A stretch of 64,000 nucleotides of DNA from a virus (IMGVR_UViG_3300008267_000003:1-64000), one strand, 5' to 3'; shown: positions 1-64,000, counted from the stretch's first letter. A program made the numbers and translations. Notes: generated by a model from the sequence alone, not told the origin.

Positions 1-1
1 C

Positions 2-130
2 TACGACTTCCTGGAAGCGCTGACATTCATCCTCAACTACGAGGAAGAGTATCCATCTGAGATCCGTCGTGAGCTGAAGGAGTTCATGCGTGACGGTGCC
101 CGTATGTTCGCAACCAAGGAGGCTGCATAA
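2..130 (+). CDS. Hypothetical early protein, 5'-truncated
   Basis: Open frame YDFLEALTFILNYEEEY...FATKEAA* ending at TAA 128-130, which overlaps the next ATG. Confidence 0.6.
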   Translation, partial: YDFLEALTFILNYEEEYPSEIRRELKEFMRDGARMFATKEAA

Positions 131-522
131 TGAATGCGTGGCAGTGGAAGATCCAGCAGCGAGTCAACGAGACTAAATTGATTGAAGGAGACAGCATGAG
201 TAAGCGTAAAGAGACCAAAGAAGAATTCGCGGCACGAGTAATTGAAGGCGTAGCCAAGGCACTGAGCAAACGAAAAGACCTGGTTGAAGCCGGCCGCAAA
301 GAACGTGAAGAAGCCCGTAAAGAAGCTCGCAGATTAGCAAGGGAGGCAGAAGACTTCGACAATATTGAACAAATCAAAGCCAAAATTCAAGAGTTAGAAG
401 CAGAACAGGAAGAAAACGAATATGGTTCTTTTGCTTATGACAGTGTAGACGCTGAACTGCAATTTTTATACGGAAAGTTAGATAAAATTAAAAAGCAAGG
501 GAGGCAGCATGAGTACTGGTGA
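130..522 (+). CDS. Hypothetical charged/coiled-coil protein (start may be downstream at MSKRK)
   Basis: 130-aa ORF, E/K/R-rich; GAAGGAGA SD precedes the internal ATG. Confidence 0.6.
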   Translation: MNAWQWKIQQRVNETKLIEGDSMSKRKETKEEFAARVIEGVAKALSKRKDLVEAGRKEREEARKEARRLAREAEDFDNIEQIKAKIQELEAEQEENEYGSFAYDSVDAELQFLYGKLDKIKKQGRQHEYW

Positions 523-682
523 ATATCTGACTCGTCTGCACATGGCCCGGGAGTCTATCTCGCAGGCCATTCAGGATCTGAACCAGGTTGATGGCCTGGT
601 GGCTGTGAAGGAAGAGCTGTGGAACTGCGCTAGTGAGATTGAGAGTGAGATGAGTGAACTGTTGTCATTGGAGGATGCATGA
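509..682 (+). CDS. Hypothetical 57-aa protein (not in ORF track)
   Basis: GGGAGG SD; MSTGEYLTRLHMARESIS...LSLEDA*; ATGA overlap with the next gene. Confidence 0.65.
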   Translation: MSTGEYLTRLHMARESISQAIQDLNQVDGLVAVKEELWNCASEIESEMSELLSLEDA

Positions 683-945
683 TTATTGAGCCATCAGATG
701 TAGCAGGGAGTCACCGCACCGGGACACTAAGCAATGTAACTGTGGCAGATATATCGCGGGTACTGGGCTTCGAGGCTAACATAGAGGATGACCCCTACAA
801 GGTGGTGAATAGCTGGGGGTTCACGGTAGACGGAGAACGTTGCGCTATCTGGGACTATAAAGGCAGCCACATGTACAACAGCTTCTCAACGTTTGGCCCT
901 AAGGCAGTATTTGAACAACTATTTGGAATGGAGAATGTACAATGA
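679..945 (+). CDS. Hypothetical phage protein
   Basis: 88 aa, GGAGG SD, translationally coupled; W..CAIWDYKG-type motif typical of small T4-like early proteins. Confidence 0.7.
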   Translation: MIIEPSDVAGSHRTGTLSNVTVADISRVLGFEANIEDDPYKVVNSWGFTVDGERCAIWDYKGSHMYNSFSTFGPKAVFEQLFGMENVQ

Positions 946-1097
946 GCAACGTAATGAGCTGGACTGTGTTCCAACTGATGACGGACACAGCTGTCCTGGA
1001 GCAGGCACGGCATACTAACGAAGATGTTAAAGCAATCATGCTGCAGCTGGAGCGTAAGCTGGATGCCATCATCGCACGGGAGTCAGCTAATGCGTGA
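942..1097 (+). CDS. Hypothetical 51-aa protein (not in ORF track)
   Basis: GGAG SD, ATGA overlap; MSNVMSWTVFQLM...ARESANA*. Confidence 0.6.
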   Translation: MSNVMSWTVFQLMTDTAVLEQARHTNEDVKAIMLQLERKLDAIIARESANA

Positions 1098-1173
1098 TGT
1101 CGATGACTACGTAGTGGCAGTCTGTATCTTCGCTGCGGGCTTCGTACTGGGCATGCTGGTGTTTTCTGCCTAG
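1090..1173 (+). CDS. Small membrane peptide, 27 aa
   Basis: GGGAG SD; MRDVDDYVVAVCIFAAGFVLGMLVFSA*, one hydrophobic stretch. Confidence 0.5.
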   Translation: MRDVDDYVVAVCIFAAGFVLGMLVFSA

Positions 1174-1176
1174 ATA

Positions 1177-1395
1177 GCTTTTTAGCCAAAAGCCACTGCG
1201 GCAGCCTGCCCTAAGCCCGCGCCCGGGGGGGCCAAATGGCTGCGGCGGCCTCTAGTCAGCTACGGCCGTATACTAGCCCTCCGCTGGATACACCCATATA
1301 CCTCTGTATACCTCTGTATATGGCTGTGTAAGGCTTCTTAAATCAAGCCTTATCCCGTTATGGCTCGATTTAAGCGCACGCGGGGGGCAAAATGG
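1177..1395. repeat. GC-rich non-coding island with hairpins, flanking imperfect direct repeats and a 10-bp tandem repeat
   Basis: taagcccgcgcccgggggggccaaatgg (1212-1239) vs taagcgcacgcggggggcaaaatgg (1371-1395); palindrome tacggccgta 1261-1270; (tatacctctg)x2; taaggctt/aagcctta 1329-1352. Confidence 0.7.
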
Positions 1396-1424
1396 TTGAC
1401 TTTTCTGTAATTCCTGTTTACACT
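1396..1424 (+). promoter_or_regulatory. Sigma70-type early promoter
   Basis: TTGACT-N17-TACACT. Confidence 0.75.
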
Positions 1425-1481
1425 GAATTTTTTTCACGCAAAAAATCATCCCAATATGCATGTTACTAATTTATTAACACA

Positions 1482-1664
1482 ATGAGATATCTGCTGTATG
1501 ATGATGATGGGGTGTTGCTGCGTAAGTTCTGGAGTAGAGAGGCTGCAGAGAAGTTCCTGCAAGATGGCTATAGAGTCGTTGAGTTGAAGAAACCTAAGAG
1601 GGTACGTAATCCTAGAGTTTCTGTATCAGAGATGTTTGCTGATCTTGGTGAGCCTCCTTTTTGA
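1482..1664 (+). CDS. Hypothetical protein
   Basis: 60-aa ORF directly downstream of the promoter; ends ...LGEPPF. Confidence 0.6.
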   Translation: MRYLLYDDDGVLLRKFWSREAAEKFLQDGYRVVELKKPKRVRNPRVSVSEMFADLGEPPF

Positions 1665-1665
1665 T

Positions 1666-1914
1666 CTATTTCTTGACTTCCTTTTCATCTTGTTTTTTTA
1701 CTACATTTCTGAGTCCAGGATCCTTCTCTAGATCTGGAAGCTTCATACCAGACATCCCAGAAGCCATTACAGCATCAGAAGGCATATCAACTCCATACTT
1801 ACTTTTGAATTTTGACTGCCACGAAACTCCACCACCCCCACCACCATCAGCTTCTGGTTGCCTGTATTGCTTGGGTTCTGATACTTCGTTAATGTAATCT
1901 GCGAATCGTTTCAT
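1666..1914 (-). CDS. Putative internal head protein with capsid-targeting-like N-terminus
   Basis: MKRFADYINE resembles the T4 internal-protein CTS (MKTYQEFIAE); TATAAATA late promoter upstream; AGGG SD. Confidence 0.6.
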   Translation of the reverse strand: MKRFADYINEVSEPKQYRQPEADGGGGGGVSWQSKFKSKYGVDMPSDAVMASGMSGMKLPDLEKDPGLRNVVKKQDEKEVKK

Positions 1915-1933
1915 TTGTTAACCCTGATATATG

Positions 1934-1962
1934 TTGACCTATATTGTATTTATACGTATAAT
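1934..1962 (+). promoter_or_regulatory. Sigma70-type early promoter
   Basis: TTGACC-N17-TATAAT. Confidence 0.8.
1947..1954 (-). promoter_or_regulatory. T4-type late promoter
   Basis: TATAAATA on the minus strand, 32 nt upstream of the ATG at 1914. Confidence 0.7.
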
Positions 1963-2000
1963 CACTTTGTTGGGTTTCTGAATACTATTATTACGGGGTA

Positions 2001-2198
2001 ATGATTATGTTTAAATATATTGAAGATCTAGATAGGCATATATTGGATAAGAGGTGTGATAAGATGCTGAATGACATTATTCATCAAGTCAATACACGCT
2101 TTGGTAAGGCGACTAAGAAACTATCACGTAATGATTACAACCACATGCGTATGAAGCTGAGGGAAGAGCTTGATTGCTGGTATTGTGATGAATACTAA
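2001..2198 (+). CDS. Hypothetical protein
   Basis: 65-aa ORF after the promoter, GGGG SD. Confidence 0.55.
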   Translation: MIMFKYIEDLDRHILDKRCDKMLNDIIHQVNTRFGKATKKLSRNDYNHMRMKLREELDCWYCDEY

Positions 2199-2201
2199 TT
2201 A

Positions 2202-2450
2202 ATGGAGTATATGATGCTGGTACCAAAGACGTATCAACTGCTGGAGCGTTGTATAGAGGATGGGATTGCAATGGGGTATACCAGAGCCTTTAAACATGAT
2301 AGTTGTCCCAGCGAAGATACTATCAAAGACAATATCCAACGGGAAGTAATGAATGAGATTCATCAGTGGTTTGATATTAAAGAACTTAGTATTGATAAGA
2401 ATCGCAGAATCGATAAGACAATCAGAAAACACTTCGGAGTTGAAGAATGA
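2202..2450 (+). CDS. Hypothetical protein ending KHFGVEE
   Basis: 82 aa; ATGA overlap with the next gene. Confidence 0.65.
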   Translation: MEYMMLVPKTYQLLERCIEDGIAMGYTRAFKHDSCPSEDTIKDNIQREVMNEIHQWFDIKELSIDKNRRIDKTIRKHFGVEE

Positions 2451-2674
2451 ACATAACAGAACTTTTTGAACAACAAATTGCAGGTGGTGCCACAGACAAC
2501 TTTTTCTATGGCACTGAGATTGACGGCACTGTGAGGATTGAACGGCATCGTGGCACAATTGATTCACTGAGATTGACAGGACTAGAGTTTGATAGAATGA
2601 TGGGATCTACTCCGTTCTTTAGACCCTGTGCTTACGATGAACAGGGTGGTGAGCAGGGCTGGGCTGAACGATGA
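2447..2674 (+). CDS. Hypothetical protein
   Basis: 75 aa, coupled by ATGA overlaps on both sides. Confidence 0.6.
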   Translation: MNITELFEQQIAGGATDNFFYGTEIDGTVRIERHRGTIDSLRLTGLEFDRMMGSTPFFRPCAYDEQGGEQGWAER

Positions 2675-2871
2675 ACGAACGAATCCGAGAACTTGAATCT
2701 CAATGTTGGGAACCACGACAGTATGGTCCTGCTTGGTTCGACTCAGAAAAGTTCGCCGAGTTGATTGTTCGGGAATGTATTGAACAAGTTATTACTGGAC
2801 CAAACGGACCTGCTTATTATGCTGTGGAAGCGGCTTTACGATTAAAGGAACATTTTGGAGTTGAACTATGA
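2671..2871 (+). CDS. Small phage protein of the MNERIREL...FAELIVREC...HFGV type
   Basis: Paralogous to 3316-3534 in this window. Confidence 0.7.
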   Translation: MNERIRELESQCWEPRQYGPAWFDSEKFAELIVRECIEQVITGPNGPAYYAVEAALRLKEHFGVEL

Positions 2872-3056
2872 ATGACCAAGTGATGCGAGCCAGATGCGAA
2901 GCCTTGGTCGTAGCAATGGTAGGTCAAGAACTTGCACCTCGGTGGTGGACTGGTCCCAACAAGGCATTTGGCGGTGATACGCCAGAACAGATGTACTCTG
3001 TGGCACCCAGTGCTGTGTATGCCTACTTGATGAAAAGCGCAGAAGGAGAGTGGTGA
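2868..3056 (+). CDS. Possible stand-alone antitoxin Xre/MbcA/ParS C-terminal (DUF2384)-like domain
   Basis: WWTGPNKAFGGDTPEQM resembles the W..PN.ALGG.TP motif. Confidence 0.5.
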   Translation: MNDQVMRARCEALVVAMVGQELAPRWWTGPNKAFGGDTPEQMYSVAPSAVYAYLMKSAEGEW

Positions 3057-3319
3057 TGAACAGACTGGAAATACTAGAAGAAGTATATGGCAAATGTGAG
3101 TGGTCGGAATCAGCCCTGACAAATCTTCTGCGTGTGATGGAACTTACCAGAGAAGATGAACGCATACATCAGATGCAGAACATGGAAGAACATCAGCGAT
3201 TTTTGGTAGAGCAGATTGTTGACCTCTTGATGATTCAGCATCAAGCCGTAGCCGGAGACCATAACTATTGGCATGTGGCTGCGAACCTGATTAAGGCAGA
3301 ATATGGAGTACAAGAATGA
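3050..3319 (+). CDS. Hypothetical protein (likely ATG at 3056)
   Basis: 89-aa ORF coupled to its neighbours. Confidence 0.6.
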   Translation: MVMNRLEILEEVYGKCEWSESALTNLLRVMELTREDERIHQMQNMEEHQRFLVEQIVDLLMIQHQAVAGDHNYWHVAANLIKAEYGVQE

Positions 3320-3534
3320 ATATTATTGAAGACCTGGCAGCTAAAGCAAGAACGAGTGTACCTGATGGCCTAGAGGTGGATGTTTGGGTTGCACAGTATA
3401 ATAAAAATTTTGCCGACTTGATCTTGAAGGAATGTTTGGATCTGTGCTATAATAATGGCATGAATGATTCCCTGTATGAAGGTCAGCTGAAGGCTGCAGG
3501 GTATATCGAAAAGCACTTTGGGATTGAGAAATGA
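3316..3534 (+). CDS. Small phage protein, paralog of 2671-2871
   Basis: FADLILKEC...KHFGIEK. Confidence 0.65.
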   Translation: MNIIEDLAAKARTSVPDGLEVDVWVAQYNKNFADLILKECLDLCYNNGMNDSLYEGQLKAAGYIEKHFGIEK

Positions 3535-3731
3535 TTGAAACTAGCACACGCAAAGCAAAGTTCATGTACCTAAAACCATATTGCCATCACTCTAAAGAAC
3601 ACGACTGCATGGAAGTGACTGAGTGGTCAAACGGTGAAGGGGTAGATGTCAACATTGACGATAAAAAGCACTTCTCTCTAACCTGGGGAGAGTTGGAAGC
3701 ACTCCAGGTATTAATTAATTACAAGGAATAA
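3531..3731 (+). CDS. Hypothetical protein
   Basis: EVTEWSNGEGVDV...FSLTWGE motif; ATGA overlap. Confidence 0.65.
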   Translation: MIETSTRKAKFMYLKPYCHHSKEHDCMEVTEWSNGEGVDVNIDDKKHFSLTWGELEALQVLINYKE

Positions 3732-3733
3732 TT

Positions 3734-3910
3734 ATGATATATAGAATTATAGGCTGGTTCAAAGCAAACTGGAAACCAATTGGATATACCATTGGTATTA
3801 TTAATATATTGAGCGGACTGTCAGATATCATGACAGGTAGCTATTTAATGGGTGGATTTTGGATTGGTCTTGGATCGTTTATTATCTACGATGCCTGGAC
3901 AGCAAACTAG
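3734..3910 (+). CDS. Small membrane protein, 58 aa (not in ORF track)
   Basis: AAGGA SD; MIYRIIGWFKANWKPIGYTIGIINILSG...; two hydrophobic segments. Confidence 0.6.
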   Translation: MIYRIIGWFKANWKPIGYTIGIINILSGLSDIMTGSYLMGGFWIGLGSFIIYDAWTAN

Positions 3911-4104
3911 AACGTACTGTTGGGAGTTAAGTAATCCTTGTACGTACACGATGCACTAACCTTAGTACCTTTGAGAGTCAATGCAGATACCGCCCTATCT
4001 TTTTCAGCAAGGCACTCAGCTTCGGTCCTATATAAATTGAATACAGAACCCTTATGATTGTTTGGCGTCTCTATAGAGAGTACTACTAATAAAAGCATCC
4101 ACAT
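3907..4104 (-). CDS. Small exported/membrane protein, probably late and leaderless
   Basis: MWMLLLVVLS...TEAECLAEK...SASC; GATAAATA lies 5 nt upstream of the ATG at 4104. Confidence 0.5.
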   Translation of the reverse strand: MWMLLLVVLSIETPNNHKGSVFNLYRTEAECLAEKDRAVSALTLKGTKVSASCTYKDYLTPNSTF

Positions 4105-4119
4105 ACAGGTATTTATCAA

Positions 4120-4302
4120 ATGATTAGGAAAATAAGACAGTGTTGCAACAACGAATGTAACAACAATACCCACTGCGAAGAAGATGCGTGGAGACGCTAC
4201 CAGAAACAACGTATGGAAATGTATAAACTACTGTTGTCTAGCAAGGTGTTCCTATATACACTAGGGATTGTTATTGGCTTTATTATTGGAAAATTAACAT
4301 GA
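4120..4302 (+). CDS. Hypothetical membrane protein with Cys-rich N-terminus
   Basis: CCNNECNNNTHC plus a C-terminal hydrophobic helix. Confidence 0.55.
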   Translation: MIRKIRQCCNNECNNNTHCEEDAWRRYQKQRMEMYKLLLSSKVFLYTLGIVIGFIIGKLT

Positions 4303-4709
4303 GATATAGTACCAAAGGTATTCATAGTAATAGCTTTCAAGGAGACTACAAGCGTGTTCTTACTGTATGTTCTGCTGGTATCCTACGCTCAGCAACTGCT
4401 GCTCACGTCCTTTGCGGTGATCCATGGAATTGCAACACTAGAAACGCTGGGACAGCTTCCTATGCCCTTATTCCTGTGACAGAGGACTTGCTGATGTGGG
4501 CTGATGAGATTGTCTGCATGGAGAGTGAGCATGCAATCCATGTACGCGATAAGATGATGGAATGGATGATTCCCGAGAAACGAATCATCACACTCAACAT
4601 CGAAGACATCTACGATTACAGAAATCCAGAGCTCATTCAATTAATCAAAGACGGGTACGAAGCAGCACACGCACTCGATCCAATTATAACCGATGAAGAG
4701 GATGAATAG
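4299..4709 (+). CDS. Low-molecular-weight protein-tyrosine-phosphatase-like protein
   Basis: P-loop VLTVCSAGILRSATA (CX5R), WADEIVCME, I.D.Y motif. Confidence 0.8.
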   Translation: MRYSTKGIHSNSFQGDYKRVLTVCSAGILRSATAAHVLCGDPWNCNTRNAGTASYALIPVTEDLLMWADEIVCMESEHAIHVRDKMMEWMIPEKRIITLNIEDIYDYRNPELIQLIKDGYEAAHALDPIITDEEDE

Positions 4710-4711
4710 AC

Positions 4712-4930
4712 ATGCCATGTATTACTGTATCCAAAGAGATTGACATTGATGTTGATATCGAAGAATTTGATGATCATGACTTGCTAGACGAGCTTGAGTC
4801 TCGAGGTCTTGGAATGTCATCTGAAAGCATCAAGATAATTGAAAAGATATGGCAGCTACGCAGAACCAACCAACCGTATGATCATCTGATGGATGATTTG
4901 ATTGGATCGGCCATAGGAAAACTGGTGTAG
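4712..4930 (+). CDS. Hypothetical acidic protein
   Basis: DVDIEEFDDHDLLDELESRG motif common in small phage ORFs. Confidence 0.65.
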   Translation: MPCITVSKEIDIDVDIEEFDDHDLLDELESRGLGMSSESIKIIEKIWQLRRTNQPYDHLMDDLIGSAIGKLV

Positions 4931-4963
4931 AATACCGCAGAAACTGCGGGTTGGATGAGACTG

Positions 4964-4992
4964 TTGACTTAATATCGTTTAATGTTGAGAAT
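4964..4992 (+). promoter_or_regulatory. Sigma70-type promoter for the DUF932 gene
   Basis: TTGACT-N17-GAGAAT; ccgcag/ctgcgg hairpin at 4935-4949. Confidence 0.55.
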
Positions 4993-5036
4993 AGTCAATG
5001 TTGTATCACATTTAATTCACTTTTTGGAGATATATT

Positions 5037-5996
5037 ATGGCACACTTAGTTGAAACTATGGCGTACGCAGGCGAAGTTCCTTGGCACGGTCTTGGTAAAC
5101 CTGTCCCAGCCGACCTTTCCCCCGCTCAAATGCTGGATGCTGCGGGCTTGAACTGGTCTGTTGACAAGATTCCAGCCTATGCTGATATCATGGGTAAGCA
5201 AGTTTACACCGGTAAAGACGCTCTGGTGCGCTCTACTGACGGTAAAATCCTGGATGTCGTGTCGCAAGACTGGAATCCTCTGCAGAATGAAGAGGCTTTT
5301 GAGTTCTTTAACGACTTTGTATGCTCGGGTGACATGGAGATGCACACGGCTGGATCGCTGAAAAACGGTCAAATTGTGTGGGCTCTCGCTAAAGTGAAGG
5401 AGAGTTTTAATGTTTTCAACGGTGATCAGGTGGATTCATATCTACTTTTTACTCTCCCTCACAAGTTCGGTCAATCTATTGATGTTCGCTTCACTCCAAT
5501 ACGTGTGGTCTGCAACAATACTCTTACCCTTTCACTTAGTTCTAAGTCGGATAATATGGTAAAAGTGTCTCACCGCCGTGCTTTTGACGGTGACCAGGTG
5601 AAGCAGACGCTCGGTATTGCATCTGAGAAGCTTGCAAAGTACAAGGAAATGGCTAAGTTCCTGGGTTCTAAGAAGTATAAGCAGGAATCTGTGGTCGAAT
5701 ACTTCAACCGTATCTTCCCTGTCAATGCTTATGGCCGTTCTAAGAACGAGGAAACCGCTATCAAGAAGGAGTTGTCGAAGTCCGCAACGCTGGCTCTCGA
5801 GGCTCTACACGAGCAACCTGGTGCTAAGTTCGCTGAGGGCTCCTGGTGGCAGGCGTTTAACGCTGTTACCTTCCTGACTGACCACGTTGTTGGTCGTACA
5901 CAAGAGGGTCGTCTGACATCTGCTTGGTACGGTCCTAACAAAACACTCAAAGTTAAAGCTCTTGAGACCGCTGTTGAGATGGCTGAAGTAGCGTAA
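5037..5996 (+). CDS. DUF932 family phage/plasmid protein
   Basis: MAY.GE.PWHGLG, LQN.EAF.FF, TAGSLKNG..VW.LA, TPIRVVCNNTL, W.AFNAVT motifs. Confidence 0.85.
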   Translation: MAHLVETMAYAGEVPWHGLGKPVPADLSPAQMLDAAGLNWSVDKIPAYADIMGKQVYTGKDALVRSTDGKILDVVSQDWNPLQNEEAFEFFNDFVCSGDMEMHTAGSLKNGQIVWALAKVKESFNVFNGDQVDSYLLFTLPHKFGQSIDVRFTPIRVVCNNTLTLSLSSKSDNMVKVSHRRAFDGDQVKQTLGIASEKLAKYKEMAKFLGSKKYKQESVVEYFNRIFPVNAYGRSKNEETAIKKELSKSATLALEALHEQPGAKFAEGSWWQAFNAVTFLTDHVVGRTQEGRLTSAWYGPNKTLKVKALETAVEMAEVA

Positions 5997-6003
5997 ACGG
6001 TAA

Positions 6004-6073
6004 AACTGGGTAATAATCAGTCGTGTTTAATGATTTTACCCAGTTGATATCTGTGATCACTCTAATATATAAT
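6004..6073 (+). promoter_or_regulatory. Inverted repeat plus sigma70 promoter upstream of pqqA/tmRNA
   Basis: aactgggtaa...ttacccagtt inverted repeat overlapping TTGATA(6044)-N18-TATAAT(6068-6073). Confidence 0.6.
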
Positions 6074-6115
6074 GTCTGATGTGCGCGTTGCACATTATTT
6101 AACTAGGAGAATGAA

Positions 6116-6190
6116 ATGGCTTGGACTACACCTTCAGCACAAGATATGCGTTTTGGTTTTGAAATCACCATGTATATTGCAAATCGTTAA
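6116..6190 (+). CDS. pqqA: Pyrroloquinoline quinone precursor peptide PqqA
   Basis: AGGAGA SD at 6105-6110; MAWTTPSAQDMRFGFEITMYIANR* with W-x-x-P leader, R-x-G-F-E and the E-x3-Y core. Confidence 0.95.
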   Translation: MAWTTPSAQDMRFGFEITMYIANR

Positions 6191-6204
6191 TTTGTAGTAA
6201 AGAA

Positions 6205-6493
6205 TTGTTGTAATCCCTTCAAAGTGAAGGCATTCTGGACGAGGGTTCGATTCCCTCCATCTCCACCAGAAGTACATAGTTGTCCTAGATGAAAGAAACC
6301 TCTTAGGGCTCTAGCGGGGATTGTGTACTTCTGATGGGGATGACCTGGTTTCGACAGGGTGAGATAGCAGAGACGGCAACACAGTAGGCGATGACTGTAA
6401 ATCAAGCAAAATATGTATCCGCAAACGACAGCGAGTACGCTCTAGCAGCTTAAGCTCTAGATGGGGTTGGTCACCTTATTACCCAACAACCAG
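6205..6493 (+). ncRNA. ssrA: Circularly permuted two-piece tmRNA
   Basis: Acceptor piece first: T-arm GAGGG-TTCGATT-CCCTC 6241-6257, CATCTCC-A-CCA ending 6268. Intervening hairpin 6269-6335. Coding piece starts GGGGATGACCTGGTTTCGAC at 6336, giving G3.U70; tag ANDSEYALAA* at 6421-6453. Outer ends approximate. Confidence 0.93.
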
Positions 6494-6520
6494 TAGGCAG
6501 CTTCGGCTGCCTATTTTTTT
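6494..6520 (+). terminator. Rho-independent terminator
   Basis: taggcagc-TTCG-gctgccta followed by T7. Confidence 0.9.
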
Positions 6521-6541
6521 GAATACCGATAGGAGAATAAT

Positions 6542-6979
6542 ATGCAAGTTAAAGGAACTAAAACTGAATTGTGTTTGAAAGAAGCGTTTGCTGGTGAGTC
6601 AAAAGCGAATCGTCGTTATTTGTACTTCGCAAACATGGCTGATATTGCTGGTGCAACAGACGTGGCTAATATCTTCCGTCACACGGCAGAAGGTGAAACC
6701 GGCCACGCTCATGGACATATGGAGTATCTTGTTGATGGTGGATCTGGTGATCCTGAAACTGGTCTTCCAGCAACTAACATTATTGAGGCACTAGAAAGCG
6801 CTATCAGTGGTGAGACCCATGAATACACTGATATGTACCCGGGTATGGCTAAGACAGCTCGTGATGAAGGGTTTGACGAGATTGCTGACTGGTTTGAGAC
6901 ACTTGCAAAAGCAGAACGTAGCCATGCAGGTAAATTCAAAAGAACATTGGATGCTTACAAAGCTGAACAGGGTCTGTAA
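6542..6979 (+). CDS. Rubrerythrin (short form, no rubredoxin domain)
   Basis: [44 protein letters not shown] di-iron ExxH motifs. Confidence 0.92.
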
Positions 6980-6981
6980 TT

Positions 6982-7389
6982 ATGCTAGAGTGTTTAATTA
7001 TTGGTGACAGTATTGGTGTTGGTATTAGTCAGGTACGTACAGAATGTTCTGCTATTGTGAAAAGTGGAATCAATTCCAGTACATGGAAAACCACCAACAT
7101 TAATAAATTGCAACCTGCTAAGGTTCTCATCATCAGTCTTGGTGCTAATGATCTGAAAGGTCATGATACCGAAGGTAATGTGAGAGAAGTTCGCAAAGCT
7201 GCTAAGGTTGATAAGGTATACTGGATTCTTCCAAACGAGAATCTCAAACCTAAAGCAGTTAGTGATGTAACCAAGGTTGCATCCGAGTTTGGTGATGTTA
7301 TAATTGAGAGACCTAAGACCGATATGAGTGCAGATAATGTACATCCTACCGGTAAGGGCTACAGGAAACTAGCTGAAAAAACCAAGTAG
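6982..7389 (+). CDS. SGNH/GDSL hydrolase
   Basis: IIGDSI block I, SLGAND block III, DNVHP block V. Confidence 0.85.
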   Translation: MLECLIIGDSIGVGISQVRTECSAIVKSGINSSTWKTTNINKLQPAKVLIISLGANDLKGHDTEGNVREVRKAAKVDKVYWILPNENLKPKAVSDVTKVASEFGDVIIERPKTDMSADNVHPTGKGYRKLAEKTK

Positions 7390-7421
7390 CTGTTGCCTGT
7401 TACAATGAGATAGTATAAGAT

Positions 7422-7455
7422 ACGGTGGATTACTCAAAGATCCACCGTTTTCTTT
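7422..7455 (+). terminator. Rho-independent terminator
   Basis: acggtggat...atccaccgt stem followed by a T-rich tract. Confidence 0.7.
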
Positions 7456-7457
7456 AT

Positions 7458-7465
7458 TATAAATA
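7458..7465 (+). promoter_or_regulatory. T4-type late promoter
   Basis: Exact TATAAATA upstream of the cell wall hydrolase gene. Confidence 0.75.
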
Positions 7466-7611
7466 ATTTTATCTACAATAGGATCCATTGGTCCAATACA
7501 CCATGAGTAGTACTTGATAGGAATGACATTGTGATTTTTAACAATCTAGTAACTGATAGTAGTACCTCTGTACCGCAACAAAATTCCATAAATTACAAAG
7601 AGGAAGTTAAC

Positions 7612-8127
7612 ATGAAAAAGATAGTGTTAATTACACTTCTTGGTCTGTGTTCACTTGTATTTGCAAGCAATCAACTAAATGATGTTGTAGCGCTCAATTC
7701 AGAGATCGCTCAAGAAGTAACAACCGTGTCCGAAAAGCAAATTGAGTGTTTAGCCAAGAATATGTACTTCGAAGCAAGGAACGAACCAGAAGCTGGTATT
7801 AAAGCTGTTGGGTTTGTTACCATGAACCGAGTACAAGATCCGCAATTCCCTAAATCCATATGTGAAGTTGTATATCAGCGCGTAGGATCAGTATGCCAGT
7901 TTTCCTGGGTATGCATCTATGGTAGGAATCCACAAATAAAGAATAGGGAGCAATATGACAGGATAAGATCTATGGCTAGAGATATCGCCACTTCTCATCC
8001 CGATAACCGTTCATATGATCCAAGCAAGGGTTCATTGTTCTTTCACGCCACTTACACAAGACCAGGTTGGAATCTAAGTAGGAAGATTCGTATTGGTCAA
8101 CATATTTTTTATTCGAGACATAAATGA
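7612..8127 (+). CDS. SleB-like cell wall hydrolase (Hydrolase_2) with signal peptide
   Basis: CLAKNMYFEARNEP, V.MNRV, PKSICEVVYQ, CQFSW, IG.HIFY; GAGG SD favours ATG 7612 (MKKIVL...) over GTG 7531. Confidence 0.88.
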   Translation: MKKIVLITLLGLCSLVFASNQLNDVVALNSEIAQEVTTVSEKQIECLAKNMYFEARNEPEAGIKAVGFVTMNRVQDPQFPKSICEVVYQRVGSVCQFSWVCIYGRNPQIKNREQYDRIRSMARDIATSHPDNRSYDPSKGSLFFHATYTRPGWNLSRKIRIGQHIFYSRHK

Positions 8128-8360
8128 TTCAAGATTTGAACTTCATCAGTATCATAGAATTTTCTAAAGAGATAGAAGATCTTGTAAAATATAAGAAAAT
8201 GGAGTATATTGATGCAGTAGTATATTTCTGTGAAAAGAATGGAGTGGATATTGAAACAGCCGCTTCGCTAATTAAAAGTAACTCAAAACTCAAGGCCTCT
8301 ATTCAGTTAGAGGCTGAGAGTCTCAACTACCTTCCAAAGACCAAACAACTACCTATATGA
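8124..8360 (+). CDS. 33: Late transcription coactivator gp33
   Basis: FSKEIE.LV, YIDAVVYFCEKNG, LK..IQ.EA..LNYL, LPI end; synteny with gp59/gp32. Confidence 0.88.
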   Translation: MIQDLNFISIIEFSKEIEDLVKYKKMEYIDAVVYFCEKNGVDIETAASLIKSNSKLKASIQLEAESLNYLPKTKQLPI

Positions 8361-8950
8361 CCGACTACGAAGCGTATAAACTTTACTGTGCGCTTAAGAG
8401 ACATTTTCAATCTGAGACCTACGATTTCTTTAAGTACAACGGTAAGGTAAGAGCATCCTACGGTGCATTTGACAAACGTAACGACAAGTACTTCTTTTCT
8501 AAACTAGCTAAACATAAAGACCCTGTTGGCTTTCTTGTTGCCAATCTGTATAATAACCAAGATATCTGGATTGGTGATCTAGTTAATGAAACCGCAACAG
8601 AAAGAAACTACCGTGACTGGTTAAAGAAGAAACAATCACTCACATACTTCTTTCGCGGTGACCTTGATAACATTGATAACCTTAAGGAAGAGTACAAAGT
8701 TAGAAATGGCCAACACCCAGTATTGTTTCAGCGTTATTTGGGTAAGCAGATAATTCCAGAAACATTGATCATTATTGATAAGCTGAACAAAGGATGTGTA
8801 TTCAAGTATTGGAATGATAGTCTTAGCGATCCAATATGGAAAGTTGAATACAATAAATTAATCAAGCTTGCACCGTTTATTGATGTCGATATAGATAAAT
8901 ACAAAGGTATACTAGAAGACCAGCAACATAAGGATTCTGTTGTACACTAG
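8357..8950 (+). CDS. 59: Helicase loader gp59
   Basis: YK.Y.ALK.HF..YDFFKYNGK, F.KRNDKYFF.KL, ETLII motifs. Confidence 0.9.
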   Translation: MTDYEAYKLYCALKRHFQSETYDFFKYNGKVRASYGAFDKRNDKYFFSKLAKHKDPVGFLVANLYNNQDIWIGDLVNETATERNYRDWLKKKQSLTYFFRGDLDNIDNLKEEYKVRNGQHPVLFQRYLGKQIIPETLIIIDKLNKGCVFKYWNDSLSDPIWKVEYNKLIKLAPFIDVDIDKYKGILEDQQHKDSVVH

Positions 8951-9005
8951 ATTATGATATATTGGACACGATAATACACATATACATTTACACAAGGAGC
9001 ATACG

Positions 9006-9929
9006 ATGTCTTTCGCAAATCTCAAGAAGTCTTCCAAGTCCAGCCTGGACAAAATTAATCAACAAGTAACAAAACTAGCAGCGCCTGAAGGCGAAGGTCG
9101 CCAACAGGATACTCGCTTCTGGCAGCCAGAAGTAGATAAGTCTGGTAATGGCTTTGCTGTTATTCGTTTCCTCCCATCCCCTGATGGTGAGGATGTTCCA
9201 TTCGTTCGTATCTTTGATCACGGATTCCAAGGTCCTGGTGGCCAGTGGTATATTGAGAAATCTCTTACTACTATTGGACAAGCAGATCCTGTATCTGAAT
9301 ACAATAGCCAACTTTGGGCTACTAAGCTCCAGGCTAATCAAGATCAGGTTCGTAAACAAAAGCGTAAGCTAAACTTTATCTCCAACATCTATGTTGTCAG
9401 CGATAAGGCTCATCCAGAGAATGAGGGTAAGGTGTTTCTCTACAAGTACGGTAAGAAAATATTTGACAAGTTGAATGCTGCTATGAATCCTGAGTTTGAG
9501 GATGAGGAGCCAATCAACCCATTTGATTTCTGGAACGGTGCTAACTTCAAGTTGAAGATTCGTAATGTTGAGGGTTATCGCAACTACGATAAATCAGAAT
9601 TTGAAGCTCCAGCTCCTCTACTGGATAGTGATGAGGATATGGAGGCAATCTGGAAGCAAGAGCACTCTCTACAAGAGTTCCTCAGCCCTAAGCACTACAA
9701 ATCCTATGATGAGTTGAAACAAAAGCTCTATCGCGTACTAGCTCTTGATGGTGGTGCTAAGCAGATTCAGAATGCTGTCAGCCGTAATATTACGGAAGAT
9801 GAGGATGAAGAGTTTGAGCAGATGAAACCACAGAAGCAAGCTAAACCAGCTACTAAGAAGCAAGAAGCTGCACCGTGGGATGATGGTGATGATGATTTAG
9901 CTAAGTTCAAAGAACTGTTGGATGATTAA
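9006..9929 (+). CDS. 32: Single-stranded DNA-binding protein gp32
   Basis: DKSGNG.AVIRFLP, HGFQG.GG.WYIE, P.NEGKVFLYKYGKKIFDK, GANFKLK, NYD.SEF; acidic tail. Confidence 0.96.
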   Translation: MSFANLKKSSKSSLDKINQQVTKLAAPEGEGRQQDTRFWQPEVDKSGNGFAVIRFLPSPDGEDVPFVRIFDHGFQGPGGQWYIEKSLTTIGQADPVSEYNSQLWATKLQANQDQVRKQKRKLNFISNIYVVSDKAHPENEGKVFLYKYGKKIFDKLNAAMNPEFEDEEPINPFDFWNGANFKLKIRNVEGYRNYDKSEFEAPAPLLDSDEDMEAIWKQEHSLQEFLSPKHYKSYDELKQKLYRVLALDGGAKQIQNAVSRNITEDEDEEFEQMKPQKQAKPATKKQEAAPWDDGDDDLAKFKELLDD

Positions 9930-9930
9930 T

Positions 9931-9957
9931 AAGAAAGGGGCCTAGGCCCCTTTTTTT
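9931..9957. terminator. Bidirectional terminator
   Basis: Palindrome aaaggggcctaggccccttt with A and T tracts, between convergent genes. Confidence 0.88.
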
Positions 9958-12436
9958 ATGTTCCTGCCATCTTAATGAAGTCGGTAACAAGGTCGTTGTT
10001 AGGTCTAACGCTATTAATACTTGCACTACCACCTCCGCCACCACCGTTGGTGTTGTTGACGTTTGTAGTGTTGTAGGTTACGTTAATATTCTTAGCTGGT
10101 CCTTTCTTATCTTCACCAGGGCCACCAAGTACCGATGTCATGTTACGTAGATCACTTACTATATTCGATTTGAGTTCTGATCCATCTTTGAAAGCACCCA
10201 TTAATCCCTGTACAGCACCTTCGCTGAAGAATTTCATTTTTGTCTTTTCTTCTTTTGCATCTTCGCCACGTCGTTGCTCCAGTTCTTTATAACCTTGTTC
10301 TCTTGCGGCGCTATACGCTTGCATATACACTGAAGAATAGTTGGAGAGATTGGAGGTAACACTATCCATCATACCAGTTGAGTATCCACCAGGGCCAGCG
10401 TACAGCTTTGCCCTACCCCTGGCAGAGCTCTGGAGATGAGGACTGTATTTTTTATCACCACTCTCTGTGGTATAATACTGACCCCAGTTTTCCATATATT
10501 TTGCAACACCCTGGACATTTCCGCTGATAACCATTTGTTTAAGCTGAGGTGTTAAGCTGGAAGGATTCATGAAGGACATATCAGCAAGAGCTAATTGCTG
10601 ATCTTTTGTCAACTTGTCAAAAACATCTGCACCAATGAAATTTCTAGCATATCCAAAATGCTTTTTATGATCCTGCTCATACAACTTCATTACCTGCTCT
10701 TTTGTTAGCTGTTTAGGACCTTGCTCCGATACGCTTTGATCTTTTACATTACGTAGGTCAAGAGGAACAAGTTTACCGTCAATAAACACTCCACCAGCTT
10801 TTACCTCATCCGGTGTCAGTTTATGACCTATACCAATGGTTGGCTCTCCACCCTCAGCGCTTCGATATGGATTCTGCCTAATACCTTCTCGCTCACCTCT
10901 GTTGAGTATTTTTCGAATATCTGGATCATTTATATTCACACCATCCATATTCATATTGGGTACCACTTCATTAGCCTGAGTTTTTTCTCCTCTACGCTGT
11001 TTTCTAAGATCTCTCAGCTGTTCAACCGTTGTAGTTCCAGTAACAGTCTGTCTATCAAGACTTTCAGGTCTTTTTGGTGCCATACCAAGAAACTCAGCAG
11101 CTTTGTGAAGTGGCTGACCTATGAACTCACCCATTTTAGTTCCAGCAAGTGCTCCAAGAGAACCACTACCAAAAGTTGCAACCCTACCGCCACCCATTCC
11201 TCTTGTTGCGTACATTGCTAAGGTACTAAGAAGAGCACTAGAGGTCAAGCTTGCGGCTGCCATAGTCTTACCAGTACTCAGAAAATATTCCTTTTCCTGG
11301 GCAGTAATTAAATTCTCTCGCTCCATTTTGGATAGTATCTGCTCAATCATAGAAACATCCCAGAGATACATTGCTGCTGGAACTACCACTCCAATCACGT
11401 TAGCAATTTTATGATCAAAAACAAACTTTAAAAAATTAGCAGCTTTTGAACCACCACTTTTTTCAGCTTCAACAATAATCCTTGCTCCAACCAGATTTCC
11501 GGGCTTATCACTTAAACCATTTTTTGCTATCAGCTCGTATGTCTTTTTAATATCATCTGTTATAACAATTACAGGCCCGGACACACCCCTTGGTAACTGC
11601 CCACCCTTGACAAGATCGTACGCGCCTTTACCAGCAAGAACAGCTCCACCTGCAGTTATTACGTCACCTACATTTAAGCCACCCAGATTAACGTTTGGAG
11701 TTATCTTTTCTATAGCCCTCTTTCCAGCACCAACAAAATCTCCTATATCCTCCAATGAATCTTTCAGAGGACTAATGCTTTTTTCAATACTACCTACCAT
11801 GTCCTCCATAGCACGATTCATTACAGCGCCGACACCAGCAAAAGTGGCACTCATTTCAACACTGATATCCTGAAATAGGGATTTGATTGTTTCTCCTATC
11901 TTAGCAAAGAAAGGTTTTAGAGTATCAAAAATTCTGAGAAACATCCCACCAATAGCGTTGGTAAGTTTATTCTTGGTATCGGATGTTAAATTATCCCATA
12001 TAAACGCCTTGCCAAGAACACCAATAAGCGCTACCGGTAATACTCTACCCAGCACTGACATGATAGAGGATGTTAGATTAACAGTAGCACCAGCAGTAGC
12101 TGTAACTCCTCTACCAGCTAGACTGGCAGCGCCCCCAACACCTCTGCCAATAGCGGAAGTCAAGCTACCAATTGATCTAGTAATAGAAGAGGACAAAGAG
12201 CGAATGTCTCGAGACATCTCTCTTGTTTGTCTGACAACAGCTTGCTGCTCTCTTAGGTTTTGAGTAGCAACTCTTGTCTGGGTATTTGTAGCTGCTACAA
12301 CGGAGTTCAACGTTCTTGTCATCAATGAGAACTGTTGCTTCTGCTCATTACCCTGACGCAATTGTTGTATGCGCGCCGCGCGCATCTCTCTTAGTTGCTC
12401 AATGTAAGATACATTAGCTTTTTCTTCAGCTGCCAT
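9956..12436 (-). CDS. Tape-measure/baseplate-hub-like protein with a GH24 lysozyme-like domain
   Basis: Long helical Ala/Gly-rich protein after gp26/gp51; EGIRQNPYRS...PTIGIGH and LT.DQQLALADMSF motifs. Confidence 0.65.
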   Translation of the reverse strand: MAAEEKANVSYIEQLREMRAARIQQLRQGNEQKQQFSLMTRTLNSVVAATNTQTRVATQNLREQQAVVRQTREMSRDIRSLSSSITRSIGSLTSAIGRGVGGAASLAGRGVTATAGATVNLTSSIMSVLGRVLPVALIGVLGKAFIWDNLTSDTKNKLTNAIGGMFLRIFDTLKPFFAKIGETIKSLFQDISVEMSATFAGVGAVMNRAMEDMVGSIEKSISPLKDSLEDIGDFVGAGKRAIEKITPNVNLGGLNVGDVITAGGAVLAGKGAYDLVKGGQLPRGVSGPVIVITDDIKKTYELIAKNGLSDKPGNLVGARIIVEAEKSGGSKAANFLKFVFDHKIANVIGVVVPAAMYLWDVSMIEQILSKMERENLITAQEKEYFLSTGKTMAAASLTSSALLSTLAMYATRGMGGGRVATFGSGSLGALAGTKMGEFIGQPLHKAAEFLGMAPKRPESLDRQTVTGTTTVEQLRDLRKQRRGEKTQANEVVPNMNMDGVNINDPDIRKILNRGEREGIRQNPYRSAEGGEPTIGIGHKLTPDEVKAGGVFIDGKLVPLDLRNVKDQSVSEQGPKQLTKEQVMKLYEQDHKKHFGYARNFIGADVFDKLTKDQQLALADMSFMNPSSLTPQLKQMVISGNVQGVAKYMENWGQYYTTESGDKKYSPHLQSSARGRAKLYAGPGGYSTGMMDSVTSNLSNYSSVYMQAYSAAREQGYKELEQRRGEDAKEEKTKMKFFSEGAVQGLMGAFKDGSELKSNIVSDLRNMTSVLGGPGEDKKGPAKNINVTYNTTNVNNTNGGGGGGSASINSVRPNNDLVTDFIKMAGT

Positions 12437-12617
12437 TCTTAGACGCTTCCTCTTGTTGTTTAATTAAATCTCTTAACAGTTGAATATAAATATCTCTCTC
12501 AAAAGGTATCAGATTTTCAACTTCAGATATTTGGTAGTGGTGGTGCTGAGCCAACGCGAAAACAACTTGGTAGTAATTTTCAAGAGTGTTATGACTCAGC
12601 CCAAGATAAAAAAATCT
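12426..12617 (-). CDS. 51: gp51-like ORF without an ATG, probably expressed by -1 frameshift from the gp26-like gene
   Basis: LSHNTLENYYQVVFALAQHHHYQISEVENLIPFERDIYIQLL; frame opens right at the T7 run; no ATG in the frame. Confidence 0.8.
   Translation of the reverse strand, partial: RFFYLGLSHNTLENYYQVVFALAQHHHYQISEVENLIPFERDIYIQLLRDLIKQQEEASKNGS
12545..12614 (-). promoter_or_regulatory. Putative -1 programmed ribosomal frameshift signal
   Basis: In-frame T TTT TTT (12614-12608), 7-nt spacer, stem GCTGAGTCA/TGGCTCAGC (12600-12545). Confidence 0.7.
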
Positions 12618-13306
12618 TCAATTGTTCTTAGCTCAATAGTTCTTTCAGTTCCCTTTTTATTAACATACTCAATTTTGTAATACATTTTAGGCATTGTATT
12701 AAAGAACTCTTCAAACTGCTTCAATACGCTGACTGGAAGGTTCTCAATGAATACATCCATCTCTTCCTTCTTTATATCGGATAATTCACTGATGTTGTCC
12801 CCATCAAAGTAGTTCTCCATACAACCTCTAATCATATGGAACAGAACATTGGTTATATCAGTTTCTTGAACAACCTGAGCCATTAGCGAGGCTGTTGGGT
12901 ATCTCATTGTAATACCACTTGTTTCAGAGATGTTAATTACGTTAGTATGCTTTTCATCCTCAATGATTTTAATATCTTCAACATCAACGTCAAACTTGTA
13001 GACCTCTTCATCCTCCAAGTCCGTGTAACTTAGCTCAATAACATTGTTAACTGATTTACCACGCAGTCTTAAAAATAGATACTCCAAATCAAATGAAGCA
13101 AGTTTGTTGGTATCAACTACTCCATCCACATCGCAGTTCGAGATAACTTGTTTTAATACATTAATAACATCAGCCTTATCATCACTTTCTTTTGCCATTA
13201 GAAGGATCTTTTCCTCTTTGACTAGAAACGGGCGAAATCTGACTTTTTGTTTTGTTGAGGGTACTACCATCTCAAATGTTGGATGCATCAATTTAGGCAA
13301 ACTCAT
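12596..13306 (-). CDS. 26: Baseplate hub assembly protein, gp26-like
   Basis: MSLPK...P.FE..VPST...FRPFLVKEEKILLMA, FDLEYLFL.LR.KSV, MRYPT, FF.TMPK. Confidence 0.88.
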   Translation of the reverse strand: MSLPKLMHPTFEMVVPSTKQKVRFRPFLVKEEKILLMAKESDDKADVINVLKQVISNCDVDGVVDTNKLASFDLEYLFLRLRGKSVNNVIELSYTDLEDEEVYKFDVDVEDIKIIEDEKHTNVINISETSGITMRYPTASLMAQVVQETDITNVLFHMIRGCMENYFDGDNISELSDIKKEEMDVFIENLPVSVLKQFEEFFNTMPKMYYKIEYVNKKGTERTIELRTIEDFFILG

Positions 13307-13351
13307 AACTACTCCTTAATAAAATAAAATAGTAAACTATAATTCAAATGT

Positions 13352-14164
13352 TCAACGTCCAAAGTTTGAGCTGTTTCTCACTGTTAGACTTGTGGCTGCT
13401 GATGTACTCTCTCCCTCTTCACTCTTAGGTGCTGTCGTATACCAATCACGGTAAGAGAAATTCACAGTGAATTCAGCAATCACATTACTTGCTTCACTGG
13501 ATAGAGTTATCTCACTCATTGAATTTGGATATGCATCAATTAAAACAACCCTTGATGCTTCTTCAAGATTTGATTCTTTGATAAAAGCAGAACTGAATAG
13601 AGAACCTATAAATGGTGTTTGGGTTGCAGTGGAGATAGCAGCAATAGCTCCTTGAGCTAAATCTTTAACACCTATCCCAAGAAATTTTTTACTAGCGTAT
13701 TGATCTTTCTTGCCTTTAAGAAGCACGATGTTTATGTCTGTTTGGTAGGAGCTTTTATATCTTAGTTGGTGAAACCTGTCCTGGCCCGGTACAAATCTAT
13801 CATGGCTGAAAGAGTAAATAGCACCAATCCAATATTGATAGAACATACGAAGTATCTGCTCACTATCGGAAAGGAATGTCATACTAACATCACCGTAGGT
13901 ACCGCCAACCGGCATTTTAATATTAGGACCTATCCCAAACCTTTTGTTATCATTTAAGTTTAATGAGAAAGAAGGCATGGAAACATTCTTGCAGAAATGA
14001 GTAAGAAGTCTTCCACTATCTGTACTACAGTACAAATCTAGATATCCATCAAGAACAGTTTGATCAGCAAATACCTTAGGTCGTCCAAACTCAACTAAAT
14101 ATAAATTTGGACGCTGTAAATCGTGTTTGTTAACCGATGCTTTGAATTGGTTGATGTTGAGCAT
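13352..14164 (-). CDS. Tail tube initiator gp54-like (tail-tube fold)
   Basis: LQRPNLY.V, C..V.MP, Y.DV.MTF, AYP.SMS...LS, FTV.FSY; position next to gp2. Confidence 0.7.
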   Translation of the reverse strand: MLNINQFKASVNKHDLQRPNLYLVEFGRPKVFADQTVLDGYLDLYCSTDSGRLLTHFCKNVSMPSFSLNLNDNKRFGIGPNIKMPVGGTYGDVSMTFLSDSEQILRMFYQYWIGAIYSFSHDRFVPGQDRFHQLRYKSSYQTDINIVLLKGKKDQYASKKFLGIGVKDLAQGAIAAISTATQTPFIGSLFSSAFIKESNLEEASRVVLIDAYPNSMSEITLSSEASNVIAEFTVNFSYRDWYTTAPKSEEGESTSAATSLTVRNSSNFGR

Positions 14165-14166
14165 TG

Positions 14167-14703
14167 TTACTTTCTGTATACAAAATCATCAAGTGGAAGC
14201 ATGAGAGCCTTAGCCCACTCGGAAGGACTTATCTGGAGAAATCTAGATCTTACATGGCTATTTAGGTACCTTTTCACACATGGTTCAAACAGCTTTGCTT
14301 TTGATACAGACTTCAAAAGTCTATAGTTTAAATTGAGTCTAGCGTCGTTACTCAATCCCTTGTCATTCACAAGACTCATTAAATTATCAAGTAACCGTGC
14401 TCTTTGCATATATGGTATATAATGAAAGTTCAATCCGTAGAATCCACTTTCAGCGTGGTCAAAGGGAAATATTAATGGGAACCTATCATATAGCGGAAGA
14501 GTCTTTTTATGTTTGGGATCATAGTGAAACAGATACATCTTACCAATTTGAATACCGGATTTCAGTCCAGATTTGGCATTATCTATGATTGAATCGGTAG
14601 GGCGGCTGACATTTTTAAAGGTATCCTCAAACCACTTGGACGCATCGACAATCTGACCCTTAGATATAGACTGCTTGAGCATTTGTTCGTATGTTATTGC
14701 CAT
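14167..14703 (-). CDS. 2: DNA end protector protein gp2
   Basis: GKMYLF.YDPKHK.TLP.YD.FPL, G.N.HY, CVKRYL.SHV.S. Confidence 0.9.
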   Translation of the reverse strand: MAITYEQMLKQSISKGQIVDASKWFEDTFKNVSRPTDSIIDNAKSGLKSGIQIGKMYLFHYDPKHKKTLPLYDRFPLIFPFDHAESGFYGLNFHYIPYMQRARLLDNLMSLVNDKGLSNDARLNLNYRLLKSVSKAKLFEPCVKRYLNSHVRSRFLQISPSEWAKALMLPLDDFVYRK

Positions 14704-15140
14704 TACTTTATTCCTAGGTCATCTTCCGTTAAAATTTGAAACGTCCATTTTCTCTCCTCGCAAAAATGCTTTGCATACTTCCATTTAGAGCTATTTATTC
14801 CCCACCTCTTAACTTCATTAATATATGCTTTAGTTGGTTTGGTTTTAATCTTTGGTGGTGTAGTTTGACTCTTAGGTTTTATTTCTATAACTACAGTTTC
14901 CAGCAGACCATCTTTGTTTCTTTTTTTCACCCAAAAATCAGGGAAATATCTGTGGACCCTATTATCTATGGGCGATAAATAAGGTATTGAGAATTCTTCG
15001 CTAGCCCACTCTACAACATCCGGATGCGCATCCAAATAGCTCATGAATTTACACTCCCAAAGAGAGCGATAAATAATATTAGAGGAATCCCCTTTATACT
15101 TTTTTGGATTTCTAGGTTTGAATATTCCGGAATAACTCAT
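14703..15140 (-). CDS. 4: Head completion nuclease gp4
   Basis: MSYSG.FKP.NP.KYKGD...YRS.WE, WASEE..IPY.SP.D...HRYFPDF, IEIKP; start reassigned to 15140. Confidence 0.93.
   Translation of the reverse strand: MSYSGIFKPRNPKKYKGDSSNIIYRSLWECKFMSYLDAHPDVVEWASEEFSIPYLSPIDNRVHRYFPDFWVKKRNKDGLLETVVIEIKPKSQTTPPKIKTKPTKAYINEVKRWGINSSKWKYAKHFCEERKWTFQILTEDDLGIK
15068..15075 (+). promoter_or_regulatory. Candidate late promoter for the baseplate operon
   Basis: GATAAATA 74 nt upstream of the ATG at 15150; a second copy at 14974-14981. Confidence 0.45.
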
Positions 15141-15149
15141 AGGATTTAA

Positions 15150-16358
15150 ATGGCAACTGGTACAATTAGTTCTGGTGTGTATGGATCTTCCCAAGCTGGG
15201 GTAGATGCTCAGAAGCTAGCTATTAGAAAATACGAAAACACCACGGTCCAACACTCAGATGACCGTGGGTGGGTCATGTATAAAAAAACAGAAGAGCCTG
15301 CTTTACCTGATGAAATTATTGAGGAGAAAAGACAGACAGAGCTCGTTGGTGAGCTGAGCCCTATAGTGTATCCTCCCAACCTCAGTGACAATTTTTATAT
15401 TGGGTTCAATGCGTATAGCTATAATAACGACCCAAAGTATAAACGAGCTAATGAAGTAACTAGAACATTCAAACTAAACAAGTCAGTGTATCTTCCTCTT
15501 CCAGCAAACATTACCGATTCCTACGCTGCTAGTTATAATTCTGAAAATCTGTATTTCTTTGGCAATGCTCTCAAAGGTCAGTTTGATAACCTAATGCAAC
15601 AAAACGGTACAAAGAGTGTTAGTAACATTATGAATAAAGAGTCGCTTAATAAAGCGGTCTCTGGATTAGCAGATGTTATAGAAAACACTTCTGCTGCTGA
15701 TATAGGTGCTATAGGTGGTACTTATCTAATGTCGGGAATGGGTGGACCATTAGCTGGAGCAGCAAAAGCTTCATTTCAGGTTACAACTAATCCTCATCCA
15801 GTTATGATTTATAGTGGAACAGGATTCAAGTCTTTCTCTTTCAGCTGGGTGTTCTACCCTGAAACCTACCAAGAGTCTGAGCTAATCAAAACCATAGTAG
15901 GTTACTTCAGAAGAGAAATGCTTCCAGAGCAGCATGAAAAATATTCGTCAATACTTAAGACACCTGCAATATTTGAAATAAAAATGGCGCCTGATGATCA
16001 TACCAAGAAATTTAAAAAGTGTGTGATCACTGGAATGGATGTTAACTATACTCCGGCAGGACCGGCCTTCATCTTTAATGATCTGGAAGATCAAGGGGAT
16101 GCAAGAGTTCCAGCAGCTGTATCTCTAACTCTCAACTTCCAAGAAATTGAAGTATGGCTTGCTAATGACTTCCACGAGACAGAAGAAAAGTTATTTGATT
16201 TTAAAACATCAAAAAGTATGATGAAAGTTCCTACTGCTATTCCGGGTCCAGTACCGGGTTCTGGACTTAATGGAAGCGATACTGGTGGCGGTAGTGAATT
16301 ACCACCTATTGAAGATAGGTCAAGGGGTGCACGTGCATATCCTGATGGATCAATTTAA
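15150..16358 (+). CDS. 48: Baseplate tail tube cap gp48
   Basis: LPLP..I.DSY, NP....Y.G..F.SFSF.W...P....ES..I..IV..F, CVI..M.VNYTP, L.L.FQE. Confidence 0.8.
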   Translation: MATGTISSGVYGSSQAGVDAQKLAIRKYENTTVQHSDDRGWVMYKKTEEPALPDEIIEEKRQTELVGELSPIVYPPNLSDNFYIGFNAYSYNNDPKYKRANEVTRTFKLNKSVYLPLPANITDSYAASYNSENLYFFGNALKGQFDNLMQQNGTKSVSNIMNKESLNKAVSGLADVIENTSAADIGAIGGTYLMSGMGGPLAGAAKASFQVTTNPHPVMIYSGTGFKSFSFSWVFYPETYQESELIKTIVGYFRREMLPEQHEKYSSILKTPAIFEIKMAPDDHTKKFKKCVITGMDVNYTPAGPAFIFNDLEDQGDARVPAAVSLTLNFQEIEVWLANDFHETEEKLFDFKTSKSMMKVPTAIPGPVPGSGLNGSDTGGGSELPPIEDRSRGARAYPDGSI

Positions 16359-16399
16359 TACTAATAAGCACATTAACTTAAACTCATGTCAAGGTAAAA

Positions 16400-17269
16400 A
16401 TGGCAGATAATTATTTCAGACACTACCCGCTTACATCTTTCAGTAATACAGTTGCTGTTAATTTACTTGCTAAAGTTTCATTTAAAAAAGACTTCGACAA
16501 AAATTACTACACGTTTCACCCATACACAATAAAAGAGGGTGATAGGCCTGACATTATAGCCTACCTATACTACGGAGATCCTGGATATGACTGGATAGTC
16601 TACTACAGTAATAACATAGTTGATCCTTATCATGATTGGTACTTAGATCAAGAGACCTTTAAAAAATTCATAGAAGACAAGTATGGTTCAATATACAAAG
16701 CTCAATCAAAAGTTAAGTTTTATAGAACAAACTACTATGATGATTTTTCAATAATAACAACAGCCTACTACAACAGCTTGTCCAATGTTCAAAAGAACTA
16801 CTGGTCTCCTATCATGGGTGTCAACAATAGTGTTTCTAATTACGAACGTAAAAAGGAAGAGGTTATCAGAACCACTAATAGAACGCTGTCTTTAACTGTT
16901 AGTAATGTTGGAAATACTGAGTTTCAGCTTTTAGAAAATGTATATCAGCTTAGCGGCGGTGTAAAGTCTGCTGTTGGGACTCTCAGAGGTATAAGCACGG
17001 ATAAGCTAACTCTAACAATAGATAATATTCAAGGTACATTCTCCAATACAGTAAATGTTAAGGGTGATGATAGCCTAGCAAACGCGACTGTCTCAAGTGT
17101 AGCAACTCTTTCAACAAATATATCTAACGAAGAGATTAATTATTATGTTCCTGTTACCTATTGGGATGTTGAGACAGAGAAAAACGAAAAGAAAAAGAAT
17201 ATTCTTTTATTAGATCCAGTTTATGTAGATGATATTGTTCAACAATTTAAACTATTAATGTCCTCATAA
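16400..17269 (+). CDS. 53: Baseplate wedge gp53
   Basis: YF..YP, Y.I.EGDRPD.IA...YGDP..DW....NNIVDP..DW. Confidence 0.88.
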   Translation: MADNYFRHYPLTSFSNTVAVNLLAKVSFKKDFDKNYYTFHPYTIKEGDRPDIIAYLYYGDPGYDWIVYYSNNIVDPYHDWYLDQETFKKFIEDKYGSIYKAQSKVKFYRTNYYDDFSIITTAYYNSLSNVQKNYWSPIMGVNNSVSNYERKKEEVIRTTNRTLSLTVSNVGNTEFQLLENVYQLSGGVKSAVGTLRGISTDKLTLTIDNIQGTFSNTVNVKGDDSLANATVSSVATLSTNISNEEINYYVPVTYWDVETEKNEKKKNILLLDPVYVDDIVQQFKLLMSS

Positions 17270-18570
17270 TGAGCTTAAGTCCCGGTCAGTGTTTAATTAA
17301 AAGTATTTCCATAACAAACAGCGATGGAAAAACTATTTCAAAAGACAATGGTTTTTTTGAATACCTTCACTCAATAGATATCTACGAGAGTATTTTTACA
17401 CCGTACATTTTAGCAGATTTATTCATTACAGACGGATCTAGCTTGAGAGAACGTTTTAATTTCTCTGGAAATGAAGATTTTGCGATAGAATTTTTAGGTT
17501 ATGGAAATGACCAACCATTACGTTATGAGATGAAGGTTGTTGAGATAAAAACAATGCTGGTTAGTAATAACCTAAGAAGTAAAAACATTGCAATAAGGCT
17601 AGCAAGTAAAGAGTTGATTATAAATTCTGCTCAGAAGGTTTCGAAAAGCTATTCATCTTCAGCCAAAGACATTGTATCAGATATACTATTCAACAATATT
17701 GGAACAAAAAAACAACTAACATATGAGTCAACAAAAGATTTACCGGTAACTGTCATTCCCTTCATGAGTCCTTTTGAGGGTATTGATTTTGTGAGAAAGA
17801 GATGTGTATCAGACACTTACGCATCGTCGGTGTTTTTGTTTTTTGAGAACGCTAATGGATATTATTTTACAGCATTAGAAGCAATAATAAAAAATAAAAA
17901 CATTTTTAATGGTGTACCAGAAATTCCGATTTACTTTCAAAAAGAAGATGTTTCATCCAATATTAAAGATACAGCTTCTGCAACATCAGATTCTAAATCC
18001 AATCTCCTCTTCGCAAACTATACTGTAAATTCCCCTGTAAATGTTAACCATTTAGTGGATGATGGTGGTTTAAATAACGATATTCATCAGTTCGATTTTA
18101 CAACCAAGCAGGTTAGTAGAAGACAGTTTCAAAATAAGCCCAACTCAAAAGTATTTGAAGAGCTTACTAATGGAAATAATACAATATTGACTAATAACAT
18201 TTTTGATGCATATTCAAGCGGTAAAAGAAAGCCCATGTTTATTCCGTTTGCGTTGTACAAAGAGTCAGAAAATAAAACAAGTAACTTTTTATTTGACGTA
18301 CTACCTGAACGAGTGTGCCTTTCGAACATTTTTACACAGCAAAGAACATATATTGACATTCCAGGTAACACAAAGCTGTTAGCTGGAAGCGTTATAAACC
18401 TAGAAGTACCGAGGCACGATTCCTTGGAGCTTAACAAGACGAGAAATGAAATAGACAGTGGGTATTATATTGTTTCCTCCGTGAAGCATTCCATAACTCT
18501 TACTGAAGATACTAAATTCAGTTCACATTTAGAATTAATGAGACATGGTAGAGGAGTATTTGAGCAATGA
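17269..18570 (+). CDS. Baseplate hub protein, gp27-like
   Basis: IYES.F.P, G.E, VSKSY, FLFFEN..G..F, PG...L.AG.VI, SG.Y.V..VKH; immediately upstream of gp5. Confidence 0.7.
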   Translation: MSLSPGQCLIKSISITNSDGKTISKDNGFFEYLHSIDIYESIFTPYILADLFITDGSSLRERFNFSGNEDFAIEFLGYGNDQPLRYEMKVVEIKTMLVSNNLRSKNIAIRLASKELIINSAQKVSKSYSSSAKDIVSDILFNNIGTKKQLTYESTKDLPVTVIPFMSPFEGIDFVRKRCVSDTYASSVFLFFENANGYYFTALEAIIKNKNIFNGVPEIPIYFQKEDVSSNIKDTASATSDSKSNLLFANYTVNSPVNVNHLVDDGGLNNDIHQFDFTTKQVSRRQFQNKPNSKVFEELTNGNNTILTNNIFDAYSSGKRKPMFIPFALYKESENKTSNFLFDVLPERVCLSNIFTQQRTYIDIPGNTKLLAGSVINLEVPRHDSLELNKTRNEIDSGYYIVSSVKHSITLTEDTKFSSHLELMRHGRGVFEQ

Positions 18571-19352
18571 CAACTGTAGCTTTAGGAGAAGAAGGATTCA
18601 GATGGTGGGTTGGAGTGGTAGAAGACAGGGAGGATCCAAAGCAGCTTGGGCGAGTTCGAGTGAGAATATACAATGTTCATCCCTTTACTGCTGGTGGGCA
18701 GCCAGATATTGCATTAGTGCCTACAGAGCATCTTCCATGGGCCACACCCTTGAATTCGGTGGTAAGCTCTGGTATATACAGTGAAGATTTAAAAGATGGT
18801 ATTGGAGTAAGTCCAGTAGGTTTGATTGTTGGTTCTCACGTTGTTGGTTTTTTTGCTGATAGTAATGAATGTCAGATACCAATAATAATGGGATCTTTTG
18901 CGGGATTAAGTGGAAAAGATGAAAACAACGAGATACCAAACTCATCAATTGGAAAGAATACAGTAGGATCCATAAAAAATAACCAAAGAGTCGAAGCAAG
19001 TACTCCTTTTGCTGGGGAACCTGATTCTCCATTTAACCCTAAATATCCTTATAATAAATCCTTTAGAACAGAATCTGGACATCTTGTTGAGATTGATGAT
19101 TCTCCTGGAAATGAACGTATCCATGTTTTTCACAAAACAGGTACCTATATTGAAGTTGATAAGAACGGTCAAACAGTTATAAAATCAGTATCAAATAGGT
19201 TTGATGTTACAGTTGGATCAAATGAAGTTTATGTTGGTGGTAACGTGAATGTTAGCGTCAAGGGTAATGTTAATATGGTCGTTGATGGGACATATACTGT
19301 TGAGTCTAAAGGTAATATGAAATTCAAAGCACCAAGGATAGATCTGAACTGA
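18567..19352 (+). CDS. 5: Baseplate central spike gp5 (OB fold plus beta-helix, no lysozyme domain)
   Basis: WW.GVVEDR.DP..LGRVRVR, LPWA, YPYN....ESGH..E.DD.PG.ERI...HK.GT. Confidence 0.92.
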   Translation: MTTVALGEEGFRWWVGVVEDREDPKQLGRVRVRIYNVHPFTAGGQPDIALVPTEHLPWATPLNSVVSSGIYSEDLKDGIGVSPVGLIVGSHVVGFFADSNECQIPIIMGSFAGLSGKDENNEIPNSSIGKNTVGSIKNNQRVEASTPFAGEPDSPFNPKYPYNKSFRTESGHLVEIDDSPGNERIHVFHKTGTYIEVDKNGQTVIKSVSNRFDVTVGSNEVYVGGNVNVSVKGNVNMVVDGTYTVESKGNMKFKAPRIDLN

Positions 19353-19561
19353 TGCCACATAAATTTGTTATTCTTGTTGATGGTGTTCTGAGAGAATACA
19401 ACACGTTTGAGAGTATACCCCAAACGTTTGATAATGTTATAGAATTTTTACCTGAAATTCCACAAGGACCACATACGGAAGATCAACATCATGAAATAGG
19501 TATGTGGAATACAAGACTTAAACAATTAATTTCAAGAGAGAAAAATGCCAGCGGTAACTAG
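19352..19561 (+). CDS. Small protein between gp5 and PAAR
   Basis: 69 aa, IP..FD.VI.F.P..P.GPHT..QH; coupled to both neighbours. Confidence 0.65.
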   Translation: MPHKFVILVDGVLREYNTFESIPQTFDNVIEFLPEIPQGPHTEDQHHEIGMWNTRLKQLISREKNASGN

Positions 19562-19835
19562 AATAGGAGATGCGGATGTTACTCATTGTAGCGGACCTAC
19601 AAGGGCTCAAGGTAGCTCCAGTGTATTTTGTAATGGTATTGCGGTCTCTCGACAGGGCGATATGAATACAACTCACCTCCTTCCAGGATCACCGTGTCCA
19701 TCTCATGCAGCTCCTATTGCTACTGGATCTGGTTCAGTTTTTGTTAATAGCAAAGGCTGTGGAAGAGTGGGAGACTCTATATCAGGTTGCACTTCTGTAG
19801 CAGCCGGATCATCTAACGTTTTTGCTGGAGGCTAA
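19545..19835 (+). CDS. PAAR spike-tip protein (gp5.4-like)
   Basis: MPAVTRIGD, GS.SVF.NG..V.R.GD, GRVGD, GSSNVFAG. Confidence 0.92.
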   Translation: MPAVTRIGDADVTHCSGPTRAQGSSSVFCNGIAVSRQGDMNTTHLLPGSPCPSHAAPIATGSGSVFVNSKGCGRVGDSISGCTSVAAGSSNVFAGG

Positions 19836-20264
19836 ATGCCTGTAATATCGTTTGCAGACAAATATACAACAACTGGTATTCTCGGAGAGAGATACAGTGA
19901 CTTTTACATTAACTTCAATGTTAACCGCGGTACAAAAGACCTAGCAAGGCTAACAGATGAAAATGCAATTATAAGATCTATAAAGAATATAATTTTTACA
20001 AGGAAAGGTGAAAAACCTTTCAATCCTCAGTTTGGAAGTAATATACTGAGTTTGTTATTTGAAAACTTTAACAAATTTACTGCTGCTACTTTAGAGAGTG
20101 AGATTGAGACCACTATACAGAACTTTGAACCTAGAGTTAGAACAATACGTGTATCAGCACAAAACAACATTGATAGAAATGAGGTTTATGTAACCATTTA
20201 TTTTAACACAATAAATAGCTCAGAGACTACCTCCGTAACTATCTTACTTACCAGAATACGATAA
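19836..20264 (+). CDS. 25: Baseplate wedge gp25
   Basis: SIKNII.T.KGE.PF.P.FGS, LLFE, I..FEPRV. Confidence 0.92.
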   Translation: MPVISFADKYTTTGILGERYSDFYINFNVNRGTKDLARLTDENAIIRSIKNIIFTRKGEKPFNPQFGSNILSLLFENFNKFTAATLESEIETTIQNFEPRVRTIRVSAQNNIDRNEVYVTIYFNTINSSETTSVTILLTRIR

Positions 20265-22051
20265 TGGCTAATACATCTATAAATTTAATAGATCTAGACT
20301 TCAATGGGTTAAAAGACTCTTTGAAATCACACCTTAGATCACAAGACAGATTCAGGGACTATGATTTTGATGGATCTAATATATCAACACTGCTTGACGT
20401 CCTTACGTACAACACATATCTCAATGTGTTTTATCTTAACATGGTTGCAAGTGAGATGTTTTTGGATACAGCTCAATCCAAGGATAGTATAGTATCACAT
20501 GCCAAGGAACTGAACTACCTACCTAGATCCTTCAGGTCATCAACAGCATCAGTCAATATTAAAATCACACCAAGTACTACAGTGTCTTCGGTGGTAATCC
20601 CCAAGGGGACAGGATTTACTTCAAGAATAGGATCAAACACATTCAACTTCGTGACTGGTGAAGCAATAGCAATCACAACTAGCAGCAATGGTTCATTTTA
20701 CGCTAACAATACTTTGCTATATGAAGGTGCTTACGTAACTGATTCTTTTGTAAAAAATGAATCTAACACAAGTCAAAGATTTATTCTAAGCAATCCAAAC
20801 ATCGACACATCCAGTCTTCAAATTACTATACTGGAAAATAGTGGTGCTGATCAATACGACTACGTACAAGCATTTTCACTTTTTGGATATGGATCCAACT
20901 CTAATATATTCTTTGTGCAGCCCGCTGAGAATGAGCTGTATGAGATAGTGTTTGGAGACAACATCATTGGAAGAGCTCCAAAAAGTGGAGCGTTAATGGA
21001 TGTTAGTTATAGAATTAGCACGGGTGAGCTTTCAAACGGTGCAGAAAACTTTGTTAACAACTCCAACATTGATGGTCACTCCAATGTTTCAATAACTTTG
21101 GTAAGCGCAGCGGTTAATGGATCGGTATCAGAGTCAGTTGAATCAATAAAATTTAACTCCACAAGAAATTTCCAGGCTCAGGAGAGAGCTGTTACAGAAG
21201 AAGATTATAGAACTCTGCTTCTAAGAGAGTTTCCAGAGATTCAAGCAATATCTGTTTATGGTGGCGAGAAAGTAGATCCACCTCAGTATGGTAAAGTTTT
21301 TATAGCAATCGATATCAGTAACGCAGATGGCATTCCTCAGCTTAATAAAGATCTTTATAATTCATACCTAAAAAACAAAGTTCCACTATCAGTTACAACA
21401 GAGTTTGTTGATCCTAACATAGTCTACATGAGAGTTGTTTCAAGCGTTAAGTACAATGTAAACATTACAACCCTTGCAGAAAATGACATTAAAAATAAAG
21501 TTATTGGTTCAATTGTAGACTACAATACAAAAGAGCTCAACGACTTTAATTCAGAGTTCAGCTACAGTACATTCTTAGCCAGAATTGACGGAAGTGATCC
21601 AAGTATTATTAGTAATTTTACACAGATCAATCCTTTTATCAGAATCGTCCCTATTGTCAATGCAAACAACTCATATGTTCTTAATTTTAACAATGCAATC
21701 TTAAAGACATCACCAGGTGATTCAACTCACGCAATTGACACGGATAAGGGTGTGTTTTCATCGACCTTTACCTATGGTGGTGTAACATGTATGATAGAAG
21801 ATGATGGAAACGGAGCTCTGCGTATAGTGAAGATATCGTCAACAGAACACGTGGAAGTTAAGAAAATAGGTACGGTGGATTACGCTACCGGGAGAGTTGA
21901 CATAGTTAATTTTGACCCATCCTCATATACTGGAGCTGGTGTTGATATCTTCATTAAGCCAGTTATCTTTGACTTTGTGACTTCAAAGAACGACATACTT
22001 GTGATTAATCCAAGAGACATTTTTGTAAGTTTGACACCGGTTAGAAAATGA
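20264..22051 (+). CDS. 6: Baseplate wedge gp6
   Basis: LDF..LK..LK, F.DYDF.GS, EMFLDTA, SHAKELNY.PRS, FGD...G..P, Q.RAVT..DY, GGE...PPQYGKV. Confidence 0.95.
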   Translation: MANTSINLIDLDFNGLKDSLKSHLRSQDRFRDYDFDGSNISTLLDVLTYNTYLNVFYLNMVASEMFLDTAQSKDSIVSHAKELNYLPRSFRSSTASVNIKITPSTTVSSVVIPKGTGFTSRIGSNTFNFVTGEAIAITTSSNGSFYANNTLLYEGAYVTDSFVKNESNTSQRFILSNPNIDTSSLQITILENSGADQYDYVQAFSLFGYGSNSNIFFVQPAENELYEIVFGDNIIGRAPKSGALMDVSYRISTGELSNGAENFVNNSNIDGHSNVSITLVSAAVNGSVSESVESIKFNSTRNFQAQERAVTEEDYRTLLLREFPEIQAISVYGGEKVDPPQYGKVFIAIDISNADGIPQLNKDLYNSYLKNKVPLSVTTEFVDPNIVYMRVVSSVKYNVNITTLAENDIKNKVIGSIVDYNTKELNDFNSEFSYSTFLARIDGSDPSIISNFTQINPFIRIVPIVNANNSYVLNFNNAILKTSPGDSTHAIDTDKGVFSSTFTYGGVTCMIEDDGNGALRIVKISSTEHVEVKKIGTVDYATGRVDIVNFDPSSYTGAGVDIFIKPVIFDFVTSKNDILVINPRDIFVSLTPVRK

Positions 22052-24927
22052 GAGAAATAGAACAAAACATTTCTTACTTTGTCGATAGACACTTTCCTTC
22101 TTTCATGCAGGAAGAAGGTCCTGTTTTCATTGAGTTTGTTAAAGAGTATTATAGATGGGCGGAACAGTCTAATAACTTTTTGTATCACTCTAGAAACCTA
22201 ATTAACTATAAAGATGTAGACAAAACCGTTGATCAATTTAAAGTATACTTTCAGCAAAAGTTTCTTCAAGGTACTCAGCTAAACACCGACAAGACTGCAA
22301 GTGAAGTTAAGCACTCCCTAGACATATATCGTTCTAAAGGGACTGAAAGAAGCGTTGAGCTTTTGTTTAAAAACAGTTATGATGTCTCTGACGTAGAAAT
22401 ATACTATCCTAAGAAAGATATACTTAAGCCTTCCGATGGACAATGGAACGTTCCTGTTTATCTAGAAGTATCTTTATCTGAAAGATCAAAGACATTTCTT
22501 GGTAAGGAAATCACTGGGTCGTCTTCTGGTGCTACTGCCTTTGTTGAGGGTATTAGTAGAAAATCACTTCAAGGCAAGTACGTAGATGTATTATACCTAT
22601 CCAGTGTTTCGGGTAACTTCCTTTTCAGAGAGCTTGTAACGGATAACGGATCGTTAGAAGATGCTCCTTCTATTATTGGTTCTCTAACTTCAATCACACT
22701 TAACGACCGCGGTCGGGATTTTGAGGTTGGAGATATTATCGATATTGTAACCTCTTCTGTTGGTAAACAGGGTAAAGCAAGGGTCACGGAAGTATCTAAA
22801 GCTACTGGTAAAGTGGCATTCTCTCTGGTGGATGGAGGAACCGGTTACTTCTTGAACACAGCTCCTGTTATTGCTCAGAAGATGTTGAGTATCCAAAACA
22901 TAAGCAGTAGTAATGTTTATGTTCCAACTTTTATTATTGACGAGACTGTAACACAGCCTCTTGCCAATCTTGTATTCGAATCTTCCAATGTAACATTCAC
23001 AGTAGGTCAAGCTATTACTGGTGCTAATTCTACAGCCAATGTTGCTGCTGGTAGGATTGTTGGACTAGATCAAGGATCAATATCTGGCACCGCTTCTGCA
23101 AACTCTACTTCCAACTTAGTGATTGGTACTGATACCGTTTTTGTTAATGAGATTGATGTTGGTGATTACATCAAGTTTCAAGCATGTACTGTTTCTTTCT
23201 TGGTGTCCAATGTAATAAGTAATACTTCCTTACGACTATCAACAAATGGTCCTGTTGTTACCGATAACACAATGATTATAGCTAATGCTCACATGCTTGT
23301 TGCTGTGAGTAGTGGTAATTTCTCTACTGCAGATAGAATAGCCAACACAACTGCAATTATATCATCGTATACCAACAGATCAGCTACCGGTAAGGTGATG
23401 GGTGTTAGTAACACTGCTCTTGGTTTGGTAAATGTGTCAAATACGTTTACTCCAAATGCGTATAATTTTGTTAGAGGTAATACGTCTAATGTATACGCTA
23501 ATGTTTTTGTTGTGGGTACTGGTTCTGGTGCCGGTTTCACCATTGGTAGCTTAACAGATGAGGAATCGGTAGCTGTTGGTGGGGAATTGATAGGTGGAGA
23601 TAACTACGTTGCTACACCGTATTTAAGTCTTCAATTGAATGCTCCCCAATATTATTTTCCAAGACTTCCCCAAGGTAATTCTAGTTTTGTTATAGGGCAG
23701 CTGCTTTCAAAGCAGTCGGTTACAATTGGTACAATATCATCACTTGCTTCTGTGAACCCTGGTAGTAATTATAACTTCACACCTTTTGTTTTGCTTCGTG
23801 AGCAGAATATTGCACAGTATGATAAGAAAAACATTCACCTAGTAATTGCTAATAGCTCTGGTAATTTTCTTGAGGGTGAATCAATACTACAAAACTACAC
23901 AACACCTGCTTTCACGCTATCCATATCTGGAGGAAACACTGCATTTACAGTTACTGAGCCAGTTACGCAGCAAATTAATTCAACCGCTAACGTTAGCGGT
24001 GAGGTTGCTACCGCTAATACAACAAGAACAACCGTAATTACCTCTGGTACATTTGTTCAGTCTAGTTTTTCTGCGAACCTATCCGGTACAGTTTCTGCTA
24101 ACAGCACCAGTGCACAGGTAAATGGTGTATCAACCTCGTTTACTTCGCAGCTAGCAGCTGGAAGATATATTAAGTTTAGTAGCAATGGTTTACTTTATAA
24201 AATAAGCTCAATAACAAACAACACAGTGTTAACGCTAGCAAGCAATGCTACATCTATATCCGGTGACACATACACGGTTGCTTCGAATGTAGCTGTTGGG
24301 TTGAATTCAGGATACGGATTCTTTGTGAATACAGCAGTATCAAATGCTCAGATATCTGTGTCAAGAGGGTTAGTAATAAATTCAACTACCCAGATTGTTA
24401 ATTTAAAGAGACAAACATTTAACACAACATTCACTCCTGGTATTCAGATCACTGGAGCCGTGACGGGTGTTACCGCTAATGTTATCAGTGCTACACCCAT
24501 AGTTGAATCTAAGGCTATGGGTAATAATGCTATTGTTGCCGCCGAAGCTGGCTCCGCAAACGGAGAAATAAGAACTCTAACTGTTGTTGATTCGGGATAC
24601 GGTTACGAAGATGGTGAAGATGTTACCATTACAATCAATACTAATCAATATGTTGCTACAGGTTTTGCTAACCTAATCAATCAAGGATATGGTGAAGGTT
24701 ATTTTAAATCTACAAGAGGTTTTCTCAACAGTGATAAATACATCCATGATGGAGAATTTTATCAGGAATATTCTTACCAGATTAAATCTAGTCTTCCGTT
24801 AGATAGTTATTCTGATGTTTTAAAACAACTTATACATGTTGCTGGTACCAAGCTCTTTGGCGGCATTGTTAAGATCTCAAATGCTGTAGTTTCAATGTCT
24901 ACTTCTGGCCTACAAATAGATACATGA
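22048..24927 (+). CDS. 7: Baseplate wedge initiator, gp7-like
   Basis: FP.F..E.GP.F.EF...YY, Y.SKGT..S, IL.PSDG.W, I.DG.FYQ.YSY, H.AG.K.FG. Confidence 0.8.
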   Translation: MREIEQNISYFVDRHFPSFMQEEGPVFIEFVKEYYRWAEQSNNFLYHSRNLINYKDVDKTVDQFKVYFQQKFLQGTQLNTDKTASEVKHSLDIYRSKGTERSVELLFKNSYDVSDVEIYYPKKDILKPSDGQWNVPVYLEVSLSERSKTFLGKEITGSSSGATAFVEGISRKSLQGKYVDVLYLSSVSGNFLFRELVTDNGSLEDAPSIIGSLTSITLNDRGRDFEVGDIIDIVTSSVGKQGKARVTEVSKATGKVAFSLVDGGTGYFLNTAPVIAQKMLSIQNISSSNVYVPTFIIDETVTQPLANLVFESSNVTFTVGQAITGANSTANVAAGRIVGLDQGSISGTASANSTSNLVIGTDTVFVNEIDVGDYIKFQACTVSFLVSNVISNTSLRLSTNGPVVTDNTMIIANAHMLVAVSSGNFSTADRIANTTAIISSYTNRSATGKVMGVSNTALGLVNVSNTFTPNAYNFVRGNTSNVYANVFVVGTGSGAGFTIGSLTDEESVAVGGELIGGDNYVATPYLSLQLNAPQYYFPRLPQGNSSFVIGQLLSKQSVTIGTISSLASVNPGSNYNFTPFVLLREQNIAQYDKKNIHLVIANSSGNFLEGESILQNYTTPAFTLSISGGNTAFTVTEPVTQQINSTANVSGEVATANTTRTTVITSGTFVQSSFSANLSGTVSANSTSAQVNGVSTSFTSQLAAGRYIKFSSNGLLYKISSITNNTVLTLASNATSISGDTYTVASNVAVGLNSGYGFFVNTAVSNAQISVSRGLVINSTTQIVNLKRQTFNTTFTPGIQITGAVTGVTANVISATPIVESKAMGNNAIVAAEAGSANGEIRTLTVVDSGYGYEDGEDVTITINTNQYVATGFANLINQGYGEGYFKSTRGFLNSDKYIHDGEFYQEYSYQIKSSLPLDSYSDVLKQLIHVAGTKLFGGIVKISNAVVSMSTSGLQIDT

Positions 24928-26711
24928 GTAAATTAATTACCAATAATTTCAAGCTATTCAATGCTGAACAGTTTATAGAATCGTTCAGTGAAAGTCAATT
25001 TGAAGTTTACTACCTCTTCATAGGTAAGTCTACTCCTTTCACTAACGACTCTGTACCACCAACGCTTTATGATGCTGTCAGAGACGTATACGTTGATCCA
25101 TATGAAGATATGATATATGCTAAACGTATAACTACTTCTGACGTGGTTTACATGGCACCAAGACATGACTGGACGGCTAATACAGCATACGCAAAATACT
25201 CACATGATGCAAATAACTTATTCCAATCTGCGTTCTACGTAGTTGTTGATGAGGGCCTGAATTACAGTGTATTTAAATGTCTTGATAATAACAGCGGTGC
25301 ATATTCTACATACGAACCCCAATCAACAGAAACATCACCTAGTGATGAGAGCTACGTGACACCAGACGGGTATCAGTGGAAGTATATGTACTCAGTATCT
25401 TCTACTGTTTTTGATAGGTTTGCTACTTTATCCCACATACCGGTTATTGCTAACACCCAGGTTTCCGGAAATGCAGTGGCAGGTTCTATAGATAATATTG
25501 AAGTGATATCGCGTGGTAGTAGCTACTCTTCTTACGCCAATGGAACTTTCCAAGAATCTCGTGTTGGTGGTAATGAGTTAATTTATGCGTTGGATCCTAC
25601 TACTTCTTCGAGTAATAGTAGCTTTTATGTAGGATGTGCTCTTAAAATTGTTAGCGGTACAGGAGCAGGTCAACTCAAAAAAATCAACGCTTACACAGTT
25701 TCTGGTTCAACAAGAAGAGTTACTATAGACTCTGCTTTCACTATTGGCCCTACAAACTCTTCAACATATGAAATAACTCCTCTTGTTACCATATCTGGTG
25801 ACGGTACCGGTGCTACAGCTAGAGCTATTGTTAATGCTACTTCAAATTCAATTCACAAAATTGAGATTGTTAATCGTGGTGAAAACTACACGTACGCCTC
25901 TGTTGCTATCACCGGAAATACCGGAATCATTAATGTTGCTACCTCAACTGCTATTTTAGCAAACAACGCACAGGCTAAGGCAATCATAAGCCCTAAAGGT
26001 GGCCACGGAAGTAACACAGCAGCCGAGCTGGGAGCCCACTATGTTGGAGTTAGTGTTGTGTATGATAGTACTCTTTCCGGTGGGAAGATTGTTGATGAGA
26101 ACGACTTTAGAACAGCTGGAATTATAAAGAACCCACTTTTTGCAAATGTGGTGCTGACACTTAGCAGTGTTTCAGGGACCTTCCAAGATGAAGAGCGTGT
26201 ATCTCAATCCAACACTGGAGCATACGGTATAGTTGTATCAGCAAACAGTACATCGGTTAAACTGTCGAATGCTTTTGGTTTCTTCGCAACAGGAAATTCA
26301 TCAACCAACTTACTAACTGGTAATGTTTCAGGATACACTGCGATATGCGATGCAATTTCACAACCGACAACGTATGTTGATCAGACAACAAAATTTGTTG
26401 CCTCACTCCAAACATCTAACAATTTTATAGAGGATGAAAGAGTGTACCAAATAGCAGCTAATGCTTATTTTTATTCATCCAATGCCACAGTAATAAGGGT
26501 CGTAGATCCCAAAGGAACATTCAATACATCCGATATAAGTACTACTGAATATATTGACGGAGCTAACTCATCGGCTCGAGCATCAATAGATGCAATCATC
26601 CCACCTGACTTGGTTAAAAACACAGGTGATGTAATTTACATTGAGAATTTTGTACCGATATCGAAGACATCCGGACAAACAGAATCGTTAAAATTAATAT
26701 TGGAATTTTAA
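24924..26711 (+). CDS. 8: Baseplate wedge gp8
   Basis: Y.FIG, FYV......V.KCL.N, DGY.WKYMY, P.GGHG, NDFR..G, GD.IY.EN..P. Confidence 0.88.
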   Translation: MSKLITNNFKLFNAEQFIESFSESQFEVYYLFIGKSTPFTNDSVPPTLYDAVRDVYVDPYEDMIYAKRITTSDVVYMAPRHDWTANTAYAKYSHDANNLFQSAFYVVVDEGLNYSVFKCLDNNSGAYSTYEPQSTETSPSDESYVTPDGYQWKYMYSVSSTVFDRFATLSHIPVIANTQVSGNAVAGSIDNIEVISRGSSYSSYANGTFQESRVGGNELIYALDPTTSSSNSSFYVGCALKIVSGTGAGQLKKINAYTVSGSTRRVTIDSAFTIGPTNSSTYEITPLVTISGDGTGATARAIVNATSNSIHKIEIVNRGENYTYASVAITGNTGIINVATSTAILANNAQAKAIISPKGGHGSNTAAELGAHYVGVSVVYDSTLSGGKIVDENDFRTAGIIKNPLFANVVLTLSSVSGTFQDEERVSQSNTGAYGIVVSANSTSVKLSNAFGFFATGNSSTNLLTGNVSGYTAICDAISQPTTYVDQTTKFVASLQTSNNFIEDERVYQIAANAYFYSSNATVIRVVDPKGTFNTSDISTTEYIDGANSSARASIDAIIPPDLVKNTGDVIYIENFVPISKTSGQTESLKLILEF

Positions 26712-26723
26712 TTAGAGGAACAA

Positions 26724-29700
26724 ATGCCACTTGACACTAATCTAAACGTAGCTCCTTTTTATGATGATTACGACGAAGAGAAGAACTTTCATAGAGTTCT
26801 TTTCCGCCCTGCCGTGCCTGTTCAGGCAAGAGAATTAACTCAGCTACAGTCCATTTTACAAAATCAGTTTGAAAGATTTGGTGACAACATCTACAAGCAG
26901 GGTACTATTCTCAAAGGATGTACTTTTACTTTTGATTATAACTATTATTACATTAAAATTCTGGATCTACAGGTAGATGGCCAGACTGCAGTTCCTTCAA
27001 ATTATGTGAACGCATACGCTATCCATCTATCATCCAACCTACAATCACTGGTTGTTAATTCATTTGATGGTCTTGAATCACAAGATCCTGATACAAACAT
27101 GCTCTTTGTGAAGTACCTTAATACCGGTACGGGAGATAAAAAGACTTTTGCTAACTCAGACGTTGTTCGAGTATTTGATCGTAACTATCCTGTTGAGGAT
27201 ATTACTATTGATAGTGGTGGTACTCTTTATAGCAACAGTGATAGTATATCTTTCTCAGGTGGAGATGGTTCTGGCGCAGCTGCCACATTAATTACATATG
27301 CAAACGGTACGATTAGATCAGTTACAATTACATCTCAAGGTAGTGGATACACAACTGCACCATCGCTATCTATAACCACATCTACTGGTTCTGGTGCTCA
27401 ATTCACAGTCAAAAACTATATTGCTGACGTTACTGTTGCTAACTCAAGTTTCAGTGCAAACTCAACAACACCTACAGGTTTAGGTAGTGCTGCAACCGTT
27501 TCTGATGGAGTAATATATCAAAAAGGTAATTTTGTAAGAGTAGAAACGCAAACCACTATTATTGACAGATTCTCTTCAGAACCCGATGGTTTAGTTCTTG
27601 GTTTCAACACTCTTGAGTCTGTGGTTAATAATAGTGTAGATACAACACTACTTGACAATGCACAGGGATATAGCAACTTTACTGCACCTGGTGCATACCG
27701 TTTGAAGCTAACACCATCTTTAGTTGTTAAAACTAAGGCTGATGCTGCAGCTAATACAGAATTCTTTAGCTTGTTGGAGTATGAGCGCGGTAAGATTGTT
27801 AGAAGAAGAACAGAAACAGAATTTAATTCGATTAACTCTAAGTTAGCAAGAAGAACTGCCGAGGAGAGTGGAGATTACGTCGTTAGACCATTTAACATAT
27901 ATACTGAAGAAATCACTGGAAACACCACACACATTGATGTCTCCATTGGATCTGGTGTTGGTTATGTTGATGGTTACAGAATGGAGATTGAGGATATTGT
28001 AAGAACTCCTATCAGAAAAGGAACTGATACTGCAAACCTAGCAAGTCAGGTGATTTCAACAAATTACGGCAACTATGTTTTAATTAACGAGATGCTTGGT
28101 AATTTTGATTTTACTTCTGGTGGATCGGTAAACTTAAGAAACGCTGCTGCTACAGATATCACAGATAACTACGGTGGTGGACCAACAACACCGGGTTCGT
28201 TAATTGGAACAGCTAAAATACGATCGTTCGTGTACCACTCCGGAAATATAGGCACACCTTCTGCTACTTACAGACTGTATCTTTATGATATAGCCCTCAA
28301 TCCCGGATTTGCATTCGAAGATGTGTTATCGGTTCAAAGTGGTGATGGAACTGCTGACTGTGTGTTGGATGATGCCGGTGCGCAGCTACAAGATACTGAT
28401 TTTGATTCACTTTTATTCTCTTCAGGTGTTCAAGCAGTAAAACAATTTACCAATGAAGAGTTTATATACAGAACAGCTGCTAACTATACCTTTGATGGTA
28501 CTGGCACGGCCATAATTAATCTAACAGGATCAGAGTATTTCCCATACACTGCTAGCTCACCTCTCAACGATATTCAGACATTAGATTTCATTGTAGTACC
28601 TGCCTCTAATGTAGTATCTTCAACTACATTATCCGGTACAATATCTACTTCTGGAAATACAATTACTGGAGTTGGTACAAGCTTCATTTCCGAATTAGAT
28701 CAAGGTGACTACGTTAAATTCAGTGGTGATTCAGGCTTCTTTAGAATTGCATCAATCACTTCTCCAACAACTATGAAGGTTGCAGGTGCTGGTCCAGCTT
28801 CACTCGTGTCAAACACATACACATTAGCATATCCTAAGAATGTCCCAGTGAGGTTGGATAAAGGATCTGCTAATGTAAATATTGACGGTGCAAGACAACA
28901 GGCTACTATCTTCTTGGGTAATACGCTTGCGACTTCTGTTACTTCAAAGATATATCACGATATTCAAGTTAGCAGCGCTAGCCCTAAAACAAAAACAGTC
29001 AAAAAGGGAGTATTCGTAAAGCTCTCAACATCAATACTATCAGCAAAAAATAAAGGTCCTTGGAGTCTGGGTATTCCTGATGTTTATAGCATTGATGCAG
29101 TGTATGTTGGAACGGGTAACACGTACTCCAACACCACCACAAACTATAAGAACAGCTTTGAGTTGATTAGTGGTCAAACAGACAATGTATACAAACTAGC
29201 TAGTCTTAGAAAGAGGCCTGGAGGAACACTATCACTAACTTCTTCATCCTGCTTGCTAGTAGAATTGAGCTGCTTCACCCACGGATCTGGATACTATATC
29301 TCTACGGAATCGTATCCTGTAAACGACTCTAACACCTATAATGCTAACACGGAGATAAGAACTCAGGATATACCAAACCACGTCTCACCTAAATCTGGTA
29401 TTACTATCAATTTAAGAGATGCAATAGATTTTAGACCAATAGTATCTAATACAGCAAACGTTAATGCAAACACTGTTGCTGGTGCTACTATTGATCCATC
29501 AGGTACAAACACTCTCACAGGTACTCTTTACTTTCCAACACCAAACAAGGATTTTGAGGCAGAGATTGAACACTACTTGAGACGAGCAGATAGAGTTATT
29601 CTGGATCAATTTGGTCAAATTAGTATTGTGGAGGGTGTTCCTTCAGAGAACCCTGAGCCTCCAAAAGCTCCGGATACTGGAATGTCTCTTGGAACTGTAC

Positions 29701-32700
29701 ATGTTCCACCTTACCCAACCCTATCACCAAAGCAAGCTAAGGATAGTGGTCGTCCAGAATATTCTACTCTGGTGAAACAAGATCAGATCAGAAACTACAC
29801 AATGAGTGATATTCGAAGGATTGAGGATAGAATTTCCAAGCTAGAATATTACTCTCTACTATCTCTTTTGGAAACAAATGCAAGTGACCTTGTAATTCCT
29901 AGCGAAGCAAATAGTTCAATAAACAGATTCAAAAACGGATTCTTTGTAGACTCTTTCTCTACATACGATATTTCAGATGTCAATAATCCCGAATATCTAA
30001 TTACCATAGATCCCATAAAAAGTATAGCTAGACCTCAGCTAGATTCAAGGATGATTGATCTAGTTGCAAATACCTCAGCGTCTTCAAATCTAACATTTAA
30101 GGGTGATTTGGCTACATTGAGCTACACTCAAAAACTCTACACTGAACAACCACTGGCAAATAGACAGAGGAGAGTTACTCAGAGTACATGGAGCTATCAA
30201 GGAGCAATGCAGTTGTTTCCTCCGTACGATAACTTCTACGATACTACAACATCGCAGCTCAATTTTACAATAGATCTTGCAACTCCACTCAATAATCTGA
30301 TCAATGCTATTAATAAGAACCCTAACTTTAAAGCTGGTGGTACTACAATTGCGCAGACGGCTACTGCATGGAATACTGTTTCAACAAATAGAAACGGTTC
30401 TGAAAATCAACAGTCAACTGTAACAACCCAGACTACAACAACACAGAATCAACTATCTGTTGGATCTACGGTTACAAACACACAAGAAATTGGTGATTTT
30501 GTAACGGACTTTAGTCTTAATCCATACATAAGACCTCAGTGGGTTTCTTTTGTTGCTTCAGGTCTGAGACCAGGTACAAAACACTATGTGTATTTTGATA
30601 AACGTCCCGTAAGTAACCTGACTTTACCTGCTCAATTTGACATAGATCTTTTTAATTCGTATGATAAAACCACAGACTTAGATAAAACAAGCTCCACTAC
30701 AGGATACAGTATAATTGGAGATTTGGGTGATGTTCTTGTTGCTAATACACTAGGTATGCTTGCTGGTACATTCTACATCGAAGAGCAAAAGTATTTCTGT
30801 GGAGATAGAGAAGTTCTTCTACTGGATGTTGATGATTATCAATCGGCTGATACGACCATATCAAGAGCTAGCTGTGTCTTTAGTGCTTACAACTTTACTA
30901 AAGACATGGCTACTCTATCTGTAACTACAAAGAAGCCTGGTAACATAACCAATGTATTGCTTTCCAACACAACAACAACCGTTACTACTGCAACCAGGAC
31001 GACAGCACCTCCTCCTGATCCTTTAGCTCAAACTTTTGCAGTAAGTCTTAATGATGGTACAGATGGTATATACATCACGAAAGTAGATTTGTACTTCAAG
31101 CAGAAGGATTCTAACTTTGGACTTGTTGTACAAATAAGAGAAACTGATCCATCATCAGGAGCACCAATCCCTTCCATATTGGCACAGAAGATGGTGCCTT
31201 CAAAATACGTTAATGTCAGTAACAACTCTAGTGCAGTGACGACGGTTATATTTAACAGTCCCGTTTATGTCAGACATGGTCGCGACTATGCTGTTGTGTT
31301 ATTACCAGATGCAGATTCTCCTGAATACATTGCATGGTCTGCAGAAGCAGGTTATCCGGATATATTAACTAACGTTGCCAAGAATAAAGACTGGGGCGAT
31401 GGTAGCTGTTATCTATCTTCTAATGACAAAGTATGGACTCCGTTGATAAACGAAGATATCAAATTCAGAGTGTACTGTGCAGACTTTACTAATAGTCAGT
31501 TTGGAACAGTTGTTTTTGAGAATGATAATATTGAGTTCATGACGATTGCGAATACTCAAGGTTCATTTGAAGTTGGAGAAGCCATTGCTCAAAAGGCGAA
31601 TACATACTTGAGCACACAGTTTGGCAACTCAAGTATTAATTCAAGAGGTTTGTCGGTTATTACAACCACTAATAACATTTCAGGTACGGTAACCATGGAC
31701 GATTACTTGTTAATTGTATATGGTAACAATGCAGTAACAGGTACAGGAACAGTTACAGTTACATCCTCAGACACTACAGTTACTGGATCATCTTCAACAT
31801 TCACTACACAATATGCTGTTGGTGATTTCATTTGCATTAACAACGAACTAAGACAAGTTGTAACTATTGCTAATAATACTCAGTTGACTATCGATGCTCC
31901 TCTATCAAGTGCTGTGACAACAAATACTCATTTATCTGTTACAGAAACGTTCCAAGTTGTTCGTGTTATAACTGCAAACACTACAACTGTTACAATTAAA
32001 AATAAACCAAGATTTACAATCAATAACACTACTGTATTTGCCAGTGCTCAAAAAGTAGTTAGGGGTATTTTATCTCAGAAGGATAATGATGATACTGTTA
32101 TTGTTAAGGATTCTAACGCCTCTAATTCTTCTTTCCTATTCCAAACAGGAAAAACAATTTTTGGTGATCGGAGTCAGTCATCAGCAGTCATATCCAGTAT
32201 TGACAACTCTACTTTCAGTTTCGTAGAGCCTCATATAATGACAAATATCCCTCCTACAACATCAATAACACTTACGCAGAGAGCTGATAGGGTGTCTGGG
32301 GCAGCATCTAACAATGCGATGTCATTTGGAGTATCTAATAAGACAGTAGCAGTATCCCAAATACGATCAAAGAGTAACGAAATTACTCAGCTATCTGGAG
32401 CCAAATCATTCAAACTGTATGCTAGATTGACTCGTAACGCTGATACAGTATTGGTTGCCCCGGTTATCGATGTTAGTCCAGTTAGTATTCTCACTAAGAG
32501 AAATATAATTAACAACAGCGCTGTTGATGAAACCACCTCCTACGGAAATTCGCAGGTTAGATATGTTTCAAGACGTGTTGTACTGGCTGACAAGTTGGAT
32601 GCTGAGGACATGAGAGTTTATCTAACAGCATACAAACCCTCTGGATCCAGTATATTGGTGTATGGTAAGGTATTAAGTGGGGTTGACTCTGAAGACTTTG

Positions 32701-33233
32701 AAAATAAGGATTGGACGCTTCTAGAACAAGTTACGGAAGCTAATCTGTACAGTGACAAGGCAAATGAGTACGATTACATAGAATATGAATACGCTCCTAA
32801 ACTTTCTCCACCATCCTCTACTATTGACGGTAGAGTTCAAACGTATAGTAATACTACGTTAGTTGGTGTGGGTACAGACTTTACTTTACTAGCTGCAAAC
32901 GACCTAGTTAAAATTGTTGGTTTTGATACCAACACCGACTATGAGGTTAATATTGTTAATTCGGTAGCAAACACTACAAGTTTAACTCTTAAGAACGCTC
33001 TTGGTCCTTATTCAAATACAACTGCCACTGGTTTGATTCTTGAAAAGATTACTCAACCTGGAGCCTCGTTCAAGTATGATGCTGGTGATGGAGCTATTTT
33101 AAGATATTATAACTCTTCAGGATCCTTGTATACCGGATACAAAACCTATGCTATCAAGGTTGTGTTGCTCTCTAGCTCAGAACATTTTCCTCCTATACTA
33201 AAGGATATTAGAGCGTTAGCGGTATCTCTATGA
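26724..33233 (+). CDS. Large VrlC-like/DUF4815 structural protein
   Basis: NLNV.P.YDDY, VLFRP...VQARELTQLQSILQ, APGA.RLK, LA.RT.EESGDY, RFKNGFFVD.F, DPLAQTF. Confidence 0.88.
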   Translation: MPLDTNLNVAPFYDDYDEEKNFHRVLFRPAVPVQARELTQLQSILQNQFERFGDNIYKQGTILKGCTFTFDYNYYYIKILDLQVDGQTAVPSNYVNAYAIHLSSNLQSLVVNSFDGLESQDPDTNMLFVKYLNTGTGDKKTFANSDVVRVFDRNYPVEDITIDSGGTLYSNSDSISFSGGDGSGAAATLITYANGTIRSVTITSQGSGYTTAPSLSITTSTGSGAQFTVKNYIADVTVANSSFSANSTTPTGLGSAATVSDGVIYQKGNFVRVETQTTIIDRFSSEPDGLVLGFNTLESVVNNSVDTTLLDNAQGYSNFTAPGAYRLKLTPSLVVKTKADAAANTEFFSLLEYERGKIVRRRTETEFNSINSKLARRTAEESGDYVVRPFNIYTEEITGNTTHIDVSIGSGVGYVDGYRMEIEDIVRTPIRKGTDTANLASQVISTNYGNYVLINEMLGNFDFTSGGSVNLRNAAATDITDNYGGGPTTPGSLIGTAKIRSFVYHSGNIGTPSATYRLYLYDIALNPGFAFEDVLSVQSGDGTADCVLDDAGAQLQDTDFDSLLFSSGVQAVKQFTNEEFIYRTAANYTFDGTGTAIINLTGSEYFPYTASSPLNDIQTLDFIVVPASNVVSSTTLSGTISTSGNTITGVGTSFISELDQGDYVKFSGDSGFFRIASITSPTTMKVAGAGPASLVSNTYTLAYPKNVPVRLDKGSANVNIDGARQQATIFLGNTLATSVTSKIYHDIQVSSASPKTKTVKKGVFVKLSTSILSAKNKGPWSLGIPDVYSIDAVYVGTGNTYSNTTTNYKNSFELISGQTDNVYKLASLRKRPGGTLSLTSSSCLLVELSCFTHGSGYYISTESYPVNDSNTYNANTEIRTQDIPNHVSPKSGITINLRDAIDFRPIVSNTANVNANTVAGATIDPSGTNTLTGTLYFPTPNKDFEAEIEHYLRRADRVILDQFGQISIVEGVPSENPEPPKAPDTGMSLGTVHVPPYPTLSPKQAKDSGRPEYSTLVKQDQIRNYTMSDIRRIEDRISKLEYYSLLSLLETNASDLVIPSEANSSINRFKNGFFVDSFSTYDISDVNNPEYLITIDPIKSIARPQLDSRMIDLVANTSASSNLTFKGDLATLSYTQKLYTEQPLANRQRRVTQSTWSYQGAMQLFPPYDNFYDTTTSQLNFTIDLATPLNNLINAINKNPNFKAGGTTIAQTATAWNTVSTNRNGSENQQSTVTTQTTTTQNQLSVGSTVTNTQEIGDFVTDFSLNPYIRPQWVSFVASGLRPGTKHYVYFDKRPVSNLTLPAQFDIDLFNSYDKTTDLDKTSSTTGYSIIGDLGDVLVANTLGMLAGTFYIEEQKYFCGDREVLLLDVDDYQSADTTISRASCVFSAYNFTKDMATLSVTTKKPGNITNVLLSNTTTTVTTATRTTAPPPDPLAQTFAVSLNDGTDGIYITKVDLYFKQKDSNFGLVVQIRETDPSSGAPIPSILAQKMVPSKYVNVSNNSSAVTTVIFNSPVYVRHGRDYAVVLLPDADSPEYIAWSAEAGYPDILTNVAKNKDWGDGSCYLSSNDKVWTPLINEDIKFRVYCADFTNSQFGTVVFENDNIEFMTIANTQGSFEVGEAIAQKANTYLSTQFGNSSINSRGLSVITTTNNISGTVTMDDYLLIVYGNNAVTGTGTVTVTSSDTTVTGSSSTFTTQYAVGDFICINNELRQVVTIANNTQLTIDAPLSSAVTTNTHLSVTETFQVVRVITANTTTVTIKNKPRFTINNTTVFASAQKVVRGILSQKDNDDTVIVKDSNASNSSFLFQTGKTIFGDRSQSSAVISSIDNSTFSFVEPHIMTNIPPTTSITLTQRADRVSGAASNNAMSFGVSNKTVAVSQIRSKSNEITQLSGAKSFKLYARLTRNADTVLVAPVIDVSPVSILTKRNIINNSAVDETTSYGNSQVRYVSRRVVLADKLDAEDMRVYLTAYKPSGSSILVYGKVLSGVDSEDFENKDWTLLEQVTEANLYSDKANEYDYIEYEYAPKLSPPSSTIDGRVQTYSNTTLVGVGTDFTLLAANDLVKIVGFDTNTDYEVNIVNSVANTTSLTLKNALGPYSNTTATGLILEKITQPGASFKYDAGDGAILRYYNSSGSLYTGYKTYAIKVVLLSSSEHFPPILKDIRALAVSL

Positions 33234-33457
33234 CAATAAAGACTGAGATTGAGGGTTTCATAAGAGACCCAAAAAATAGTGCTCTAATAAATACAAATGC
33301 TACTGCTTACGTTCAATACAAAGAAAAGCGTAAGCAGCACCAGGATTACAGCACCCTAAAGAATGAAGTGGATAGTCTCAAGGAAGATTTAGGAAGTATA
33401 AAAACCATGTTACAAATTTTAATCCAAAGAGAGAATAATGGCTCTACCAACCGCTAA
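33230..33457 (+). CDS. Small coiled-coil protein following the VrlC-like gene
   Basis: G..RD....ALIN...Y..Y...LK.E...IK..L. Confidence 0.7.
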   Translation: MTIKTEIEGFIRDPKNSALINTNATAYVQYKEKRKQHQDYSTLKNEVDSLKEDLGSIKTMLQILIQRENNGSTNR

Positions 33458-34529
33458 TTTAAATACATCAACTGATACGTTCCTCAATTGGTTTGATAAA
33501 ACTAATACGCTGCTTGATGCGTATTCCACTACGATTATAACTACAGCTGCTAATTCCTCTGGTGGTACAACAACTGGTAATGCTAGTCTTATTGGTATTT
33601 TCAATTCGAATACTGTTGCTGTAGGAACAGCGTTGAGAGGTGGTAACGTTACAACCAGCGCAGTGCTGACAGTGTCTAGTAACCTGTCAATTTCTGGTAA
33701 TACAATTTTTACCGGTAATGCTGATTTCTCTAATGACATATCCATCTCAGGTAATGCTGTTGTTACAGGTGCTTTGATTATCACTGGTGATATTACTGTA
33801 TCTGGATCGTTCTCTAAAGACACTGGAAATACTAACTTCAACAGTGGTGTATTGTTCATTGACTCGGTTAATAACCGCATTGGTATTAATAACACAGCTC
33901 CTGGTGTAGCTCTACGAGTTACTGGAGCTACTGACATCACAACTACTGCTAATGTTCAAGGAAACACCACTTTGGGTGGAACATTGTCAACAAATGGTGC
34001 TGCCAGTTTCTCTAACACTATGACTGTTGCTGGAAATACAACAATCACGAAAGACTTTGTTACCAACGCAAACACATATCTATCTGCTAATTTGTTTGTG
34101 ATTGCTGGAAGCTCAGTATCTGTAAATGCTCCTGCAACATTTACAGCTAACGTTGTTGTAGAAGAAAATACAACACTCCAAAGCAATGTTAGTATAGGTA
34201 ATATAGTTAATTTTGGTGTATCAAATTCAGACTTAGGAAGTAATACAACAAGTTATCTGACTCTGGTAAGCTTCCCCAAATCATCTCACAAAGGTGGTAA
34301 GTTTGTAATTAACATGAGCAGAGCAAATACTTCTCAGATGTCAGAGATGCTTCTTACTCATGATTCTAACGATAACACAAATATTACTGTATTCGGTACT
34401 GTTGTTTGCCCAACAACAACAGGTGAACTTGGTTCAATTACCGCAGCTATAAATAATGCTAATGTAGAATTACAAATACAACAAACCAATGCAAATACAG
34501 CTGTAAAAATTATAGCTCAACTATTCTAA
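33438..34529 (+). CDS. Tail fiber/baseplate-associated protein
   Basis: TDTF..W..KTN N-terminus; beta-repeats; LFID.VNNRIGIN motif. Confidence 0.75.
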   Translation: MALPTANLNTSTDTFLNWFDKTNTLLDAYSTTIITTAANSSGGTTTGNASLIGIFNSNTVAVGTALRGGNVTTSAVLTVSSNLSISGNTIFTGNADFSNDISISGNAVVTGALIITGDITVSGSFSKDTGNTNFNSGVLFIDSVNNRIGINNTAPGVALRVTGATDITTTANVQGNTTLGGTLSTNGAASFSNTMTVAGNTTITKDFVTNANTYLSANLFVIAGSSVSVNAPATFTANVVVEENTTLQSNVSIGNIVNFGVSNSDLGSNTTSYLTLVSFPKSSHKGGKFVINMSRANTSQMSEMLLTHDSNDNTNITVFGTVVCPTTTGELGSITAAINNANVELQIQQTNANTAVKIIAQLF

Positions 34530-34539
34530 CGGAATTTGA

Positions 34540-36906
34540 ATGGCTACCGCAAACACAAGATTTAAAACGCATTATGGATTACAAGCAAACTCAAACAGTT
34601 TTGTTGATGGTGACTTTACCATCAATGGTGATCTAGCCGTAAACGGTAGTATTGCTTTTCAAACCTTATCTGGACTTTCAGGCGACTTTTTTCCAAATGA
34701 AGATCAAAAGGCACTAGGCAATTCTTCACTCAGATGGAATCTTAGTGCATTTACAGCTAACGTAGGATCGACGTTTAATGTTGTTGGTGCCGCACAGATG
34801 GCTAACTCGCTTCAGGTAACCGGCCCTGTTACATTATCAAACACAATTGTTGTTACCGGAACTGCCAACGTTGTTGGATTCAATGCATCCGGTACTGCTA
34901 ATATATCTCAGAATTTTAACGTAGGTGGGTCTGCTAATGTTGGTGGCTATATCAACGCTGGTGGTAATGCTACGTTTGCATGTTCAATATTTAATCTAAC
35001 CACAAACAACACGTCAAACACTCTTACTATAAATGCAGCAAATGTAAACATTGATACAGGAGTGTTCTTTGTTGATGCTGTTAATAATAGAGTTGGTATT
35101 AATAATGCCGCTCCTGGTGTTGCTCTAAGAGTGACGGGAGATGTTGATGTATCAGGTGTTGCTAATATTCAAAGCGGAATGGTTATTGGTAATACGTTTA
35201 GTGTTACTGGAAATGTTTCTTTCGTGAATGGTTTGATTACGGCAAATCCTTCAGCTATAACAACAGGTTCTGCTAATCTCAACATAGACTCTGGTGTATT
35301 TTTTGTCGACTCGGTAAACAATAGAGTAGGAGTTAATAACACAGCTCCTGAATCAACATTGAGAGTGACTGGTGATGTTGATATTTCAACCACAGCAAAT
35401 GTTCAAGGGGATACAAACCTAAGAGGTAATCTAACGGTTAATGGTTCTGTAACCGTGCCTAATACAATTGCTGTTGGTAATACAACCGTAACTGGATTTA
35501 TCAATACATCATCAACAGCTAACGTTGGTGGTGCTGTAACACTACGAAGCACTCTAACTGTAAATGGTGCTGCAACCGTTGCAAATACATTAGCGGTTGG
35601 TAACACAGAGCTCACTGGTTATATTAACGTATCATCAACCGCAAATGTTGGTGGTGCTGCTACACTGAGAACTACTTTAACCGTAGATGGAAATTCCTCC
35701 ATATCAAACGGCCTGATTGTTTCAACAGTAAACAGTACAGCAAACTCTATCCAGTTTGGTGCAGGCAATGTTACGTTTGACACATCCGTTCTATTTGTAG
35801 ATTCTGTAAACAATCGTGTTGGTATCAACAATACAGTACCTTCTGTGGCACTAAGAGTAACAGGTGATGTAGATATTTCTGCATCAGCAAATGTACAAGG
35901 TCTCTTAACTGCTCGTGGTGGTCTTACAGTCAATGGTGTGTTAACCATAGCTAACACAGTGCTTGTTGGTAATACAGATATTGTTGGATTCATGAATGTA
36001 ACATCAACTGCTAACATTGGTGGTGCAACGAATCTAAGAAGCACTCTTGTGGTAAACGGTGCAGCCACAATTGCAAACACAATATCTGTTGGTAATACTG
36101 AGATTACTGGATACATCAACGCAACGTCTACAGCAAATGTTGGCGGTGCTACTAACTTAAGAAGTACATTGACAGTCAATGGTGCTGTTACAGTAGGCAA
36201 TACTCTTGCAGTAGGAAACACAACAATTACTGGTACAGCTAATGTATCAGGTAATGTTGGTTTAGTTGGATCGCTAATGACTGTGACCGACGATCAAAAA
36301 GTTACTATTGGCGCTGCAAATCTAGCTGTTGACACAAACGTACTTTTTGTAGATGCTACAAATAATAGAATTGGTATTAACAATTCAGCACCTACTGTAT
36401 CATTAACAATCACAGCCACAGATGGTATTCAAATTCCAGTCGGTAATACCACTCAACGCCCAACAGGTGCTGTAGGATTGTTTAGGTTTAATAATGAACT
36501 AACTAAGCCTGAGGTGTATTACAACAGTTCATGGAATACGTTTATTACATCAGGAGAGTTGGTAGGTAATTCAGAACCAATTCCAAATACACTAGCGTTC
36601 CGTGATACCAATGCTGATATATACGCAAATAATTTCTACTCAATATCTGACGTAGTTTTAAAAGAAAATATACATAATATTAACGACCCATTAAAGATTC
36701 TTTCACTAACGGGTAAAGAGTACAATTTTAAAGGAGCATCTAGAAAGCAGTATGGATTTGTTGCTCAAGATGTGGAAAAGATTATACCAGAAATTGTAGA
36801 TAAAAAAGGATCGCTAAAGGCTATCAACTACATTCAAATCATAGCTATGCTAGTCGAGACAGTCAAGCACTTGGATAAGAGAATCAGTGACCTGGAGCGT
36901 GACTGA
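34540..36906 (+). CDS. Tail fiber with C-terminal intramolecular chaperone (peptidase S74)
   Basis: Repeated VFFVD.VNNRVGINN and VGNT..TG.IN.SSTANVGGA units; SD..LKENI, G.VAQDVE...PE.V, terminal coiled coil. Confidence 0.88.
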   Translation: MATANTRFKTHYGLQANSNSFVDGDFTINGDLAVNGSIAFQTLSGLSGDFFPNEDQKALGNSSLRWNLSAFTANVGSTFNVVGAAQMANSLQVTGPVTLSNTIVVTGTANVVGFNASGTANISQNFNVGGSANVGGYINAGGNATFACSIFNLTTNNTSNTLTINAANVNIDTGVFFVDAVNNRVGINNAAPGVALRVTGDVDVSGVANIQSGMVIGNTFSVTGNVSFVNGLITANPSAITTGSANLNIDSGVFFVDSVNNRVGVNNTAPESTLRVTGDVDISTTANVQGDTNLRGNLTVNGSVTVPNTIAVGNTTVTGFINTSSTANVGGAVTLRSTLTVNGAATVANTLAVGNTELTGYINVSSTANVGGAATLRTTLTVDGNSSISNGLIVSTVNSTANSIQFGAGNVTFDTSVLFVDSVNNRVGINNTVPSVALRVTGDVDISASANVQGLLTARGGLTVNGVLTIANTVLVGNTDIVGFMNVTSTANIGGATNLRSTLVVNGAATIANTISVGNTEITGYINATSTANVGGATNLRSTLTVNGAVTVGNTLAVGNTTITGTANVSGNVGLVGSLMTVTDDQKVTIGAANLAVDTNVLFVDATNNRIGINNSAPTVSLTITATDGIQIPVGNTTQRPTGAVGLFRFNNELTKPEVYYNSSWNTFITSGELVGNSEPIPNTLAFRDTNADIYANNFYSISDVVLKENIHNINDPLKILSLTGKEYNFKGASRKQYGFVAQDVEKIIPEIVDKKGSLKAINYIQIIAMLVETVKHLDKRISDLERD

Positions 36907-38126
36907 TGGCGTATGGTACTAAATGTGGTGAAAACATAACAAATATTTTCCTCACAGAAGAAGAGTTGTTAGATTCTGTTACATTGGGTCATATTTTTGC
37001 AACCAGAAATTTGGCGGGGTACGTAGCTGATGATATTACTGGGTATACTTATGGTGTAGAAAGTATAGCTAAGGGCTCGACTAGTAGCCACCTTGCTTTT
37101 TTCCAATGTTTTCCAGACACCGGTGCTTCTTCTGTTTATAGAATAGGAATCACAGGTTGTAATGAACACGGACAACTTGGTAACCTTAGCACTGTATCAT
37201 GTAAAGCAGAAGTAACTATTAATCCGGTAACAAATCCTATTGATTGCTTGGACCATGTGTGTGCTGCAATGGGGTCGGCTCACACTCTTTCCGTCAAAGT
37301 TGACGGTTCTTTGTGGGCCTGGGGTAGAAACAACTGTAACCAGCTTGGCGAAGCTACAACAATATCAAGGAGCTCCCCTGTTCAAGTATCACTAAGTGGG
37401 TGGAAGAGGGTTGCAGGAGGAGAGTTTAGCTCCTTTGCAATCTCTAGTAATAACAGCCTATATGCCTGGGGTGATTCCAGATATGGTCAATCCGGAATAC
37501 CTTCCGTATCAACTTCATCATTATCTACTCCAACTTTTGTTGGTAGTGGATATAAGTGTGTGTCTGCGGGTTCTGGATTTGCGGTTGCATTGAAGACAGA
37601 CAATACCCTTTGGGTATGGGGTAATAATCCTGATGGACGGCTAGGTCTTGGTGACACTATAAACCGTAGTTCTCCTGTTCAAATATGCCCTAACAAGTTG
37701 TGGAAAAAAGTGAGTGCAGGACCTACTCAAGTTGCGGCTATAGATATGGATGGAAATATATATGTGTGGGGATATAATTGTAGGAATAACCTTGGTCTTG
37801 GTATAACTACTGCTCAATGTATCAGCTGCCCTGTACAGCTTACATCGCCACTCAGGTGGAGAGATGTGTCTATAAATAATCAAGCTGCTAGTGGAATTAC
37901 AACTGAAGGTGCTATATATGTGTGGGGCTCAAACTCCAACAACATGCTGGGTCTTGGTTGTTTTGATACGGCATTCATTGCAACAAGTCCAACTATTCTA
38001 TTCAGGCCGACGGGTGTAAGTGACAATTGTCCTGTACCATGGCAGTATAATGATGTGGAAGCTGTAAATGTTAGTACAGATAATATATCTTTCCTTACAA
38101 AAAAAATGCACTATATTTCATATTAA
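36906..38126 (+). CDS. RCC1/BLIP-II repeat beta-propeller protein
   Basis: DGSLWAWG.N...QLG...SRSSPVQV repeats. Confidence 0.88.
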   Translation: MAYGTKCGENITNIFLTEEELLDSVTLGHIFATRNLAGYVADDITGYTYGVESIAKGSTSSHLAFFQCFPDTGASSVYRIGITGCNEHGQLGNLSTVSCKAEVTINPVTNPIDCLDHVCAAMGSAHTLSVKVDGSLWAWGRNNCNQLGEATTISRSSPVQVSLSGWKRVAGGEFSSFAISSNNSLYAWGDSRYGQSGIPSVSTSSLSTPTFVGSGYKCVSAGSGFAVALKTDNTLWVWGNNPDGRLGLGDTINRSSPVQICPNKLWKKVSAGPTQVAAIDMDGNIYVWGYNCRNNLGLGITTAQCISCPVQLTSPLRWRDVSINNQAASGITTEGAIYVWGSNSNNMLGLGCFDTAFIATSPTILFRPTGVSDNCPVPWQYNDVEAVNVSTDNISFLTKKMHYISY

Positions 38127-38150
38127 AGAATTAATTAGGAGTTCTACTTA

Positions 38151-38783
38151 ATGTACGTAATTACTCAGCATAATAAAATACTACTTGGTCCGGTGGAGTG
38201 GAATGCGTCATATATAGCATCTGTTCTCCAGAACGATCTTGATCTATCGCAGCGACCTACGGTACTACCATCAGATATGTTTAAAGTACCCTATTACATC
38301 CTACCTGAAATATATGTAAGAAATGCTGTTGTGAATAAACCAGAATACAACCCTAAAATTCAAAAGTTTGGTGGAACTACATGGACATTTGATGAGAACA
38401 ACGGGTATGCATCACACACCATAATAGATAAAGAGCTAGACGAGGTTAAGGGTGAACTTAAAAATGCAGTAGCTGCTAAGAGATGGGATAAAGAACAAGC
38501 TGGTACTACTGCTTCAATTAACAATCAAGATATTAGTATACCAACATCACGAGATCAAAGACGTGTTTACACGGATAAATTATTGGCTATGCGGGATGAA
38601 GATACATCTATGTGGAAATTTGAAGAGACATGGATATCTCTCACCAAACAGAATTTATTAGAGATTGTTAGAGCTATAGATACATCGGTTCAAGGTGCAT
38701 TTGATTGGGAAATTGAAAAGTGTAGTGAAATTGATTCATGCACCACACTTCAGCAGCTGGATCAAGTAAATTTAGATGGCTAA
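38151..38783 (+). CDS. DUF4376-like tail fiber accessory protein
   Basis: AA.RW.KE..G, WK, VQ..FDWE, I..C.T...L. Confidence 0.7.
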   Translation: MYVITQHNKILLGPVEWNASYIASVLQNDLDLSQRPTVLPSDMFKVPYYILPEIYVRNAVVNKPEYNPKIQKFGGTTWTFDENNGYASHTIIDKELDEVKGELKNAVAAKRWDKEQAGTTASINNQDISIPTSRDQRRVYTDKLLAMRDEDTSMWKFEETWISLTKQNLLEIVRAIDTSVQGAFDWEIEKCSEIDSCTTLQQLDQVNLDG

Positions 38784-40128
38784 CAATACAAACTACAAAC
38801 TTAGTAATGTAGACCTAAGCAATTGCTTGGTTACTCGTGACTATTTTAACAGTATCTACAACTCTTTAACTCCATCGTACAAACGAAATGTTCTTTGGGC
38901 ATGGGGATACCTTCCAGCTTCTATGAATGAATCTGGTGGCAACTATCAGGCAGACGATCCTTATATTGTTAAGCCTGCAGTTAGATGTGGTATGTACCCA
39001 ACATCATGGAAAGATTTTCACTTGTCCTCCCATTCTACTTTTAATAACGCAAGACTGTTAGATAATCAGGGAAAGTTATTTTTATGGGGTTGTTTTACTG
39101 GTCTAATTTGGAATGCAAATGCGACTACGGGAGGAACTAGCTTTACATCACCATCAGGTAGTAATAGCACGTCTCTTATAGAAAACTGTTCTTTCTATAA
39201 TTCAATTGTTAAATTGGGTAGTGATCACTCTCAAGGCCAGGTGTCTTATATCACTGTTAGTGAAACATCTTTCGGTGATTATACCTATCGGGCATGGGGT
39301 AATAATTGTTTTGGACAATTGGGTACTGATGCAAGCTTACCAACAGTTACAAACGTATGGCCACCCATCACGGTGGCTTGTACTTGTGCAACAACTAAAT
39401 CAAGTTTGGTGTGTGATACTTGTATAGATGTGTATAGTGGTCATATGATTAGTTCCGGTAACTTGTATTATTGGGGTAATAATAATAATGCAGCTAGCAG
39501 GAGATCAAGACCAGTTGTAGTTTCCAGTATATGTGGATCTGCTAATAATGTAAGTGATTATTGTGCAAGTAGAGCTACTGTTGGTGTAGTACTTAAAGAC
39601 ATAACAGGTGAAATAAATACCAACTTGTTAGTATTGATGGGTTATAATGATAAGGGACAGCTAGGAAGCAGTACAACAATCAATAGGATAGGTTATACAA
39701 ACACTTGTTTTGCAAATACCAATCCGGCTCTCTGTGTAAGAAGTTTTAGTTTAGGCGTTTGTTCTTCATTTGCTGTGGCAAGTAATGGTACTCTATGGGC
39801 GTGGGGGGACAACACATACGGTCAACTTGGTACAAATAGAACTGTTGGAACTTCATGTCCAATCCAAAGTATAGACAAGAACGACAATTGGAGATATGTA
39901 ACAACAAATTCAATGGGCACAGCCGTAGCAGCAATTAGAAACGATGGAACACTGTGGGTGTGGGGTGATGTTTCTAATGTGCAGGGTTCTGCTCTTGAAA
40001 GTGTGAGACGTAGCTCACCGGTACAGGTTGGCACAAAGAAAAATTGGGTTAAGGTTTCTATCCAAGGATGTAGAGGAGACTTGGCAAGTCCTAATCACAT
40101 GGTAGGTATAACAGAGGAGAACATTTAA
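38776..40128 (+). CDS. RCC1 repeat protein
   Basis: NGTLWAWGDN.YGQLG, DGTLWVWG, RSSPVQVG. Confidence 0.85.
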   Translation: MANNTNYKLSNVDLSNCLVTRDYFNSIYNSLTPSYKRNVLWAWGYLPASMNESGGNYQADDPYIVKPAVRCGMYPTSWKDFHLSSHSTFNNARLLDNQGKLFLWGCFTGLIWNANATTGGTSFTSPSGSNSTSLIENCSFYNSIVKLGSDHSQGQVSYITVSETSFGDYTYRAWGNNCFGQLGTDASLPTVTNVWPPITVACTCATTKSSLVCDTCIDVYSGHMISSGNLYYWGNNNNAASRRSRPVVVSSICGSANNVSDYCASRATVGVVLKDITGEINTNLLVLMGYNDKGQLGSSTTINRIGYTNTCFANTNPALCVRSFSLGVCSSFAVASNGTLWAWGDNTYGQLGTNRTVGTSCPIQSIDKNDNWRYVTTNSMGTAVAAIRNDGTLWVWGDVSNVQGSALESVRRSSPVQVGTKKNWVKVSIQGCRGDLASPNHMVGITEENI

Positions 40129-42125
40129 TGTCTTCTAATCCTACAGGTTTTAAGATATATTGTGGGACTGAATATCCCGCAACAAGAGACTACTATGATC
40201 TTGATGATTTGTTCATTCGTAAAGATACATTTACCAGAGGCGGTCTTTGGGTTTGGGGTAGTGGATTAGGTGGCCAGCTTGGAAATGACTTGACAACAAG
40301 TAGATCTTCTCCTGTTCAAACTTGTATCAGAGGTAGCAGATGGCGTAAAGTGTGTCTTTCAAAACATGATGGTCACTTTGCTATTGCTTTATCTTCTACT
40401 GGTCAAGTCTGGGGATGGGGATGTAATGATACTTATCAGTTAGCTGATGGAACAACTGGTGATTATCTTTGTCCTAGAAGGTTAGTTGCTAAAGATAATA
40501 TAAGCGTTATATCAGCCGGTGGAGCTTCAGCAACTGCATATTCACCCGGAGTAGATCTTGAACAAACCGGATATGGTGCCCCAGTCACAGCACCAGGTCA
40601 CACAAATGGAGAAACGTGTAGATTTGTATGGGGATGTGTTGAAGGTTGTAGAGGTGGTTATGATTCCGAAACCATTTGTTCTTTGTCTAGTTTCAATAAC
40701 TGTGCTGACGTCGATAAAAAATGGGTTGATATATCCATGGGTAATAGATTTGGTGTTGGTATAATAGACAATTGCATTACATCAACACAAAGCGAGGATT
40801 TCAGTGCAGTTCCAGGTAACTTAGTAGAGTGGGGTGCGGGTAGACCATCAGCTTGCTATCTTGATCTTACACGAACAGTTTACTCAAGAAACTATACCGG
40901 TACTGGGCTCACACGAATCAGTTGCTCTACTGGCAATGGTAACAATACACTTGCTCTTTCTAATGATTATACAATTGAATTCTACACCTGTATGACAGGA
41001 ATAATTAACGAATGTGCACAGGTTGTATTTGACATGAGATGTCCATTTACAGTAAGCTCTTGTCCTGGTACCTACATGCCTAGCATTCAAATAGGAACTA
41101 CCCAGTGTCTTCATTTCCAGGTTAGATTAGCAAATGGAACAACTTCATTTGCCAATTCAACTTTAAGGTTAGGTAGTGAGAGGTGGTATCATGTTGCCGC
41201 TTCAAGAATAGGTAATACAACCCAGTTTTATGTGGATGGAACCAGGTATGGGAGTATATGTGATAATTTTAGTCATGCAAATACCTGTATAACAATTGGT
41301 GCTGATGGCTCCAACGCATCTATTACAGGTGATTGCTACAAGGGCAGTCTTTCAAACATAAGAATTATTAAGGGTGCAGGTATTTACAATGGAGCTACAA
41401 TAGATGTACCAAAGCCTCCTCTGACACTAGTTTCTAACGCCACAGCTAATACATCCTTGCTATTAAATGCAAATTCTCCATCAGCTCAAGAATCACTAAA
41501 TTGTTATAATATTACCGATGTAGCTGCCACATGCTCGTTGGAAATTTTCAACATAGAATCACATACAACATACACACTGTCTAGTGATTCGTGGAAGAGC
41601 GTATCTGCTGGAAATACACATGCTGTAGGCTTGAAGTGTGATGGTACTTTGTGGGTTTGGGGATGCAATCACAAAGGTCAGCTTGGTACAGGAGATACGG
41701 TAGATAGATCTCGTCCAGTCCAGGTTGGAACATCTAATAATTGGACTGCAATAACTGCTGGATGCAATTTCTCAGCAGCAATATTAGCTGGTTCTTTTAA
41801 ATTTAATGCTGCAGTACTATATACATGGGGTGAAAATACAGACGGTCAGCTTGGTATAAACACAACAACAGACCGCTCATCACCTACACAGATCACTAGT
41901 AGCTGTACTAGCTGGAAAAAAATAAGCGGTGGTGATTCTCACTTTGCTGCCATACAAACGGACGGTACTATTTGGGCGTGGGGTTCAAATCAATTTGGCG
42001 AGCTTGGAAGAGGAGATAGGGTCAATAGATCATCTCCTGTTCAGGTATTAGGTAATACTTCAGGGTGGTATGATGTTAGTGCAGGACAGTGTGCAACTTC
42101 AGGATTAAGAGAAGACGCCTGGTAA
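40128..42125 (+). CDS. RCC1 repeat protein with inserted LamG/concanavalin-like domain
   Basis: RCC1 repeats at both ends; central DYTIEF...WYHVAASR...FYVDG...G.LSNIRIIKG. Confidence 0.85.
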   Translation: MSSNPTGFKIYCGTEYPATRDYYDLDDLFIRKDTFTRGGLWVWGSGLGGQLGNDLTTSRSSPVQTCIRGSRWRKVCLSKHDGHFAIALSSTGQVWGWGCNDTYQLADGTTGDYLCPRRLVAKDNISVISAGGASATAYSPGVDLEQTGYGAPVTAPGHTNGETCRFVWGCVEGCRGGYDSETICSLSSFNNCADVDKKWVDISMGNRFGVGIIDNCITSTQSEDFSAVPGNLVEWGAGRPSACYLDLTRTVYSRNYTGTGLTRISCSTGNGNNTLALSNDYTIEFYTCMTGIINECAQVVFDMRCPFTVSSCPGTYMPSIQIGTTQCLHFQVRLANGTTSFANSTLRLGSERWYHVAASRIGNTTQFYVDGTRYGSICDNFSHANTCITIGADGSNASITGDCYKGSLSNIRIIKGAGIYNGATIDVPKPPLTLVSNATANTSLLLNANSPSAQESLNCYNITDVAATCSLEIFNIESHTTYTLSSDSWKSVSAGNTHAVGLKCDGTLWVWGCNHKGQLGTGDTVDRSRPVQVGTSNNWTAITAGCNFSAAILAGSFKFNAAVLYTWGENTDGQLGINTTTDRSSPTQITSSCTSWKKISGGDSHFAAIQTDGTIWAWGSNQFGELGRGDRVNRSSPVQVLGNTSGWYDVSAGQCATSGLREDAW

Positions 42126-42144
42126 CATATTTTTATTTTATATT

Positions 42145-42822
42145 ATGAATAAATGCATATTTACATCCTTTAACAGTCAAATACGATCAAGTCTAGTTCA
42201 GGCTAATCATGATGTATTGCTAAAGTTAATAACCAACACTGATATCCATTACAAACCTCTATACTATCCACACAGTAATCAAGAATTAGTTCACGGACAA
42301 ATATTAGACATCTTCATTCCAAAACTTCTGGAAGAATATGATAATGTTTTAGTTATTGATATTGATTGTATCCCTCTATCGAGAACATCTCTCAAAAAAG
42401 CTTTCAGTATTATTGAGCAGGGTTATCTGTTTGGGTGCGCTCAAAGATCTTTGCATATTAACAATAATCAACACATATACATTGGGTCCCCGTGTATCGG
42501 CTTTTCTAAACAAACATTTAACAAACTAGGTTCTCCTTCCTTTCTCCCTACAGATCGTGGTGATACAGCTGAAGAGTTGACTTACATGGCTGAATCCAAT
42601 ATAATCCCTTTACAGATTCTCATGCCTTCTAAATATGAGTCTGACTCTTATGATGGCACTCAGTGGGATCTTGGTACCGGTAAGCCTAAGTATGGTATAG
42701 GTACTACTTTTGTGAATGATCAGGGAGAGGAGATGTTTTACCATCTCTTCGAAAGTAGACGACTTGTCCATGATTATCTGTTTATTAATAAATGTAAAGA
42801 AGTGTTAAAATATGCATCTTGA
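42145..42822 (+). CDS. Putative GT-A glycosyltransferase-like protein
   Basis: VLVIDIDCIPL (DxD motif); first gene of the glycosylation cluster. Confidence 0.55.
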   Translation: MNKCIFTSFNSQIRSSLVQANHDVLLKLITNTDIHYKPLYYPHSNQELVHGQILDIFIPKLLEEYDNVLVIDIDCIPLSRTSLKKAFSIIEQGYLFGCAQRSLHINNNQHIYIGSPCIGFSKQTFNKLGSPSFLPTDRGDTAEELTYMAESNIIPLQILMPSKYESDSYDGTQWDLGTGKPKYGIGTTFVNDQGEEMFYHLFESRRLVHDYLFINKCKEVLKYAS

Positions 42823-43516
42823 TTCGTTGAATTATACTTACAACTTTGATGTAGAATCAGCTTACATTATCACTCTACCCGGTAACCAAGTATCTCAAGA
42901 TCTCTCAAGAAGATGTCAACTATCCTGTATTGAGATACAACAGCCGTTTAAAGTATGGGATGCCTTTGATGGAACATCTCACCAGCACATAGTATATCCA
43001 AAGCATGCTATTGATAAGCCACAGTATAAATGGCTTAAGCAGATGAATGATAAGCTGAAGATGACAGAGGTGGCTGCTATTCTTAGTCATTTTTCACTGT
43101 GGTGTCACTGTGTTGAGGTGGACCAACCAATTGTTATACTTGAGCATGATGCTGTTATGGTCAACCCCTATTTGAGGCATAATGGGTTCAATCAAATAAA
43201 CTATCTTGGTAATTATGAGCAATGGATTGCTCAAGAGTATCCTGACTTCCCTCCACATGCAGCAGCTACAGATAATAATAGATTTATATGTAGAGCGCAT
43301 GCATATGCTATAGATCCCTATATTGCTAGACAGCTTGTGTCTCATGTTATTCGTTTTGGCTTATCAGCTCCAGCAGATATGATAATTCGTGTTGATCTTT
43401 TTAACATTGTTCAAACCGGTTTTTATGCTTATGATCTTCCGGGTGAAACTACTATTACTGGTCGAGATGAAGAGTGGCAAAGACACTCTCGAGAAATCTT
43501 TAGTACTTTCTTATGA
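42812..43516 (+). CDS. Glycosyltransferase family 25-like
   Basis: AYIITL, AFDG, E.A..LSH..LW, PIVILEHDA, AHAYAI.P..A..L. Confidence 0.8.
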   Translation: MHLDSLNYTYNFDVESAYIITLPGNQVSQDLSRRCQLSCIEIQQPFKVWDAFDGTSHQHIVYPKHAIDKPQYKWLKQMNDKLKMTEVAAILSHFSLWCHCVEVDQPIVILEHDAVMVNPYLRHNGFNQINYLGNYEQWIAQEYPDFPPHAAATDNNRFICRAHAYAIDPYIARQLVSHVIRFGLSAPADMIIRVDLFNIVQTGFYAYDLPGETTITGRDEEWQRHSREIFSTFL

Positions 43517-44325
43517 TTAATATCCATTATGCTATCCAAACATGTACTACTAAAAGTAATCAGAATCAAAAAAGGTTTTGCTCTGATGACAGGGCTGAAA
43601 TAACCAAGAAGTGTGTAACTTCATTTTTTGAATCCGTACAATACTGTGTTAGTATGCAAGGTGATCTGGTACATCACATTAAAATAATTGACGATTCATC
43701 AGATGCTGAAACGTTAAGATATCTTAAGGCGTTGTGTAATAGGTTTAATAGCGATAACATTAAAGCTGATATAGTGTCAACAAGTTTTGAAGGGTTGATG
43801 GATTCTATAAGAGCGTGTTATGAATACCTTAGAGATCAGGGTGATAATCTTGTGTTTCAAGTGCAGGATGATTATATGTTTACTAAGTCAGCTGTTTATG
43901 AAATGGTTGATTTATTCTACCAGTTATATGCTGATAAGGACACACAATCAATAATTAGTGGGTACAACTGTCCAGGGTGGTATATTGGAGAAAACAAATA
44001 CAGCCAGGAGCCTATTGTTATGGTACCAGGAATGTCAAGATATTGGAGACAAATATTCAACACATCATGCTCTTTTTTGACGTCTATAAATATACTTAAA
44101 GATAACTGGGATTTGATAGAAAGATTTTTAAACCTCCACCCTCTCAACTCTATGTTGGAAGCAGACTCGCTTAACTACATGCTGGTCAGACGAGGTATTG
44201 CCGGCTTTTGCCCCATCAACTCCGTCACTTTTCATATGCAAAGTGATTATGAAAAAGATCCTTACATTGACTGGAAACCCGTGTGGGAATCAATTGACTT
44301 AACTTGGTATGAAAACACCCTTTGA
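43513..44325 (+). CDS. Putative GT-A (GT2-like) glycosyltransferase
   Basis: IIDD.S and VFQVQDDY motifs. Confidence 0.6.
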   Translation: MINIHYAIQTCTTKSNQNQKRFCSDDRAEITKKCVTSFFESVQYCVSMQGDLVHHIKIIDDSSDAETLRYLKALCNRFNSDNIKADIVSTSFEGLMDSIRACYEYLRDQGDNLVFQVQDDYMFTKSAVYEMVDLFYQLYADKDTQSIISGYNCPGWYIGENKYSQEPIVMVPGMSRYWRQIFNTSCSFLTSINILKDNWDLIERFLNLHPLNSMLEADSLNYMLVRRGIAGFCPINSVTFHMQSDYEKDPYIDWKPVWESIDLTWYENTL

Positions 44326-45658
44326 AATAACTCTAGATATATTGCTTAAACATGGTGAGAGAAAAGCTGCTATTGAAATGATAGACGCTCTTGCTAGACA
44401 TTCACATGGACTTGATCAATATGATCAAGTAGCTTACCTATATCAACAAGCAAAGTTACCACTTAAAGCAATAGAATATTGTGAGAAAGCATTAAAAAAT
44501 GCTTCTTCTCTTGATCAGACTATATCAATAAAATCCAATCTTGTTGATTTATATAACAGTGCTAACTACCCAGAAAAAGCACTTCAGCTAATTAAACAGC
44601 TTGAAATTGCAAATCCCCGGGATACAAGTTACAACGTGGTAAAGTCATTCAGTTATTTTCTACTAAACCACAAAGATGAAGCTGAAGATATTATCAGACA
44701 GGAGCTTGATAACCACTCACTCAGCGATGAAAAAAGAATAAGATTGAATTTTAATCTAGGAGCATATGAGCTGCTTAAAGATAACTTTCAATCAGGTCTC
44801 CGTAGATTCTTGTTCGAAGGACGGAAACTCAATCTTTGGAATAAACCCCAACTTCCATTTAAGTTCTGGGAAGGTGAAATACAACCAGGTAAAGAAATTA
44901 TATTACTAGCAGAGGCAGGTATCGGAGATGAATTCATCAATATTAGATTCATGAAGCATCTTGAGAAACTTGGAATGAAACCTGTATGGTTCTCTACAAA
45001 CAAAGATACAGTAGATATATTTAACAGATGTGGATATAGGAGTGTAGCATCAATCAATCCGGAAGATTTTGATAAAGATACATTATGGACCCACTCAATG
45101 GATGTACCAATATTTCTTAATCTTCAATACGAAGATTTATGGGACGGGCCATATATCAGTGCACAACCAAACCTAGCTGACCACTTGATCAGAGATAATG
45201 GAGAGTTCAAAATAGGTATAAGGTGGCAAGGTAATCCGGAGTACGATCATGATCTTCACAGATCAGTACCGTTAAAAGACTTTTATGATGTTCTTCAGAA
45301 TACTAACGCAGATCTATATTCACTACAGAGAGATGTTGGACTTGAAGAACTTGAACAATTTCCCGATATAGTGGATCTATCGTCTGAACTTAATAACTTT
45401 GAAACAACTCTTAGTGTAATATCAAAACTAGATCTTATTATAACATCATGCACATCTATAGCCCACGCAGCTGCAGCCATGGGTAAAAAAGTTGTTGTAT
45501 TCACTCCAATTTCAAGCTACTATGTCTGGTGCCATTCTAGTAGCCAAAGTCCGTGGTACGGCGATAATGTTAAGCTCATACGTCAAACAAAACCTAGAGT
45601 GTGGGACATCCCAAAGAAAGAACTTGAACAATATTTGAAAGAACAAGGTATTTTATGA
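44309..45658 (+). CDS. TPR-repeat protein fused to a GT9/heptosyltransferase-like domain
   Basis: Helical N-terminal repeats; W.GE, EAGIGD.FI..RF, IGIRWQGNP, SLQ, LDLIITSCTSIAH.AAAMGK, SPWY. Confidence 0.82.
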   Translation: MKTPFEITLDILLKHGERKAAIEMIDALARHSHGLDQYDQVAYLYQQAKLPLKAIEYCEKALKNASSLDQTISIKSNLVDLYNSANYPEKALQLIKQLEIANPRDTSYNVVKSFSYFLLNHKDEAEDIIRQELDNHSLSDEKRIRLNFNLGAYELLKDNFQSGLRRFLFEGRKLNLWNKPQLPFKFWEGEIQPGKEIILLAEAGIGDEFINIRFMKHLEKLGMKPVWFSTNKDTVDIFNRCGYRSVASINPEDFDKDTLWTHSMDVPIFLNLQYEDLWDGPYISAQPNLADHLIRDNGEFKIGIRWQGNPEYDHDLHRSVPLKDFYDVLQNTNADLYSLQRDVGLEELEQFPDIVDLSSELNNFETTLSVISKLDLIITSCTSIAHAAAAMGKKVVVFTPISSYYVWCHSSSQSPWYGDNVKLIRQTKPRVWDIPKKELEQYLKEQGIL

Positions 45659-46308
45659 ATTCATTAAGGTTTATATTTGATAATATGATAACACTTCGCT
45701 CTGATAAATGGGATCCCTATTTTGAAGTGTATGAGACATACTTCTCTAAATTTCGAAATAAGAGTCCAGTCATGGTGGAAGTTGGAGTATGTGGTGGTGG
45801 TTCTCTTGAAATGTGGAAACATTACTTTGGAGAAGGCTCTACCATAGTTGGTGTTGATAATGATCCAAACACCCTCAATATTGATATTCCGGGCGTTAAC
45901 ATAGAAATAGGTGATCAAGCTAATCCCGAGTTTTGGGATTACTTTAATGATAAGGTCGAGACAATCGATTGCTTCCTTGATGATGGTGGTCATCATATGG
46001 ATCAACAAATAACAACCTTTACGAAGGTGTGGCCTAAGATATCAGAGGGAGGTGTGTATATCTGCGAAGATACTCACACCAGCTATTGGGCTGATTGTGG
46101 TGGTGGTTTACACCAACCCTTTACTTTTATGGAGTTCTCAAAACATATATGCGATATGATTAATGTTGAGCACATCCCGGATAGAACTCCTCCAAAGGAG
46201 TTGTTTGAACTTACAGCAGATGTTGGCTCAATCCATTTTTATAACAGCATGGTTGTCTTTATCAAAGGAAAACCTGCATTTACCAGATCGATCGTGAATA
46301 ATAAATGA
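45655..46308 (+). CDS. Class I SAM-dependent (sugar O-)methyltransferase
   Basis: KW..YF..Y, EVGV.GGGSL.MW..YF, GDQ, DDGGH, GG.Y..ED. Confidence 0.82.
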   Translation: MNSLRFIFDNMITLRSDKWDPYFEVYETYFSKFRNKSPVMVEVGVCGGGSLEMWKHYFGEGSTIVGVDNDPNTLNIDIPGVNIEIGDQANPEFWDYFNDKVETIDCFLDDGGHHMDQQITTFTKVWPKISEGGVYICEDTHTSYWADCGGGLHQPFTFMEFSKHICDMINVEHIPDRTPPKELFELTADVGSIHFYNSMVVFIKGKPAFTRSIVNNK

Positions 46309-47318
46309 ATACAACATTCATGTTAAGCGGTGGGGCAGGAAGAGTTATATGTGCCATTCCTGCACTTGAAAAATTTGCTATTAATAATCCTGATGATGAT
46401 TTTAAAATAATTGTTCATGGATGGGATTTCCTTTTCTGGGGTAATCCAATACTACAAAATAGAACATTTGGAATGGGTCATAAAGGAATGTTTGAACAGC
46501 TAATTAAAAACAACAGACTTGTTGTTCCGGAGCCTTATCAACACTGGTCTTATTATAATCAGAAAAAGTCGATGGCTGAGTGTTTTGATGAGGAGATTAA
46601 TAACACCGATGACCATACTGATTTGCTATCACCTCGACTCTTTACAAAAAAGAGCGAGCGTAATTTTATAACATCTATCTTCACTAAAGCTAAACTTGAC
46701 AAGTCTAAAAACAAAGTGGTTGTGTTTCAACCATACGGAAGTACTATGAGTTTGGTAGGTGGAAGATCAGTTGATCAGTCAAATAGAAGTATAGATCCAG
46801 ATCATGCACTCTATATTGCACAGCAGCTATCAAAGCATGCTATTGTTGTTTATTTTGGTGAAGAGCAATTTATACATCCTAATGACAATATTATGCTGAA
46901 TATACATCCTATGAAGCCAGACCTTAGGATGTTTATGACAGCTGTTCAGATGGCTGATTATTTTGTTGGATGTGATTCAGTAGGCCAGCATATGGCAAGA
47001 GCGTTTAATAAACCAGGTACAATTGTAATGGGATCAACTTTTGAAATAAATGTATCATATCCCGGTCATTTTAAGTTTTATAGAAATAATATCCGACCTG
47101 TATACAATCCAATAAGGGTCGGTGGTATTGATTGTGATCTTACCGATATGATGAATGACAGTGTAATGGATTTTACCAAAGAAGAGTTGGATTCACTCTG
47201 TAATCAGATAGTTAACGATATTGCTCCTGCCAAACAATCAAATGTTTCTCAGGTGTCACGCCCTATCAACAAGTTTGTAAAAGTCAGTTCTGAAAATAAA
47301 GATGAAAGTATTTGTTAA
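46305..47318 (+). CDS. GT9-like glycosyltransferase
   Basis: GGAGR.I..IPA, V.FQP.G, AD.FVGCDS..QHMA.A..KPG. Confidence 0.7.
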   Translation: MNTTFMLSGGAGRVICAIPALEKFAINNPDDDFKIIVHGWDFLFWGNPILQNRTFGMGHKGMFEQLIKNNRLVVPEPYQHWSYYNQKKSMAECFDEEINNTDDHTDLLSPRLFTKKSERNFITSIFTKAKLDKSKNKVVVFQPYGSTMSLVGGRSVDQSNRSIDPDHALYIAQQLSKHAIVVYFGEEQFIHPNDNIMLNIHPMKPDLRMFMTAVQMADYFVGCDSVGQHMARAFNKPGTIVMGSTFEINVSYPGHFKFYRNNIRPVYNPIRVGGIDCDLTDMMNDSVMDFTKEELDSLCNQIVNDIAPAKQSNVSQVSRPINKFVKVSSENKDESIC

Positions 47319-47691
47319 CGGTACTTTTGACATACTTCACGTCGGGCACATACAGCTACTTTATTACGCTAAAAGCCTTGGTGATAGGTTGATTGTTGGT
47401 ATTGACTCCGATGAAAGAGTCAAGAGTCTCAAAGGAGAGAGTAGACCTATCAACAATGAATATGAGAGATTTATGCTTTTATCAGCTCTTAAACCAGTAA
47501 ATGGGGTTATTATATTTGATACGGATCAAGAACTAGAAGAGTTGATTCAGGATTGTGATATAATGGTCAAGGGCAGTGATTATATAAACAAGCCAATCAT
47601 TGGTGATACTCTTTGTAAACGTTTAGTTTTTTTTGACATAATAGATGGATACTCAACTACCAAAAAAATTCAACATACTAGTAGTCGGTGA
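47302..47691 (+). CDS. Heptose-1-phosphate adenylyltransferase (HldE/RfaE domain II)
   Basis: NGTFDILHVGH (HxGH), LGD.LIVGIDSD, KG..RPIN, VKG.DY, GYSTT. Confidence 0.88.
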   Translation: MKVFVNGTFDILHVGHIQLLYYAKSLGDRLIVGIDSDERVKSLKGESRPINNEYERFMLLSALKPVNGVIIFDTDQELEELIQDCDIMVKGSDYINKPIIGDTLCKRLVFFDIIDGYSTTKKIQHTSSR

Positions 47692-48394
47692 TACTTGCAC
47701 AGATGTGTATCAGTATGGTCGTACAACTAAACTTAGTCCTGAAGCCCCTGTTCCAATTTTTGTCAAAGAATATGAGGAAACCAAGGAGGGGATGGCTTCC
47801 AATGTCCAAAATAATCTTCTAGCTCTTGGATGTAATGTCCAACTCATTGCTGGCAATAACAGGTCAATCAAAACTAGGTTAATTGATTCCAAATCAAATC
47901 AACATCTCCTCAGAATAGATCAGGATCAAGAATCAGATCCAGTACCCTACATACCTGGTTTTTATTATGATGCCATAGTTTTTTCCGACTACAACAAAGG
48001 TACTTGTACGTATGAGCTGATAGAAGACACTATTAGACGCTTCAAGGGTCCTGTTTTTGTAGACACAAAAAAGACCGATCTCCAAAGATTTAAAGATGCC
48101 ATAATTAAAATAAACAGCAGAGAGTATCTGGAATCTGAAGGTGGCCACAACGTATCTAATCTAATAGTAACATATGGAAAGCAAGGAGCAATGTGGAAAG
48201 ACAAATACTTCCCAGCGCCCAGTGTAGAAGTATCGGATGTGTGTGGTGCTGGTGATACCTTCCTAGCAGCGCTTGTATACAAATACCTTGATAGTAATGA
48301 TCTAAATGCAGCTATTTCATTCGCTATTAAATCTGCTGCTATTACAGTACAGCATATGGGTGTATACTCTCCAGCAATAGAGGATATAGAATGA
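47645..48394 (+). CDS. Heptose-7-phosphate kinase (HldE/RfaE domain I, PfkB family)
   Basis: VVGD...D.Y.YG...LSPEAPVP, KTR, SDY.KG, DVCGAGDTF. Confidence 0.9.
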   Translation: MDTQLPKKFNILVVGDTCTDVYQYGRTTKLSPEAPVPIFVKEYEETKEGMASNVQNNLLALGCNVQLIAGNNRSIKTRLIDSKSNQHLLRIDQDQESDPVPYIPGFYYDAIVFSDYNKGTCTYELIEDTIRRFKGPVFVDTKKTDLQRFKDAIIKINSREYLESEGGHNVSNLIVTYGKQGAMWKDKYFPAPSVEVSDVCGAGDTFLAALVYKYLDSNDLNAAISFAIKSAAITVQHMGVYSPAIEDIE

Positions 48395-49170
48395 AAATAC
48401 TTGTAACCGGATATCAGGGTTTCATAGGTAAAAATATCACTGGTAGTCTTATTGCTGATGGTCACGACCTTAGCTATTTTGAATGGGGTGATGACCTTCC
48501 AACCATCAAAGGGTTGGACTGGGTAATACATCTTGGAGCTATCACCTCAACAACAGAAAGAAACATAGATCTAGTGATGACTCAGAACTATGACTTCTCT
48601 TGCTGGTTACTTGATTTGTGTGTATATCACAGGGTCAATATTCAATATGCAAGTTCAGCATCAGTGTATGGACTAGGATCTTCTTTTAAAGAAACCAGTA
48701 TGGTTGACCCAAAAACACCTTATGCTTGGTCTAAATACATGGTTGAAAGATATGCAGCTAAATATATCAAAACTAATCCCGCTTGCATGATACAAGGATT
48801 TAGGTATTTCAATGTATATGGCCCACACGAGGATCATAAACACGATCAAGCTAGCCCTTACCATAAGTTTAAGCTACAGGCTGATCGACAAGGGCATGTT
48901 ACAGTTTTTGAGGATAGTGAAAAATACCAACGAGATTTTATTCATGTTGACGAAGTGATAAATATACATAAACGATTTTTTAACATAAAGAAAAGTGGTT
49001 TGTGGAATGTTGGTACCGGTGAGCCAAAAAGCTTTATGGATGTAGCTAGAACATTTACTAGAAACATAAAAACTATTCCGATGCCAGAAAATCTTAAGGA
49101 TAGCTACCAGAAGTATACTTGCGCTGATCTTACGCGACTGAAATACTCTCTAACACAAGAACAAAAATAA
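48391..49170 (+). CDS. hldD: ADP-L-glycero-D-manno-heptose 6-epimerase
   Basis: TG..GFIG, H.GA..STTE, YASSASVYG, Y..SK, RYFNVYGP.E.HK, RDFIHV, IPMP..LK..YQ.YTCAD. Confidence 0.88.
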   Translation: MKILVTGYQGFIGKNITGSLIADGHDLSYFEWGDDLPTIKGLDWVIHLGAITSTTERNIDLVMTQNYDFSCWLLDLCVYHRVNIQYASSASVYGLGSSFKETSMVDPKTPYAWSKYMVERYAAKYIKTNPACMIQGFRYFNVYGPHEDHKHDQASPYHKFKLQADRQGHVTVFEDSEKYQRDFIHVDEVINIHKRFFNIKKSGLWNVGTGEPKSFMDVARTFTRNIKTIPMPENLKDSYQKYTCADLTRLKYSLTQEQK

Positions 49171-49178
49171 CATAAATA
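49171..49178 (+). promoter_or_regulatory. Late promoter
   Basis: CATAAATA in the intergenic gap before the structural gene at 49201. Confidence 0.6.
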
Positions 49179-49200
49179 TATATAAACAAAGGTTACTTAA

Positions 49201-49530
49201 ATGGCAACAAAAGCAAACATCGTCATAGATCAGGGTACTACGTTTAGTACCACTATAAATCTAACGGATGATGATGATGCTCCAATTAACTTAACTGGGT
49301 ATCTTGGTCGCTCTAAGATGAAAAAGCACTACTCATCATCCAACTCACACACCTTTACAGTGAGTCTTGGTGGGACTACTGGTGTTCTTACACTATCTCT
49401 TTCTGCTACCCAGACTTCAAATATTGTTCCTGGAAGATATGTTTACGATGTTGAATTGGTTGATCCCTCTAATGTTGTTTCAAGAATTGTTGAAGGTATA
49501 GTAACTGTAACACCAGAGGTCACTACATAA
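49201..49530 (+). CDS. Conserved small virion structural protein
   Basis: N..IDQG.TF, NLTGY, L.L...QT, GRYVYDVE, R.VEG.V.V.P.VT. Confidence 0.8.
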   Translation: MATKANIVIDQGTTFSTTINLTDDDDAPINLTGYLGRSKMKKHYSSSNSHTFTVSLGGTTGVLTLSLSATQTSNIVPGRYVYDVELVDPSNVVSRIVEGIVTVTPEVTT

Positions 49531-49778
49531 TGGCAAATATTAAGGTAAAATTTGGAGCAAGCAATCAATTACAATCTACATCTCCACTTACTCTTAAAAA
49601 CACAACAGGTGCTGTGTCAGCTAGTAGGTTGGACTCTCTTGTTGACGTAGAAGAAATTGATCCCCAAGACGGTGCATTTCTTGTTTACCGTGCTTCAGAT
49701 GATAAATATGTTGTATCCAGTAACATTTCATTTAGTTTAGAAAACTCAACAGGCGCTCTTGATGGTGGATCTTTTTAG
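49530..49778 (+). CDS. Small fiber-associated protein
   Basis: LDSL.DV.....DG..LVY repeat; C-terminal LDGGSF. Confidence 0.7.
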   Translation: MANIKVKFGASNQLQSTSPLTLKNTTGAVSASRLDSLVDVEEIDPQDGAFLVYRASDDKYVVSSNISFSLENSTGALDGGSF

Positions 49779-49804
49779 TATTGCCTGAACAATAAGGTAA
49801 AAAA

Positions 49805-51874
49805 ATGGCAAACAATTTAATTCAAATCAAAAGGTCGCTCACTACCGCTCAGCCAGGGTCACTGGCTAATGGTGAATTAGCCTATACCGCTAATGGTGAT
49901 GTATTATATGTTGGTAGTAACGGCTCTATCGTAGCTATTGGTGGTGCGAGAAATCCTGGTGTTTTAACAGCCAATCAAGCACTGGTTGCAAACTCAACCA
50001 GCTGGATGGATTCCGTAAAAGCAGCCAATCTAGTAACCCAAAAAGTATATGCTAACGGTGAGTTTGGTACTGCCGGTTATGTTCTCGCATCCGGTGGCAC
50101 AGGAAGCAATGCGTACTGGGTATCAACAGGCACACTTGCTACATCTCCCGGTGGTACGAACACTCAAGTTCAGTTTAATGATAGTGGAGTTCTAGCAGCT
50201 TCTGCTGGATTCACTTTCAATAAAGATTCGAACACACTTAACGTTTCCAACACTGTTACGGTTGGTGCTAATGTATCTCTTTCAACCAGCGCTCTCTCCA
50301 TCGGAAACAGCACTGTTAACACTGCTGTAAATTCTAGCTCTGTTACAACTGGCACAATCACTGCAACAACTGCTGCACTTACAAACGCAGCAATCACTAA
50401 AGTTTATGCTAACGGTGCTCATGGTACAGATGGTCAGCTATTGTACTCGAACTCAACAGGCGGACTCTACTGGGGTAATGTATCTTCAACTGTCAATGAT
50501 CTTGATGATCTATCAGATGTTGCTGTTGCGACACCTTCAGCTGGTCAAATTCTCGTTTCTAATTCTACCGGTGTCTTTAGAAACGTAAGTCTATCTGGGG
50601 ATGTAACAATTAATGCTGATGGTGTAGTGTCTATTGCAGCAGATGCAATTACTCTTGGTACAGATACCTCTGGTAACTACGTTGCTACAATCACAGCAGG
50701 CAATGGTCTTTCTGGTAATGCCACTACAGAGGGTTCAACACCAACAATAGCTGTTGTTGCTGGTAATGGTATCGCTTCTAACGCTACCGGTGTACACGTT
50801 GTAGCTGGTACCGGTGTTACATCTAACGCTACTGGTGTTCATATTGGGCAGGCTGTTGGAACTACAGATAATGTAACATTTAACGATGTTACTATTAACG
50901 GTAATACTATTCTTGGTAGTGCATCATCTGATGTAGTATCATTTACAGGCCATGTTAACACTGCAATTGTTCCTTCAGCTAATGTAACTTACGATTTAGG
51001 TACAACAGCATTACGTTGGAAAGACTTGTATTTGGCAGGTAGTACTATCTACTTGGGAGCAGCTTCTATTACTGAGAGTGGTGGTACTATTTCCACAGGT
51101 AATACTTCTGCCGCAGATTTTAGCGTCACAGGAAACACAACTCTAGGTTCGAATACATCAGATGTAGTTTCGTTCAATGCAGTTGTAAATTCAAACATTA
51201 TGCCTGCTGCCAATGCTACCTATAGCTTTGGTAACAACACTGTAAGATGGTTTGAGTTACATGCTGCTAATGTACATTCAGAGTATGGTTATTTTGACAA
51301 GGATGTTTCGATCAGTGGTAACCTATCTATCACTGGTACATTAACTACTGTTAACGCTAACAACCTAACAGTAACCGACTCGTTAATTCAGCTAGCTGCT
51401 AATAATACAACTAGTGATACTCTAGATATTGGTTTGTATGGAAATTATCAAACAGGTGGTGGTGATCATGAACACACCGGTTTGTTCCGTGATGCGACAG
51501 ATGGTAAGTGGAAACTTTTCAAAGATTTAACAGCAGCTCCAACCACTACTGTAGACACATCAAATACCACGTACACAACAGCTACTCTTGTTGCTTACCT
51601 TGAGTCGGGTGGATTACAGACTAACAGCTCAGCTGTTGCTATTTCTTCCAACTCAACTGTTTCTGTAAGTATTACTGCTAACAGTATTACTCTTGGAACT
51701 GCTCTTGCAGGTACTAGTGGTGGTACAGGATTGTCAAGCTATACTGCAGAAGATATTCTAGTTGCTAATTCCTCAAATGGATTTAGAAAACTAGGTCTTG
51801 GTACAGATGGATATGTCCTGCAGTCTAACGGTACAGCTCTTGTTTATGGTACACTTGATGGAGGCACATTCTAA
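49805..51874 (+). CDS. Tail fiber protein
   Basis: IQIKRS...L..GELAY N-terminus; YDLG....RW..LY; HTGLFRDATDG; C-terminal LDGGTF. Confidence 0.85.
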   Translation: MANNLIQIKRSLTTAQPGSLANGELAYTANGDVLYVGSNGSIVAIGGARNPGVLTANQALVANSTSWMDSVKAANLVTQKVYANGEFGTAGYVLASGGTGSNAYWVSTGTLATSPGGTNTQVQFNDSGVLAASAGFTFNKDSNTLNVSNTVTVGANVSLSTSALSIGNSTVNTAVNSSSVTTGTITATTAALTNAAITKVYANGAHGTDGQLLYSNSTGGLYWGNVSSTVNDLDDLSDVAVATPSAGQILVSNSTGVFRNVSLSGDVTINADGVVSIAADAITLGTDTSGNYVATITAGNGLSGNATTEGSTPTIAVVAGNGIASNATGVHVVAGTGVTSNATGVHIGQAVGTTDNVTFNDVTINGNTILGSASSDVVSFTGHVNTAIVPSANVTYDLGTTALRWKDLYLAGSTIYLGAASITESGGTISTGNTSAADFSVTGNTTLGSNTSDVVSFNAVVNSNIMPAANATYSFGNNTVRWFELHAANVHSEYGYFDKDVSISGNLSITGTLTTVNANNLTVTDSLIQLAANNTTSDTLDIGLYGNYQTGGGDHEHTGLFRDATDGKWKLFKDLTAAPTTTVDTSNTTYTTATLVAYLESGGLQTNSSAVAISSNSTVSVSITANSITLGTALAGTSGGTGLSSYTAEDILVANSSNGFRKLGLGTDGYVLQSNGTALVYGTLDGGTF

Positions 51875-52087
51875 GTGGAAATTGAATTCGTTAATGCTTA
51901 TATTGCAAAACAAAAATCCTGGATTGAAGATTTAGTAGCAAAAAACATAATTTTAGAAACAAGGTTACAGCTAGCTGAGGCAAAGAGTGCTCAGCTAGCT
52001 GAGCTTTTATCTGAATCTAACTCTCAAATAGATAAGCTAAATACTAGAACAAAGAAGAAATCAGAAACTCCTGATTCGACGTTCTAA
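51875..52087 (+). CDS. Small coiled-coil protein
   Basis: GTG start directly after TAA, GGAGG SD; heptad pattern. Confidence 0.7.
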   Translation: MEIEFVNAYIAKQKSWIEDLVAKNIILETRLQLAEAKSAQLAELLSESNSQIDKLNTRTKKKSETPDSTF

Positions 52088-52126
52088 TTCAAAACATAGC
52101 CCTAGATAGGGTTTTTGAGGGGCCAT

Positions 52127-55100
52127 ATGGCTAATAAATTACAAATCAAGCGTACGACCATCTCTGGTCGTGCCCCCAACACTACCAACTCTGGTAACAC
52201 ACACTTTATTGATACGGGTGAGCTAGCTCTCAACCTTACCGATGGTAAGATGTTTTCGTCTAATGGTACTGCTCGCTTTGAGGTTGGTGCCAATTTAGCA
52301 AGCCTTTCTGTTGCTGGGAATGCTTCTCTCAACACAGTTACCGCCAATACCTTTTTAGCAGGTGATGGATCAGCTGCAACCCCTAGTATTGCCCTATCAA
52401 ATGATCCAGATACTGGGTTGTATAGATATGCTGGTGATTTTTTGGGTATTTCTACAGGGGGAACTGCTAGAGCTTATTTTAATTCGTCTGGGCTATCGCT
52501 TTTAAGTGGTGGTTATATGTATGTTGGTGGTGGAAGTGAATCGAATCCCTCTTTTGCTTTTACAGATGATACCAATACTGGAATGTACAGAGTAGCGGCA
52601 GATACCCTTGGGTTCGTAACTAATGAGCAGACTAGATTACAGGTTAATAACAGTGTTTTCAATATAAGCAACACTGTAGGGTTAATGGCCAATGGATCGA
52701 CAGGGACAACGGGGCAGGTGCTCACGTCTAATGGTACAGCAACATACTGGTCTACTGTATCTGGTGGTGGTTTTACCAATGGTTCTTCAATCTCAGTAGC
52801 AGATTTAACAATCACTGGAGGCTTGACTGCTAATGGTAGTACGGGTTCAAGTGGTCAGATTCTAGCCTCTAACGGCACATCTCTTTATTGGACCACCCAG
52901 TCATCAGGTTCAGGTGCTTTTGTATCTAGAACCTACACAGGTACAGGTGCTTGTACTCAGTTTACGGTCACAGACGGAGTTTCAAATAATAGTCTGCTTG
53001 TGATGGAAAATGGTATTGTCCAAACTCCTAGTACAGATTATTCCGTATCTGGAACAACACTTACATTCACTGCTGCTCCAGCTAGTAGTGTAAACATACA
53101 AATAAGAGAGCTTGCAGTAGTTGCAACCTTAGATTCAGCAACCAGCTATGCGGCAAACAACTTAACAGCTGTATCTACAATCACAGTTGGTAATAGTACA
53201 GTTAATTCAGTAATTAATAGTACATCAATCTCAGCAAACATCGGTAATTTCACTGGCACAGTTTCCTATACATTAACCGGTACTTCTACAACTGGTGGTG
53301 CACAGATTTATCTTAACGGTGCCACACAGAACCGTATTGATTTTAACACAAATGGTGTGGCTGCACCAACATATACTACGCGTAGTGCAGGCACCAAAGT
53401 AGCACTATATCCAGCTATAAGCGGCAGTTCAGTTGACTATGCACTTGGTGTTGATACTGGTGCATTGTGGACTAGTATTCCTGGTAATGACGCTGGCCAA
53501 TTCTTCAAATGGTACGGTGGCGAAACACAAGTAGGGTCTTTGAGTGGCACAGGGATGATGAACATTATTGGTGCAGTTAATGCAGCTAGCCATACGGTTG
53601 GATCCAATTTCATAGCCAATTCATCTCAACTTACCCTGACCGGTATACCATTATCTGCAAATGGATCTACTGGAACTGCAGGACAATTATTATATTCAAA
53701 CGGGACCACTGGATCGCCGTATTGGGCTGCCGACAACTCTAGTACTGCATATTCAAACGCTACTGCTTATTCAAGTAACGCTACTAATATATCATCTGGA
53801 ACAATCTCACCAGCAAGACTACCACAGGCAAATACTACATCTAACGGTGCAGTTATTATTCTTGATAGTGTATCAAATACCTCTATATCTATTTACGCAG
53901 CTTCAGCAAACAGTGTCAAGACAGCATACGATGCTGCTATAAATGCTAACACAGCTGCATCGGACGCATATACCAATGCAACATTGTACAGTAGTAACGC
54001 TACTAATATATCATCTGGAACCCTTAACACTGGTAGACTACCAGGTACAATAAGTATATCTACTGCATTTTCAGTAGGTAATTCTACAGTCAATACTGCT
54101 ATCACACCGGTATCCATTGATACTGACGGTACTCTCAGTGTTCTTGGAGTAGCTACATTTAGCAACACTGTTCAGATGTCCAACAACATCATTGCTAATG
54201 TGGCTGATCCAATTGATCCAAGAGATGCTGTTAACAAGCAGTATGTTGATACATTCATTGAGGGTTTACATATTCACGCTTCAGTTGAAGCTGCAACCAC
54301 AGATACGCTTGCCGTAATTACAGGTGGCACAGTAACATACAATAATGGAACTTCTGGTGTTGGTGCTACATTGACACTGTCCGTCGCATTAACAACTCTG
54401 GATGGGTACAGCTTACTGCCAGGAAATCGTATACTTGTAAAAAATGAAGCCAACACAGCTCATAATGGCATATATGAAAGAACAAGTAGTACTGTTTTAA
54501 CTAGAGCACAAGACACAGACTCCGGTGTTGAAATAGCTGGTGGTGATTTCACTTTTGTTACCAACGGTACGTTGTATAATAATTCTGGTTGGGTTCAGAC
54601 AGAATCAGTAACTACGGTTGGTACAGATGCTATATTATATACACAGTTTTCTGGTGCTGGCACATACACAGCTGGAAACTATCTCTATCTAAGTGGTTCT
54701 CAGTTTAATGCAAATGCTACAAGTTCAAGTACTGCATCAGTATTAATAGCAAGAGATAGTGAAGGAAACTTTGCAGCAAACACTGCTAATCTAATTACTC
54801 TTAGTTCTGGAGTTATTGGTGCATCTTCAAACGGATTAATAGCTAATTCTACAATAATTACTGTTGGTAATACATCTGTAAATGTTGCTATAACTACAGG
54901 TGGTATCACCTCTTCGGGTGGATCTGGTGTTAACCCTTCATCAAATACAATTGGTACTGCGCTTGGCACAACATCCCAGCGTTGGGTTATAACAGCAAAC
55001 TCGATTACAACGTCAGGTTCTGGCACTATTGGCACAACTCTTGATGCCGGTAACACAACAATCGCTGGGTTTGCTAACGTTACTGGTACCATTCAAGGTG

Positions 55101-55624
55101 GTTCTAGTTTAACTATTGCTGGTGCTGCATCTGGTATAACCACACTAGCAGCTGGTAATACAACTATTACTGGTTTTGTGAATGCCACGTCTACAGTAAC
55201 ATCTAATACCGTATCGCTAAGAGGTAGCTCTGGTTCATTTGCTGCTACACTTAACCCTACAACACTAACAGCAAGTAGGACAGTAACGATACCCGATGAA
55301 ACTTTTACTATAGGTTTCAGAAACATTCCTCCTGTTGGAACCAAGACTTCAAGTTATACTCTGACCACATCAGATGTTGGTAAGTATGTGCAGATTGGAT
55401 CGGGTGGATCAATAGTAATACCTGATGCAACATTTACTGAGGGTGATGCAATAAATATCTTTAACAACACTTCTGGATCTATTACTATAACGTGTTCAAT
55501 AACGACAGCCTATATTGCAGGAGCAGATACTGATGTTGCTTCTGTCACTCTTGCTACAAGAGGTATGGCTACAATCCTATTCATAAGTTCAACTGTTTGC
55601 GTTATAGCGGGTAACATAACATAA
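52127..55624 (+). CDS. Long tail fiber protein
   Basis: MANKLQIKR...GELALNLTDG; D.DTG.YR repeats; DAVNKQYVD; RILVKNE...NGIY...RA.D; start taken at the second ATG (GAGGGG SD). Confidence 0.85.
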   Translation: MANKLQIKRTTISGRAPNTTNSGNTHFIDTGELALNLTDGKMFSSNGTARFEVGANLASLSVAGNASLNTVTANTFLAGDGSAATPSIALSNDPDTGLYRYAGDFLGISTGGTARAYFNSSGLSLLSGGYMYVGGGSESNPSFAFTDDTNTGMYRVAADTLGFVTNEQTRLQVNNSVFNISNTVGLMANGSTGTTGQVLTSNGTATYWSTVSGGGFTNGSSISVADLTITGGLTANGSTGSSGQILASNGTSLYWTTQSSGSGAFVSRTYTGTGACTQFTVTDGVSNNSLLVMENGIVQTPSTDYSVSGTTLTFTAAPASSVNIQIRELAVVATLDSATSYAANNLTAVSTITVGNSTVNSVINSTSISANIGNFTGTVSYTLTGTSTTGGAQIYLNGATQNRIDFNTNGVAAPTYTTRSAGTKVALYPAISGSSVDYALGVDTGALWTSIPGNDAGQFFKWYGGETQVGSLSGTGMMNIIGAVNAASHTVGSNFIANSSQLTLTGIPLSANGSTGTAGQLLYSNGTTGSPYWAADNSSTAYSNATAYSSNATNISSGTISPARLPQANTTSNGAVIILDSVSNTSISIYAASANSVKTAYDAAINANTAASDAYTNATLYSSNATNISSGTLNTGRLPGTISISTAFSVGNSTVNTAITPVSIDTDGTLSVLGVATFSNTVQMSNNIIANVADPIDPRDAVNKQYVDTFIEGLHIHASVEAATTDTLAVITGGTVTYNNGTSGVGATLTLSVALTTLDGYSLLPGNRILVKNEANTAHNGIYERTSSTVLTRAQDTDSGVEIAGGDFTFVTNGTLYNNSGWVQTESVTTVGTDAILYTQFSGAGTYTAGNYLYLSGSQFNANATSSSTASVLIARDSEGNFAANTANLITLSSGVIGASSNGLIANSTIITVGNTSVNVAITTGGITSSGGSGVNPSSNTIGTALGTTSQRWVITANSITTSGSGTIGTTLDAGNTTIAGFANVTGTIQGGSSLTIAGAASGITTLAAGNTTITGFVNATSTVTSNTVSLRGSSGSFAATLNPTTLTASRTVTIPDETFTIGFRNIPPVGTKTSSYTLTTSDVGKYVQIGSGGSIVIPDATFTEGDAINIFNNTSGSITITCSITTAYIAGADTDVASVTLATRGMATILFISSTVCVIAGNIT

Positions 55625-56994
55625 TGGCATTGATATTAAAAAATCGTGTAAAGTCTACAACCACAACAACAGGTACAGGAGCAATCACTCTTGGTAGTGC
55701 AGCTACGGGTTACCAAGACTTTTCAGTTATTGAAAACGGTAATCAAACATACTATACTATTAAAAGTGCTACCGAGTGGGAAGTTGGTAAAGGAACATAC
55801 ACAGCGTCTGGTACAACACTCTCTCGAGACGTTGTGTTCAGCTCATCCAATAGTGGTGAGCTAGTTAACTTTAGTGCTGGTACAAAAGATGTCCTATGTG
55901 TATATCCGGCAGCAGCTATGCCTGGTGGTGTTCCATATGCGGATGACAATGATGTTGGAACAGATCTTTCCGGTTGGACAATGTTTAAAGCTGCTTTGAA
56001 TAACGGAGTTGCTGGAGATGTAGCTTTCAATAATAACAATGCAGGTGGTATAGTATCAACGTATTCGTTGGTGTATACTGCTCCTGTAGCGTATACTGGC
56101 GGAGTACTAGCACCCAATGGCGATATTCACTTTATACCCGATAATGCAGTTCGAGGTCAGAAGGTAAACTATTTAACGGGTGTAGTATCCACTTATTCAT
56201 TGGTATACACCGGTGCAGCTTACTTTGGTGGGGTGTTAGCACCTAACGGTGATATTCACTTTGTTCCATATACCGCTAATAGAGGTCAGAAAGTATCAGC
56301 TTCTGGTTTGGTTAGTACATACTCACTGGTATTTACTACCAACACCGCATATTATGGTGGAGTACTAGCACAAAATGGAGATATTCATTTTATCCCATAC
56401 AGTGCTACCAGAGGTCAGAAAGTATCGGCTACTGGTGTGGTTTCAACATACTCACTGGTGTATACTACATCTGCAGCATATGCGGGTGGTGTTCTAGCGC
56501 CCAATGGTGACATTTATTTTGTTCCTCGTGCAGCGAGAGTAGGACAAAAAGTATCTTCTGCTGGTGTCGTTTCAACATATTCGCTTATATATACCACAAC
56601 CCAAGCGTATGTGGGCGGAGTATTATCACTTAACGGAGATGTTGTTTTTATCAGATCCAATGCTGCCGTAGGTCAGAAGGTAAGTATCAACGGTGTTGTG
56701 TCTACGTACTCACACAATCTTTCAGCAACTCCAGGATCCGCTGTGCTGGCACCTAATGGAGATGTGTTTCTTATACCTCAGACTGGTGCAGGAAGTAGAG
56801 TGTCTGCTACTGGTACTGTTTCAACTTACTCTTTAGTATCTACGTCAGGTTCTTATTTTGGTGGAGTACTGGCACCTAATGGTGATATTTATTTTGTTCC
56901 AGCTAGCGCACCTGTAGGTCAAAAAATATCTACAAATTCTGGCAACCCATTAGGAATTGGTGTTTGCTTGAGTCCTTTTTTAAACAAATTATAA
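55624..56994 (+). CDS. Tail-associated protein with 7 ~43-aa propeller-like repeats
   Basis: RVK.TTTTTGTG...WEVG.GT N-domain; repeats GVVSTYSLVY...GGVLAPNGDIHF.P...GQKV. Confidence 0.8.
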   Translation: MALILKNRVKSTTTTTGTGAITLGSAATGYQDFSVIENGNQTYYTIKSATEWEVGKGTYTASGTTLSRDVVFSSSNSGELVNFSAGTKDVLCVYPAAAMPGGVPYADDNDVGTDLSGWTMFKAALNNGVAGDVAFNNNNAGGIVSTYSLVYTAPVAYTGGVLAPNGDIHFIPDNAVRGQKVNYLTGVVSTYSLVYTGAAYFGGVLAPNGDIHFVPYTANRGQKVSASGLVSTYSLVFTTNTAYYGGVLAQNGDIHFIPYSATRGQKVSATGVVSTYSLVYTTSAAYAGGVLAPNGDIYFVPRAARVGQKVSSAGVVSTYSLIYTTTQAYVGGVLSLNGDVVFIRSNAAVGQKVSINGVVSTYSHNLSATPGSAVLAPNGDVFLIPQTGAGSRVSATGTVSTYSLVSTSGSYFGGVLAPNGDIYFVPASAPVGQKISTNSGNPLGIGVCLSPFLNKL

Positions 56995-57003
56995 ACAAAA
57001 TCC

Positions 57004-59028
57004 ATGGCATTTAACCCTATAGATAGAGCAAAGGTTACAACCACTACAACAGGAACAGGTAACGTTGTATTGGATTCCGCTGTGTCTGGTTATCAGGATT
57101 TTGCTGGTGTTGGTGATCAAAACCAGACGTACTATACTATTGAAAATGGAACAGAATGGGAAACTGGTATTGGTACCATTAATCGACCAGCATCTAGCTA
57201 TTACTTTAGTAATAATTCAAGTATTCTTGTTCCTGGAAATTCAGCTTTTGATTTTGGTGCTGGTAATTTCACTATTGAATGTTGGATATACCCAGAAAGT
57301 CTTGTCACCCCTTCAACTCAGCTTATTGTTGATGCTTGGAACAATTCACCCACCAGATTTTTATTGAGGATTAATAGCGGAATTTTACAATTCTTTCAAT
57401 TTCCTGGTATCTCACAGAACATAAACTACACTTTACCTGCTGCAAATCAATGGTATCATGTGGCTGCTGTTAGGAATGGAACCACTACAAATCTATATGT
57501 TGATGGTGTCAGTAGAGGCACTCCAGTAACTCCTGGTGCTAATTCTATTACTTCTAGTACTGCATCGTGGAGTATTAGTAGAGTTAGTGCGGAGTTTTTC
57601 CAGGGATATATTTCAAACGTACGAATAGTTAAAGGCACAGCTTTATACACAGCTGGTTTTACACCGCCAACATCTCCCTTATCAGTAGTTTCTGGTACAA
57701 GTATACTCACATGCCAGTCAAGAACTATTGTAGATAACAGTCTCAATTCATTTCAATTAACACGGTCATACCAAAATACTTCCAGTATTCTATTTCCTTC
57801 AACTATTACTCCATCTTTTTCAAGCTATCCAAGTGCTTTAGAAAGAGATATTGTTTTGGATTCTAGTAATGGTGGATCGCTTGTAAATTTCTCAGCAGGA
57901 ACTAAAAACGTATTCATACCTCAACCAGCTGAAAATACTCAGGGTACAACACCAACCGCAGATAATAGTTCAATTGGAACAAATCTAGTTGCATGGAATA
58001 ACTTTCAAAAGAATCTATACAAGAGTATAAACTCCGGAGTCACATTCAAGAACAACAATACTGATGGTATTGTATCAACGTATTCTTTGGTATATGCTAC
58101 CAGTACAGCTTTCCGAGGTGGTGTTCTAGCACCCAACGGTGATATACATCTTGTGCCGTATTTTGCTAATAGAGGACAAAAAGTATCTTCTGCTGGTGTA
58201 GTTTCTACATATTCATTGGTGTATACTTTAGCTACTGGTGCATATGCTGGTGGGGTTTTAGCTCCCAATGGAGAAGTACATTTTGTACCTTATGCGGCAG
58301 TTAGAGGTCAAAAAGTGAGTGCATCTGGAGTAGTGTCAACATACTCACTAGTGTATACCACAACAACTGCCTACACCGGTGGTGCTTTAGCGCCTAATGG
58401 TGACATTCATTTTGTTCCAACCGATGCTGTCAGAGGTCAAAAAGTATCTGCGGCTGGTGTTGTATCTACTTATTCTCTAGTATATACTGCATCTGGTGCT
58501 CATAACGGTGGTGTTCTTGCACCTGATGGTGATATACATTTTATACCAGCAAGTGCAAACAGAGGTCAAAAGATATCATCTAGTGGAGTTGTGTCCACGT
58601 ACTCTCTAGTATATACTACTACTAACGCTTATGCTGGTGGTGTGTTAGCACCTAATGGTGATATACATTTTATTCCACAAAGTGCAAACAGAGGTCAGAA
58701 AATATCAGCTCTTGGTATAGTGTCCACGTACTCTCTAGTATATACTACTACTAACGCTTATGCTGGTGGTGTGTTAGCACCTAATGGTGATATACATTTT
58801 ATTCCACAAAATGCTAATAGGGGTCAGAAAATATCAGCTCTTGGTATAGTGTCAACGTATTCTTTAGTATACACTATATCTAATGGATACATTGGTGGAA
58901 TTCTTCAGTCCGATGGTACTATCTATTTCGTACCTTTATCCGGAGCTGTTGGGCAAAAAATATCTACCTGCCCAGGCATACCTTTTAAATCAGAAACTTG
59001 TCTTTCTCCGTTTTTAAATAAATATTAA
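57004..59028 (+). CDS. Paralog with LamG insert and 7 repeats
   Basis: Same N-domain; FTIECWIY...WYHVA.VR...LYVDG...GYISNVRIVKG; 7 repeats. Confidence 0.8.
   Translation: MAFNPIDRAKVTTTTTGTGNVVLDSAVSGYQDFAGVGDQNQTYYTIENGTEWETGIGTINRPASSYYFSNNSSILVPGNSAFDFGAGNFTIECWIYPESLVTPSTQLIVDAWNNSPTRFLLRINSGILQFFQFPGISQNINYTLPAANQWYHVAAVRNGTTTNLYVDGVSRGTPVTPGANSITSSTASWSISRVSAEFFQGYISNVRIVKGTALYTAGFTPPTSPLSVVSGTSILTCQSRTIVDNSLNSFQLTRSYQNTSSILFPSTITPSFSSYPSALERDIVLDSSNGGSLVNFSAGTKNVFIPQPAENTQGTTPTADNSSIGTNLVAWNNFQKNLYKSINSGVTFKNNNTDGIVSTYSLVYATSTAFRGGVLAPNGDIHLVPYFANRGQKVSSAGVVSTYSLVYTLATGAYAGGVLAPNGEVHFVPYAAVRGQKVSASGVVSTYSLVYTTTTAYTGGALAPNGDIHFVPTDAVRGQKVSAAGVVSTYSLVYTASGAHNGGVLAPDGDIHFIPASANRGQKISSSGVVSTYSLVYTTTNAYAGGVLAPNGDIHFIPQSANRGQKISALGIVSTYSLVYTTTNAYAGGVLAPNGDIHFIPQNANRGQKISALGIVSTYSLVYTISNGYIGGILQSDGTIYFVPLSGAVGQKISTCPGIPFKSETCLSPFLNKY
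58591..58853 (+). repeat. Near-identical 129-bp tandem repeat
   Basis: 58591-58681 is identical to 58720-58810; 58693-58724 is identical to 58822-58853. Confidence 0.9.
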
Positions 59029-59037
59029 GGATTCAAA

Positions 59038-60930
59038 GTGCCATACGTTGTCAAAGATAGAGTAGCAGTCACATCAACATCTACAGGAACTGGTAACCTA
59101 GCTCTTGGATCTGCTGCATCTGGCTATCAGAGCTTTTCAGTTATTGGTGAAGGTAATCAAACATCGTATAGTATTACTGATGGCACTGATTGGGAGGTTG
59201 GATCGGGTACATACGCAACAGGGTGGAGTAATCAATTTCGTGGAACTGTTAATACTGTCACAGACTTTCTGAGGACTTCTGATAACGCATTGCTGAACCC
59301 GGAAACTAGTGATTTTGTTATGGAGGCCTGGGTGTATATTACCAGTACTACCGGTAATAATCAGGGTATAAACGGTAAGGGAACTGTTGGTACAAATGGA
59401 TATTCATTTTTTGTAACTAACGGATTAGTGCTCAGTTTTACATGGGATGGAACTGGAGGTACAACAATTACAGCCGGTACACTCTCTCTCAACACATGGG
59501 CCCATGTTGCAGTTGTAAGAAATAGCAATGTAATTCGACTATATCTAAACGGAGTCGGGGCTGCATCATCCACTGCTTGTACAACAAATATTACATCTAC
59601 CTCAAATAAGTTCATTGGGTCTGAGCGAAGTCCTAATCCTCTAGTGGGTTACATAAGCAACTATAGGATGACTAAAGGAACCCTTCCATCCGGATATGAT
59701 GCAACATTATCCACTCTCACTGTACCAACATCGCCTTTGACAGATATATCTGGCACCAGCATATTAACTTGCCGAACTGGTGTACTTGAAGATATAAGTT
59801 CTAACAATCTACCTATTTCACGATTTGGACTTGTAACTCCAAACACACTTATTCCGTTTACTGGATTAACTCCTTCTCTATCTAGAGATCAAATATACGA
59901 ATCATCCAATAGTGACAGTGCTGTCAACTGGGGAAGTGGTACTAAAAATGTAATCGTATCGTTTTTAGCAGATAATACAATAGGCAGTGCTCCTAGAGTA
60001 GACGAAACAAACATTTCTTCAGATCTTACTGAGTGGTATAATTTAAAAAAGCAGATGGACAGGGGAGTGGTGAATAGTAATCCTTATGACAATAACGGTA
60101 CTGGTGGAGTAGTATCAACGTATTCTTTAGTTTACACTACCACAAACTCTTATGCAGGTGGAGTTCTTCAACCTAACGGTGATGTTCATTTTGTACCTTA
60201 TGCGGCAGTTAGAGGTCAAAAAGTTAGCTCATCGGGCGTTGTATCAACTTATTCGTTAGTATATACAGCGGCAACAGCTTACTACGGTGGGGTACTTGCA
60301 CCGAATGGTGATGTTCATTTTGTACCTTTTAATACTGATAGAGGACAGAAAGTTTCTTCTACCGGTGTAGTTTCAACGTATTCGTTGGTCCACGCCCCTG
60401 CAAATGCTTATTTGGGTGGTGTTCTTGCTCCTAATGGAGATATTCACTTCATTCCATTTAGTGCCAGTGTAGGTCAAAAGGTATCTGCTGCTGGAACTGT
60501 GTCTACGTATTCCATATTAACCACTGTTTCCAGTGCATATTCTGGTGGTGTCCTTTCACCTAATGGTGATATACATTTTATACCATATTCAACTTCCGTT
60601 GGCCAGAAAATATCAATTGCTGGAGTTGTATCCACTTACTCTTTAGTATATACAGTCACTGCTGCTTATCAAGGAGGTGTTCTTGCTCCTAATGGAGATA
60701 TTTACTTCATTCCATTTAGTGCCAATAGAGGCCAAAAGGTATCTGCTGCTGGTGTTGTATCTACATACTCTTTGGTGTATACTACTTCTAACGCTTACTT
60801 AGGTGGAGTACTAACACCTGATGGCGAGATAATCTTTGTACCTAGAAATGCTATTAGAGGACAATCAATATCCACTGGAGTTGAAACACCAATTGGATAT
60901 TGCTTAGCCCCACATTTTAATAAATTATAA
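59038..60930 (+). CDS. Paralog with LamG insert and 6 repeats
   Basis: GTG start; same architecture. Confidence 0.8.
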   Translation: MPYVVKDRVAVTSTSTGTGNLALGSAASGYQSFSVIGEGNQTSYSITDGTDWEVGSGTYATGWSNQFRGTVNTVTDFLRTSDNALLNPETSDFVMEAWVYITSTTGNNQGINGKGTVGTNGYSFFVTNGLVLSFTWDGTGGTTITAGTLSLNTWAHVAVVRNSNVIRLYLNGVGAASSTACTTNITSTSNKFIGSERSPNPLVGYISNYRMTKGTLPSGYDATLSTLTVPTSPLTDISGTSILTCRTGVLEDISSNNLPISRFGLVTPNTLIPFTGLTPSLSRDQIYESSNSDSAVNWGSGTKNVIVSFLADNTIGSAPRVDETNISSDLTEWYNLKKQMDRGVVNSNPYDNNGTGGVVSTYSLVYTTTNSYAGGVLQPNGDVHFVPYAAVRGQKVSSSGVVSTYSLVYTAATAYYGGVLAPNGDVHFVPFNTDRGQKVSSTGVVSTYSLVHAPANAYLGGVLAPNGDIHFIPFSASVGQKVSAAGTVSTYSILTTVSSAYSGGVLSPNGDIHFIPYSTSVGQKISIAGVVSTYSLVYTVTAAYQGGVLAPNGDIYFIPFSANRGQKVSAAGVVSTYSLVYTTSNAYLGGVLTPDGEIIFVPRNAIRGQSISTGVETPIGYCLAPHFNKL

Positions 60931-60950
60931 ACTATTTGAAGTGAGGTATT

Positions 60951-62315
60951 ATGTATAATCGAGATAAAATAATTAGTGTGATGCAAGAAATATATGATGA
61001 ATCTAAAACGATTCAGCCTTATGTAATGATTGCACAACCAAGACGAGATTTGAGTGAGACTGCTGCTCAGAACTTTGATGGATATGAAGGCCTCCATGTA
61101 GACCTCATGGGCTTCTCTCATGGTTTCTGTAACATTGGGGGTGAGAAGGTTGATGTTGCAAGAAACTATTTGATTGAACGAGCGTTAGAAAGTGGTGCAA
61201 AATACCTTCTCTTTATTGGTGAAGATACGGTAGTTCCCTATGATGCGTTTAAGAAACTTATGAGAACAGCTGAGCAGAATCCAAATTCGGTTGTTACAGG
61301 TGTTTACTACATTAAGTGTTCTGATGCCATGATCATGGTTCGTGAAGGCAACTGGATCACTATACCAAATGTTGACCCTGGTCAAGTAATTGATGCTTGG
61401 CAAACAGGTATGGACATTATGTTGATACCAATTGAGATTCTTCGTCAGATGAAGGAAGAAGATCCGGAACTTCCGTTCTGTTGCATTGGCACAAATATCA
61501 ACGATGAAATTCCATTTATTGGTGAAGATAATTTCTTCGTTCATAGGTTGCATAAACGTGGAACAAAGTTACTTGTAGACACAGATGTTCAATGTTTGCA
61601 TATGGATTTAGCAACTGGAATGTATACCGCACATCCATCAGTTGACTTGAAAAACTACTATACAAATATCAAGCCAACAAGACCATTAACATTGGACGAC
61701 AAAGACTTTATTGATCGTCGTTGGATAGATAGATTGCCGGAAGGTACTGGGCCATCAAAAGGCTACAAGAGTCTTATTAACCAAATGATGGAAGAAGGGC
61801 AACCTCTCAAGTTTAACATTGGTTGTGGTAGAGACAAAATTCCAGGGTATATTGGTGTTGACAAGTATGATAATTCAGCTGATATTAACGAAGATATCTT
61901 TGAAGTTGATCTTCCGGAAGCGTGTGCAGATGAAATCATGGCTTCTCATTTAATTGAGCATATACCTCACCATAGAGGTCCAGAGTTGCTTAAGAAGTGG
62001 TTTGATGTGTTAAAGCCTGGTGGCAAACTTGTAATGGAATTGCCGGACCTTGAAGGTCTGTGTAGATCTTTCGTTGAAGCAGAGACTGATGATGAGAGGT
62101 ACTGGCTCACCGTGTGTATTTACGGCGTTGCTCATGGTGAAGAAGTACCGTCAGAAGAAGTTAAGAAGTACGGTACAAAGTCACCACACCTGTGGGGATA
62201 CTATCCAAAAGTGTTGAGTGATATATTAACCGAGATTGGATACAAAGACATTCAAATCTTACCTCAGCAGGGTATGCACATAGGTAAGAACTTTAGATTG
62301 GAGGCAGTAAAATGA
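60951..62315 (+). CDS. GT2-like glycosyltransferase fused to a SAM methyltransferase (type 11-like)
   Basis: VDVARN, YLLFIGED.V.P, GED.FF, D.DV.C.H; then NIGCG, GVD, ASH.IEH, LKPGG.L..E.PD. Confidence 0.8.
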   Translation: MYNRDKIISVMQEIYDESKTIQPYVMIAQPRRDLSETAAQNFDGYEGLHVDLMGFSHGFCNIGGEKVDVARNYLIERALESGAKYLLFIGEDTVVPYDAFKKLMRTAEQNPNSVVTGVYYIKCSDAMIMVREGNWITIPNVDPGQVIDAWQTGMDIMLIPIEILRQMKEEDPELPFCCIGTNINDEIPFIGEDNFFVHRLHKRGTKLLVDTDVQCLHMDLATGMYTAHPSVDLKNYYTNIKPTRPLTLDDKDFIDRRWIDRLPEGTGPSKGYKSLINQMMEEGQPLKFNIGCGRDKIPGYIGVDKYDNSADINEDIFEVDLPEACADEIMASHLIEHIPHHRGPELLKKWFDVLKPGGKLVMELPDLEGLCRSFVEAETDDERYWLTVCIYGVAHGEEVPSEEVKKYGTKSPHLWGYYPKVLSDILTEIGYKDIQILPQQGMHIGKNFRLEAVK

Positions 62316-62743
62316 GTAGTATTTCGCTTGAAGGGTTATCTGGGGTTGCTGGTGATGAACGATCTCTAGCTATTCTTAAAGTCAGTCATAATGATCAGGA
62401 ATATGATTGGTCGGTGTATATTCCAGCAAATGCGGATCTTTCTACTTACTTGAGCTCTATAGAGTCACAGGTTTATTCTGATATCGACTCAAAAGAAGCT
62501 CAGTGGGAAGCATTAAGTCCTAAAACCAGAGAATACACAGATCCTTTCACTAACAATATCGAAACCGTAGAAATTTTAAAAGGTGAAATTGTTAGGCCCG
62601 ATATTCCGGACTATTACGCTCTTCGTAGGGTGGAATATCCTTCTCTTGGGGATCAGCTTGATGCTATGTGGAAGGGTGGAAGTGCTGCTTCCGACATGCA
62701 AGCTAAGATTACTGCAATTAAAACCAAATATCCAAAACCATGA
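62312..62743 (+). CDS. Tail fiber assembly/accessory-like protein
   Basis: C-terminal Y..LRR.EYP..GDQLD..W...I.AIK.KYPKP. Confidence 0.7.
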   Translation: MSSISLEGLSGVAGDERSLAILKVSHNDQEYDWSVYIPANADLSTYLSSIESQVYSDIDSKEAQWEALSPKTREYTDPFTNNIETVEILKGEIVRPDIPDYYALRRVEYPSLGDQLDAMWKGGSAASDMQAKITAIKTKYPKP

Positions 62744-63009
62744 TACTTAAAAAACAGCATGCTAATAAATTGATAAATATAGAAAGCTCACCTGAAGTAG
62801 AGATTGCTTCAGGTGAATTTGACGCTGGTGATGTATTAATTTTATTTAACAACAGCGAATTTTTACTGAAGATTAACTCTCACATAAAAAATACTTATAG
62901 ATCCGGAACACATAACTCGGTCAAAGAAATGCGCTTTCTTCCAAGATGTTTAATAAATGCGGCTTTCATAGACTCTGAAACTGTAGTATTTTCTGGAGGC
63001 TCATCATGA
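62740..63009 (+). CDS. Stand-alone homolog of the C-terminal domain of the 52127-55624 fiber
   Basis: F..GD...FNN...Y.SG...FI....V..G shared with the fiber C-terminus. Confidence 0.65.
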   Translation: MILKKQHANKLINIESSPEVEIASGEFDAGDVLILFNNSEFLLKINSHIKNTYRSGTHNSVKEMRFLPRCLINAAFIDSETVVFSGGSS

Positions 63010-63116
63010 GTGGAATATTCATGGTTCTATTTGTCAGCCCGCAAGCACAGGTACAGGTTCTTACTCTGGGAACATTTTCTGGCGAACCATTATCAGATGT
63101 AGGCTTTGCAGGATAG
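63006..63116 (+). CDS. 36-aa peptide (not in ORF track)
   Basis: GGAGG SD, ATGA overlap; MSGIFMVLFVSPQAQVQVLTLGTFSGEPLSDVGFAG*. Confidence 0.5.
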   Translation: MSGIFMVLFVSPQAQVQVLTLGTFSGEPLSDVGFAG

Positions 63117-63147
63117 CATCATTACCAATTAACATAAGATCAAAAAA

Positions 63148-63888
63148 ATGGCCACACCTACAACAAGAAGCGAATTTAAAGAATACTGCCTTAGAAAATT
63201 AGGTAAGCCTGTTATTGAGATTAATGTTGATGATGATCAGGTTGAAGACAGAATAGATGAGGCTTTGAGATACTACTGGGATTATCATTTTGATGGATCT
63301 GAGAAGTTGTATTACAAACATCAGGTAACAGCTAATAATGTTGTTGATAAGTATATAACCCTTCCTGAAAATATTATTGGAGCTGTACGTATATTTAATA
63401 TTGGTGATCCTATGGTTACCAATAACCTTTTTGATATAAGATATCAGATTGCTTTGAATGACCTATACACTTTGACATCGGTCTCGATGATTCCTTACTA
63501 TATGGCGTTCCAGCATATTCAACTTCTAGAGCAGCTTTTAGTTGGTCAACAGCCAATTAGATATAACCGACACACAAACAAACTATACGTTGATATGGAT
63601 TGGAATAAAGTAAATGTTGGTAATTTTTTAATTGTTGAAGCGTATGAAACTATTAATCCAAACACTTACACTGATGCGTGGGGTGATAGATGGTTAGCAC
63701 GGTATGCAGCTGCTTTAATTAAGCGTCAGTGGGGATCAAACCTAACTAAATTCTCTGGTATGCAGCTACCCGGCGGTGTTCAGTTTAACGGAGATAAAAT
63801 ATATAATGACGCTGACAACGAAGTTGAAGCACTGGAAAAAGAAATGATTGTTAGCTACTCACTTCCTGTCACAGACATGATAGGATAA
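63148..63888 (+). CDS. 13: Neck protein gp13
   Basis: YCLRKLG.PVIEINVDDDQ.EDRIDEAL, YHFDG, K.QWG.NL.KF.G.QLPGGV..NG. Confidence 0.95.
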   Translation: MATPTTRSEFKEYCLRKLGKPVIEINVDDDQVEDRIDEALRYYWDYHFDGSEKLYYKHQVTANNVVDKYITLPENIIGAVRIFNIGDPMVTNNLFDIRYQIALNDLYTLTSVSMIPYYMAFQHIQLLEQLLVGQQPIRYNRHTNKLYVDMDWNKVNVGNFLIVEAYETINPNTYTDAWGDRWLARYAAALIKRQWGSNLTKFSGMQLPGGVQFNGDKIYNDADNEVEALEKEMIVSYSLPVTDMIG

Positions 63889-63889
63889 A

Positions 63890-64000
63890 ATGGCTACTTC
63901 ATTCTTCTTTAATAATTTTGGAGCTAGCCAAGAACAACTTCTTATTGAAAATCTTGTTGTTGAATCCATTAAAATATATGGGCATGATATTTTCTATCTA
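63890..64000 (+). CDS. 14: Neck protein gp14, 3'-truncated
   Basis: MATSFFFNN....EQ.L.E.LV.ESIKIYG.D..Y. Confidence 0.9.
   Translation, partial: MATSFFFNNFGASQEQLLIENLVVESIKIYGHDIFYL

Follow-up and report, generated by a model that had tools for sequence, protein, structure and literature searches.

Two-piece tmRNA genes located behind early promoters, and organized in operons with protein-coding genes, have been described in phages, namely in Melnitz and in the pelagimyophages (PMC9004378). The occurrence of pqqA as an auxiliary metabolic gene in phages is known from the Lake Baikal viral population VP_266 (Coutinho et al. 2020, PMC7678222), and the co-transcription of a message with a tRNA is exemplified by the secG-leuU unit of E. 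coli, in which the mRNA is released by RNase P cleavage at the tRNA 5' end (PMC2241853). With respect to the topology of the molecule, one-piece tmRNA continues into its pseudoknots at the point that corresponds to the acceptor-piece 5' end of the two-piece form (PMC3985003). Phages with two-piece tmRNA, phages with pqqA and messages co-transcribed with a tRNA are thus all known, and it is their combination at the locus reported here that is new. A literature search for a link between pqqA and tmRNA in phages found none, and tmRNA has 0 occurrences in the paper devoted to VP_266 (PMC7678222).

The locus belongs to an uncultured freshwater phage, represented in IMG/VR by a complete 162-kb genome with direct terminal repeats. 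The whole stretch of DNA that was analysed, the window, corresponds to the first 64 kb of this genome. Between the genes encoding a DUF932 protein and a rubrerythrin occur two tiny genes, pqqA and then a permuted ssrA, and the region is organized as follows:

5037-5996: DUF932 gene, the upstream flank of the pqqA and tmRNA genes
6029-6043, + strand: A/T-rich, UP-element-like AATGATTTTACCCAG (exact match), directly upstream of the -35 box
6044-6073, + strand: pqqA promoter TTGATA-N18-TATAAT of the sigma-70 type (phage early type), 11/12 match
6079-6095, + strand: predicted 5'-terminal stem-loop of the pqqA transcript, 6 bp with loop 6085-6089 (MFE folds)
6105-6109, + strand: Shine-Dalgarno sequence AGGAG of pqqA, 6 nt before the ATG and conserved in relatives
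6116-6190, + strand: pqqA, a PQQ precursor peptide of 24 codons (Pfam PF08042, TIGR02107)
6191-6203, + strand: AU-rich linker, predicted single-stranded (MFE fold), candidate RNase E-type site
about 6204-6268, + strand: tmRNA acceptor piece (Rfam alignments, ARAGORN, cofold)
6269-6335, + strand: intervening segment of 67 nt, removed on maturation, the ends of which pair (6269-6276 with 6324-6331)
6336-about 6491, + strand: tmRNA coding piece (ARAGORN, Rfam)
6492-6520, + strand: intrinsic terminator, a 10-bp stem (hairpin 6492-6515) followed by a T-run
6542-6979: rubrerythrin gene, the downstream flank of the pqqA and tmRNA genes

A single permuted tmRNA with the tag ANDSEYALAA is recognized by ARAGORN, and the Rfam models RF01850 (beta_tmRNA) and RF04321 (tmRNA_permuted) match with 169.2 bits (cut-off 84) and 147.7 bits (cut-off 47), respectively. 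The acceptor piece consists, in this order, of AU, the first helix strand (6206-6210), a hairpin, the T arm and the 3' acceptor strand (6258-6264), and ends in the discriminator A6265 followed by an encoded CCA (6266-6268). The 3' acceptor strand pairs with 6336-6342, the 5' acceptor strand GGGGAUG of the coding piece, to give an acceptor stem which forms in the cofold and which carries the elements of alanine identity, i.e., a G3:U70 pair (G6338 with U6262) together with the discriminator A6265. The gene order is permuted, with the CCA at 6266-6268 preceding GGGGAUG at 6336, and the RNase P site is predicted immediately before G6336. The intervening segment 6269-6335 contains no ORF, the tag reading frame at 6421-6453 encodes ANDSEYALAA and then stops, and the terminator at 6492-6520 coincides with the last hairpin of the beta_tmRNA model. 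Two minus-strand ORFs of 47 and 72 amino acids running across the tmRNA were dismissed as by-products of the RNA gene.

The phage resembles the OM43 phage Melnitz and the Pelagibacter phage Mosig (Buchholz et al. 2022, PMC9004378), which similarly associate a permuted ssrA with a large, aquatic, T4-like phage, with an early-type promoter and with protein genes of the same operon. The acceptor piece of Mosig was matched by blastn. In contrast to both of these phages, the tmRNA is of the beta (Burkholderiales) type according to the Rfam score, the presumably co-transcribed gene lies upstream of the acceptor piece instead of downstream of the coding piece, and no riboswitch was detected at the locus by the Rfam scan. 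Compared by blastn with cultured phages, only the acceptor piece found matches, at 82-88% identity, in Pseudomonas, Xanthomonas, Acinetobacter and Pelagibacter phages, and no pqqA-ssrA unit was found among them.

The pqqA gene is equally well defined, with profile scores of 39.4 bits for Pfam PF08042 (cut-off 21.1) and 38.4 bits for TIGR02107 (cut-off 20), and the peptide retains the conserved Glu-x3-Tyr pair in its core E16-I-T-M-Y20. Like the pqqA that stands at the head of the pqq operon in Burkholderiales, the peptide is of the type FGFEITMYIANR, and its nearest counterparts, identical at 21 of the 24 positions, occur in freshwater Burkholderiaceae, Oxalobacteraceae and Limnobacter genomes. 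To judge from this PqqA type, the host is probably a freshwater member of the Burkholderiales. Over the core codons 10-24, a comparison of 6 related loci, which were chosen by peptide motif in a way that somewhat biases the count, gave 64 synonymous versus 8 nonsynonymous differences, and on this codon evidence pqqA is under purifying selection.

The gene does not occur with pqqBCDE in one genome. No match to pqqE or, in a search run without a positive control, to pqqC was obtained in the complete 162-kb phage genome, so that the processing of PqqA would fall to host enzymes. Nor was a SmpB gene found in the phage, the tmRNA of which would then act with host SmpB. Since genes for PqqE, PqqC, a PQQ-repeat dehydrogenase and SmpB are all absent from the phage, both pqqA and ssrA must work with host proteins. 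We propose that pqqA is an auxiliary gene which supplies the host enzymes with the stoichiometrically consumed PQQ precursor. The phage thereby resembles VP_266, in which an orphan pqqA of a freshwater phage is presumed to feed the PQQ pathway of the host (PMC7678222), and differs from it in that no methanol dehydrogenase or other PQQ-repeat gene was found.

The promoter of pqqA is one of only 18 sites of that quality in the 162-kb genome, both strands included, and the same promoter architecture occurs upstream of pqqA in the related phage loci L003, L005, L016, L017 and L018. Variants of the element at 6029-6043 precede the pqqA promoters of L005, L017, L004, L179, L199 and L157; in the window this element, with up to 2 mismatches allowed, has 5 matches versus 1.5 expected. 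An element AATGATTTT(N5), with one exact copy in the window, often adjoins the -35 box of pqqA promoters. The sequence upstream of the -35 box could be a UP element or the site of a regulator. The transcript is predicted to start at about A6079, which is also where the stem-loop 6079-6095 begins. A hairpin of at least 5 bp occurs at the same place in 69 of the 89 unique phage pqqA loci among the matches listed (mean z -1.9), with stem sequences that are unrelated between lineages, so that it is the structure which is kept and not the sequence. Such predicted hairpins probably serve as mRNA stabilisers of the pqqA cassette. In the relatives, this cassette is self-contained and consists of a promoter, a 5' hairpin, a Shine-Dalgarno sequence, the ORF and its own terminator, the latter in L004 and L005. 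The lineage studied here is devoid of the cassette terminator and has the tmRNA gene in its place. A further predicted hairpin of 7 bp (6178-6184 with 6190-6196) holds the stop codon of pqqA in its loop, according to the MFE folds.

The same features bear on a reading that takes the pqqA ORF for a gene remnant in decay, or for an ORF arisen by chance, and the surrounding sequence for nothing other than the promoter and leader of the tmRNA; this reading appears barely credible. It could invoke the lack of pqqB-E in the phage and the behaviour of cmscan, which stretches the promoter-leader part of the beta_tmRNA model (model positions 1-49) over 6139-6187, but the Rfam alignment needs an 18-nt insertion there, the HMM scores reach almost twice the curated cut-offs and the core codon differences are overwhelmingly synonymous. 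Moreover, the ORF possesses its own Shine-Dalgarno sequence, promoter and 5' hairpin, and the same cassette recurs in at least 103 unique phage loci, most of which have no ssrA nearby.

A first-pass annotation of this DNA had suggested that pqqA and the tmRNA may be made as one transcript, the acceptor piece of which would then be an mRNA with an aminoacylatable CCA end, on the grounds that the clearest promoter lies upstream of pqqA, that the sole terminator follows the tmRNA and that about 15 nt separate the pqqA stop codon from the acceptor piece. These observations hold: the promoter at 6044-6073 matches at 11 of 12 positions and is conserved in relatives, the hairpin and T-run at 6492-6520 make up the only + strand terminator before 7422, and the gap between the stop codon and 6206, the first helix base of the tmRNA, amounts to 15 nt. 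No terminator is predicted between the promoter and the tmRNA gene, the linker leaving no room for one. By prediction, then, the locus displays a promoter before the ORF, no terminator between the two genes and a terminator after them, as expected of an mRNA-tRNA co-transcript. As the promoter is strong and conserved, and as neither an intervening terminator nor a credible internal start site is seen, we infer that read-through from pqqA into ssrA is very likely. In this respect, the unit resembles secG-leuU, in which a message and a downstream tRNA-type gene share promoter and terminator (Mohanty and Kushner 2007). In contrast to secG-leuU, RNase P is not predicted to cut at the junction, its site being located 130 nt further on, past the CCA. 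With its site shifted by the permutation to 6336, beyond the CCA, RNase P cannot split pqqA from the acceptor piece, and the cut that usually parts a message from its tRNA-like neighbour is lost. The geometry bears out the earlier point that, with the acceptor piece placed first by the permutation, an untrimmed RNA would encode PqqA and also carry the CCA end. The RNA left after the RNase P cut and 3' trimming would consist of pqqA plus the acceptor piece, unless some other nuclease cuts the linker, and any separation of the two rests on such a putative cleavage.

The linker offers a plausible place for it. Its distal part GTAAAGAAT (9 nt) is invariant in the alignment of the three junction variants found (see below), and GA/AUU at 6202-6206 resembles the sequence preferred by RNase E. 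The explanation that we favour, with a confidence somewhat better than even, is a single pqqA-ssrA transcription unit from which the pqqA part is cut off in the linker, the fusion of the two genes being accidental. The host RNA polymerase would start at the early-type promoter 6044-6073, at about A6079, pass through the 5' hairpin and pqqA, then through acceptor piece, spacer and coding piece, and terminate at 6492-6520, to give a primary transcript of about 440 nt. RNase P would then cut before G6336 and 3' trimming would expose CCA6268, while a host enzyme of the RNase E type would most likely cut within the linker (6191-6205) and so remove the pqqA part. The product would be the usual acceptor piece of about 63-65 nt, with the longer pqqA-acceptor RNA as an intermediate or minor species. 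The ssrA part would supply ribosome rescue and the pqqA part the PQQ precursor, and the fusion itself would have arisen by a rearrangement specific to this lineage, through which the tmRNA gene took the place of the terminator belonging to the cassette.

In favour of the preferred explanation, the acceptor piece normally has a short 5' end of defined position. The consensus of the Rfam beta_tmRNA model includes a promoter, TTGA...TAuAAU, which ends 7 nt before AU-GGUUGU, so that the bacterial acceptor piece begins as a primary transcript. Among the phage relatives, a start signal located 2-15 nt before the helix, defined as a sigma-70 match of at least 9/12 or as the T4-late-like ATAAATA (2.9% of random positions), was recognized in 29 of 68 unique ssrA loci (43%), most clearly in L170, L141, L088 and L020. 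At the locus under study, the best correctly placed match reaches only 6/12, in a position occupied by the 3' end of pqqA and the linker, and the beta-family pattern of a dedicated promoter with a start 1-3 nt before the first helix does not occur. The other 39 of the 68 relatives are likewise devoid of a recognisable ssrA promoter, and the absence noted here is accordingly weak evidence.

A separate origin of the two RNAs, with ssrA made mainly from its own start in the 3' end of pqqA or in the linker and read-through from the pqqA promoter a minor contribution, is rather unlikely. Such a start could use the internal promoter TTGCAA(6177)-N17-AAGAAT(6200), pointed out in the first-pass annotation as an alternative, or another phage promoter, e.g., of the late type. 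In its favour, L003 has a 10/12 promoter, TTGTCA-N17-TAGAAT, in exactly this register relative to the acceptor piece, a box AGAAT abutting TGTTG is conserved in many relatives, and T4-like phages use promoter classes that are invisible to a sigma-70 scan. The sister junctions may even contain a late promoter in their linker, judging from ATAAATA 12 nt before the acceptor piece in L002 and CTAAATA in L007. The internal promoter does exist as a sequence, but as an 8/12 match it stands at the chance level of one per 115 positions in the genome. Its TTGCAA corresponds to the conserved Ile-Ala-Asn codons of pqqA, and the spacing to AAGAAT changes to 20 nt in L002 and 23 nt in L007, so that the proposed promoter is not conserved. 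In addition, an RNA started 7 nt past AAGAAT would lose the first helix strand 6206-6210, which is paired in both Rfam models, and transcription from the strong promoter upstream meets nothing that would stop it. AAGAAT (6200-6205) was considered as a conserved -10 box and rejected, the -10 box in the relatives with the best promoters (L170, L141, L088 and L020, with L003 as the exception) ending 7-9 nt before AT-TGTTG; from this alignment, AGAAT is more likely a start-site context than a -10 box. Another candidate, the -10-like TATATT at 6173-6178, aligned by cmscan with the beta_tmRNA promoter, was also discarded: it consists of the Met-Tyr-Ile codons of pqqA, is devoid of a -35 box and needs an 18-nt insertion before the acceptor piece.

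The class of ssrA promoter differs among the relatives, with the late-like ATAAATA in L009, L130, L006, L024, L037, L041 and L063, and the sigma-70 early-like TTGACA-N17-TATAAT in L170, L141, L020 and L012. Depending on the phage lineage, the timing of tmRNA expression may thus differ, as far as promoter sequences indicate.

Once co-transcription is accepted, the fate of the linker decides between the preferred explanation and a bolder one, in which the pqqA message remains uncut and a stable acceptor RNA of about 190 nt (about 6079-6268) both encodes PqqA and, once paired with the coding piece, carries an alanine-accepting CCA. Its tRNA-like 3' end would stabilise the mRNA in place of a terminator hairpin, and/or the chimera would take part in trans-translation. 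We regard this as unlikely, albeit consistent with several features of the locus. Apart from the probable co-transcription, RNase P has a single site, located 130 nt downstream at 6336, and the standard separation of mRNA and tRNA is inapplicable; the acceptor piece replaces the 3' terminator hairpin of the relatives' pqqA; and the transcript also comprises the protective 5' hairpin. A 5' extension appears topologically tolerable, since it would occupy the site of the pseudoknot domain of one-piece tmRNA (PMC3985003), and linkers of 15, 18 and 21 nt, as found in the junction variants, would be long enough for a ribosome to terminate before it reaches the helix. In MFE cofolds with the coding piece, the acceptor stem and T arm are kept for the short as well as for the extended acceptor, but the first helix of the Rfam models is reproduced for neither, and MFE folds are weak evidence. 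Against an uncut message, the arrangement is not conserved and is limited to three sequence variants, most phage pqqA genes are monocistronic or located behind ssrA, acceptor pieces elsewhere have short 5' ends defined by promoters, and an AU-rich unpaired linker is a typical target of endonucleases. Of the one-transcript proposal in the first-pass annotation, co-transcription is therefore retained as an inferred property, but a functional chimera designed to end in CCA finds no support.

The strongest version of the uncut reading, in which the translated pqqA message stays attached to the acceptor strand as its 5' extension in this phage lineage and one RNA serves as three, forming part of the functional tmRNA, is distinctly improbable. 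If true, a phage mRNA would have an alanine-accepting CCA at its 3' terminus, would be shielded by the 5' hairpin at one end and by the tRNA-like domain at the other, and would either enter the trans-translation machinery or titrate it. Plant virus RNAs, e.g., those of TYMV and BMV, possess aminoacylatable 3' tRNA-like structures and are the known precedent for an mRNA with a chargeable CCA end. Each of these structures is folded from a single chain and is part of the genome of an RNA virus, whereas the tRNA-like domain considered here needs the coding piece as a second RNA in order to form, and the charging of the long form is hypothetical. Such an RNA would be the phage counterpart of the plant-virus tRNA-like 3' ends, possible only by circular permutation.

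The distribution of the arrangement among relatives argues for the accidental fusion that we prefer. Most of the 80 related phage loci anchored on DUF932 (of 467 matches) contain a permuted tmRNA downstream, at distances that range from some hundreds to some thousands of bases, and pqqA occurs directly before ssrA only in the locus described here, in L002 and in L007/L008, with gaps of 15, 18 and 21 nt, respectively. In L003, pqqA lies 158 nt before ssrA, with a conserved 46-codon ORF between them, and in L004 and L005 it precedes ssrA by 870 and 1038 nt and is directly followed by its own strong intrinsic terminator, whereas in L016-L018 pqqA is located behind ssrA. A second set, anchored on a degenerate DNA pattern for the pqqA core, comprises at least 120 phage loci, 103 of them unique. 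Among the matches listed, the unique loci are distributed as follows:

52 loci: both flanks of pqqA free of tmRNA for at least 600 nt
23 loci: flanks too short to judge the presence of a tmRNA
16 loci: ssrA directly upstream of pqqA
9 loci: ssrA further upstream of pqqA
2 loci: pqqA directly before ssrA
1 locus: tmRNA on the strand opposite to pqqA

With a junction-specific pattern applied to all of IMG/VR, 4 contigs were found beyond the phage itself, corresponding to 2 variants, or 3 with its own. The check on related phages proposed with the first-pass annotation thus shows an adjacency that is not conserved, occurring in this phage and in four contigs only. From these comparisons, the order pqqA-then-ssrA is rare and young. 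The neighbouring DUF932 proteins of the three junction variants are 87-95% identical, and a junction kept across this divergence is a fusion that is at least tolerated. In contrast to the phages, bacterial pqqA loci of the same type (120 loci, 2.6-8 kb fetched) contained a tmRNA gene in 0 cases; an adjacency inherited from the host was rejected on this ground, and according to these sequences the pqqA-ssrA linkage arose in phages and is phage-specific. Because the junction is rare and the cassette autonomous elsewhere, no selected coupling of PQQ supply to trans-translation is indicated, contrary to the suggestion that the fused RNA links peptide supply to ribosome rescue.

The block of small genes around ssrA is reshuffled among close relatives. 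The rubrerythrin gene follows ssrA in the present phage (6542-6979), and occurs between pqqA and ssrA in L004 (4297-4731), where it comes after pqqA and its terminator. The conserved 46-codon ORF between pqqA and ssrA is found at 1702-1842 in L003 and at 4728-4868 in L004; it has a hydrophobic C-terminal half, ends in GNYIR and overlaps the putative ssrA promoter in L003.

The novelty of the locus resides in the position of a translated gene, which immediately precedes the acceptor piece of a permuted tmRNA and which RNase P cannot separate from it. This raises a testable question, namely what defines the 5' end of the acceptor piece and whether a long 5' extension is tolerated. If the linkage reflects only shuffling, it is a neat but ordinary operon variant. 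In freshwater phages, pqqA and ssrA occur together in at least three architectures, none of which is present in the 120 bacterial loci examined: pqqA followed by ssrA, ssrA followed by a promoter and pqqA, and ssrA followed by pqqA without a promoter, inside a duplicated tmRNA tail. On this comparison, the phage tmRNA gene stands out as a docking place for small, highly expressed genes.

The last of these architectures is, to judge from its sequence, a second and opposite kind of ssrA-pqqA transcript fusion. In L161 (616-900), L170 (2554-2850) and L147 (223-520), the ATG of pqqA follows the final hairpin of the tmRNA coding piece at a distance of about 30 nt, and neither a promoter nor a T-run separates the tmRNA tail from the ATG. 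L100 (470-760) exhibits only a tail remnant upstream of pqqA and no whole tmRNA. The tail module (GGTTTCG-stem-TCCTCGTAACAGAAT-stem) is repeated after pqqA in L100, L161 and L170, with no clear second copy in L147.
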